Part shown: positions 1 through 6,146 of the stretch, in pieces | Numbering within the stretch: position 1 is the first letter of the stretch | Layout: each line of letters opens with the position of its first letter | Virus record (IMG/VR): IMGVR_UViG_2645727970_000001 | Location: 1-6,146 of that record | Strand: one strand, 5' to 3' | Source: a virus | Lineage: Duplodnaviria; Heunggongvirae; Uroviricota; Caudoviricetes | Length of the DNA stretch: 6,146 nucleotides | Program-made: the position numbers and the translations under genes | The notes under the pieces: model-generated | Databases searched by the model: none | What the model was told of the DNA's origin: nothing | Seen by the model: the letters and a program-made list of their open reading frames with translations, nothing else

Positions 1-29
1 TGGGTGTTTTATTAGTACGAATAAGCACT

Positions 30-57
30 GTGTATTCATTCCAACGAGTGAATACAC
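30..57. repeat. Perfect 9-bp inverted repeat (gtgtattca / tgaatacac) with 10-nt spacer; possible RNA hairpin or protein-binding site
   Basis: Positions 30-38 are the exact reverse complement of 49-57. No T-tract follows, so it is not a classic terminator. Confidence 0.4.
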
Positions 58-119
58 GGAGCAATGTCGCTCGTAACTAAACAGGAGCCGACTTGTTCTG
101 ATTATTGGAAATCTTCTTT

Positions 120-145
120 GCCCTCCAGTGTGAGGGCATTTTTTT
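120..145 (+). terminator. Rho-independent terminator-like hairpin upstream of the first ORF
   Basis: 6-bp GC-rich stem gccctc(120-125)/gagggc(132-137), loop cagtgt, followed by a run of seven T (139-145). Oriented for + strand transcription. Confidence 0.6.
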
Positions 146-157
146 GACGGAGGAAAT

Positions 158-469
158 ATGAAATTACGTGTCTGGCATATCCCGCAAGTTCCTATGAAGC
201 CGTTCATTGTAGAAGTGGCAAGTGTTGAAGAGGGTGTTCGCCTGATGGATGCACTGGCTGATTATGATGCCTTTCAGTATGACAACAATATCAAGCCTGA
301 CTACTGCAATGCTAACGGCCTTGAGATGTGGGATGAGAGCATTACTGATGAAGATTTATCAGAGATGGGGCTTACGGATCGCTGGGTAGATTGGTACAGC
401 GAATGCCAATGTTACGACGACCCACGTAAATATATCGAAAGCCTGAAAGAAGAAACCTCAGCAGCCTGA
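158..469 (+). CDS. Hypothetical small acidic prophage protein (103 aa)
   Basis: ORF with SD ggagg 6 nt upstream of ATG 158. Translation is D/E-rich (about 23 acidic against about 9 basic residues by my count) with several Trp/Tyr and 3 Cys. No family recognised. Confidence 0.7.
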   Translation: MKLRVWHIPQVPMKPFIVEVASVEEGVRLMDALADYDAFQYDNNIKPDYCNANGLEMWDESITDEDLSEMGLTDRWVDWYSECQCYDDPRKYIESLKEETSAA

Positions 470-504
470 GCGCGGATTTGACGCATACAAATTAAGGAGG
501 ATAT

Positions 505-1473
505 ATGAGTGAAGTAACAGATTTAGTTGTTATTGAAAAAGCAAATGCAATGACTGTATTTCAGTCTGCCGACCAGATTGAAGAAATCCTTCAAAAGGTT
601 GAACGTGAAGTTATGTCCTTTGTGCCTGATATCACAACGGCAAAGGGCAGAAAGGAGATCGCTTCTCTGGCGTATAAAGTTGCGCAGACGAAAACATATC
701 TCGATGGTCTTGGTAAAGACCTTGTTGCTGAACTGAAGGAAATTCCAAAGCTAATTGATGCTAACCGCAAGACAGTGCGCGATCGCCTTGATGAACTGAA
801 AGCCAAGGCGCGCCAGCCTCTTACTGATTATGAGGAAGAACAGGCGCGGATTAAAGCCGAAGAAGAAGCTAAGGCAGCAGCTGAAGCTCTCGCAAAGCAA
901 ATTGAGTCTGACCATGAAATAGCGATTTTGATGGATCGCGAATTTGACCGCCAAAGAGAAGAGGCAAGACTCAAAGCGGAGCAGGAAAAGCGAGAGCATG
1001 AAGAACGCTTAAAAAGAGAAGCTGAAGAGAAAGCCAGAGCAGAAGCCGAAGCAAAGGCAAAAGCCGAAATTGAAGCAGCAGCAAGGCGAGAAGCAGAAGC
1101 TAAGGCCGCAGCGGAACGTGCAGAGCGTGAACGCATTGAAGCCGAGCAACGAGCACAGCGCGAAGCAAAAGAGGCAGCAGAACGAGCTGAAAGAGAAAAG
1201 CAGGCGGCAATTGAAGCAGAACGCCGAAAAGCACAGGAGGAGGCTGAACGAATCCGGCGCGAGGCTGAAGCAAAAGAGCAAGCCAGAATAGCAGAAGAAA
1301 AAAGAATCAAGGACGAAGAAGAGCGCAGAGCAAAGGATAAAGCTCACCGGAAAGAAGTAAATAACAAAATACTTGCTGACCTTATCAAGGTTGGCGCATC
1401 AGAAGATGTTGCTAAAAATATCATAACAGCCATCGTAAAAGGCGAAGTATTCGCAACAAAAATAACCTACTAA
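505..1473 (+). CDS. Hypothetical phage protein with long central E/R/K/A-rich helical (coiled-coil or single alpha-helix) region, 322 aa
   Basis: Consensus SD taaggagg 7 nt upstream of ATG 505. N-terminal ~110 aa and C-terminal ~40 aa look globular; residues ~115-285 are low-complexity AEAKAKAE/ERAERE-type repeats. Opposite-strand ORFs across this span are repeat artefacts. Confidence 0.75.
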   Translation: MSEVTDLVVIEKANAMTVFQSADQIEEILQKVEREVMSFVPDITTAKGRKEIASLAYKVAQTKTYLDGLGKDLVAELKEIPKLIDANRKTVRDRLDELKAKARQPLTDYEEEQARIKAEEEAKAAAEALAKQIESDHEIAILMDREFDRQREEARLKAEQEKREHEERLKREAEEKARAEAEAKAKAEIEAAARREAEAKAAAERAERERIEAEQRAQREAKEAAERAEREKQAAIEAERRKAQEEAERIRREAEAKEQARIAEEKRIKDEEERRAKDKAHRKEVNNKILADLIKVGASEDVAKNIITAIVKGEVFATKITY

Positions 1474-1497
1474 TAAAACCAACATAAGGAACCACCC

Positions 1498-1629
1498 ATG
1501 ATTTACGCAATCGCGGGAGGCGCTCGCATGGGTGCCTTCCAACTAAATGAATCTTTACTTGAACGAATCACCCGTAAATTACGTGACGGATGGAAAAGAG
1601 TTGAGGTCTTATTATGCGCAATGAAATAG
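1498..1629 (+). CDS. cIII: CIII-like regulator (FtsH/HflB inhibitor that stabilises CII), short 43-aa form
   Basis: Not in the supplied ORF track (too short). ATG 1498 preceded by aagga. Translation MIYAIAGGARMGAFQLNESLLERITRKLRDGWKRVEVLLCAMK contains the ESLLERITRKLRDGWKR core that I recall from phage lambda CIII. The ORF ends earlier than lambda's 54 aa. Confidence 0.8.
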   Translation: MIYAIAGGARMGAFQLNESLLERITRKLRDGWKRVEVLLCAMK

Positions 1630-1766
1630 CCATCAATCACCAGATGCTTCGTGCTGCACAGAACAAAGCAGTAATAGCCAGATTTATTGGTGATTCCAAA
1701 ATGTGGCTTGAAGCAAATAAAGCGATGAAATCAGCTATCAACCTTCCGTGGTATCGCAGGAAATGA
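1614..1766 (+). CDS. kil: Kil-like small protein (candidate FtsZ/cell-division inhibitor), 50 aa
   Basis: Not in the ORF track. ATG 1614 lies inside the 3' end of cIII with gagg upstream. Translation MRNEIAINHQMLRAAQNKAVIARFIGDSKMWLEANKAMKSAINLPWYRRK has the FIGDxKMWxEA-type core I associate with lambda Kil / Rac KilR; position directly after cIII matches lambda gene order. Confidence 0.55.
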   Translation: MRNEIAINHQMLRAAQNKAVIARFIGDSKMWLEANKAMKSAINLPWYRRK

Positions 1767-1978
1767 GTTTTACAGATAACTGGTCAGACGAAGAATTCAT
1801 TCGTCAGATGAAAGAATTAATCGGTAACGAAGGAGATATTCATGTCACTTGCAACCACAGTGAAGGAGAGCAAGTTACAGAGACGCATGTACACGCAGAA
1901 AGCGCTAAGGTATCGCCAGAAGGGAGACCGCGAAGGAATGCGCGTATGCCTAAATGCGGCAAAGACTCGAAGTATTAA
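1763..1978 (+). CDS. Hypothetical small protein (71 aa from ATG 1763; track lists a GTG start at 1748)
   Basis: ATG 1763 overlaps the kil stop (aATGa), suggesting translational coupling. Acidic N-terminus, His/Cys-containing C-terminal half (HVTCNH...THVH...KCGK). Sits where gam/arf-type genes lie in lambda/P22-like phages but has no recognisable similarity. Confidence 0.55.
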   Translation: MSFTDNWSDEEFIRQMKELIGNEGDIHVTCNHSEGEQVTETHVHAESAKVSPEGRPRRNARMPKCGKDSKY

Positions 1979-2021
1979 ATCAGCGTTATTTCCTTGGGCC
2001 GTGTCCATTCTGAGGTGAATT

Positions 2022-2729
2022 ATGGATTTGAACAAATTCGATGAGCCATTCAGCCCTGAAGATATCGAATGGCGAATACAGCAAAGCGGTAAAACACGCG
2101 ATGGCAAGGTGTGGGCTATGGTGCTGGCTTATGTCACGAACAGGGCAATCATGAAACGCCTGGACGATGTTTGCGGCAAAGCAGGATGGCGCAATGAATA
2201 CCGCGATATTCCCAACAACGGAGGCGTTGAATGCGGCATATCAATAAAGATTGATTCCGAATGGGTAACCAAATGGGATGCTGCTGAAAACACGCAGGTA
2301 GAAGCCGTCAAAGGCGGTCGTTCCGGTGCAATGAAGCGCGCTGCCGTTCAGTGGGGAATCGGTCGGTATCTGTATAACCTTGAGGAAGGTTTCGCACAAA
2401 CATCTCTCGATAAAAAGCAGGGGTGGCACAGGGCAAAACTGAAGGATGGAACAGGATTTTACTGGCTCCCTCCATCGCTGCCGGGATGGGCAATCCCAGC
2501 ATCAGATAAAAAACCATCACCAGAAAATACCAACCAGAAATCTCCATCGGTTGACTGCGAACAAATCCTGAAAGACTTCAGCGATTATGCATCAACAGAA
2601 ACTGACAAGAAAAAACTCATCGAGCGTTATCAGCGTGACTGGCAATTAATGGCTGGCAACGAGGAGGCACAGGCTAAATGCGTTCAGGTAATGAACATCA
2701 GAGTTAACGAACTAAAACAGGCGGCATAA
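2022..2729 (+). CDS. Rad52/Rad22-family single-strand annealing protein (Sak-like phage recombinase), 235 aa
   Basis: SD gaggtga upstream of ATG 2022. Translation contains EAVKGGRSGAMKRAAVQWGIGRYLY, matching the conserved Rad52-family signature. Occupies the position of lambda bet. Confidence 0.8.
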   Translation: MDLNKFDEPFSPEDIEWRIQQSGKTRDGKVWAMVLAYVTNRAIMKRLDDVCGKAGWRNEYRDIPNNGGVECGISIKIDSEWVTKWDAAENTQVEAVKGGRSGAMKRAAVQWGIGRYLYNLEEGFAQTSLDKKQGWHRAKLKDGTGFYWLPPSLPGWAIPASDKKPSPENTNQKSPSVDCEQILKDFSDYASTETDKKKLIERYQRDWQLMAGNEEAQAKCVQVMNIRVNELKQAA

Positions 2730-3197
2730 ATGTCTCACTTGGACGGAATTATTAAAAGATTCGAGTCCAGCTACAAAGTTAATGAAACAACAGGTTGCTG
2801 GGAGTCTACCTATTCAAAAAACAAAGGAGGATACACAAAATTTGTAGCCTTTGGCGTAACAATGCTTTCTCATCGGGTTGCTTTTGAGCTTTATCACTCC
2901 CCCATTCCATCTGGGAAGATGGTTTGCCACAAATGCGATAACCCATGCTGCGTTAATCCTGAACATCTCTTTTTAGGTAGCGCGCAAGAAAACATGGACG
3001 ACAAGATAGCAAAAGGAAGGCATCGTGGAGCCAAGAAAGGTCATGCTCATCATGGTGCAAAATTAACAGAGTGGCAGGTTATAGAAATTAGGAAAAGACT
3101 CTCTGAAAAAGAGAGTCAGTACAAGATAGCAAAAGACATGGGTGTATCTCAATCAATTATAAGCAACATAAAAACTGGCAAGAGGTGGAGCAAATGA
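2730..3197 (+). CDS. HNH endonuclease (HNH_3-type, probable free-standing homing-type nuclease) with C-terminal helix-turn-helix-like region, 155 aa
   Basis: ATG 2730 directly abuts the upstream TAA (TAAATG). Motif [23 protein letters not shown] fits the H...C..C...N..H...N pattern of HNH nucleases. The coding sequence looks AT-richer than its neighbours by eye. Confidence 0.8.
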
Positions 3198-3700
3198 GTT
3201 CTCGCGGGATAAATAAGGTGATTATCCTTGGTCGGGTAGGACAAGACCCGGAAGTTCGATACTCACCATCAGGAACAGCGTTCGCTAACCTGACAATAGC
3301 CACGTCAGAACAATGGCGAGATAAAAATACTGGCGAGCAAAAGGAATTGACTGAATGGCATCGTGTTGCTGTATCCGGGAAACTGGCTGAGGTCGTGGGG
3401 CAGTATGTAAAAAAAGGTGATCAGATTTATTTCGAGGGAATGCTGAGAACCAGAAAGTGGAAAGACCAGTCAGGGCAAGACCGTTACACAACCGAGGTTC
3501 ATGTCGGAATTAATGGCGTGATGCAAATGCTTGGCGGCATTGGCGACAGCAAACAACAAGCAGCCAGCAGGCAATCACAGAAGCCACAGCAGCAATCATC
3601 ACCAGCACAACACAACGAACCTCCGATGGATTTTGACGACGACATACCCTTTGCACCAGTAACTCTCCCCTTCCCTCGTCACGCTATTCACGCAATTTAA
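3194..3700 (+). CDS. ssb: Single-stranded DNA-binding protein (phage-encoded SSB), 168 aa from ATG 3194
   Basis: N-terminus [23 protein letters not shown]...TEWHRV...[19 protein letters not shown] is close to E. coli SSB. ATG 3194 overlaps the HNH stop (aATGa); the track's GTG at 3185 is less likely. Q/S-rich linker then [11 protein letters not shown], but the frame continues 15 codons ([15 protein letters not shown]) before TAA. Confidence 0.95.
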
Positions 3701-3713
3701 TCAGGAGAAAAAC

Positions 3714-4010
3714 ATGCCAGCGCCTCTGTATGGTGCGGACGACGCACGCCGCTGTTCCGGCAATTCCGTATCGGAGGTGCTGGATAAATTCAGAAAAAAC
3801 TACGATCGGATAATGTCTCTACCGCAGGAAACGAAAGAGGAAAAGGAATTTCGCTATTGTATATGGCTTGCAGAGAAAGAAGAGCGCGAGCGAATTTACC
3901 AGACATCAATCCGACCATTCCGCAAAGCCACATATACCCACTTCCCTGAATATATCGACCCGCGCCTGCGTAATTACCGCTCACGCTATGGCGCTATCAG
4001 TAATGACTGA
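3714..4010 (+). CDS. Hypothetical prophage protein (98 aa)
   Basis: SD aggag 8 nt upstream of ATG 3714, 13 nt after the ssb stop. No recognisable motif; basic and Tyr/Arg-rich C-terminus. Confidence 0.65.
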
Positions 4011-4020
4011 GGAATTTACC

Positions 4021-4215
4021 ATGAGAGGACTTGCATACAATCCCGGCATTCTTCCGGCAGAAATGATTATTCGCCAACGCGTAAAGCCAATGCCATCGAG
4101 AGAGGAATTTCTTAAGAGAAATTCTTCTCCGTCAGTGAATCAAAACAAATATGTGACTGCTCCCCGCCCTGTCGGGCGAGGCTTCCCACTTCTCAGGCCG
4201 CAACCGTCTGTATGA
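4021..4215 (+). CDS. Small prophage ORF (64 aa as read) whose 3' part runs into the IS right end and tnpB; probably truncated or fused by the insertion
   Basis: SD tgagga 8 nt upstream of ATG 4021, 10 nt after the previous stop. The track's longer form (3868..4215) overlaps the 98-aa ORF and is unlikely. From about 4145 onward the sequence is IS-derived, so the native C-terminus is unknown. Confidence 0.35.
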
Positions 4216-4300
4216 CGGATTTACGCTGGCCTCCATGGGCAGAGACGACGTGTCCCGCCGCCTTTAGCTCCAGTATTCCTTTTTGCCGGATATTGAGTGC
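4125..4300 (-). ncRNA. Putative TnpB guide RNA (omega/reRNA) spanning the 3' end of tnpB, the IS right end and adjacent flank (predicted, not directly visible)
   Basis: Inferred from established TnpB biology: the guide RNA derives from the tnpB 3' end plus right end, with the guide read from flanking DNA. Only the hairpin at 4162-4181 is seen directly; extent is a guess. Confidence 0.3.
4162..4181. repeat. Subterminal imperfect palindrome of the IS, tnpB-proximal (right end)
   Basis: ccccgccc-tgtc-gggcgagg: 5-bp cgccc/gggcg stem with a conserved C/A mismatch, flanked by ct...ttc. Near-identical to the hairpin at 5887-5907. Confidence 0.65.
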
Positions 4301-5368
4301 TGCATTGATATCCCGGTCATGTTCAATACCGCATTCAGGGCATCGCCAGATGCGTTTATGAAGTGGCATTTCCGGCATCTTGTAACCACAACAATGGCAG
4401 GTTTTCGAACTGGCAAACCACTGGTCGAGTTTTACCAGGTGAACGCCTTTTTCTGCTGCCTTGTACTCCAGCTTTACGATGAAGCTGTGCCAGCCCGCAT
4501 CACCTATCGCTCTTGCCAGATTGTGGTTTTTCATCATGTTGGCTGTTTTCAGCGTCTCGACAATTACCGCTTGGTTTTCGTCAACAATTGCACGAGAAAG
4601 TTTGTGTTGAAAATCAGCACGGGCATTGGCAACCCGTTCGTGTAACGCAGCCAGTCGGATTCTGGCCTTTTTACGGTTCGCGCTTCCCTTTTGTTTGCGG
4701 GATAGCGCTTTTTGTTTGCGTCGCAGATTACGGCTGGCATTGATGAGATGACGAGGATTCGGAGCTTTTCCCCCATCAGACATGATGACATAGTGCTCAA
4801 GCCCCATATCCACACCAGTAATCTTTTCTTCCTCCAGATACGCTGGTTTCTCTGGTGTGGGAATACCGTCTTCACAAAGGATAGATGCGTAGTATTTCCC
4901 GGTGGCACTGCGAGTGATTGTTATGCTCCTCACTTTTCCCGCCATTACACGGTGTATACGCGTTTCTATCGGTGCCAGCTTAGGAATTTTGATGGCATTC
5001 TCCAGTACTTTAATCCCGACACAATGGTAGCTCGATTGCTTCCCATGTTTACGTTTAAACGTCGGGAATCGTGCTTTCAGCTTCGGATTAAAAAAGTTGG
5101 AAAACGCCACATCAAGATTAATCACCGCCTGTTGCAATGCCATTGAATCAAATTCTTTAAGCCAGGCATACCTGCGGGACTTCTTCGCCACAGACAACAA
5201 CGGTTTTAAATCTTTACGCGGACGTAAATTCACTCCGTGTCGCTGGTAAGCGTGTTTTTTGATGTTAAGAGCTTTGTTGTATGCAAAACGTACCGCACCG
5301 AACTGGGCATTGAGATACTCAGCCTGTTCGGTAGTGGGATATATGCGTACTTTTGTCGCTCTTAACAT
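4193..5368 (-). CDS. tnpB: TnpB (IS200/IS605 OrfB; RuvC-like RNA-guided endonuclease), 391 aa
   Basis: Translation shows a split RuvC fold with candidate catalytic residues in GVDMGLEHY (D), AVIVETLK (E) and [10 protein letters not shown] (D), plus a CxxC...CxxC zinc finger (CHCCGYK...CPECG). Full length with ATG start. Confidence 0.9.
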
Positions 5369-5412
5369 ACTCAGCGCTCATTGATATTATTCAATTATTT
5401 TAACAAATTGAG

Positions 5413-5850
5413 GTGATTTTTCAATTGAGCGAACAACATGAATCTCTTGAAGGCTTCCTTCGGAAGCGTCACAGTGTGAGCAAGCTCGTAGTACATTTAA
5501 TTTTCACGACAAAGTATCGCAGAAAACTTTTTGACGGATGCATGATAGAGCAACTACGGGAAGCTTTTTGTTCCGCCGCAGCAAAACTTGAATGCGAAAT
5601 TCTTGAAATGGACGGTGAGACAGATCATGTGCATCTGTTGGTTGCTTATCCGCCCAAACTGGCAGTCAGCGTCATGGTGAATAATTTGAAATCAGTATCG
5701 TCACGTTTGCTGTGCCAGCAAAACACACATTTACGAACACAGAGCAAAACAGGCTTGCTTTGGTCAAGATCCTACTTTGCATGTAGTGCCGGAGGTGCGA
5801 CGATAGAAACGCTCAGAACTTACGTTCAAAGCCAGTCAACGCCGGAATGA
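5413..5850 (+). CDS. tnpA: TnpA, IS200-type Y1 (HuH) transposase; translation probably starts at TTG 5425 rather than GTG 5413
   Basis: KYRRKLF near the N-terminus, HuH motif DHVHLLV, catalytic-type Tyr in LRTYVQSQ and LWSRSYF...GGA match the IS200 TnpA pattern. No in-frame ATG; GAGGTGA (5410-5416) sits 8 nt before TTG 5425. Divergent from tnpB across 44 bp. Confidence 0.85.
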   Translation: MIFQLSEQHESLEGFLRKRHSVSKLVVHLIFTTKYRRKLFDGCMIEQLREAFCSAAAKLECEILEMDGETDHVHLLVAYPPKLAVSVMVNNLKSVSSRLLCQQNTHLRTQSKTGLLWSRSYFACSAGGATIETLRTYVQSQSTPE

Positions 5851-5857
5851 TTTTTTT

Positions 5858-5875
5858 AAAGCCCTTCGGGCTTTT
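5858..5875 (+). other. Perfect 7-bp hairpin with TTCG loop just after the tnpA stop, inside the IS left end
   Basis: aaagccc-ttcg-gggcttt, preceded by seven T. Only a weak T-run follows, so it may be a structural or transposition-related element rather than a strong terminator. Confidence 0.4.
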
Positions 5876-5886
5876 CCGCCTTTCCT

Positions 5887-5907
5887 CCCCGCCCGCATTG
5901 GGCGAGG
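5887..5907. repeat. Subterminal imperfect palindrome of the IS, tnpA-proximal (left end)
   Basis: ccccgccc-gcatt-gggcgagg: same stem and same C/A mismatch as 4162-4181, same orientation, about 1.7 kb away. Confidence 0.65.
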
Positions 5908-5928
5908 GTTCTCGGCGGTTGTTTGCTG

Positions 5929-5953
5929 AACTCGCTACGGCGAGTTTTGTTTT
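5929..5953 (+). terminator. Terminator-like hairpin at or just outside the IS left boundary
   Basis: 7-bp stem aactcgc/gcgagtt with tacg loop, followed by a T-rich tail (ttgtttt). Oriented for the + strand; could terminate tnpA read-out or belong to the phage. Confidence 0.45.
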
Positions 5954-5966
5954 ATGGAGATGATAA

Positions 5967-6134
5967 ATGCACTTTCGAGTCACAGGTGAATGGAATGGAG
6001 AACAATTCAACAGAGTTATCGAAGCAGAGAACATCAATGACTGCTATGACCACTGGATGATATGGGCGCAGATAGCCCATGCAGACGTAACCAATATTCG
6101 AATTGAAGAACTGAAAGAACACCAAGCCGCCTGA
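5967..6134 (+). CDS. Hypothetical small prophage protein (55 aa)
   Basis: Not in the ORF track. ATG 5967 with ggag 7 nt upstream; translation MHFRVTGEWNGEQFNRVIEAENINDCYDHWMIWAQIAHADVTNIRIEELKEHQAA. Stop codon lies in the loop of the following terminator. Confidence 0.5.
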   Translation: MHFRVTGEWNGEQFNRVIEAENINDCYDHWMIWAQIAHADVTNIRIEELKEHQAA

Positions 6135-6146
6135 TGGCGGTTTTTT
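6127..6146 (+). terminator. Rho-independent terminator at the end of the + strand gene array
   Basis: Stem ccgcc(6127-6131)/ggcgg(6136-6140), loop TGAT, then six T to the window edge. Confidence 0.6.

Follow-up and report, generated by a model that had tools for sequence, protein, structure and literature searches.

The closest described relative of the gene analysed here is gene 17 of the Salmonella phage P22, which lies in the early-left (PL) operon, 3′ of gene 24 and ral and 5′ of c3 and kil. The primary papers on the exclusion of P22 17- are those of Susskind and Botstein from 1978 and of Semerjian et al. from 1989. The RefSeq record of P22 states that gene 17 "allows growth on phage Fels2 lysogen", and its product (gp17) has been described as counteracting a superinfection exclusion system of Fels-2 (PMC6486243, PMC9409062); the gain of gene 17 by Kuttervirus has been proposed, in the same vein, as a means to counteract Fels-2 exclusion (PMC9409062). 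The escape conferred by the P22 gene was shown genetically on Fels-2 lysogens, three sources naming Fels-2 and one source Fels-1 as the excluding resident prophage. The P22 record and three papers thus present gp17, without dissent, as a counter-exclusion factor, and the label of "superinfection exclusion protein" under which the family is filed is misleading, since what the sources describe is escape from exclusion. This mislabelling of PF17420 and phrog_1510 has already led the authors of a genome paper astray, who proposed a role in tail completion through confusion of the family with the tail-completion protein gp17 of SPP1 (PMC9769974). Among the papers searched, none offers a mechanism for any member of the GP17 family or an experiment on the orthologue described below, and a literature search for a modern assignment of gp17 to anti-defence yielded secondary statements only.

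Other small accessory proteins of PL operons are known to disarm host enzymes, such as Ral of lambda and P22, which acts on type I restriction, and Abc2 of P22, which acts on RecBCD. Ral is encoded near gene 17 in P22, and Abc2 in the DNA analysed here, and neither of them is related in sequence to gp17. Moreover, their targets are chromosomal enzymes of the host, whereas the reports on gp17 place its target among the functions of a heterologous prophage. T7 Ocr, ArdA and T4 Arn are small and very acidic anti-restriction proteins of phages and plasmids, which are made early. The fold of ERH (enhancer of rudimentary homologue) has also been named among the systems for comparison with gp17.

The gene at 158..469 and its operon

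The whole stretch of viral DNA that was analysed (6,146 nucleotides, hereafter the window) reads, on its + strand, along the transcription of a lambdoid or P22-like PL operon. The listing of its open reading frames includes a 103-aa ORF that spans exactly positions 158..469 (+), stop codon counted, and starts with an ATG; a ribosome-binding site, GGAGGA (149..154, +), can be read from the sequence 4 nt 5′ of this codon. An earlier note on this DNA had not recognised the protein, which a profile search assigns to a named Pfam family over its full length (PF17420, GP17; E=1.6e-55, 185.7 bits versus a cut-off of 25, profile positions 1-98 of 98), together with a match to phrog_1510 (E=9.5e-58). 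No family other than GP17 is matched in Pfam, PADLOC or NCBIfam, although the lack of hits in PADLOC is only weakly informative, as its models represent defence and not anti-defence systems. GP17 is neither a structural nor a metabolic family, the kinds of homology that the note had regarded as contrary to its own proposal of a DNA-mimic or anti-defence protein.

A tblastn search of phage genomes gave 86.4% identity to the product of P22 gene 17, over 100% of the length (X15637, NC_002371), and the nucleotide alignment revealed the same ribosome-binding site and start in P22. Most of the 14 substitutions that separate both proteins fall within residues 56-77, in or beside a variable acidic segment, and the core motif of the GP17 family (P9-Q10, F16, Y36-D37-x-F39-Q40, K46-P-D48-Y49-x-N51 and W76/W79) is complete in the protein of the window. 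The comparison of the two genes yields a dN of 0.077 and a dS of 0.76, and because the resulting dN/dS is 0.10, the gene 17 homologue is under strong purifying selection. The P22 gene is of equal length and occupies the same place of the PL operon, 5′ of cIII and kil. By its sequence and position, the gene is orthologous to P22 gene 17 and belongs to prophages of E. coli. The two differ in that P22 is a phage of Salmonella whereas the gene described here resides in prophages of E. coli, and in that the latter carry a 322-aa ORF between gene 17 and cIII that P22 lacks.

The exact protein is present in 145 blocks of a public assembly collection, and 135 of 5426 complete E. coli genomes carry the gene, for which the usual annotation is "superinfection exclusion protein". 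These occurrences, together with the GP17 and PHROG 1510 matches and the low dN/dS, rule out a chance ORF, and 158..469 is a real gene. It is also an already known one, catalogued in RefSeq, Pfam and PHROGs, and is routine as a sequence feature.

The small size and the large negative charge noted at first sight were borne out: the 103 residues include 23 D+E and 9 K+R, for a net charge of -14 and a pI of 4.14, which makes gp17 the most acidic product of the window. Its reported richness in aromatic residues was confirmed as well (12 F/W/Y, or 11.7%, four of them Trp), although the enrichment is only a modest one, since the Abc2 of the same window reaches 13.3%. Neither a transmembrane segment (top 19-residue hydropathy, 1.02) nor a signal peptide was found in the protein.

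Regarding its neighbourhood, gene 17 is followed on the + strand by the 322-aa ORF (505..1473; phrog_1376, function unknown), which is very rich in Glu, Ala, Lys and Arg, has no Pfam match, bears the label "TolA" in some records and is probably a long coiled coil. The next genes are cIII (1498..1629, +), corresponding to the PF02061 Lambda_CIII gene of related prophages; kil (1614..1766, +; Pfam Lambda_Kil, E=1.7e-20; phrog_2055); a small ORF (1748..1978, +) of phrog_2123 ("recombinase"); and, also on the + strand, those for a Rad52-type annealing protein (2022..2729), an HNH endonuclease (2730..3197), an SSB (3185..3700) and Abc2 (3714..4010). This succession of cIII and kil, and then a recombination module with Abc2, agrees with the early-left context 5′ of cIII that had been proposed for the acidic ORF. 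Its placement at the head of an array does not hold, however. In four E. coli prophages with an identical gp17, the block formed by gene 17, the 322-aa ORF, cIII and kil is constant and its flanks are mosaic, and gene 17 is preceded in all four of them by genes for the repressor and N, as well as by one or two variable ORFs; within the window it is merely the first complete ORF.

Two other features of the operon deserve mention in their own right. The HNH endonuclease, which has a C-terminal helix-turn-helix, is encoded between the Rad52-type recombinase and the SSB, and the end of its gene overlaps the start of the SSB gene. In related prophages, the recombinase is directly followed by a different SSB allele, with no HNH gene in between, and this order suggests that the HNH endonuclease and the SSB form a mobile module. 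Further downstream, an IS200/IS605 element (about 4161-5925, with genes on both strands, as recognised by NCBIfam models) is inserted in the PL operon, where it truncates the 3′ end of a small DUF2737-type gene starting at 4021. Its cargo comprises a TnpB RNA-guided nuclease (4193..5368, -) and a TnpA transposase (5413..5850, +), and an Rfam scan of the window gave no guide RNA match for this TnpB element. Related prophages free of the element align to the window through position 4160 and resume at 5926.

The region 5′ of gene 17 is structured, with a fold z-score of -4.3 for positions 20-160. RNA folding predicts a leader hairpin with a 9-bp perfect stem, GTGTATTCA/TGAATACAC (30..57, +), which is followed by a boxA-like motif, CGCTCGTAAC (68-77, +), invariant between the window and P22. 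Directly 5′ of the gene, a terminator scan and RNA folding detect a hairpin with a G+C-rich stem (119-138) and a run of seven T (119..145 in all, +), which scores as an intrinsic terminator. P22 has a hairpin and a T-run at this second site and a hairpin at the site of the first, the stem sequences being different in both cases. The leader has no match in Rfam, and no sigma-70-like promoter was found within positions 1-1700. From the terminator-like hairpin, the lack of a promoter and the N gene upstream, we infer that expression of gene 17 probably depends on N-type antitermination and would thus belong to the lytic cycle and not to the prophage state. The structured leader could serve for regulated termination or, alternatively, for processing.

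Fold, conserved residues and distribution of the GP17 family

An AlphaFold2 model of gp17 built on 106 family sequences (pLDDT 92.6, pTM 0.81) shows a single compact alpha/beta domain, with strands at residues 3-8, 16-20, 52-58 and 76-78 and helices at 23-42, 64-70 and 89-102. A Foldseek search of this model against the PDB gave nothing at E<=0.001, the fold matches in BFVD belong to the same family only, and a sequence search of the PDB returned chance matches (E>=0.13). As regards T7 Ocr, ArdA and T4 Arn, gp17 has no Pfam or PDB sequence match to any of them, and no DNA mimic is among the fold matches listed.

Conservation was assessed at two depths. Among 106 close relatives, residues L33, Y36, D37, F39, Q40, K46, D48 and Y49 are invariant. 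In a divergent set of 149 sequences, each of them standing for one cluster of a library grouped at 50% identity, Y36 is present in 100%, F16, D37 and D48 in 99%, Q40 in 96%, K46 and N51 in 95%, P9 and Q10 in 94-95%, and W76 in 93%. The residues of the core motif are, overall, either invariant or conserved in at least 89% of both close and distant members. Residues 61-75, on the other hand, form the most acidic segment of gp17 and yet the least conserved one, rich in indels, although acidity as such is a property of the whole family (mean net charge of -10.8, and -5 or lower in 97% of the 149 divergent members). Our reading of this pattern is that the function would be carried by a specific patch of aromatic and polar residues, and not by a generic array of acidic ones, with the charge in a supporting role.

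The family is a very large one: the gp17 profile retrieves 1178 clusters (at 50% identity) with E<=0.001, and 761 with E<=1e-10. Its hosts include P22-like and lambdoid prophages, the virulent phage N4, whose gp18 is annotated as "similar to P22 gp17", and Kuttervirus and related Ackermannviridae, and there are further homologues in phages of Pectobacterium, Serratia and Erwinia, as well as in replicons of Bacillus, Paenibacillus, Clostridium and Vibrio at 30-47% identity. The occurrence in strictly lytic phages favours a role in infection over one in lysogen immunity. The persistence of a near-invariant motif across phyla suggests, as far as alignments can tell, a conserved partner or ligand. 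Some members are longer than gp17. Two homologues (P0050 and P0063) begin with some 55 additional residues that include a Walker-A-like motif, GxxxxGK[ST], and others are fused to DUF6166 or to Phage_gp49_66, the family of N4 Gp49 and Sf6 gene 66. These extensions and fusions may be either gene-calling read-throughs or real fusions to accessory modules, and none of them was interpretable as a hint of function.

A probable counter-defence role and its possible targets

The most likely explanation, to which we assign a probability of about 0.7, is that the gene is a P22 gene 17 orthologue encoding an early counter-defence factor, a binder that would neutralise an exclusion effector or its signal, with AbiU/AIPR as a candidate target. 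The counter-defence role is suggested by the 86% identity and the shared genomic position with the P22 gene, and it is by way of this homology to a genetically characterised protein that the anti-defence alternative contemplated in the earlier note gains its support. According to this explanation, gp17 would be soluble and cytoplasmic, and synthesised early in the lytic cycle from the PL operon, its gene lying 3′ of N as do cIII and kil. The terminator-like hairpin 5′ of the gene would probably restrict this synthesis to times of active antitermination, and keep the protein from being made in the lysogen. The protein would then let an infecting or induced phage grow in cells where, in its absence, a heterologous prophage in residence would bring the infection to an abortive end. 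As for the mechanism, gp17 could act as a stoichiometric binder of either the exclusion effector or the signal that activates it, through a binding surface made of the near-invariant patch (P9-Q10, F16, Y36-D37-x-F39-Q40, K46-P-D48-Y49-x-N51 and W76..W79), and its negative charge would help in the competition for a nucleic-acid-binding surface.

The most concrete candidate for a target would be the AbiU/AIPR protein encoded in the cargo region of Fels-2 (NC_010463). This protein of 565 aa, STM2723.1 (22639-24336, -), matches the AbiU model of PADLOC (E=2.7e-112) and the AIPR family of Pfam (E=8.8e-43), and its gene sits between the portal gene and those for DinI and replication; the region from portal to replication genes is a site of cargo genes in P2-like phages. 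The abiU gene is followed by STM2726, an unassigned ORF of 243 aa. The presence of abiU in Fels-2, with function unknown, had already been reported (PMC3853940), and the AbiU1/AIPR family is predicted to hold a nuclease domain of the ParB superfamily (Makarova et al., PMC3632139). What points to AbiU is that it is the sole recognisable defence gene among the accessory genes of Fels-2 that were scanned; there is no direct tie between both proteins, and no paper among those searched connects them. Consequently, the AbiU/AIPR protein is our best guess for the function counteracted by gp17, a tentative one with the odds against it. In a scan of the Fels-1 left arm, which was not exhaustive, seven candidate accessory proteins gave no PADLOC match and hence no candidate target. 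At megablast sensitivity, moreover, the Fels-2-type AIPR gene is found in 7 of the 5426 E. coli genomes, against 135 for gene 17, and because of this rarity the E. coli allele may face different or more divergent targets.

A 2024 preprint states that AbiU was previously without a known anti-defence, and gives the name of Surt to an anti-AbiU of Vibrio phages (bioRxiv 10.1101/2024.06.14.598830). Its supplement names two proteins as predicted candidates for anti-AbiU activity, one of 195 aa and the other of 36 aa, without specifying which of them is Surt. If gp17 targets the AbiU of Fels-2, these Vibrio phage candidates would be functional analogues of it. Kinship between gp17 and the 195-aa candidate was considered and rejected (BLASTP E=0.36). 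A broader version of the proposal appears rather unlikely to us, namely that the GP17 family as a whole, widespread and cross-phylum as it is, inhibits abortive infection by AbiU/AIPR proteins, whose carriers include P2-like prophages such as Fels-2, by means of its invariant patch and acidic surface.

The DNA mimicry originally suspected, in which the acidic surface of gp17 would imitate the phosphate backbone and block a DNA-binding defence enzyme, whether one of restriction or a nuclease that is RecBCD-like or, as for AbiU/AIPR, of the ParB type, finds some backing in the net charge of -14 and pI of 4.1, in the family-wide acidity and in the helix 23-42, whose acidic residues 24/25, 31, 35, 37 and 42 are spaced onto one face. 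The location of P22 gene 17 in an accessory stretch with ral also agrees with it, and so does the prediction of AbiU/AIPR proteins as nucleases acting on DNA (PMC3632139); were gp17 directed against a nuclease of the ParB type, it could reasonably act by virtue of its acidity, as a competitor for the surface that binds DNA, which keeps a version of the idea alive. Nevertheless, gp17 belongs to no other family than its own among those of Pfam, PADLOC and NCBIfam, and its conserved residues are mainly aromatic and polar, plus the basic K46, and do not form the acidic array expected of DNA mimics. The combination of this patch with an acidic segment (61-75) that is the least conserved of the protein weakens the hypothesis, which we regard as improbable. 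An argument against the binder model itself is that a motif near-invariant in Enterobacteria, Bacillus, Clostridium and Vibrio alike fits better with an invariant ligand than with direct contact with a fast-evolving defence protein. Small molecules are one option for such a ligand, and host components of universal conservation are another. The first option would make gp17 a sponge or a small enzyme, whose pocket binds or modifies a nucleotide-type signal or a metabolite of the exclusion, by analogy with the phage proteins that sequester immune signalling nucleotides. A set of Y, D, F, Q, K, D, Y, N and W residues nearly invariant across phyla would be typical of a ligand pocket, more so than of the interfaces by which proteins meet in an arms race, and the very wide family, with its 1178 clusters, is in keeping with it. 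This option seems quite improbable in view of the weak and generic fold matches, the lack of likeness to any known sponge or enzyme family, and a strongly acidic make-up that, with only one basic residue conserved, is poorly suited to anionic nucleotides; besides, many of the conserved aromatics may just build the hydrophobic core. To our knowledge, no signalling molecule has been described for the exclusion by Fels-2 or Fels-1.

The second option, a host-takeover factor acting on a conserved component such as the transcription or replication machinery, whose loss would sensitise the phage to abortive infection by the prophage in an indirect manner, is in line with the conservation of the motif across phyla, which suggests a conserved partner. 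It is also in line with the N4 homologue, encoded directly 3′ of the genes for RNAP1, RNAP2 and a 32-kDa protein, and with one homologue fused to a segment that resembles the C-terminal domain of the RNA polymerase alpha subunit. The latter match, however, scores 23.0 bits, below the Pfam threshold of 23.8, and the secondary sources place the need for gene 17 on lysogens only, which points to a defence-specific role and makes a takeover function very unlikely. Equally slim are the chances of gp17 being what its name says, a genuine superinfection exclusion protein that shields the cell or the lysogen from other phages. The Pfam name, "Superinfection exclusion gene product 17", and those of PHROG and RefSeq speak for it, but the sources from which the name derives, notes and papers alike, tell of escape from exclusion. 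In addition, the gene belongs to a PL operon under repressor control, is preceded by a terminator-like hairpin and lacks its own promoter-like site, its homologues are common in virulent phages, and the protein has no membrane segment or signal peptide, unlike those of the SieA or Imm type. Membership of gp17 among the exclusion proteins of the SieA, SieB and T4 Imm type was likewise rejected given the absence of a transmembrane segment, the repressed operon and the presence in virulent phages.

If AbiU/AIPR proteins such as that of Fels-2 are indeed what the GP17 family counteracts, this would provide a molecular explanation for an interaction between phage and prophage first described decades ago, and would add an anti-AbiU factor of broad distribution that has no relation to the candidates of Vibrio phages. 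In any case, the GP17 family spans temperate and virulent phages of Proteobacteria, and also replicons of Firmicutes, and the mechanism and target of such a widespread phage protein constitute a real question, if one of modest scope.

Follow-up and report, generated by a model that had tools for sequence, protein, structure and literature searches.

For the CIII protein of phage lambda, residues 14–37 (24 aa) are given as both essential and sufficient for activity in a passage of Kobiler et al. citing Kornitzer 1991 (PMC1838920), and the substitutions S17A, R24A, L26A, R27A, and R32A result in a cIII– phenotype (Kobiler et al., PMC1838920). The lambda Kil protein requires a core of helix, G19–D20 turn and helix for its activity (Naha et al., PMC11762379), and nearly all lambda Kil homologs bear a C-terminal RSK/RSSK motif (PMC11762379). 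A ZipA-dependent block of FtsZ assembly along with filamentation is reported in PMC3961180 and PMC11762379 only for lambda Kil and HK629 Kil. Beyond lambda, cIII and kil genes with the lengths and the overlap described below are already known from several sources. The HK022 entry X16093 of GenBank annotates an identical "kil gene product AA 1–50" plus a ribosome-binding site, and the same Kil sequence is found in UniProt as VKIL_BPHK0. For Shigella phage Sf6, the annotation comprises a 132-nt "CIII" gene (gp32), a 153-nt "Kil" gene (gp31) and the following gene, with identical 16-nt and 4-nt overlaps, and the cIII and kil genes of CUS-3 are annotated with the same overlaps. Names assigned by NCBI complete this record.

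The DNA analyzed here, referred to as the window, is the whole stretch of 6,146 nt of the IMG/VR record IMGVR_UViG_2645727970_000001 (Caudoviricetes). At 1498–1766, the initial annotation had noticed a shortened cIII gene overlapping a kil-like ORF. With a probability of about 0.9, this segment represents the cIII-kil pair in the early-left (PL) operon of a prophage that is P22-like/lambdoid and of the same kind as Sf6, CUS-3, and HK97, in which cIII is short due to mosaicism and kil is probably initiated from its own Shine-Dalgarno sequence.

Gene Geometry and Family Assignment

The features of the segment and its immediate surroundings are as follows.

1486..1490, + strand: Shine-Dalgarno-like AAGGA of cIII, 7 nt before ATG 1498 (sequence reading)
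1498..1629, + strand: cIII, putative lambda-class FtsH-inhibitory lysogeny factor, 43 aa (Pfam PF02061, PHROG 550)
1549..1596, + strand: 48-nt cIII core, codons E18–K33 (DNA identity to lambda cIII 100%)
1597..1611, + strand: 15-nt linker specific to the Sf6-type allele, containing the kil Shine-Dalgarno sequence GAGG (segment identities)
1614..1629, + strand: cIII/kil overlap, kil codons 1–5 plus first base of codon 6
1614..1766, + strand: kil, HK022/HK97-type, Lambda_Kil family, presumed FtsZ-ring inhibitor, 50 aa (Pfam PF06301, PHROG 2055)
1763..1978, + strand: next ORF (ORF3), Sf6 gp30/HK97 gp42.1-like (PHROG 2123, E = 1.8e-40, residues 1–52)

From the full ORF reading of the window, cIII extends from ATG 1498 to TAG 1627–1629 and encodes a 43-aa product (MIYAIAGGARMGAFQLNESLLERITRKLRDGWKRVEVLLCAMK), while kil extends from ATG 1614 to TGA 1764–1766 with a 50-aa product (MRNEIAINHQMLRAAQNKAVIARFIGDSKMWLEANKAMKSAINLPWYRRK). 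Both genes share the stretch 1614–1629 (ATGCGCAATGAAATAG), 16 nt including the cIII stop codon, and the kil start codon is located 13 nt upstream of the latter. The following ORF is opened by ATG 1763 within an ATGA (1763–1766) on the kil stop. Hence, the coordinates given in the initial annotation, the 16-nt overlap and the overlap of the next ORF with the kil stop are all borne out by the ORF reading.

The assignment of both genes appears to be far beyond chance. CIII matches the Pfam family Lambda_CIII (PF02061) with 56 bits at a cut-off of 25.7 (E = 4e-15, model positions 1–33 of 42) and PHROG 550 ("CIII") with E = 1.6e-20. Kil matches Lambda_Kil (PF06301) over the full model (positions 1–31 of 31) with 72.6 bits at a cut-off of 27.6 (E = 1.7e-20), lambda Kil itself reaching 72.3 bits, and PHROG 2055 end to end (residues 1–50 of 50, E = 1.2e-35). 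The identities initially proposed for the two genes are thus confirmed by Pfam scores well over the cut-offs. In the NCBIfam HMM library, no match was obtained for cIII, kil or their neighbors, though the NCBI annotation names both. The proposed alignment with the lambda proteins gave the same picture, as both family relations hold: the recognizable central core of cIII is indeed kept, being identical to lambda at 48 of 48 nt, and in BLASTP, Kil aligns with lambda Kil at 57% identity along 30 aa (E = 3e-9), FIGDxKM included. However, the FIGD-KMW motif suggested as common to Kil proteins is shared only as FIGDxKM, since the lambda protein reads FIGDEKMF and has phenylalanine in place of the tryptophan.

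In the AF2 model of Kil (mean pLDDT 86), a helix at residues 2–25, a turn at G26–D27 and a second helix at 28–42 are predicted, corresponding to the helix, G-D turn and helix reported for lambda Kil. The C-terminal end is a basic YRRK in place of RSK/RSSK. A comparison of eight kil copies taken from various phages and genomes shows six variable nucleotide sites, all of them synonymous. By homology to lambda Kil, the 50-aa helix-turn-helix peptide would block FtsZ-ring assembly, and the window Kil is presumed to be an FtsZ-ring inhibitor by this analogy.

The 43-aa CIII (54 aa in lambda) does not have Pfam model positions 34–42 (ILNQPGVP) and shows VEVLLCAMK in that place. As ILNQPGVP is outside the region reported as sufficient for activity, it is not likely to be a functional requirement. 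Residues 16–39 of the window CIII align to lambda 14–37 with 18 of 24 positions identical, 17 of them consecutive (E18–R34), and all five residues critical in lambda are kept (as S19, R26, L28, R29, and R34). The last five residues of the 24-aa region read VEVLL versus LIDIL in lambda, four of them differing, and the changes in the essential region include I to E and D to V. In a single-sequence AF2 model, CIII is predicted as a single helix spanning residues 3–42, with pLDDT values of 91–93 over 21–40, which points to an α-helical core. The protein would be an amphipathic-helix peptide of the lambda CIII class and, by homology, might competitively inhibit FtsH, thereby stabilizing CII (and sigma32). 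In the cited lambda CIII and Kil literature, experiments on the 43-aa CIII allele or on HK022-type Kil were not found, and the activities that we infer for both proteins therefore rest on homology to lambda.

Origin of the Short cIII Gene

For tracing the origin of the cIII end, segments of the window were aligned pairwise with P22, lambda, and HK022 by MAFFT, resulting in the following identities.

1480–1548: 81% to P22, 48% to lambda, 61% to HK022
1549–1596: 75% to P22, 100% (48/48) to lambda, 42% to HK022
1597–1611: 40% to P22, 47% to lambda, 27% to HK022
1612–1766: 37% to P22, 49% to lambda, 99% (153/155) to HK022

Hence, the locus can be described as a P22-like 5′ part of cIII and a lambda-identical 48-nt core, which are joined via the 15-nt linker to an HK022-type kil. 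The core lies within the essential amphipathic-helix region and its 3′ end is a mosaic junction; taken alone, it has 100% matches in many E. coli genomes. The linker, with 100% identity to the Sf6-type allele only and at most 47% to lambda, P22, and HK022, encodes R34–L38 of CIII plus the first two bases of L39 and harbors GAGG at 1603–1606. When translated in the frame of cIII, the linker end together with the 5′ end of kil (TTA TGC GCA ATG AAA TAG) yields L-C-A-M-K-stop, in which the L is encoded by the codon 1610–1612 and the first 16 nt of kil provide CAMK and TAG. The same end, LCAMK-stop, is found in the 44-aa CIII of HK022, and upstream of a diverged Citrobacter-type kil allele (MHNQIIINHQK...) CIII ends with LCTTK-stop, the overlap again amounting to 16 nt. 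A natural recombinant is represented by phiSTEC801-Stx1a, where a window-like cIII 5′ part and core are followed by lambda sequence directly after GGATGGAAA, resulting in a 56-aa CIII that carries the lambda tail, and where kil is the lambda kil.

Thus, cIII is short because the locus is mosaic and the ORF ends inside the start of the HK022-type kil, and, judging from the aligned alleles, the 43-aa length is set by the attached kil allele and not by a truncating mutation. The C-terminal tail of CIII seems to travel with the kil allele and is probably dispensable, since the essential region ends just before it. Calling this cIII shortened is correct in comparison with lambda (43 versus 54 aa) but misleading in that a widespread, annotated mosaic allele is concerned and not a truncation specific to the window. 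What is clarified here is that the "short" CIII reflects lambdoid mosaicism, with junctions at the end of the core and just before the HK022-type kil, and since the 5′ end of kil determines the CIII tail, CIII length variation should not be taken for truncation or decay.

A decayed, non-functional cIII remnant with selection acting on kil alone would agree with the missing Pfam positions and with the divergence from lambda at the end of the essential region. This is nevertheless very improbable, as the exact 43-aa sequence occurs on at least 1000 contigs and the allele is found in phages recorded as temperate or lambdoid (Sf6, CUS-3, mEp213). Moreover, none of the five lambda-critical residues has been lost, the 24-aa region stated as sufficient in the passage on lambda CIII is there, and an independent CIII class, the 44-aa one of HK022, is similarly short and shares the tail. 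The HK022 protein was reportedly found active by Kornitzer et al. in 1991.

Wide distribution applies to both genes of the pair. A 701-nt query around it matches 355 phage records, with Sf6, N7, and IME10 matching at full length (97.4–97.6%), and 30 phage records carry the window CIII at 99% identity or more. The CIII and Kil proteins of the window are 100% identical to Sf6 gp32/gp31 and to the CUS-3 cIII/kil products, and annotated 100% identical proteins are also present in E. coli PA45B. Of 5426 complete E. coli genomes, 502 contain the 269-nt unit at a coverage of at least 80%, and in these PGAP names the products "protease FtsH-inhibitory lysogeny factor CIII" and "host cell division inhibitory peptide Kil"; like CIII, the exact Kil protein occurs on at least 1000 contigs, and both are named by NCBI. 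By sequence, the segment can hence be regarded as the ordinary annotated cIII/kil pair of an Sf6/HK022-type lambdoid prophage.

Translation of kil

The start of kil lies within the end of cIII, as is typical of a coupled gene pair, and the compact arrangement had led to the suggestion of coupled translation. Corresponding overlaps between cIII and the next gene in related phages are listed here.

Lambda: 32 nt (kil/gam, 46 nt)
P22: 20 nt (downstream gene a DUF5444 Kil)
HK022 and HK97: 16 nt
Erwinia phage Midgardsormr38: 4 nt

Obligate coupling would mean that translation of kil depends mainly or entirely on ribosomes just coming off cIII, by which the Kil:CIII ratio would be fixed. This is unlikely, albeit in agreement with the position of the kil start 13 nt before the cIII stop, with the ATGA overlap of the next ORF and with the finding that all lambdoid types examined retain an overlap of cIII and the gene after it, including those with another family encoded downstream; diverged alleles likewise retain the 16-nt geometry. 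However, kil possesses a well-spaced GAGG of its own (GGAGG in HK022), and a masking RNA structure is not predicted at the junction. The 91-nt region around it is no more stably folded than its shuffled versions (z = +0.55), which holds for P22 as well (z = +0.53), whereas a modest z of –1.94 was obtained for the corresponding region around the lambda cIII stop and kil start. Coupling mediated by RNA structure is thus not supported. An obligate dependence of kil on cIII translation is further argued against by the lambda strain CC4506, in which a point mutation removes the cIII start codon and active Kil is still made from PL (PMC3961180). In addition, short overlaps are commonplace in phage early operons and, as overlaps of cIII with the next gene are general in lambdoid PL operons, the arrangement is not special to the window. 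Consequently, the compactness does not in itself point to coupled translation as initially suggested, and coupling of kil to cIII, possible but unproven, is rather weakly supported. Somewhat more doubtful than obligate coupling is the idea that the CIII end is an overprinted by-product of the downstream kil allele and the strictly kept 16-nt overlap of HK022-type alleles functional, for which the co-varying residues LCAMK-stop/MRNEI versus LCTTK-stop/MHNQI at constant overlap could be considered. If true, the kept overlap could reflect selection for termination-reinitiation setting the Kil:CIII ratio, and/or CIII without the tail could be degraded by FtsH at another rate than lambda CIII, resulting in a shifted set point between lysis and lysogeny.

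Initiation of kil at the internal Met11 (ATG 1644), which is aligned to the lambda Kil start, would abolish the overlap with cIII altogether. For this start, it might be said that the aligned lambda Kil lacks a counterpart of roughly the first 7 residues, that some database entries of 42–44 aa exist and that removal of the first 5 residues leaves lambda Kil active (PMC11762379). ATG 1644 is not preceded by a Shine-Dalgarno sequence, however, whereas GAGG is found 7 nt upstream of ATG 1614. Moreover, homologs of 73–84% identity share the conserved N-terminal decapeptide M[RHY]N[EQ]I[AIT]INHQ, and three diverged homologs have Lys for Met at position 11, hence lacking the alternative start. With the predicted helix beginning at residue 2 and PHROG 2055 covering residues 1–50 of 50, the internal start can be nearly dismissed, and the sequence comparisons support the kil start at 1614. 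Translation of kil from its own Shine-Dalgarno sequence (GAGG, 7-nt spacer) inside cIII is therefore the mode that we infer as most likely, with ribosomes finishing cIII possibly adding to kil initiation and coupling not being required.

The ORF starting at 1763 differs from kil in this respect. Its AGGA is only 1 nt before the ATG, leaving it without a well-spaced Shine-Dalgarno sequence, and because of this short distance termination-reinitiation at ATGA is the more plausible mode of its translation. Neither a promoter nor a terminator was located between cIII and kil by the respective scan, and no Rfam family reached the gathering score anywhere in the window.

Regarding the cIII 5′ coding region itself, a GC-rich hairpin (GGGAGGCGCUCGCAUGGGUGCCUUCC) is present at 1515–1540, and the 111-nt fold of 1470–1580 has a z of –2.29. 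For the lambda gene, translation of cIII is governed by alternative structures of the mRNA and by RNase III.

Operon Context and Other Features of the Window

The neighbors of the pair as far as abc2 are those of a typical P22-like/lambdoid PL operon; tnpB and tnpA, also listed, belong to an IS200/IS605-family element.

158–469: gene-17 homolog
505–1473: coiled-coil ORF
2022–2729: Rad52-like recombinase
2730–3197: HNH endonuclease (Pfam HNH_3, E = 1e-13)
Downstream of the HNH endonuclease: ssb
3714–4010: abc2
4193–5368, – strand: tnpB (OrfB_IS605 and Cas12f1-like TNB domain)
5413–5850, + strand: tnpA (Y1_Tnp)

Just upstream of the gene-17 homolog, a terminator-like hairpin with a T-run (TGCCCTCCAGTGTGAGGGCA TTTTTTT) is found at 119–146 on the + strand; in the PL operon of Sf6, a tL2A-like terminator is annotated at a similar position. 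Directly upstream of cIII, the ORF 505–1473 encodes a 322-aa protein with a long coiled-coil middle part rich in Glu, Ala, Lys, and Arg, for which no Pfam match was obtained. Its homologs are annotated as "TolA" or "coiled-coil domain-containing protein" (Sf6 gp33), and in E. coli PA45B it is frameshifted.

The small ORFs following kil are inconsistently annotated between genomes. About 25 N-terminal codons of ORF3 (1763–1978) are conserved as protein in diverged loci. ORF4 (1842–2018), which overlaps ORF3 and is read in the +1 frame, is equipped with a strong Shine-Dalgarno sequence, GAAGGAG, and possesses a conserved 56-aa counterpart in Sf6 (gp29), NCTC9104 and Citrobacter-type loci. In HK97, two extra nucleotides fuse the ORF3 frame to the C-terminal part of ORF4 (83 aa). 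At about 1965–2018, the window contains an extra C (GACTCGAAG) in comparison with the closest allele, NCTC9104 (GACT-GAAG), which alters the last ~17 residues of ORF4 to ...TRSIKSALFPWAVSILR instead of the conserved ...TEVLNQRYFLGPCPF, and the match to PHROG 1723 covers residues 1–45 only. The 30-mer spanning this site was not found in representative genomes by an exact-pattern scan. Among the matches listed for 1900–2030 in complete E. coli genomes, the near-full-length ones are 91.5% identical and only 2 records reach at least 99% in any piece. The extra C might be due either to a frameshift mutation or to an error in sequencing.

Further downstream, the HNH endonuclease (2730–3197) has a C-terminal helix-turn-helix and abuts the Rad52-like recombinase and ssb. 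While the order in Sf6 is recombinase, ssb and endonuclease, it is recombinase, HNH and ssb in the window, and the HNH gene may be a mobile insertion of the homing type. An IS200/IS605-family element at about 4160–5900, comprising tnpB and tnpA, interrupts a DUF2737 ORF (4021–4215, model positions 1–47 of 53). E. coli prophage matches end at window position 4160 or resume only near the window end, and the coverage of the window per complete E. coli genome is at most 66%.

Comparison With Known Systems

Two other FtsZ- or Kil-related proteins were considered as relatives of the window Kil and rejected. Rac KilR (E. coli K-12, 73 aa) is also a prophage-encoded FtsZ inhibitor but a β-sheet protein "not related" to lambda Kil (PMC12482147), and BLASTP gave E = 14, so the comparison with it that had been suggested is uninformative. 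P22 Kil belongs to another Pfam family, DUF5444 (PF17519) and not PF06301, and gave E = 0.22 in BLASTP against the window Kil, whereas P22 C3 is a member of Lambda_CIII, with a 20-nt overlap between its gene and the downstream "kil".

With lambda, the window shares the gene order, the operon and the overlapping of the cIII and kil genes, the overlap itself being 32 nt in lambda versus 16 nt. The CIII core ESLLERITRKLRDGWKR is identical in both proteins, and the 48-nt stretch containing it is identical in DNA, whereas the 17-residue tail of lambda CIII (NQPGVPKNGSNTYGYPD) is absent from the window CIII. Lambda Kil (47 aa) resembles the window Kil in the FIGDxKM turn region and the helix-turn-helix fold at an overall identity of about 47%, but does not have the 7-residue N-terminal extension and shows an RSSK-type end where the window protein ends YRRK-type.

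HK022 and HK97 are closer with respect to kil. Their Kil is 100% identical in protein to that of the window, the HK022 DNA agreeing at 153 of 155 positions over 1612–1766, and they likewise have the 16-nt overlap and a CIII ending with LCAMK-stop. In contrast, the remainder of HK022 CIII (44 aa) is different, as the protein, a member of the Pfam family PF08134 ("cIII"), has an identity of only about 40% to the window CIII.

The closest correspondence is found with the Sf6 type, although the window deviates from it by the HNH gene between recombinase and ssb and by the IS200/IS605 insertion downstream. Sf6 (gp32/gp31), CUS-3, mEp213, mEp043, HK633, HK544, and Sf101 all have the same cIII-kil pair as the window, with a 132-nt and a 153-nt gene, the 16-nt overlap and the ATGA overlap with the next ORF, flanked by the same kind of neighbors, namely the coiled-coil gp33 upstream and recombination genes of the Rad52/Erf type downstream.

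Follow-up and report, generated by a model that had tools for sequence, protein, structure and literature searches.

The window analysed here, a stretch of 6,146 nucleotides, probably carries the recombination module of the early-left operon of a lambdoid/P22-like prophage, of the HK75/HK620/P22 type, with an HNH gene lodged in it as a homing cassette. Comparison with its relatives suggests that this gene does not belong to the core of the module and most likely encodes a free-standing homing endonuclease, as a cassette without a promoter of its own placed at the exact start of ssb. The features on which the argument draws are the following:

1763..1978, + strand: small ORF at the position of P22 arf and HK620 hkaM, HK97 gp42-like (phrog_2123, 2.3e-40)
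2022..2729, + strand: Rad52/Sak-type single-strand annealing protein (Pfam Rad52_Rad22, phrog_1097)
2490..2726, + strand: Erf-type C-terminal domain of the annealase (63% identity to P22 Erf)
2730..3197, + strand: HNH_3/His-Cys-box endonuclease with a C-terminal helix-turn-helix (Pfam HNH_3; putative homing role)
2733..3211, no strand assigned: inserted block, 479 nt in place of 15 nt (GCAAGCAGAGGCGTA) of HNH-less relatives (HK75 alignment)
3181..3190, + strand: Shine-Dalgarno sequence AGAGGTGGAG for ssb, provided by the 3′ end of the HNH gene (read from the sequence)
3194..3700, + strand: phage SSB of the bacterial SSB family (Pfam SSB; 15-aa extension after DDDIPF)
3197..3211, + strand: recoded ssb codons 2-6, AGTTCTCGCGGGATA versus GCAAGCAGAGGCGTA (presumed disrupted homing site)
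3653..3697, + strand: C-terminal extension of the SSB, 15 aa, common to the C-terminus of the Sf6 gp26-type HNH
3714..4010, + strand: Abc2, anti-RecBCD protein 2, a RecC-binding RecBCD modifier (Pfam, PDB 8b1t, P22 Abc2)

The earlier note on this DNA had described an annealase, an HNH nuclease and an SSB, and these identities were borne out by profile searches, which matched Rad52_Rad22, HNH_3 and SSB, respectively. The annealase matched Rad52_Rad22 (PF04098) over aa 4-136 (E 5e-26, 91.9 bits against a cut-off of 20.3) and phrog_1097 at 5e-130, and its relatives in RefSeq are named 'Rad52/Rad22 family DNA repair protein'; a PDB sequence search with it gave no informative match. Pfam ERF did not match the annealase core, the likeness to Erf being limited to the C-terminal 72-84 aa. 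There, the last 72 aa are 63% identical to aa 134-205 of P22 Erf (E 7e-28), and the C-terminus is also 37% identical to that of the Cronobacter-type Erf, both ending in ELKQAA. This Erf-type C-terminal domain is likely a partner-interaction domain. Erf 'domain swaps' were described for phage epsilon34 (PMC2629481). The SSB matched Pfam SSB (PF00436) at 1.8e-36 and E. coli SSB at 2.4e-57 over aa 1-153, an alignment that ends at DDDIPF (aa 148-153); 15 more residues follow, and the acidic tip is not the free C-terminus. This tail may be either a scar left by a deletion or the outcome of an insertion. The next gene, which starts 13-14 nt 3′ of ssb, encodes a protein matching Pfam Anti-RecBCD_p2 (PF11043) at 4.2e-60 and the P22 Abc2 structure 8b1t in the PDB at 1.4e-54, with 90.8% identity to P22 Abc2. 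Both this gene and the P22 Erf-type C-terminus of the annealase had been missed in the earlier note. The small ORF at 1763-1978 is syntenic with arf of P22, but we list it by its position and not as an Arf homologue: BLASTP gave no alignment, there was no Pfam or NCBIfam match, and the two have the 7-aa SDEEFI motif alone in common.

The tight coupling that had been read from abutting or overlapping start and stop codons proved correct at both junctions. The TAA stop of the annealase gene (2727-2729) directly abuts the ATG of the HNH gene (2730), and the HNH stop and ssb start overlap as ATGA, with the ssb ATG at 3194. The program-called ssb ORF opens at GTG 3185; we took ATG 3194 as the true start, since the alignment with E. 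coli SSB (MASRGVNKV...) and the way relatives are annotated in RefSeq both point to it. No sigma-70-like promoter and no terminator-like site was found on the + strand between 1800 and 4100, which is consistent with co-transcription, and no Rfam family scored above threshold in the window.

Six-frame tblastn of the window found no lambda Exo, Bet, Gam, DnaQ-type exonuclease or P22 Abc1 (all E > 0.9; 1.4 for Abc1), nor is RecE present in the window, in agreement with the earlier observation that no lambda-Exo-like or RecE-like ORF is visible there. What did not hold was the view of an unusual three-gene module without a nuclease partner, as the module extends into abc2 (3714-4010), in the layout of P22, HK620 and HK75. 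According to the literature, Abc2 phages lack an exonuclease; P22 recombination requires the host RecBCD in its Abc2-modified state, and in a proposed, not fully proven model Abc2 hijacks RecBCD and loads Erf (PMC9836394). HK620 SSB stimulates the HK620 annealase via the SSB C-terminal tail (PMC5928155). In a survey of 325 phages, the 'HK75' class (27 phages) combines an anti-RecBCD protein, an SSB and an annealase and has no nuclease, and the 'ES18' class additionally has one (PMC12315714). With Abc2 and the Erf-type C-terminal domain in place, the absent exonuclease is therefore a known trait of a published module class, explained by known biology and no surprise. By extension from experiments on P22 and HK620, the annealase, with its Rad52/Sak core and P22 Erf-type C-terminal domain, would anneal single strands, and the phage SSB would coat single-stranded DNA and probably stimulate the annealase. 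Abc2 would bind host RecC, whereupon RecBCD would process DNA ends for the phage annealase; as RecBCD would thus process the ends by way of Abc2, a phage exonuclease would be unnecessary. For the phage of the window, we infer this hand-off from RecBCD and Abc2 to the annealase by analogy.

It is extremely unlikely that a conventional partner exonuclease, of the lambda Exo or RecE type, lies just beyond the window. One IMG/VR contig (L088) has a lambda-like exo beside a 5′-truncated copy of the annealase gene, and in some relatives a DnaQ-type 3′-5′ exonuclease sits between ssb and abc2. However, in the window abc2 begins 13 nt after ssb, so that the DnaQ slot is empty, and the window covers the region from gp17 to past abc2 with no partner exonuclease. 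For the region outside it, where such a discovery had been named as fatal to the earlier view, we turned to E. coli LR-64-1 (L018), a close relative that has the HNH gene, in whose complete early-left operon no exonuclease is annotated from the repressor to the attachment site.

Alignment to relatives marks the HNH gene as an addition to this module. Window positions 1549-2732 and 3210-4160 are 97-98% identical to HK75 and flank the 479-nt block, and relatives with and without the block are otherwise about 97-99% identical. The block has a GC content of 41.6%, lower than the 48.2% of the genes on either side. The HNH-less junction, of the HK75 type, reads ...GGCGGCATAAATGGCAAGCAGAGGCGTAAATAAGGTG..., and at least 120 IMG/VR contigs have an uninterrupted annealase/ssb junction. 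The survey of relatives that the earlier note had proposed showed that about 10% carry the gene, with the insertion flush. Of 420 E. coli genomes that have the module, only 38 contain the form with the HNH gene, and of the best 80 of 439 IMG/VR loci, whose annealases are at least 99% identical, only eight do. A selfish homing role, one of the two roles offered earlier for the nuclease, is supported by these data, given that about 90% of the relatives at 99% identity or more are without the gene, that the boundaries are flush and that the ssb codons next to it are recoded.

The other role, supply of recombinogenic ends to the annealase, belongs to a reading in which the HNH protein is a working part of the module, either making nicks or breaks whose ends pass to RecBCD-Abc2 and the annealase or acting with SSB on intermediates of replication or recombination. 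Several observations fit it: through the two coupled junctions the HNH gene shares a translation unit with the annealase gene and ssb, the catalytic residues are under purifying selection, and the 325-phage survey takes HNH genes that are tightly packed to be probable true members of the module (PMC12315714). Moreover, HNH homologues at 74% (Cronobacter/Citrobacter), 62% (a Vibrio phage) and 60% (Shewanella) identity all lie directly 5′ of ssb and overlap it by 4-8 nt, while the gene upstream varies (Erf, Rad52 or an unrelated ORF); an adjacency to ssb kept down to 60% identity over Enterobacteria, Vibrio and Shewanella fits a functional HNH-SSB partnership. Against this, about 90% of modules with 97-100% identical annealase, ssb and abc2 have no HNH gene, which is therefore dispensable. 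In addition, it occurs regardless of whether the module has a DnaQ exonuclease or a second HNH, its GC content is foreign and its architecture matches site-specific homing enzymes. We thus consider a working part of the module unlikely; supply of ends is weakened as a core function by the dispensability of the gene, yet may still occur.

The protein itself has the makings of an active enzyme. It matched Pfam HNH_3 at 1.1e-13 (51 bits, cut-off 24.8), with weak zf-His_Me_endon and HTH_38 matches. Sixteen columns are invariant in 69 homologues, including C23, H67, C69, C74, N76, H79 and N88, and the family profile aligns to H98/C100/C105/H110/N119 of I-PpoI. The earlier note had wondered whether the catalytic His and Asn residues might be lacking; in the window the ligands C23/C69/C74/H79 and the catalytic H67, N76 and N88 are all intact and aligned to I-PpoI. 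A single-sequence PDB search with the protein found nothing relevant, and the family profile and an AF2 model were required to place it. The model has a pLDDT of 90, with values above 90 in the three-helix C-terminal HTH, and its top PDB folds are I-HmuI, in first place, and also I-PpoI. The modelled architecture (a sequence-reading N-terminal sheet, a His-Me finger and an HTH) is of the site-specific homing enzyme type.

Homing endonuclease genes often decay once fixed, and the ORF could accordingly be an inactive or decaying remnant carried as a passenger. Seven of 72 HNH-less alleles do have point changes in ssb codons 2-3 and could be resistant sites. The ORF, however, is full length, keeps all 16 family-invariant columns and gives a confident AF2 model, and its product is 98.7-100% identical across the 22 IMG/VR contigs with the window-type gene, which makes a decaying passenger very unlikely. 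The 90%-identity cluster of the protein has 126 member sequences, and no window-type HNH above 62% identity was found among 50,697 GenBank phage-isolate records. Two further roles were considered and rejected. The sole PADLOC match, a generic 'homing endonuclease' model, agrees with homing and gave no ground for a defence-system role. Packaging-associated HNH genes of the HK97 gp74 type adjoin terminase or cos-packaging genes, whereas this gene sits in the early-left operon between the annealase gene and ssb.

The start of ssb provides a more specific clue as to how the gene may have settled there. Judging from the aligned junctions, the HNH gene most likely uses the former ribosome-binding site and ATG of ssb and gives ssb a new ribosome-binding site and ATG in return, by way of the ATGA overlap; AAGGTGG is kept in all HNH homologues upstream of ssb. 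In ssb codons 2-6, 10 of the 15 nt are changed, and the protein begins MSSRGI instead of MASRGV. One part of this recoding, GCA to AGT, is required for the overlapping TGA stop. The recoded ssb start occurs in 28 IMG/VR contigs, every one of which bears the HNH gene directly upstream, an association that could reflect simple linkage because the recoded 15 nt abut the gene. The recoded stretch may correspond to the recognition site of the HNH enzyme, a candidate target deduced from the insertion boundaries only.

From these features we infer both the cleavage specificity of the enzyme and its homing. The HNH protein would be expressed together with the recombination genes and would nick or cut alleles that lack the HNH gene, in or close to their conserved annealase/ssb junction (...TAAATGGCAAGCAGAGGCGTAAATAAGG...). 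The HNH-carrying allele would be protected by the insertion and by the 10 substitutions in ssb codons 2-6, and the same recombination machinery would repair the cut allele from an HNH-carrying copy, so that the cassette is copied in. The ssb alleles downstream were examined for traces of such events. The ssb allele that follows the gene for a 100% identical HNH protein can be HK75-type, Sf6-type or a hybrid, the crossovers lying at no more than 27 nt and at about 80 nt, and a 4.77-kb identical block is common to two E2348/69 prophages. However, hybrid HK75/Sf6-type ssb alleles are found in HNH-less phages too, so that a crossover beside the HNH gene does not by itself diagnose co-conversion driven by homing. 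We accordingly downgraded co-conversion tracts from proof of homing to an observation consistent with it, comparable ssb hybrids occurring without the HNH gene.

The ssb start bears also on a reading in which the enzyme serves competition or host takeover, cleaving the ssb start of a rival phage or of the host, with the spread of the gene as a by-product. The K-12 ssb start differs from HNH-less phage ssb at 3 of 27 nt and from HNH-linked ssb at 12 of 27, the phage carries its own recoded ssb, which such a takeover would spare, and free-standing endonucleases of T4 cause marker exclusion (PMC2988022). Yet the sequence upstream of the host ssb ATG, possibly part of the site, is unrelated, and the reading overlaps the homing model; as the main explanation of the gene it is quite unlikely. 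More speculatively, and as something of a long shot, the HNH lineage could be an ssb-specific device for homing, exclusion and host takeover at once, with two cassettes toggling DDDIPF between free and masked. The enzyme may cut host ssb too, since 24 of 27 nt of the E. coli ssb start agree with that of HNH-less phages. Were this so, it would cut the essential ssb of the host in lytic growth as well as the ssb of rivals, while the recoded phage copy, immune to cleavage, would take over the function of SSB. Two unrelated homing cassettes in line with the phage ssb would then enclose it, one taking over its start and the other stopping ssb right after IPF, with the last 14 aa of this second cassette becoming the SSB tail when it is absent.

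Homing by a dispensable cassette, as the favoured reading, corrects the interpretation of HNH genes that lie within lambdoid recombination modules. The 325-phage survey was inclined to count tightly packed HNH genes as functional nucleases of the module (PMC12315714); given the comparative evidence for a selfish cassette, this HNH lineage should therefore not be treated as a module nuclease in classification or in mining for recombineering tools. Phage ssb would also appear as a place where homing endonucleases have landed more than once, as with segG and gene 32 of T4, and the junction offers a concrete candidate recognition sequence for the enzyme.

Among known systems, P22 has the order 17-c3-kil-arf-erf-abc1-abc2, which the window parallels in its small ORF, annealase, middle slot and abc2. 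P22, HK620 and HK75 all share with it the operon position after 17/cIII/kil and the lack of a phage exonuclease. P22 further shares an Abc2 that is about 90% identical and the Erf-type C-terminal domain of the annealase, and HK620 (hkaM-sak4-ssb-abc2) and HK75 share an SSB in the middle slot (PMC5928155, PMC12315714), the window SSB occupying the slot of P22 abc1, as in HK620 (PMC5928155). The window differs from P22 and HK620 in its Rad52/Sak annealase core, which is neither Erf nor Sak4, from P22 in having no Abc1 and no detectable Arf homologue, and from all three in the HNH gene inserted before ssb. Lambda Red (gam-bet-exo) resembles the module as a recombination function of the phage pL operon with cIII and kil as neighbours; unlike it, the window has no homologues of Exo, Bet or Gam, and RecBCD is proposed to be redirected and not blocked.

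For the HNH gene, the closest parallel in genome organization is segG of T4, a free-standing homing endonuclease gene inserted between gene 32 and gene 59; its target is gene 32 (the T4 SSB), whose promoters it contains (PMC2988022). SegG and MobE of T4 are, like the window HNH, in-line promoterless cassettes with presence/absence polymorphism among close relatives, and SegG likewise adjoins a phage SSB gene and embeds its expression signals (PMC2988022). The homing endonucleases of the T-even phages depend on phage recombination functions (PMC2988022), a dependence that the window HNH may share. SegG, however, is a GIY-YIG enzyme, whereas the window protein is of the HNH_3/His-Cys-box type and belongs to a temperate lambdoid prophage, and its homing is putative. 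I-HmuI (PDB 1u3e) has the same order of an N-terminal nuclease and then a C-terminal HTH, and I-PpoI (PDB 1a74) the same spacing H-x-C-x4-C-x4-H-x8-N; their identity to the window protein is 17-24%, and both are intron-encoded while the window gene is free-standing between genes. HNH genes of the Sf6 gp26/Huey/ES18 class ('HNH2') are also packed against ssb and polymorphic, but they belong to a different family with no detectable similarity and lie at the 3′ end of ssb. The window-type and Sf6 gp26-type HNH genes can occur together, as in L030 and L045.

The window carries on its + strand a lambdoid/P22-like early-left operon with the following content:

158-469, + strand, gp17 superinfection-exclusion homologue
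505-1473, + strand, 322-aa coiled-coil protein (Sf6 gp33-like)
1498-1766, + strand, small ORFs, cIII- and kil-like
1763-1978, + strand, small ORF, HK97 gp42-like
2022-2729, + strand, annealase, Rad52/Sak-type
2730-3197, + strand, HNH_3 endonuclease
3194-3700, + strand, SSB
3714-4010, + strand, Abc2
4021 onward, + strand, DUF2737-type gene, truncated
about 4161-5925, IS200/IS605-family element (tnpB 4193-5368, minus strand; tnpA 5413-5850, plus strand)

The annealase-HNH-SSB arrangement with abutting or overlapping codons, described at 2022-3700 in the earlier note, was confirmed by the junctions, where the annealase stop (TAA) abuts the HNH start (ATG) and the stop of HNH and start of ssb share an ATGA, and by the lack of promoter-like or terminator-like sites from 1800 to 4100 on the + strand. 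The DUF2737-type gene (start 4021) is interrupted in its 3′ end by the IS200/IS605 element, which relatives lack; to the right of the element the window matches a far more distal stretch of the early-left region of Sf6.

Six-frame searches of the window gave no match to lambda Exo, Bet or Gam, to a DnaQ-type exonuclease or to P22 Abc1, in line with the claim that no lambda-type exonuclease is visible. This absence is not unusual, however, as it is explained by the established Abc2/RecBCD biology of P22, HK620 and the HK75 class. The gene directly after ssb, missed in the earlier note, encodes Abc2 (4e-60 to Pfam Anti-RecBCD_p2, 1.4e-54 to the solved P22 Abc2 structure 8b1t, and 91% identity to P22 Abc2). 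Abc2 of P22 is a RecC-binding protein that is proposed to make RecBCD process DNA ends and pass the ssDNA on to Erf, and phages encoding Abc2 characteristically lack an exonuclease of their own (PMC9836394). The annealase ends in 72 residues with 63% identity to the P22 Erf C-terminal domain, a combination already described as an 'Erf domain swap' (PMC2629481). In its gene order the module parallels both 17-c3-kil-arf-erf-abc1-abc2 of P22 and hkaM-sak4-ssb-abc2 of HK620, where the module SSB stimulates the annealase via its C-terminal tail (PMC5928155). Among the 325 lambdoid phages surveyed in a 2025 study, anti-RecBCD, SSB and annealase without a nuclease define the 'HK75' class (27 phages), and the same combination with a nuclease defines the 'ES18' class (PMC12315714). 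The recombination module is of an already known kind. A partner exonuclease just outside the window was considered and rejected, since the whole operon of the close relative E. coli LR-64-1, which carries the same HNH-containing module, has none from repressor to attachment site. In one IMG/VR locus (L088), a lambda bet fragment and an exo gene (85% identical to lambda Exo) are fused upstream of a 5′-truncated copy of the window's annealase gene.

The HNH gene interrupts an otherwise conserved junction. Aligned to HK75, the window is 97.8% identical as far as position 2732 and 97.3% identical again from 3210, with 479 nt (2733-3211) standing in place of 15 nt. In HNH-less phages the annealase stop runs straight into the ssb start, ...GGCGGCATAA ATG GCAAGCAGAGGCGTA AATAAGGTG..., and the window reads ...GGCGGCATAA ATG, the HNH body ending in ...AGAGGTGGAGCAA ATG AGTTCTCGCGGGATA, then AATAAGGTG... 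This comparison indicates that the HNH gene has taken over the ssb ribosome-binding site and ATG, while ssb gets a new ATG and Shine-Dalgarno sequence from the 3′ end of the HNH gene. Ten of the 15 positions in ssb codons 2-6 are changed relative to HNH-less alleles, the protein changing only from MASRGV to MSSRGI, and the GC content is 41.6% in the inserted block versus 48.2% in both flanking genes. Erf-type and Rad52-type annealases of different genera have in common the same ...ELKQAA* end and the same DNA, AAACAGGCGGCATAAATG (window 2700-2732; comparison loci L005-L013, about 3970-4003), which forms a conserved recombination joint left of ssb or the HNH gene.

The HNH enzyme looks active and homing-endonuclease-like, judging from its sequence and predicted structure. 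Across 69 aligned homologues (38-74% identical) there are 16 invariant columns, including C23, H67, C69, C74, N76, H79 and N88, and the window's protein has all 16, so that the catalytic residues, H67 and N88 among them, are not missing. A decayed gene is unlikely given this conservation. The family profile aligns to the I-PpoI His-Cys box (H98, C100, C105, H110, N119), and the confident AlphaFold model (pLDDT 90) has its best PDB matches in I-PpoI and I-HmuI, the latter over its whole length including the C-terminal helix-turn-helix.

The presence of the HNH gene proved polymorphic, as found in 38 of the 420 complete E. coli genomes matching the region and in 8 of 80 IMG/VR loci (absent from 72), a sample described as unbiased and consisting of the best 80 of 439 loci, those 80 having annealases at least 99% identical. 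The gene is therefore dispensable, which weakens the possibility that it is the true nuclease of the module, supplying ends to the annealase as the earlier note had offered; the note's other suggestion, homing, gained from the block insertion, the polymorphism and the association with the ssb start. The recoded ssb start had the HNH gene directly upstream in 28/28 IMG/VR contigs, and the uninterrupted junction was found in at least 120. Homologues at 74% (Cronobacter, Citrobacter and other Enterobacteriaceae), 62% (a Vibrio phage) and 60% identity (Shewanella) all lie directly upstream of ssb, overlapping it by 4-8 nt, whether the gene before them encodes an annealase of Erf type or of Rad52 type or is an unrelated ORF; by its gene neighbourhoods, this lineage follows the ssb start. 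Among 50,697 sequenced phage isolate records none has the window's HNH at more than 62% identity, and the gene is so far mainly known from prophages.

What flanks ssb generally varies among relatives, which hold in various combinations the window's HNH on the 5′ side, an unrelated Sf6 gp26-type HNH on the 3′ side, a third HNH_3 gene and a DnaQ-type exonuclease. A 100% identical HNH protein precedes HK75-type, Sf6-type and hybrid ssb alleles, but as HNH-less phages have hybrid alleles too, this crossover pattern is compatible with homing and is not proof of it. The IMG/VR locus L087 has the third HNH_3 gene, 36% identical to that of the window, between abc2 and an ssb with an ORF of 42 codons. 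Two E. coli E2348/69 prophages (L170 2400-7172 and L171 3243-8018) have in common a 4.77-kb block at 99.9% identity, HNH included, while their immunity and upstream regions differ. The block begins shortly before the annealase gene and extends through a DUF551 gene. Such a block suggests that gene conversion took place recently between the co-resident prophages; it fits homing-type spread but is no proof of it.

The first 27 nt of the K-12 host ssb (L017 326-352) match the HNH-less phage start at 24 positions, with 3 differences, versus 12 from the HNH-linked start (window 3194-3220). The host gene might thus carry the presumed endonuclease site, and a role in competition or host targeting is possible. 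At the presumed target, 7 of the 72 HNH-less alleles (such as L207, L185 and L213, IMG/VR) have point changes in ssb codons 2-3, namely ATGGGAAGTAGA (MGSRG, 4 loci), ATGGCAATCAGA (MAIRG, 2 loci) and ATGTCAAGC (MSSRG, 1 locus), which are possibly cleavage-resistant alleles.

The window's SSB runs 15 aa beyond the canonical DDDIPF tip (3653-3697), a tip that normally must be a free C-terminus. Where the Sf6 gp26-type HNH follows, SSB ends at IPF* in 25/25 relatives and the HNH C-terminus is the same 14 aa as the SSB tail; where Abc2 or a DnaQ exonuclease follows, the tail is always present (about 100 loci). Elsewhere, relatives of this HNH do not have the tail, a polA-region ORF of Staphylococcus phage K among them. 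The pattern (window 3653-3697; L001 4283-4750; L002 4342-4821) may be a deletion scar, or reflect insertion into an extended ssb.

The likeliest reading of these sequences is that the HNH gene encodes a putative free-standing homing endonuclease, with a specific candidate target at the ssb start. The operon would be transcribed from pL, with annealase, HNH, SSB and Abc2 translated from one message; Abc2 would redirect RecBCD, and the annealase, via its Erf-type C-terminal domain, and SSB would act on the resulting ssDNA, steps seen here or established for homologues. The HNH enzyme may recognise and nick or cut the conserved annealase/ssb junction of HNH-less relatives, its own allele being shielded by the insertion and by the recoding of ssb codons, and the cassette could spread via recombinational repair from the HNH-carrying copy. 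A close precedent is T4 segG, a free-standing endonuclease gene that adjoins and targets gene 32, which encodes the T4 SSB, and in which gene 32 expression signals are embedded (PMC2988022), just as the HNH gene stands beside ssb and carries its expression signals.

Follow-up and report, generated by a model that had tools for sequence, protein, structure and literature searches.

Homing-type nuclease genes are thought to shape the mosaicism of phage genomes, and the evidence for this comes mostly from virulent T4-like phages. I-HmuI, a nicking enzyme, is encoded within a group I intron of a DNA polymerase gene. In the classification of His-Me finger proteins, HNH_3 and I-HmuI make up "group 2, homing endonucleases" (PMC5714182). 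In T4, free-standing homing endonucleases may cleave DNA at a distance of hundreds of base pairs from their own gene (PMC2988022). Terminase-associated HNH proteins of the HK97 gp74 type, cited in a 2025 survey, are encoded next to terminase genes and act in DNA packaging (PMC12315714).

Here, we analyzed an HNH endonuclease ORF in a 6,146-nt stretch of phage DNA (the window). In our judgment, sequence comparison makes it probable that ORF 2730-3197 encodes an HNH_3/I-HmuI-like homing endonuclease and is free-standing, located at the ssb start of a lambdoid/P22-like early-left recombination module. It looks like a further instance of the known homing-type genes, with an unusually clear target-site signature. 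The case concerns a well-studied recombination module, and it bears on whether the HNH genes of lambdoid Rec modules, as treated in the survey, are components or selfish passengers (PMC12315714).

The HNH gene is packed between annealase and ssb

The gene order around the ORF is annealase, HNH, ssb, and abc2, with the following features.

2022 to 2729, plus strand: gene for a Rad52/22-family single-strand annealing protein, left flank and homology arm (Pfam Rad52_Rad22, 5e-26)
2715 to 2729, plus strand: left junction AAACAGGCGGCATAA, final annealase codons and stop, the same in occupied and empty alleles
2730 to 3197, plus strand: HNH endonuclease ORF, 155 aa, similar to free-standing homing endonucleases (Pfam HNH_3, PHROG, PADLOC, AlphaFold2, Foldseek)
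3182 to 3190, plus strand: Shine-Dalgarno-like GAGGTGGAG for ssb, within the 3' end of the HNH ORF (read from the sequence)
3194 to 3700, plus strand: phage ssb gene, right flank and likely target gene (Pfam SSB, 1.7e-36)
3714 to 4010, plus strand: abc2 (anti-RecBCD) gene, end of the recombination module (Pfam Anti-RecBCD_p2, 4e-60)

An earlier note on this DNA had stated that no intergenic sequence is left on either side of the HNH gene, and the coordinates confirm this. The HNH start codon ATG (2730-2732) directly abuts the annealase stop TAA (2727-2729), and the HNH stop TGA (3195-3197) overlaps the ssb ATG (3194-3196) as ATGA. We took ATG 3194 as the ssb start rather than the GTG at 3185 given by the ORF lister; the resulting product, MSSRGINKV..., has the canonical SSB N-terminus. 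The left junction holds a weak Shine-Dalgarno sequence, which serves the HNH gene here and ssb in the empty allele. Its counterpart, AAACAGGCGGCGTAA, is conserved in the clade with a 74%-identical HNH protein, and AGGTGG is kept at the ssb Shine-Dalgarno position in HNH relatives.

The HNH gene stands alone: it lies between two complete genes and has separate start (ATG) and stop codons. No promoter or terminator specific to it was detected. In a scan of positions 1900-4100, predicted promoter and terminator sites were no commoner than in shuffled sequence, and the coding strand had none. Rfam matched no family anywhere in the window, and thus no intron, ribozyme, or IS-associated RNA.

Tight packing raises a different explanation, namely that the recombination module employs the HNH protein as one of its functional components, which makes nicks or ends for the Rad52-like annealase and SSB in recombination-dependent replication or repair. 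It would then be a fourth alternative to the Exo, RecE, and DnaQ-like nucleases, and its variable presence would be ordinary module shuffling. We regard this explanation as rather unlikely. The 2025 survey lists HNH nucleases among those of lambdoid Rec modules, as a fourth type, and deems tightly packed HNH genes probably legitimate while cautioning about mobility (PMC12315714). Translational coupling of the HNH gene on both sides also fits a module member. The packing is, however, not peculiar to the HNH gene: in the empty allele, annealase and ssb likewise meet at TAAATG, and overlaps occur among other genes of the operon.

The HNH protein has the architecture of a homing endonuclease

Three regions were distinguished in the protein.

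2730 to 2867, plus strand: N-terminal beta-rich region, aa 1-46, with invariant C23, W24, G34, and Y35 (AlphaFold2, homologue columns, I-HmuI alignment)
2871 to 2996, plus strand: HNH (beta-beta-alpha-metal) catalytic core, aa 48-89 (Pfam HNH_3)
3060 to 3176, plus strand: C-terminal three-helix helix-turn-helix domain, aa 111-149 (weak Pfam HTH_38, model, Foldseek)

Pfam HNH_3 (PF13392) matched aa 48-89 with an E-value of 1.1e-13 and 51 bits against a gathering cut-off of 24.8; zf-His_Me_endon was matched as well. The PHROG match was "HNH endonuclease" (1.8e-33), and the single PADLOC match was a generic "homing endonuclease" model (1.9e-7). The core motif reads C66-H67-x-C69-D70-N71 ... C74-x-N76-P77-x-H79 ... 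N88. Across 56 homologues, H67, C69, D70, C74, N76, P77, H79, and N88 are invariant, and C66 and N71 are nearly so. The ORF is intact; its HNH motif is complete in catalytic and zinc-binding residues, and the helix-turn-helix forms a domain of its own.

The AlphaFold2 model (pLDDT 88.6) places a beta-hairpin and a helix at aa 64-94, and C-terminal helices at aa 114-125, 130-137, and 141-149. The Pfam HTH_38 match is weak (1.6e-3, under the gathering score), and the helix-turn-helix assignment rests mainly on the model; Foldseek matched this part to resolvase/invertase and other helix-turn-helix domains. Judging from the model, the domain is likely the sequence-reading module, and by analogy with I-HmuI the N-terminal beta-rich region is presumed to contact DNA.

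A sequence search of PDB chains gave nothing significant (best E=0.038, an unrelated designed protein), so that the structural link to I-HmuI needed the model and Foldseek. The best solved-structure matches were the homing endonucleases I-HmuI and I-PpoI. I-HmuI (1u3e_M) ranked first with E=4e-4, probability 1.00, and 170 aligned columns, at a TM-score of only 0.39 and an rmsd of 12 Å, as expected of an extended multi-domain protein. A nuclease joined to a helix-turn-helix in an I-HmuI-like fold is the architecture of a site-specific homing enzyme, which argues against a general module nuclease. Selection on the gene is purifying (pN 0.19 vs pS 0.80, with synonymous sites saturated); this strength of constraint, on the other side, is also what a working module member should display.

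The HNH gene is present in a minority of otherwise similar modules

Comparison with HNH-less phages defined the segment that differs between the two states of the locus.

2733 to 3209, plus strand: 477-nt segment in place of the 13 nt GCAAGCAGAGGCG of the HNH-less allele, minimal mobile unit (BLAST/alignment against mEp235, Huey, and Sf6)

The replacement leaves both neighboring genes intact. As the earlier note had proposed, alignment revealed copies in which annealase is directly followed by ssb: in mEp235, HK75, and mEpX2 both flanks are 98.8% identical to the window, and the annealase gene is 98-100% identical in the HNH-less mEp235, Huey, and Sf6. Universal presence of the HNH gene at this position, which that note had set against a mobile origin, was not observed. 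The gene was found in 41 of 407 complete E. coli genomes matching the junction probe (strain E2348/69 is one of the 41), with about 90% lacking it, and IMG/VR contained 29 occupied and at least 120 empty sites. A scan of GTDB species-representative genomes yielded a single locus and was rejected for the census. When the HNH gene was searched as DNA against 50,697 phage records, one weak match was obtained, in a Vibrio phage (68.7%); none of the isolated coliphages among these records carries this gene.

The closest pair of occupied and empty loci (L014 and L076) is 100% identical over 400 nt on each side. As a kilobase-scale isogenic pair it was rejected, with identity dropping to 98.6-99.3% beyond 400 nt. 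Among occupied alleles, the polymorphic flank sites nearest the insertion are 2711 and 3223.

These data weigh against a working module member, in that HNH is missing from about 90% of the modules that have these annealase and ssb alleles, mEp235, HK75, and mEpX2 among them, and flanks can be 100% identical with and without it. The other nucleases of the module give a mixed picture. HNH presence was expected to be independent of them, which was not the case: no other nuclease lies between ssb and abc2 in 18 of 23 occupied loci, as against 36 of 98 (Fisher p=4e-4; the samples are not phylogenetically independent). In the window, too, this slot has no nuclease gene. Such an enrichment favors a module role, but the statistic ignores shared ancestry, and in the other 5 of the 23 the HNH gene stands alongside a DnaQ-like exonuclease (three loci) or a gp26-like endonuclease (two loci).

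A recoded tract at the ssb start accompanies the HNH gene

The right-hand end of the 477-nt segment reaches into ssb.

3197 to 3209, plus strand: recoded ssb codons 2-6, candidate immunity/target-site tract (allele comparison)
3210 to 3222, plus strand: TAAATAAGGTGAT, 13 nt common to both ssb allele types (L015 and L021 against Sf6 and the window)

Codons 2-6 of ssb read AGT TCT CGC GGG ATA in occupied alleles vs GCA AGC AGA GGC GTA in empty ones; the recoded 13-nt tract is AGTTCTCGCGGGA. There are 10 fixed differences within the 15 nt after the ssb ATG, and three of the five codons are synonymous (Ser, Arg, Gly). No other site in 1.2 kb of flank separates the two allele groups; the 10 differences have a frequency of 1.0 in 19 occupied vs 0.0 in 50 empty alleles. 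The tract was always found behind an intact HNH gene (28/28 in IMG/VR and 7/7 metagenome contigs), and a junction with the recoded tract and no HNH gene had no match in 241 million metagenome records. Since the tract starts right after the HNH stop codon, perfect linkage is expected whatever its function.

Two loci carry the tract into another background. In L015 and L021, an Sf6-type ssb follows the identical HNH gene, and the switch is confined to the 13 common nt; judging from these alignments, the right-hand recombination boundary must lie within TAAATAAGGTGAT. By sequence comparison, the tract accompanies the HNH gene throughout, even into Sf6-type ssb, an indirect sign of possible co-conversion. 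Further, AGTTCTCGCGG is the same in HNH clades at 100%, 74%, and 68% protein identity, despite saturated synonymous sites within the HNH gene. Part of the recoding is forced, in that the ATGA overlap needs an A at +4, which accounts for the second codon. A Vibrio-phage relative reads AGT AGT AGA, and Ser and Arg recoding is therefore not universal in the clade. A hand estimate of "maximal recoding" of the Ser, Arg, and Gly codons gave a chance probability of about 0.19 and was not relied on. From the allele comparison, we propose the tract as a candidate target-site/immunity tract; a housekeeping nuclease of the module would leave it unexplained.

The unrecoded ssb start is common to both common phage ssb allele types and is 24/26 identical to the start of the E. 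coli K-12 chromosomal ssb; departures occur only in HNH-linked ssb. This distribution would also suit a competition or exclusion weapon, which would cut the unrecoded ssb start of rivals and possibly host ssb, chiefly to keep competitors out or to shut down the host, its own spread being a by-product. In T-even phages, free-standing endonucleases are known to cause marker exclusion (PMC2988022). We nevertheless hold a primary role as a weapon to be very improbable. The sole PADLOC match is the generic homing-endonuclease model, and the early-left operon, by analogy with lambda, should be silent in lysogens, so that the HNH protein could not protect a lysogen.

The unit differs from its flanks in composition and diversity

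The earlier note had described the HNH gene as noticeably AT-rich. Its GC content is indeed lower, at 40.8%, compared with 48.2% for annealase, 48.5% for ssb, and 46.7% for the remainder of the window (p=0.006 in a chi-square test against both flanking genes), but the gap to the flanks is modest, about 7.5 points. Such a dip is not confined to this gene: only 2-3% of all 468-nt windows reach its AT content, but a stretch starting at 1351 has still lower GC (39.7%). GC3 is 39% vs 48% and 44% in the flanking genes, a difference short of significance (p=0.13). Within the 74% clade, the HNH gene is below its flanks by 3-12 points at 4 of 5 loci and by 2-4 points at the fifth.

Over 23 occupied loci, the HNH gene had a pairwise diversity of 0.0036 and the tract one of 0. 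The same loci gave 0.023 for annealase, 0.085 for ssb, and 0.17-0.26 further out, making the HNH gene 6- to 24-fold less diverse than its flanks. We counted this for homing, as the pattern expected if the HNH unit spread recently into diverse backgrounds, and against a working module member.

Lambdoid phages with Rad52-like recombinases recombine at short homologies and require no nuclease for this; the mosaic pattern alone is therefore no proof of endonuclease-driven transfer. It is conceivable that the unit is passive mosaic cargo: illegitimate or short-homology recombination would have brought in the HNH gene once, along with the initial codons of a foreign ssb, and general recombination would since have let it drift among related prophages, with empty alleles uncut and the enzyme inactive or acting elsewhere. 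Low GC is compatible with such a foreign origin, and the recoded tract might be what is left of a donor ssb. The boundaries also fall on short sequences that every allele has in common (on the left ATG, on the right TAAATAAGGTGAT), as is usual at mosaic joints in lambdoid phages. Several observations make passive cargo a distinctly improbable account. All 35 copies behind the recoded tract are full length with no internal stops, as are 40 of 41 E. coli copies in length, and inert cargo is not expected to remain so intact, with invariant catalytic residues and purifying selection. The unit occurs in many flank haplotypes, and within 1.2 kb no further site is differentiated, which, as far as the alignments tell, requires repeated exchange near both ends.

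Relatives of the HNH gene precede ssb in different modules

Every sampled relative at 51-74% identity overlaps the ssb start, mostly as ATGA, and ssb is directly downstream of each sampled HNH relative that is at least 51% identical. The upstream genes vary: Rad52-like, Erf-type, ERF, RdgC, Sipho_Gp157, YqaJ, and some of unknown function. In a planctomycete MAG, a relative sits between a 41-codon 5' fragment of ssb and a complete ssb. The "endonuclease" of Huey and Sf6 was considered as the same HNH gene relocated and rejected; it lies downstream of ssb and belongs to an unrelated family (phrog_2340, no Pfam match).

Because the enzyme lineage kept the ssb-start position in very different phages, these comparisons suggest that homing is directed at the conserved 5' end of ssb. 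The earlier note had read the gene as a homing endonuclease that invades between conserved phage genes. Its sporadic presence upholds this reading, and the conserved partner proves to be ssb rather than the annealase/ssb pair. The recurrence of the ssb-start position in unrelated modules is also at odds with passive cargo. On the other hand, the HNH-ssb pairing is kept from 51% to 100% identity and in distant hosts, as a module member would require, and conserved synteny, translational coupling to ssb, and purifying selection suit a functional partnership equally well. The module-member and homing readings are not mutually exclusive.

A bolder version, which we put forward as a doubtful speculation, is that the gene represents an undescribed HNH_3 lineage specialized on the first ssb codons, with AGT TCT CGC GG... 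as a selected nucleotide-level determinant of immunity and an enzyme that perhaps nicks the host or rivals too. Such a lineage would extend over lambdoid prophages of enterobacteria, phages of Vibrio and Shewanella, and possibly a prophage of a planctomycete. If so, with a host essential ssb that is nearly identical (24/26 nt), the enzyme might nick the host chromosome or rivals during lytic growth, and would be a competition weapon as well as a selfish element.

A proposed model for homing at the ssb start

Returning to homing, which we favor, we propose the following course. The HNH gene would be expressed from the early-left operon in lytic growth or upon induction, and its protein would recognize ...GGCGGCATAAATGGCAAGCAGAGGCGTAAAT..., the unrecoded junction of annealase stop and ssb start, in an HNH-less phage or prophage residing in the same cell, nicking or cutting at or near it. 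The break would be repaired by recombination with the HNH-bearing allele as template, for which the module's own annealase and SSB would be at hand, and repair would copy the HNH gene and the adjoining recoded codons into the recipient. The donor would be protected, because the insertion and the 10 substitutions abolish the site. The recoded tract need not itself be the recognition site, since T4 enzymes may cut far from their gene (PMC2988022).

The model predicts that a 13-nt swap should switch cleavage susceptibility. Occupied and empty alleles are one gene and 13 nt apart, and the HNH-less phages mEp235, HK75, and mEpX2 have already been isolated. For annotation, an "HNH endonuclease" located upstream of ssb is the mark of a unit that is variable and probably mobile, rather than of a core gene of recombination.

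Comparison with known systems

Like the HK97 gp74 type, the protein is a small phage-encoded HNH protein. Unlike that type, it matches HNH_3 and not PF01844, and its gene lies in the early recombination module: no terminase or portal gene is adjacent, the HNH gene being in the early-left operon between annealase and ssb.

The HNH nucleases of lambdoid Rec modules, such as that of ES18, have the same setting, an early-left module of tightly packed annealase, SSB, and anti-RecBCD genes. The accessible part of the survey treats such genes as probable module members, and describes neither presence and absence at the ssb start nor a recoded ssb tract (PMC12315714).

With I-HmuI and I-HmuII of the Bacillus phages SPO1 and SP82 (PDB 1u3e), the protein has in common its His-Me finger group 2 and HNH_3/zf-His_Me_endon assignment (PMC5714182). 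I-HmuI is the best full-length structural match, both proteins having an N-terminal beta region, an HNH core, and a C-terminal helix-turn-helix. At 16% sequence identity and the low TM-score given above (0.39), the likeness is architectural only, and the gene described here has no intron and stands alone between two genes.

The T-even MobA-E genes (e.g., MobE between nrdA and nrdB) and the "intronless homing" of SegF and SegG provide a genetic parallel: a stand-alone endonuclease gene lies between conserved genes, is sporadic among related phages, and has flanking sequence inherited with it, as is presumed for the gene described here (PMC2988022, PMC2790892). The Mob proteins belong to another His-Me finger group (group 1, PF01844-like; PMC5714182) and to virulent T4-like phages, with cleavage sites sometimes far from the gene, whereas the HNH gene here resides in a temperate lambdoid/P22-like prophage, abuts its presumed target, and is presumably co-inherited with a tract of only 13 nt.

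Gene order and junctions of the HNH gene

The window comes from the early-left operon in a prophage of lambdoid or P22-like type. Its HNH gene is best read as a free-standing homing-endonuclease gene with the ssb start as its homing site. The features are as follows.

158-469, +, P22 gp17-type superinfection-exclusion gene (Pfam GP17, 1.6e-55)
505-1473, +, Sf6 gp33-like coiled-coil gene
between the Sf6 gp33-like gene and the annealase, +, several small ORFs
2022-2729, +, Rad52/22-family annealase (Pfam, 5e-26)
2730-3197, +, HNH ORF, 155 aa (Pfam HNH_3, 1.1e-13)
3194-3700, +, ssb (Pfam, 1.7e-36)
3714-4010, +, abc2, anti-RecBCD
downstream of abc2, IS200/IS605 element, with tnpB at 4193-5368 (minus) and tnpA at 5413-5850 (plus)

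As the earlier note had described, the HNH ATG directly follows the annealase stop (TAA, 2727-2729), and the HNH stop (TGA, 3195-3197) overlaps the ssb start (ATG, 3194-3196). The lack of intergenic sequence is not peculiar to the HNH gene, as the empty allele has the same TAAATG abutment of annealase and ssb. An ORF lister placed the ssb start at GTG 3185; we rejected it for ATG 3194, which yields the canonical SSB N-terminus MSSRGINKV....

The gp17-type gene, upstream in the same operon, was found in some related loci only. Promoter-like and terminator-like patterns antisense to the 3' part of the HNH ORF (3097-3152, minus) were no more numerous than in shuffled sequence and are probably chance matches. 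The IS200/IS605-family element (Y1 transposase and TnpB, 4161-5925) interrupts phage sequence: homology to related prophages ends at 4160 and restarts at 5926, and the 3' end of a DUF2737-like ORF (4021-4215) is altered. Among 5,426 complete E. coli genomes its closest counterpart was only 90.6% identical, and no Rfam RNA family was detected for it.

The HNH gene is present or absent at a single exact site

We compared the segment 2022-3700 with 50,697 phage records by megablast, and no record spanned the whole query. In phages mEp235, HK75 and mEpX2 both flanks were matched at 98.8%, over 1,215 nt against 1,679 nt in the window, and their annotation places ssb directly after the annealase. 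In the window, 477 nt (2733-3209) replace 13 nt of the empty allele, GCAAGCAGAGGCG. The sole match to the HNH DNA in this phage collection was a Vibrio phage, at 68.7%.

At 99% identity or above, the HNH gene was found in 41 of 5,426 complete E. coli genomes, always chromosomal and adjoining ssb, and a 600-nt empty-junction probe matched 407 genomes, giving an occupancy of about 10%. IMG/VR holds 29 occupied contigs and at least 120 empty ones. The HNH-less copies that the earlier note proposed to look for among related prophages thus exist, and the gene is not universal at this position. The closest occupied/empty pair (loci L014 and L076) is 100% identical across 400 nt on each side, and 98.6-99.3% identical beyond. 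Empty alleles are the majority, and the comparison is decisive.

These data bear on the main rival explanation, in which the HNH protein is a working nuclease of the lambdoid Rec module. A 2025 survey ranks HNH genes among the nucleases of such modules, as their fourth type, with a caution about mobility (PMC12315714). Against this, about 90% of modules with these partners do without the gene, isolated phages included, and identical flanks occur with and without it.

The HNH gene is modestly AT-rich

The gene had been noted as more AT-rich than its neighbours, which computation bore out as a modest effect: GC is 40.8%, compared with 48.2% for the annealase, 48.5% for ssb and 46.7% for the rest of the window (p=0.006 against the two flanking genes, chi-square). 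Equally AT-rich 468-nt windows make up 2-3%, and the lowest-GC stretch (39.7%, from 1351) lies outside the HNH gene. GC3 was 39%, versus 48% in the annealase and 44% in ssb (p=0.13). Among HNH relatives at 74% identity, GC was 3-12 points under each flank at four of five loci and 2-4 points under at the fifth (L032); in a planctomycete relative the gene likewise lies under its flanks. The compositional dip alone would not carry the homing interpretation.

A recoded ssb start accompanies the HNH gene

The ssb start reads ATG GCA AGC AGA GGC GTA AAT (MASRGVN) in empty alleles and ATG AGT TCT CGC GGG ATA AAT (MSSRGIN) in every occupied allele, that is, 10 differences in 15 nt against a background about 99% identical. 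Three of the five recoded codons (Ser, Arg, Gly) changed synonymously. The second-codon change follows from the ATGA overlap, which forces A at position +4. In a scan of same-type alleles, 19 occupied and 50 empty, ten positions within 3197-3209 were the only differentiated sites (frequencies 1.0 vs 0.0) in the 1.2 kb of annealase and ssb.

An intact HNH ORF without internal stops immediately precedes the recoded tract in 35 of 35 cases (28 IMG/VR and 7 metagenome contigs), and no match to an annealase stop abutting a recoded ssb start was found in 241 million metagenome records. In two loci (L015 and L021) an Sf6-type ssb follows the identical HNH gene and tract. The start of this ssb type is unrecoded where the HNH gene is missing, in Sf6 itself and 41 IMG/VR loci; the switch must therefore lie within 13 shared nt, TAAATAAGGTGAT (3210-3222). 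A housekeeping nuclease leaves the recoded tract unexplained.

AGTTCTCGCGG is identical across HNH clades of 100%, 74% and 68% protein identity. Between the 100% and 74% clades, synonymous sites of the HNH gene are saturated (pS 0.80, pN 0.19, 68.6% nucleotide identity); purifying selection on the gene counts in favour of a Rec-module function. The Ser and Arg recoding is not shared by all relatives: the one in a Vibrio phage retains AGT AGT AGA in ssb.

The E. coli K-12 chromosomal ssb start ATGGCCAGCAGAGGCGTAAACAAGGT (1126-1151 of its locus, L203, compared with window 3194-3219) is identical to the HNH-less phage start at 24 of 26 positions, and the HNH-linked start differs from both. Host ssb would be a near-cognate site, should the tract be the target.

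The unit is nearly invariant within diverse flanks

Pairwise diversity among the 23 occupied loci
300 nt upstream of annealase: 0.165
annealase: 0.023
HNH gene: 0.0036
recoded tract: 0
remainder of ssb: 0.085
300 nt downstream of ssb: 0.26

On the left the nearest polymorphic flank site is 2711, on the right 3223. The unit (HNH gene plus tract) is thus a discrete, nearly invariant block in diverse, freely recombining flanks, as would be expected of a recently and repeatedly transferred element.

The predicted protein resembles site-specific homing enzymes

Besides HNH_3, weak Pfam profile matches to zf-His_Me_endon and HTH_38 were obtained. The catalytic motif is intact: residues H67, C69, D70, C74, N76, P77, H79 and N88, invariant in 56 homologues, and the nearly invariant C66 and N71 are all present. 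An AlphaFold2 model from the 56-homologue alignment (mean pLDDT 88.6) predicts an N-terminal beta region, a beta-beta-alpha core and three C-terminal helices. Its top Foldseek PDB matches were the homing endonucleases I-HmuI (1u3e, E=4e-4, full length) and I-PpoI, followed by HTH domains of serine recombinases; the low TM-score (0.39) is in line with an extended, multi-domain protein. In the His-Me finger classification, HNH_3 and zf-His_Me_endon share with I-HmuI a group described as homing endonucleases whose DNA-binding modules are HTH, NUMOD or AP2 (PMC5714182). The PHROGs label is 'HNH endonuclease', and the sole PADLOC model match is 'homing endonuclease'. This predicted architecture, that of a site-specific enzyme, speaks against a general Rec-module nuclease.

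The protein is full-length in 40 of 41 E. coli copies. In one IMG/VR locus (L009, 2294-2997) a frameshift divides the annealase (aa 1-197 in one reading frame, 196-235 in another) beside an intact HNH gene.

The lineage is associated with ssb

Judged by gene order, the conserved partner of the HNH lineage is ssb, not the annealase, and relatives at 51-74% identity keep the ssb-start position.

HNH relatives (aa identity), upstream gene, and junction with ssb
L027-L032, Cronobacter/Citrobacter type (73-74%): Rad52-like, or annealase alike in C-terminal part only; ATGA overlap
L204 (68%): annealase-like C-terminus; ATGA overlap
L205 (65%): YqaJ exonuclease; ATGA overlap
Vibrio phage 1.079.O (62%): ERF, 71-nt spacer; 4-nt overlap
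Shewanella L195 (60%): gene of unknown function; 8-nt overlap
L197 (60%): RdgC-like; ATGA overlap
L199 (58%): gene of unknown function; ATGA overlap
L200 (51%): Sipho_Gp157; ATGA overlap

Relatives at 46-47% (L201, L202) lie in contexts other than the ssb start, and ssb was not detected near the 38-48% IMG/VR relatives (L033-L044). A planctomycete prophage-like region (L045, Isosphaeraceae MAG) carries RecT, an ssb 5' fragment of 41 codons closed by a stop (2794-2919), an HNH_3 gene with 47% identity in its N-terminal half (2980-3492) and a complete ssb overlapping the HNH stop (3482-3916), a possible footprint of HNH plus ssb insertion into a resident ssb.

In L027, L031 and L032 the upstream annealase resembles that of the window over the C-terminal 60-85 residues only (37-49%; C-terminal third, 2478-2729), in keeping with the C-terminal 'domain swaps' of Erf/Rad52 described for epsilon34 (PMC2629481). 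These annealases, different otherwise, share nearly identical final 15 nt ahead of the HNH gene.

Conserved HNH-ssb synteny and translational coupling of HNH to its neighbours are also in keeping with a nuclease of the Rec module. So is the count of loci with no other nuclease between ssb and abc2, 18/23 occupied vs 36/98 (Fisher p=4e-4, the samples not being phylogenetically independent); in 5 of the 23 the HNH gene coexists with other nucleases, which counts against the Rec-module reading.

This slot gives the module a second position with variable nuclease content, and it is more often empty in HNH-bearing loci. It is empty in the window (3701-3713); relatives (equivalent slot compared in L001, L002 and L003) have there either a DnaQ/Rv2179c-like exonuclease (mEp235) or an 'endonuclease' like Sf6 gp26 (phrog_2340, without Pfam match).

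Proposed homing at the ssb start and known systems

The homing and Rec-module readings can both be partly true; that the gene is passive cargo, or the enzyme an exclusion weapon, are minor alternatives. The earlier note's typing as a free-standing homing endonuclease agrees with the enzyme type, presence or absence at an exact site, the tract linked to the gene, low unit diversity and the ssb-start position kept across relatives. In homing, the enzyme would cut the unrecoded junction, repair would copy the unit into the recipient, and recoding would shield the donor. Since nothing else differs between the populations, the discriminating site, if within annealase or ssb, must be the junction or the tract. 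In T4, cleavage by free-standing endonucleases can occur a long way from the gene that encodes them (PMC2988022), so a site farther away may apply here.

The literature searched described neither the precise empty and occupied alleles nor the recoding of the ssb start linked to the gene, nor this HNH_3 lineage's association with the ssb start; RefSeq already names the gene 'HNH endonuclease'. Phages are well known to carry free-standing HNH homing-endonuclease genes, and the HNH/ssb case is not a new principle, but an example among model temperate phages that is unusually clear and easy to test.

Follow-up and report, generated by a model that had tools for sequence, protein, structure and literature searches.

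The 6,146-bp stretch of DNA analysed here (hereafter the window; it is the whole of contig JHSX01000060.1, a short draft contig of E. coli assembly GCA_001266195.1) very probably carries, at positions 4153–5925, an autonomous and apparently intact insertion sequence of the IS200/IS605 family that has the divergent IS605-type gene layout and is related to, yet distinct from, ISEc46; this level of confidence is a joint one and covers the whole of our best explanation, that is, the element, its inferred mechanism and the deletion-junction state of the locus. Comparison with related phages shows more than a simple insertion at this locus, since the element sits where 1–4.5 kb of phage DNA is missing. 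The surrounding DNA is the early-left part of a lambdoid/P22-like prophage (gp17, kil/cIII, erf, HNH, ssb, abc2 and DUF2737), and the last 2,502 nt of the window recur at the end of a second contig in this assembly. The features discussed below are the following (LE and RE, left and right end of the element):

4021–4152, plus strand: truncated DUF2737 phage gene (Pfam DUF2737 positions 1–47 of 53; comparison with HK022)
4137–4152, minus strand: predicted 16-nt guide, 5'-ATATTTGTTTTGATTC (from the RE end and the ISDra2 precedent; a 20-nt guide would reach 4133)
4153–5925, minus strand: complete IS200/IS605-family element, 1,773 bp (four independent copies, about 50 relatives and an identical copy)
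4153–4321, minus strand: predicted scaffold of the omega-RNA (reRNA), covering RE and the 3' end of tnpB (covariation)
4160–4180, minus strand: imperfect subterminal hairpin of RE, CTCGCCC-GACA-GGGCGGGGAG, with the terminal CAGTCAC (4159–4153) after it
4193–5368, minus strand: tnpB, a 391-aa protein of the RNA-guided nuclease family (Pfam; alignment with ISDra2 TnpB)
5362–5424, facing both ways: divergent promoter-like sites at the 56-bp tnpA–tnpB spacer (consensus matches)
5425–5850, plus strand: tnpA, encoding a 141-aa Y1 HUH transposase from a likely TTG start (Pfam Y1_Tnp, E 1.5e-37; H68, H70, Y133)
5885–5906, minus strand: LE subterminal imperfect hairpin CTCGCCC-AATGC-GGGCGGGGAG, with the same arms as the RE hairpin
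5926–5930, minus strand: flanking target and predicted TAM, 5'-TTCAG; phage DNA outside the element (HK022 homology resumes at 5926)
5926–6134, plus strand: LE-side phage flank with a terminator-like hairpin (5928–5947) and a 55-aa ORF (5967–6134)

Ends, target and relatives of the element

The top strand of the element is the minus strand of the window, on which the order is LE, tnpA (reversed), tnpB and RE. A preliminary description of this DNA had proposed a complete IS605-type element in the prophage early region, and this was borne out by the divergent tnpB and tnpA and the presence of both ends, a combination far beyond chance; the discreteness of the element also held, but the ends given there, 4143 and 5928, were off by 10 and 3 nt, respectively. 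The actual ends were fixed by other copies as follows: four independent copies align as far as ...GGGGAGCAGTCAC (window 4153) and start directly 3' of a flanking TTCAG (CTGAA at 5926–5930 on the plus strand), and in about 50 relatives from other genera the similarity ends exactly after GTCAC (...CAGTCAC). TTCAG precedes LE in seven of eight independent window-type copies, and ATCAG in the remaining one. As positive controls for empty sites, the IS was deleted in silico from two relatives that are 90.6% identical to it, keeping one TTCAG; the reconstructed sites have a single TTCAG and no target duplication. The control in norW was contiguous at 100% in E. coli (the query matched 5,426 of 5,426 genomes, with at least 99% in 4,035 records), and that in a plasmid DUF4406 gene was uninterrupted at 100% in 4 plasmids and at 90% or more in 54.

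Both subterminal hairpins lie on the minus strand and have the arms CTCGCCC/GGGCGGGGAG in common, terminal inverted repeats are absent, and the stem of the RE hairpin covaries across genera. A 19-nt spacer (5907–5925, CAAACAACCGCCGAGAACC) separates the LE hairpin from the cleavage site, the same spacing as in IS608 of Helicobacter pylori. The tetranucleotide GAAC 5' of the 8-bp LE stem, set against the target TCAG, follows as a sequence pattern the guide/cleavage-site pairing of IS608 (AAAG/TTAC and GAAT/TCAA there), and the RE pair GAAG/TCAC does so likewise. The TnpA proteins of the two elements align with E 6e-20 and conserved HUH and Tyr; IS608 differs, however, in its target (TTAC), its sequence identity to the window element is low, and its two genes are co-oriented, whereas those of IS605 are divergent like those found here.

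The preliminary description had also called for comparison with catalogued IS200/IS605 members, and the nearest named one is ISEc46 of E. coli, which has the same divergent tnpA/tnpB layout in about 1.76 kb, aligns over its full length and shares the RE terminus ...GGGGAGCAGTCAC and the hairpin arms. Nucleotide identity over that full length is 78.3% (TnpB 83% and TnpA 86.5% at the amino acid level), which is below the value of about 95% or more that we take to be ISfinder practice for copies of one IS. The targets differ as well: TTAG (CTTAG) precedes ISEc46 copies and TTCAG precedes the window element, and the tetranucleotide 5' of the LE hairpin is AAAC in the TTAG-targeting relatives and GAAC in the window element. 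By both identity and target, as read from these alignments, the element is not the same IS as ISEc46. In the literature we found no paper on the biochemistry of ISEc46 TnpB or on a TTCAG TAM.

Closer in sequence are tnpB elements of P1-like phage-plasmids (for example phage RCS47 and pLH10-b-1-B), which are 89–94% identical over LE (88 nt) and the tnpB–RE portion and agree with the window element in the LE guide region and in the (T/A)TCAG target. They lack tnpA and so would be non-autonomous, while the window copy is complete. One copy is 100% identical (1,779 of 1,779 nt); it belongs to a second E. coli strain, where it lies on an IncF-like contig, and such identity across strains and replicons indicates recent mobility.

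The two proteins and the predicted guide RNA

Public annotation already names the products IS200/IS605 transposase and TnpB. TnpB matches the Pfam families HTH_OrfB_IS605, OrfB_IS605 and Cas12f1-like_TNB (E 1e-19 to 1e-26) and aligns with ISDra2 TnpB of Deinococcus radiodurans (PDB 8EXA/8H1J) over nearly its full length (residues 4–381, E 2e-79). The three RuvC positions and the zinc finger noted earlier as retained are indeed there: D187, E271 and D353 align with ISDra2 D191, E278 and D361, of which D191 is experimentally essential, and all four zinc-finger cysteines (324, 327, 343 and 346) are kept and align with those of ISDra2. Prophages reportedly also harbour TldR-type TnpB derivatives that have lost the RuvC catalytic residues, the transposon ends and tnpA; we rejected a nuclease-dead protein of this kind on the strength of the intact triad, the tnpA gene and both transposon ends; the TldR family is described in PMC10705468.

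The HuH and Tyr motifs attributed to tnpA were likewise confirmed, as DHVHL (the HUH motif) and a Tyr near the C-terminus line up with their counterparts in IS608 TnpA, and also with other TnpA structures. In the list of open reading frames tnpA spans 5413–5850; we took its start as the likely TTG at 5425, and the resulting 141 aa equal the length in the RefSeq annotation of the two 90.6% relatives (a 426-nt CDS). Promoter-like sites face tnpB (minus strand 5424–5397, TTGAAA-16-TAAAAT) and tnpA (plus strand 5362–5390, TTAACA-17-TATTAT); the number of such consensus matches in the region is not above shuffle expectation, and their placement fits. The dN/dS values of 0.03–0.04 for tnpA and 0.07–0.15 for tnpB indicate that both genes are under purifying selection.

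Across RE and the 3' end of tnpB, covariation supports a structured RNA. Nucleotide-level conservation among distant relatives begins near 4321, and an RNAalifold consensus of 45 sequences has 35 base pairs, 18 of them with compensatory changes. The supported helices are 4263–4243, 4239–4185 (inner parts 4231–4196 and 4218–4204) and the RE hairpin at 4181–4162. Cells of the omega-RNA helices were paired in 97.4% of cases, versus 83% after shuffling (0 of 500 shuffles as high) and 34–54% after sliding, and the single-sequence minimum free energy fold gives the same helices (z −2.9). A long-range helix, 4312–4310/4157–4155, was dropped as evidence because it overlaps the D353 codon and so is without independent support. 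A search of the whole window against Rfam at E ≤ 1 matched no family, so the predicted guide RNA belongs to no curated one.

In ISDra2 the guide is about 16 nt of flank and the TAM is the TnpA target. The window element resembles it in the D-E-D triad and zinc finger of TnpB, in a structured RNA over the tnpB 3' end and RE, in a predicted guide derived from the flank and in a predicted TAM that is the transposase target; it differs in its TAM, predicted to be TTCAG as against TTGAT for ISDra2, and in its RNA sequence, which is unrelated enough to have no Rfam match. With RE at 4153, a 16-nt guide would be 4152–4137 on the minus strand; the preliminary description had placed a guide in the phage flank beyond RE at about 4145–4125, and its logic stands though the predicted coordinates have moved. 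TTCAG followed by this 16-mer has an exact match in at least 120 viral contigs, at an intact DUF2737 gene.

By homology with these systems, the top strand (window minus), when single-stranded, would be bound by TnpA at both subterminal hairpins and cut 3' of the LE-flanking TTCAG and 3' of the RE ...GTCAC, and the element would be released as a single-strand circle able to enter a new site 3' of a further TTCAG with no duplication of the target; the donor joint expected from excision is GAGTTCAG/ATATTTG (here and below a slash marks the junction). TnpB would bind the structured RNA, which would comprise RE and the 3' end of tnpB (about 4321–4153, minus strand) plus some 16 nt of flank, and together they would cleave DNA in which TTCAG is followed by ATATTTGTTTTGATTC. 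Such a target is predicted both at the donor joint that excision leaves and in the DUF2737 gene of related phages, where it is intact, and the break made by TnpB may provoke recombinational re-copying of the element.

Flanks of the element and the missing phage DNA

The preliminary description spoke of an insertion at or within the 3' terminus of a small ORF of the phage. The ORF is DUF2737, and it has indeed lost its final 10 codons (LNAMWRSGKK in HK022) to the element, inside which the frame continues up to 4215. What does not hold is a plain insertion: the element is discrete with exact ends, but its flanks do not rebuild one phage site. They derive instead from two TTCAG sites on the same strand, one upstream of the 55-aa ORF (which has homologues in lambda, 434 and HK022) and the other inside DUF2737. 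In HK022 the RE flank runs on in DUF2737 at ...AAATAT/CTGAA, and the match to the LE flank follows 1.77 kb beyond it. The distance between the two TTCAG sites is 1,030–4,527 bp in each of the 39 viral contigs with both of them. HK022, N7 and Sf6 were tried as uninterrupted copies and rejected, as 1.7–2.5 kb of other genes separate the flanks in them. Another prophage, L004, has an IS-free deletion inside DUF2737.

The preliminary description had also looked to an uninterrupted copy of the region; the ends and target could be fixed through relatives' copies (above), but the collections searched hold no empty site that matches the window. An IS-free chimeric joint of the window flanks would read ...CAAAACAAATAT-CTGAA-CTCGCTACGG... 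(joint sequence CAAAACAAATATCTGAACTCGCTACGG), and hypothetical one-site intermediates would read, on the plus strand, TTTCTTTTAT/GTGACTGCTCCCC at site A and GGTTGTTTG/CTGAATGCGATG at site B. A degenerate pattern for the occupied or empty junction had 0 matches in viral contigs and in GTDB species-representative genomes, the exact empty-site pattern had 0 matches in metagenome contigs, and megablast with the joined flanks found no more than two partial cases among complete E. coli genomes, in which additional DNA separates the flanks. The identical copy in the other strain has the same two-site pattern: its flanks are plasmid DNA unrelated to the phage flanks of the window, about 2.2 kb is missing there (plasmid CP099183 has 2,167 bp between the two sites), and a native TTCAG stands in front of its RE flank.

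On balance the locus is probably an IS-mediated deletion junction rather than a pre-existing phage joint, a reading in which the deletion is deduced from relatives rather than from the true parent phage, in a highly mosaic region. The junctions fall directly 3' of TTCAG and at the very ends of the IS, which suggests either TnpA chemistry or recombination of copies that had inserted precisely. Most likely, TnpA joined RE to a second TTCAG, or copies present at both sites recombined; repair of a TnpB-made break was set aside as a cause. We put forward as a speculative proposal, to which we give a decidedly low probability, that TnpA drives one-ended events in which RE is joined 3' of a second TTCAG, deleting the adjacent DNA and in one step re-programming the guide to the new flank, and that the prophage TnpB could then cut superinfecting phages. 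Such one-ended events would explain the two-site deletion junctions at both of the 100%-identical copies. We found no published report of adjacent deletions made by IS200/IS605 elements.

An alternative is that the joint is older than the element, DUF2737 having been fused to the DNA upstream of the 55-aa ORF by illegitimate recombination at the octamer TATCTGAA and the IS having later inserted normally 3' of TTCAG. This octamer is common to both parental sites and extends 3 nt beyond what the target needs, the region is mosaic, and an IS-free DUF2737 deletion does exist (L004, above). We nonetheless consider this unlikely: searches of complete E. coli genomes and of collections of viral contigs, genomes and metagenomes yielded no IS-free joint, a DUF2737 gene ending at such a joint would lack the conserved C-terminus and the stop codon, and, since 26 TTCAG sites were counted in the phage flanks, the landing of the IS on exactly this joint would be an event of about 1 in 20 to 1 in 26. 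Moreover, the only other identical copy shows two sites too, in unrelated plasmid DNA, and the 90.6% relatives yield clean empty sites. It is extremely unlikely that the deletion is an assembly artefact in which an IS copy was present at either TTCAG site and the two were collapsed into one between their outer flanks. The window is a draft contig of only 6,146 bp with a duplicated end, and a 1.8-kb IS exceeds the length of short reads, but in two independent short-read assemblies of other samples (L009 and L010, with 99.9% identity) both IS boundaries are crossed without a break and the flanks are the same, a 187-kb contig spans the whole IS into the abc2 side, and two alternative flanks on a repeat would be expected to break contigs at the IS ends.

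The remaining question is whether this copy is silent or decaying, with tnpB unexpressed or the guide RNA not made and the intact motifs merely a sign of recent arrival. In keeping with this, tnpB is antisense to the phage early-left transcription, tnpA is lost in many P1-like plasmid relatives, and other relatives are reduced to end scars of 38–50 nt. Against it stand two full-length ORFs with every catalytic residue present, both ends and hairpins intact, the identical copy in a different replicon and strain, and long-term purifying selection on the lineage, so that we think a silent copy very improbable. Taken from sequence, the intact motifs, the dN/dS range of 0.03–0.15 and the identical copy suggest instead that the element is functional.

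Significance for the element family and its phage hosts

As an element it is routine, the mechanism of the IS200/IS605 family being already established. It does, however, define ends, a target/TAM and a predicted guide RNA for an ISEc46-related enterobacterial TnpB lineage, of which we found no characterisation in the literature searched, and it displays a natural retargeting in which the target changed from TTAG to TCAG along with a matching change in the LE guide tetranucleotide. The element also marks a two-target-site deletion in both cases of its exact sequence. If TnpA causes such deletions, this would be a rearrangement activity that we have not found described for IS200/IS605 elements and a route by which TnpB guides are re-programmed. 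The predicted guide matches a gene conserved in many competing phages and, if the proposal above is true, the prophage TnpB could cut superinfecting lambdoid/P22-like relatives, leading either to phage exclusion or to homing of the IS and its deletion into them.

The element, its ends and its genes

The ends of the IS200/IS605-family insertion sequence (IS) were taken from four independent copies, those of the window, of the identical locus L006 (100%), of plasmid pGF60-C (90.6%) and of the chromosomal norW region (90.6%), and all four align from just after a flanking TTCAG through ...GGGGAGCAGTCAC. The right end (248 nt) was also compared by BLAST with 80 loci that encode TnpB relatives (57–81% at the amino-acid level) in, among others, Photorhabdus, Serratia, Aeromonas, Vibrio, Shewanella, Idiomarina and Halomonas; in about 50 of the 80 loci homology ends at GTCAC, the sequence past GTCAC is unrelated, and this comparison is decisive for the right end. 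The preliminary description correctly recognized a complete element, but its limits of 4143 and 5928 are replaced by 4153 and 5925 from the four copies and the GTCAC stop.

Features of the element and its surroundings (window coordinates)
4153–5925, minus (top strand of the IS): the IS, 1,773 bp, from the four-copy comparison
5930–5926, minus: flanking TTCAG, directly before the left end
4193–5368, minus: tnpB, 391 aa, three Pfam domains of IS605 OrfB/TnpB
5425–5850, plus: tnpA, Y1 HUH transposase (Y1_Tnp, E 1.5e-37), likely TTG start at 5425 behind GAGGTG, 141 aa
Plus strand: early-left genes gp17; 322-aa charged ORF; cIII and kil; Erf/Rad52-type recombinase; HNH endonuclease; SSB; Abc2; DUF2737

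The two genes that had been noted from the sequence are divergent, lie within 4193–5850 and are confirmed by Pfam domains in both, and the 141-aa length of TnpA is that of the RefSeq annotation (426-nt CDS) in the 90.6% relatives L002 and L003. TnpB residues 4–381 align with ISDra2 TnpB (8EXA/8H1J; E 2e-79) such that D187, E271 and D353 correspond to ISDra2 D191 (essential for cleavage by that protein), E278 and D361, and Cys 324, 327, 343 and 346 to the zinc finger; in an alignment with IS608 and other TnpA structures H68/H70 (DHVHL) and Y133 are conserved. These alignments bear out the earlier reading that the RuvC triad and zinc finger of TnpB and the HuH and Tyr motifs of TnpA are retained. 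The dN/dS values against the 90.6% relative and ISEc46 (the nearest named IS) are 0.15 and 0.07, respectively, for tnpB and 0.04 and 0.03 for tnpA. The region's only two promoter-like matches lie in the 56-bp intergenic spacer, one toward each gene, a count not above chance. Public records already annotate the proteins as IS200/IS605 transposase and TnpB.

As a positive control the IS was removed in silico from both 90.6% relatives with one TTCAG retained: the norW reconstruction is contiguous at 100% in E. coli genomes, and the plasmid reconstruction is contiguous at 100% in four plasmids; at a level of 90% or more the number is 54. Insertion in this lineage is therefore 3' of TTCAG and leaves no target duplication, as expected of the IS200/IS605 family.

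Flanks from two TTCAG sites

The window is the whole 6,146-bp contig JHSX01000060.1 of E. coli assembly GCA_001266195.1, and its early-left genes are those of a lambdoid/P22-like prophage. Its last 2,502 nt (3645–6146) recur at 100% identity at the end of a 187-kb contig from the same assembly, JHSX01000003.1, a case of assembly redundancy and no biological repeat; beyond the shared stretch that contig carries a phage integrase and a pectinesterase-family gene (Pfam PF01095). The 322-aa ORF (505–1473) has a long Glu/Ala/Lys/Arg-rich, coiled-coil-like middle and no Pfam match, and several long antisense ORFs across it are due to biased composition (AT skew up to 0.76). The free-standing HNH gene (2730–3197; HNH_3 and HTH domains) lies between the erf/Rad52 recombinase and ssb genes and overlaps both; it looks like a discrete insertion of homing-endonuclease type, because L004, a 98%-similar prophage, has 13 nt in place of 2733–3209.

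The right-end flank of the IS is the DUF2737 gene, which in the related lambdoid phage HK022 is intact and reads ...CAAAACAAATAT/CTGAA/TGCGATG..., so that the minus strand presents the TTCAG site and then the predicted guide sequence (below). The left-end flank, CTGAA-CTCGCTACGG..., matches HK022 1.77 kb further on, in a terminator-like hairpin that precedes a 55-aa ORF; HK022 there reads TTTTAT/CTGAA/CTCGC. Both sites occur together in 39 IMG/VR contigs, 1,030–4,527 bp apart and adjacent in none. Viral, species-representative genome and metagenome collections lack the predicted empty site, as do complete E. coli genomes; at such a site DUF2737 would be missing its usual C-terminus and its stop codon. 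The description of the element as inserted holds in that the IS is discrete and lies at the 3' end of a small phage ORF (DUF2737 loses its last 10 codons and is then fused to 21 IS-encoded codons), but not as a simple insertion. The interval from DUF2737 to the 55-aa ORF is a deletion hot spot in these phages; L004 (2501–2720; E. coli NZ_OZ040950.1 prophage) has its own, IS-free DUF2737 truncation, with the 55-aa ORF about 130 nt on.

The only other identical copy found is L006 (4966–6738 in contig AAZSPT010000061.1 of GCA_017717815.1), identical over 1,779 nt and located in a different strain and replicon, which argues for recent movement; it occupies an IncF-like leading region, with antirestriction and ParA/ParB genes nearby. 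Its left-end flank ends at a TTCAG, a second TTCAG lies 2,167 bp downstream in plasmid CP099183, and its right-end flank starts right after that second TTCAG, with about 2.2 kb absent relative to CP099183; PLSDB holds no contiguous empty site for it. On these two-site patterns, both copies of this exact IS sit at a deletion between same-strand TTCAG sites, whereas the 90.6% relatives are clean insertions.

Since the junctions fall exactly at transposase cleavage positions, we favor either of two routes: TnpA would have joined the right end to a second target site, by the same half-reaction as integration, or IS copies at both TTCAG sites would have recombined. The flanks share an octamer, TATCTGAA, at which the phage joint could have formed before the IS arrived; this order of events is less probable, as the IS must then have struck one site among 26 TTCAG in the flanks, and the same coincidence is needed again in L006. 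Both IS boundaries are crossed by two independent assemblies as well as by the 187-kb contig, so misassembly of the window junctions is unlikely.

End hairpins, target and predicted guide RNA

One imperfect hairpin type is present at both ends on the minus strand, as follows:

Left-end hairpin, minus: CTCGCCC-AATGC-GGGCGGGGAG, spacer 19 nt
Right-end hairpin, minus: CTCGCCC-GACA-GGGCGGGGAG, 7 nt after the hairpin

The target differs by lineage: independent window-type sites are TTCAG in seven of eight cases and ATCAG in one, and TTAG precedes ISEc46, as it does about 40 relatives that are more distant (left-end flanks of L011–L094). The 8-bp left-end stem has GAAC on its 5' side in the window type (TCAG target) and AAAC in the TTAG type; the corresponding 4 nt at the right end are GAAG, with TCAC as the cleavage site. 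The published IS608 guide/cleavage pairs are AAAG/TTAC and GAAT/TCAA, a pairing that GAAC/TCAG (left) and GAAG/TCAC (right) resemble as a sequence pattern only; by this parallel T to C in the target accompanies A to G in the guide, and we read TTAG to TCAG with AAAC to GAAC as an apparent natural retargeting event.

In distant relatives similarity at the nucleotide level sets in near 4321, about 170 nt ahead of the right end, and this stretch is conserved far above the rest of tnpB. In the RNAalifold consensus from an alignment of 45 sequences, compensatory double changes occur in 18 of the 35 pairs; 97.4% of cells are paired (shuffled 83.3%, slid 34–54%), 202 cells have double changes (shuffled 57, slid 9–37), and none of 500 shuffles matched the observed cells paired, double changes or covariation score. 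The helices supported by covariation, which the window sequence folded alone also gives, are:

4263–4243, minus: helix
4239–4185, minus: helix, with inner stems 4231–4196 and 4218–4204
4181–4162, minus: right-end hairpin

A three-pair long-range helix was discounted because it coincides with the Asp353 codon, and a search of the whole window gave no Rfam match for the guide RNA. The ISDra2 RNA comprises about 150 nt together with some 16 nt of flank, and its TAM (the motif beside the TnpB target) is the TnpA target; by analogy the guide would be 4152–4137, minus, 5'-ATATTTGTTTTGATTC, with TAM TTCAG. Deriving the guide from the right-end flank was sound in the preliminary description, which placed it 7–10 nt off, the right end being at 4153. 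TTCAG is strongly strand-biased in the phage DNA (1–4152 and 5926–6146; 19 on the minus strand, 7 on the plus), so the element as now oriented has many more potential targets and TAMs on the minus strand.

Relatives and consequences

ISEc46, which about 456 complete E. coli genomes carry, has 78% nucleotide identity to the element and differs in target (TTAG versus TTCAG); no full-length copy above 90.7% identity was found in complete genomes or PLSDB plasmids. Derivatives without tnpA (89–94% identity) are common on P1-like phage-plasmids, in E. coli, E. albertii, Salmonella and Klebsiella; they consist of 88 nt of left end joined to tnpB and the right end (for example L095, on pLH10-b-1-B, and phage RCS47), and their neighbor on the listed P1-like plasmids, pLH10-b-1-B among them, is the late promoter-activating protein gene. 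IMG/VR locus L224 (37–90) has a hybrid left-end/right-end hairpin of about 50 nt, TTCAG/CAAAC...CTCGCCCAATGCGGGCGGGGAGCAGTCAC/, at the phage site where L220 (1326–2661) has a tnpA-less copy, and it looks like a scar of recombination between both end hairpins. Solo 38-nt right-end remnants (100% identity) occur on several 90–125-kb E. coli plasmids and are probably most of the 99 records at at least 99% identity.

The mechanism would be the established TnpA/TnpB one and the element is distinct from ISEc46 by identity and target; its interest rests on the deletion-junction pattern, the apparently retargeted TAM and the predicted phage-directed guide. Excision would yield GAGTTCAG/ATATTTG..., which the predicted guide matches. 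TTCAG plus the predicted 16-mer guide is found exactly in at least 120 viral contigs, in the intact DUF2737 genes of related phages. The TnpB of this lysogen, if functional, would be programmed against those genes, and an effect on superinfection or on spread of the IS is speculation.

Follow-up and report, generated by a model that had tools for sequence, protein, structure and literature searches.

Matched hairpins as probable subterminal palindromes of an IS605-type element in a prophage

Two matched hairpins in the 6,146-bp window (the whole stretch of viral DNA analysed here) very probably constitute the imperfect palindromes that lie subterminally at the left (LE) and right (RE) end of a 1,773-bp insertion sequence of the IS200/IS605 family, which has an IS605-type layout and resides in a prophage (Table 1). 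On the top strand of the element, equivalent to the minus strand of the window, the order is LE, tnpA in reversed orientation, tnpB and RE, the left copy in window coordinates being the RE hairpin.

Table 1. Features of the element and its surroundings, in window coordinates.
Feature	Position	Strand	Remarks
Insertion sequence, 1,773 bp	4153..5925	-	LE at 5925 downward; RE ends at 4153
TTCAG target / left cleavage-site motif	5926..5930	-	CL core TCAG, 5929-5926; outside the element; predicted TnpB TAM
LE outer helix, 5' arm CCGCC	5914..5918	-	Pairs with 5876-5880; encloses GL, LE hairpin and triplet bases
LE guide GL, GAAC	5908..5911	-	Directly 5' of the hairpin foot; analogous to IS608 GL (PMC3201880)
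LE subterminal hairpin (IPL)	5887..5907	-	CCTCGCCC-AATGC-GGGCGGGG; T·G third pair
AG, two bases 3' of LE hairpin foot	5885..5886	-	Predicted triplet-forming bases, as in the IS608 positions
LE outer helix, 3' arm GGCGG	5876..5880	-	Pairs with 5914-5918
Small hairpin AAAGCCC-TTC-GGGCTTT	5858..5874	.	Between tnpA stop codon and LE outer helix
tnpA, Y1 HUH transposase	5413..5850	+	Pfam Y1_Tnp, E = 1.5e-37
tnpB, 391 aa, RNA-guided nuclease homologue	4193..5368	-	Pfam OrfB_IS605, Cas12f1-like_TNB, HTH_OrfB_IS605
Predicted ωRNA scaffold	4153..4263	-	Multi-stem; overlaps tnpB coding 3' end and RE
Predicted ωRNA stems	4263-4257/4249-4243; 4239-4235/4189-4185; 4231-4225/4201-4196; 4218-4214/4208-4204; RE hairpin	-	
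RE guide GR, GAAG	4182..4185	-	5' of RE hairpin foot
RE subterminal hairpin (IPR)	4162..4181	-	CCTCGCCC-GACA-GGGCGGGG; also terminal stem of the predicted ωRNA scaffold
RE tail AGCAGTCAC	4153..4161	-	AG, predicted triplet bases, 4161-4160; right cleavage site CR = TCAC, 4156-4153
Predicted 16-nt ωRNA guide ATATTTGTTTTGATTC	4137..4152	-	Phage flank directly 3' of RE

Exact ends, target site and coding content

Comparison of filled and empty norW sites fixes the limits of the element and reveals no target duplication: the empty site reads ACGCCG/CTGAAACTCC, and the filled site ACGCCG/GTGACTGC...TTTTTCG/CTGAAACTCC. The element is mobile, as a 100% identical 1,773-bp copy is present in an unrelated context (L086), flanked by GCATTCAG and AACACC. 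Congruent evidence comes from the limits of homology in four contexts; four contigs terminate exactly at the RE end, and a tnpA-less derivative, located directly after ATCAG, retains both ends. Thus, the hairpins are subterminal, with the element extending 9 nt past the RE and 18 nt past the LE hairpin. The first-pass annotation had taken the hairpins themselves as the borders; they are indeed terminal structures of an insertion sequence, but the true ends are located outside of them. No pair in the inverted-repeat search list joins both termini.

Every copy of this lineage has the motif directly 5' of LE, TTCAG in the window, L086, pGF60-C and norW, and ATCAG in L091, representing five independent contexts; in relatives the motif is TTAG. 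Exact copies of the element were obtained through an exact-protein look-up; among species-representative genomes the best TnpA match reached only 90%.

On the phage side, the DNA between two TTCAG sites is lost at the insertion sequence. An apparent extension of phage homology to 4160/4161 was dismissed as an alignment artefact, phage CTGAATGC resembling the IS end GTGACTGC. In a search of the phage collection and of every complete E. coli genome, no record contains the IS-less phage joint in one piece, and accordingly no short phage variant that already existed was recovered.

The catalytic motifs of the two proteins are intact. TnpA, for which RefSeq relatives begin 4 codons downstream of the called start, aligns with the structures of IS608 and ISDra2 TnpA and maintains the HUH motif (DHVHLL) and the C-terminal catalytic Tyr. 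TnpB aligns with ISDra2 TnpB (8BF8) at E = 2e-79, over the same range of residues as in the alignment to 9YYG, an AI-designed TnpB relative of ISDra2, and judged from the latter the RuvC D/E/D triad (GVDMG, VETL, HDRD) appears complete.

Sequence, folding and conservation of the hairpins

An exact search of the window for CCCCGCCC-N{3,6}-GGGCGAGG returned exactly two matches, 4162-4181 and 5887-5907, both on the + strand, an orientation that had been described earlier as a hallmark of IS200/IS605 ends, and the hairpins are conserved in relatives. The 8-nt arms are identical in the left and right copies, the loops differ (TGTC and GCATT, respectively), and in both a C/A mismatch occupies the third position of the stem when read on the + strand, in agreement with the original description and its coordinates. 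Folded as single-stranded DNA, a check that had been suggested, both regions adopt the expected hairpin whichever strand is used. The - strand folds slightly better, the left copy reaching -8.4 kcal/mol (z -2.4) and the right copy, including an outer helix, -13.8 kcal/mol (z -3.0). These single z-scores are modest, and it is the exact doubling of the two arms, together with conservation in relatives, that makes the hairpins significant.

Short palindromes rich in G+C occur commonly in the genomes of enterobacteria, and the pair might represent a chance similarity, or a REP-like host repeat unconnected with the transposon. However, the pattern was found in none of 200 dinucleotide-preserving shuffles, giving a chance expectation of 0 against the two found, and both copies move with the element across unrelated contexts and hosts, at a fixed position relative to its ends. 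The likelihood of such an origin is virtually nil, as it is already effectively refuted by the identical copy and the relatives.

We consider the minus strand to be the working strand, because TTCAG lies 5' of the element only there, because the complementarity between guides and cleavage sites works only there, and because the mismatch there reads T·G, which is kept in 34 of 38 RE and 45 of 51 LE sequences. The C/A mismatch to which attention had been drawn is thus seen as a conserved pair in its minus-strand form.

About 50 relatives were compared overall. In the RE stem, 98% of the cells are paired, as compared to 52-62% when the partners are slid, and 15 cells show double-sided compensatory changes, a level matched by 0 of 500 shuffles. 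The LE stem is paired in 97% of the cells, with a change on both sides in only 2, and thus the support for this inner stem is conservation rather than covariation. The covariation check proposed in the first-pass annotation thus lends clear support to the stem of RE; for LE, the support is mostly conservation. Identical stems at the two ends, as seen in the window, are no requirement either, being present in just 6 of 25 relatives. The LE outer helix, on the other hand, strongly covaries (GC 26/CG 23 and CG 29/GC 16), and the spot of the small hairpin next to tnpA is occupied in relatives by different yet self-complementary sequences.

Each hairpin is placed just past the stop codon of a gene (4193, end of tnpB; 5850, end of tnpA) and both stem-loops are rich in G+C, properties that would also suit intrinsic terminators, the left one serving tnpB and the right one tnpA. 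Nevertheless, a T-run is absent after either hairpin on the relevant strand, and a terminator scan calls neither of them, the sole nearby call (5928-5947) being a phage terminator outside the element. Terminators need no identical arms, conserved mismatch or guide code, and for tnpB, making of the ωRNA guide requires read-through of the left hairpin, rendering this explanation exceedingly unlikely.

A probable guide and cleavage-site code beside the hairpins

The sets of cleavage site, guide and 3' bases in the window are TCAG/GAAC/AG for LE and TCAC/GAAG/AG for RE, and the cleavage sites appear to be recognised by the guide bases 5' of each hairpin foot, following the rules of IS608 (PMC3201880). 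In IS608 the code is TTAC/AAAG/AT, with A,T as the flanking bases in the equivalent positions of LE, and TCAA/GAAT/AG, with A,G in those of RE (PMC3201880). The shared flanks noted at the outset, 'ct' before and 'c/g-ttc' after the stem, are likewise genuine, and correspond to these predicted functional positions.

Covariation in the relatives is in line with such a code. Target position -3 and the first base of the LE guide change together (T:A in 46 cases, C:G in 4, the latter from two lineages only, and one exception, L064). Of the complete LE triples, 44 are TTAG/AAAC/AT and 4 are TCAG/GAAC/AG. Every TCAG-type LE carries AG 3' of the foot, and AT is present there in all 46 LEs whose guide begins with A (44 of the canonical TTAG type and 2 single variants). 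The RE set TCAC/GAAG/AG is present in 36 of 38 relatives, with an RE tail that is nearly invariant across all 38, the element ending after its last C. Moreover, TCAG accompanies GAAC guides in 107 of 111 ends of an unrelated group, where conservation stops directly after.

Predicted ωRNA and a probable second role of the RE hairpin

Besides being a subterminal palindrome, the RE hairpin is predicted to form the terminal scaffold stem of the TnpB guide RNA. RNAalifold on 28 relatives yields an ωRNA-like structure with 34 consensus pairs, of which 16 show compensatory changes, mostly within the tnpB coding 3' end. No Rfam 15 family matches the window on either strand at E <= 1, and the basis of the assignment is therefore covariation together with analogy. 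According to Meers et al. (bioRxiv 10.1101/2023.03.14.532601), the TnpB models of Rfam are limited to small subsets. The 16-nt guide is predicted from the ISDra2/TnpB model (PMC10097598, PMC8612924). A long-range pairing of 4312-4310 with 4157-4155, also proposed by RNAalifold, was set aside and is not relied on, since its variation is one-sided, with no compensatory change and hence no support from covariation, and since an ISDra2-like pseudoknot to GAC (4254-4252) would compete with it.

These observations also bear on whether the hairpins act at the RNA level only, the left as an ωRNA stem and the right as a tnpA 3' UTR structure or transcription barrier, with TnpA recognising something else. 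The RE hairpin does sit inside a covarying, multi-stem RNA-like structure, the conserved T·G is an ordinary U·G wobble in RNA, and the IS200 LE stem-loop is known to act on transcription. Indeed, the conservation of the RE hairpin could stem from an RNA role alone, and independent evidence of a role in DNA comes from the LE copy only. The LE hairpin is however outside the ωRNA, and on the strand of the tnpA mRNA (+) it contains the C/A mismatch, yet the stem and the minus-strand T·G are kept. Neither an IS608-type DNA guide and cleavage-site code nor lineage-specific switches at both hairpins are predicted by an exclusive RNA function, and the hairpin-to-end distances of 18 and 9 nt match the 19 and 10 nt of IS608 (PMC3201880). 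We thus regard it as very unlikely, and favor subterminal palindromes acting in DNA, with the additional RNA role of the RE copy.

Possible target switching among relatives

The relatives indicate that target specificity is encoded beside the hairpins. A tentative reading, possible rather than probable in our view, is that TTAG was switched to TCAG by the same coordinated changes in two independent lineages, the Escherichia one of the window and another in Halomonas/Ectothiorhodospira. The changes that may have been coordinated are A to G at the first guide base, T to G in the second position 3' of the LE hairpin, and Ile/Leu to Met in TnpB at the equivalent of ISDra2 F77. This TAM-contact residue tracks the TTAG to TCAG switch in the two lineages. 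A metagenome scan recovered mostly right ends of a different group and four LEs of the known Halomonas-like lineage, and as no further TCAG-type lineage emerged, the association of the TnpB residue stays at two. Positions 13 and 59 of TnpB, at first apparently tied to target type, were rejected, as the TTAG-type L077 shares both with L076 and L079. If the reading is correct, a transposase guided by DNA and a nuclease TAM read by protein would have been co-reprogrammed convergently in nature. As a further part of this reading, the LE of the family would use a covarying outer helix, absent from the IS608 model, by which the guide and triplet bases are held clamped within an internal loop.

Proposed mechanism and implications

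By analogy with IS608, we infer that TnpA binds each hairpin once that strand is single-stranded and cleaves at the predicted positions with a preference for this strand, the cleavage sites not being read by TnpA itself. Instead, GAAC of LE would pair with the TCAG that the flank carries 18 nt upstream from the LE foot, and GAAG of RE with TCAC, the element terminus, 9 nt downstream of the RE foot, with the AG 3' of each foot probably completing base triplets. The element would be excised as a single-stranded circle, leaving a scarlessly resealed donor, and reinsert 3' of another T(T)CAG without target duplication. In its putative second job, the RE hairpin would be co-transcribed with the tnpB 3' end, forming the final stem of the ωRNA scaffold, 9 nt ahead of the guide. 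If so expressed, the ωRNA may direct homing of TnpB to the empty site once resealed (TTCAG as TAM, together with the flank).

The hairpins are textbook biology for the IS200/IS605 family, and nothing overturns current understanding. The annotation nevertheless gains exact ends, a working strand, a target motif, and a predicted ωRNA and guide for an ISEc46 relative without a name, occurring in Escherichia prophages and phage-plasmids. From sequence, the guide, cleavage-site and triplet code of IS608 appears to transfer unchanged to a distant gammaproteobacterial clade. Furthermore, TTAG and TCAG form a natural specificity pair with a single candidate TnpB residue, which might help engineering of TnpB TAM preference.

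Comparison with known systems

In the ISGst elements of Geobacillus stearothermophilus, with hosts and sequences unlike those here, TAM/TEM motifs covary with DNA guides beside subterminal palindromes, and TnpB homing to the donor joint has already been reported, as described in the available part of Meers et al. (bioRxiv 10.1101/2023.03.14.532601); that part includes neither the specific TnpB TAM-contact residue link nor an LE outer helix.

IS608 of Helicobacter pylori shares with our element a Y1 HUH TnpA and a TnpB, subterminal imperfect palindromes on the same strand and in the same orientation, 4-nt guides 5' of the feet, two triplet bases 3', and the lack of target duplication. The left cleavage site is outside, about 19 nt 5' of the hairpin as compared to 18 nt here, and the right site inside, about 10 nt 3' as compared to 9 nt (PMC3201880). 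The elements differ in tnpA and tnpB being divergent here, as in IS605, but co-oriented in IS608, in the target (T(T)CAG versus TTAC), in the T·G mismatch as stem irregularity, and, as compared with the IS608 model, in the additional covarying LE outer helix. The TnpA proteins are only distantly similar (E = 6e-20).

In ISDra2 of Deinococcus radiodurans, the ωRNA extends over the 3' end of tnpB and over RE (PMC10097598), as predicted for the present element, whose ωRNA is, unlike that of ISDra2, a prediction only. Both have a terminal stem-loop closely upstream of the guide (tetraloop of stem 4 at -20 to -17 in ISDra2; hairpin spanning -29 to -10 here), and an ISDra2-like pseudoknot with -5 to -3 (GUC) is possible. 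The TAM is TTGAT in ISDra2 and a predicted TTCAG here, with K76/F77 replaced by S75/M76 as TAM-contact residues.

A close counterpart is ISEc46 of E. coli, named according to the RefSeq annotation, which has the same gene layout, length class, both hairpin stems and RE tail AGCAGTCAC, as well as an outer helix and a tnpA-proximal hairpin at equal positions. Its set is however TTAG/AAAC/AT rather than TCAG/GAAC/AG, and its TnpB carries Ile where the present element has Met, in the position equivalent to ISDra2 F77. By ISfinder convention, the same IS is recognised at about 95% protein or 90% DNA identity. With 78.3% identity in DNA, 86% in TnpA and 83% in TnpB, the two fall short of near-identity in DNA and transposase, and given also the other target set and TnpB residue, the element is a distinct relative rather than a copy of ISEc46.

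Boundaries and orientation of the element

The window derives from a P22/HK620-like lambdoid prophage, of which it covers the early-left region, with phage gene products matching Rad52/Rad22, HNH_3 and SSB in Pfam. A second contig of the same assembly (GCA_001266195.1, in which the window is contig JHSX01000060.1) repeats this region and continues with genes for an integrase and a pectinesterase, a placement that we take to be the lambda attachment region of Escherichia.

Features of the window and positions compared
Feature	Position	Strand	Remarks
abc2	3714-4010		phage gene, follows the Rad52/Rad22, HNH_3 and SSB genes
DUF2737 gene	start 4021		phage gene; cut near 4160, as the Pfam match reaches profile position 47/53 only
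Inverted repeat	4100-4129		near-perfect, 13 bp (GAGAGGAATTTCT / AGAAATTCTTCTC); within DUF2737 CDS, ~25 nt from IS insertion point
Element	4153-5925	-	strand given is the top strand
RE hairpin	4162-4181		pattern match on plus strand
tnpB	4193-5368	-	391 aa; OrfB_IS605, Cas12f1-like_TNB, HTH_OrfB_IS605
TnpB residue 76	5141-5143	-	codon
Promoter-like matches	5362-5390; 5424-5397	+; -	tnpA-tnpB spacer
tnpA	5413-5850	+	145-aa Y1 transposase; Y1_Tnp, E = 1.5e-37
Hairpin at tnpA stop	5858-5874		AAAGCCC-TTC-GGGCTTT
LE outer helix	5914-5918 with 5876-5880		5 bp
LE hairpin	5887-5907		pattern match on plus strand
Next phage gene	5967-6134		beyond tnpB and tnpA
Deletion comparison	4137-4152, 5926-5950		comparison loci: L001, ~751, ~2414; L093, 271, 474; L092, 311

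Related copies are found in three other contexts, namely plasmid pGF60-C, an insertion in norW of strain TUM9803, and ISEc46 in strain WCHEC050613, and the sequence shared with the window runs from GTGACTGC to GTTTG/TTTCG, followed by CTGAA or CTAAG. For norW the empty site is available as an intact gene: ACGCCG followed by CTGAAACTCC becomes, when filled, ACGCCG, GTGACTGC...TTTTTCG, CTGAAACTCC, with zero target duplication. Moreover, an exact-protein look-up recovered a copy of 1,773 bp with 100% identity from another assembly, where it lies in a plasmid-like context (ArdA, ParB) between GCATTCAG and AACACC. A tnpA-less derivative, 94% identical, keeps element positions 1-88 and 540-1773, including both hairpins and tnpB, and resides at ATCAG in P1-like phage-plasmids from both E. 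coli and E. albertii, adjoining a late promoter-activating protein gene (locus L091, plasmid NZ_CP069679.1 16268-18404; matches H72-H78). The comparisons thus define the element as 4153-5925. The external motif T(T)CAG is invariant and lies 5' of the element on the minus strand, which is thus the top strand, and the right-hand hairpin is therefore LE and the left-hand one RE. Measured from the respective hairpin foot, the predicted LE cleavage lies 18 nt in the 5' direction and the RE end 9 nt in the 3' direction, compared with 19 and 10 nt in IS608 (PMC3201880).

Conservation of the subterminal hairpins

The first-pass annotation had proposed that two matched, same-orientation hairpins sharing a C/A mismatch mark the IS ends. 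Both sequences are present exactly as described, and the pattern CCCCGCCC-N3-6-GGGCGAGG matches the window twice and 0 times in 200 shuffles, which, together with the identical copy in another context, excludes chance. Folded as single-stranded DNA, both regions form hairpins whichever strand is taken, and fold somewhat more favourably on the minus strand, where the C/A mismatch of the plus strand is a T·G pair. The observation is hence confirmed and the reading as IS hairpins supported, with the strand, the nature of the mismatch and the exact ends corrected, the real ends being outside the hairpins. That the hairpins instead serve as transcription terminators is unlikely, as they lack T-runs and neither was called by a terminator scan.

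A TnpA scan of species-representative genomes yielded 80 loci of 58-90% identity (Photorhabdus, Xenorhabdus, Serratia, Aeromonas, Endozoicomonas, Vibrio, Halomonas/Vreelandella and others), nearly all sharing the divergent tnpA/tnpB layout. The 8-bp RE stem covaries: among 38 distinct sequences 98% of cells are paired, against 52-62% with the partners slid, and the 15 double-sided compensatory cells (such as the second pair changing from C-G to A-T, or the closing pair from C-G to G-C, A-T or T-A) were not reached by any shuffle. In 34/38 the third pair remains T·G. At LE, the inner stem is almost invariant (97% of cells paired, 51 distinct sequences; T·G in 45/51), so that its support is conservation. 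One-sided stem changes give G·T pairs on the minus strand and C/A mismatches if read on the plus strand, again indicating the former. The identity of the two stems is not a requirement, since LE equals RE in only 6 of 25 relatives.

At LE, the guide, the hairpin and the triplet bases all lie within an outer helix, two pairs of which flip among 51 relatives (GC 26/CG 23 and CG 29/GC 16), a strong covariation showing that it is under selection; cleavage-site positioning or an RNA function are candidate roles. In L064, an Enterobacteriaceae copy (2709-2763) with a TCAG flank, GTTTAC located 3' of the LE hairpin is a perfect complement of the guide region GTAAAC, so that this end folds as one long 19-bp hairpin, possibly an inactivated end. 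At the tnpA stop codon, which the additional hairpin of the window abuts, relatives carry other self-complementary sequences (e.g. GGAACCGC/GCGGTTCT and GGGGCCGC/GCGGCCCT), which often run across the stop codon and lack a T-run.

Guide and cleavage-site code

In IS608, the cleavage tetranucleotide base-pairs with a four-base guide 5' of each foot, and guide bases 1 and 2 enter triplets with the two bases 3' of that foot; the code (cleavage site/guide/3' bases) is TTAC/AAAG/AT at LE and TCAA/GAAT/AG at RE (PMC3201880). Judging from the sequences, the window element and its relatives appear to use the same scheme. Most relatives have TTAG/AAAC/AT at LE (44), while the window lineage with loci L076 and L079 has TCAG/GAAC/AG (4 distinct sequences); RE is TCAC/GAAG/AG throughout (36/38). 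For target position -3 against guide base 1 the counts are 46 T:A, 4 C:G and 1 unpaired, and for the last base of the cleavage site against guide base 4 the combination is G:C at LE and C:G at RE. The resemblance of the two flanks in the first-pass alignment is explained by their being guide and triplet positions: read on the minus strand, 'ct' in both flanks corresponds to the AG triplet pair and 'ttc' to GAA of the guide, and the sole c/g difference (4182 versus 5908) is the guide base matching TCAC at RE and TCAG at LE. This code is not predicted if the hairpins act in RNA only, an explanation that also fails for the LE copy.

As an independent check, a metagenome scan for GAAC-hairpin-AG recovered right ends of another group, 111 in number and for the most part from hot-spring samples; 107 of them have a TCAG end 9-10 nt past the foot and random sequence directly beyond. 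Right ends in this group (L094-L213, metagenome contigs, many hot-spring) carry the same stem, CCTCGCCC/GGGCGGGG, together with a GAAC guide, and their tail ends in GTCAG; the stem is thus shared well outside the ISEc46 clade. Geobacillus elements have previously been described as showing covariation between TAM/TEM motifs and DNA guides (bioRxiv 10.1101/2023.03.14.532601), so the code here is confirmation in a new clade rather than a new principle.

TnpA, TnpB and the target motif

TnpA aligns to the solved IS608 and ISDra2 transposases and retains the HUH motif and C-terminal tyrosine, and TnpB is closely homologous to that of ISDra2 (E = 2e-79), with all three RuvC acidic motifs. The spacer between the genes holds two overlapping divergent sigma-70-like matches, 10/12 each with an extended -10 TG and placed to drive tnpA and tnpB, in a number not above shuffles.

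TnpB residue 76 aligns with the TAM contact F77 of ISDra2. In 7/7 TCAG-type elements it is Met, in 31 elements of the TTAG type Ile or Leu, and in L058, a relative with a TTAA flank, Asn. The TCAG-type elements form two independent lineages, each with TTAG-type nearest relatives (loci compared with the window: L076, L079, L077 and L004). The sole TCAG-flanked exception is L064, whose TTAG-type guide and Leu suggest that its flank is probably mutated or off-target. A co-change of the TnpA DNA guide and the TnpB TAM-contact residue is possible, and represents the most interesting lead.

A predicted ωRNA

Folded to a consensus across 28 relatives, the element's final 190 nt have 34 pairs, 16 with compensatory changes, arranged as four predicted stems within the coding sequence of tnpB at its 3' end, with the RE hairpin as an additional, final stem, 9 nt short of the element boundary. 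By analogy, this hairpin may have a second role as last stem of an ωRNA, the predicted layout being that of ISDra2, where a 116-nt scaffold has its terminal stem-loop directly upstream of the guide, and positions -5 to -3 take part in a pseudoknot (PMC10097598). GUC at -5 to -3 is complementary to GAC in the loop of the first stem (4254-4252), which is largely conserved, its A varying in 6/28 relatives; the two could form a putative pseudoknot consistent with ISDra2, with zero compensatory change among the 28. The flank 4152-4137, 16 nt of phage sequence, would be the guide, and TTCAG is the predicted TAM. Rfam 15 (E <= 1, both strands) gave zero matches to a family for this RNA.

Loss of phage DNA and relation to known elements

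Uninterrupted relatives contain two TATCTGAA sites, 200 bp to 1.66 kb apart, the first within the DUF2737 gene (AAATAT followed by CTGAATGCG) and the second before the terminator of the next gene (TTTTAT followed by CTGAACTCGC). In the window the IS occupies a deletion of phage DNA, with the left flank of the first site on one side and the right flank of the second on the other, which truncates DUF2737; four assemblies share this arrangement. An IS-free version of the joint was not found in all complete E. coli genomes and the phage collection, and the simplest explanation would be recombination between two same-orientation IS copies.

Aggregated, the sequence comparisons identify the element as an unnamed relative of ISEc46, from which it differs by its target and to which it has 78% DNA identity, and by every sequence test available it appears to behave like IS608 and ISDra2.
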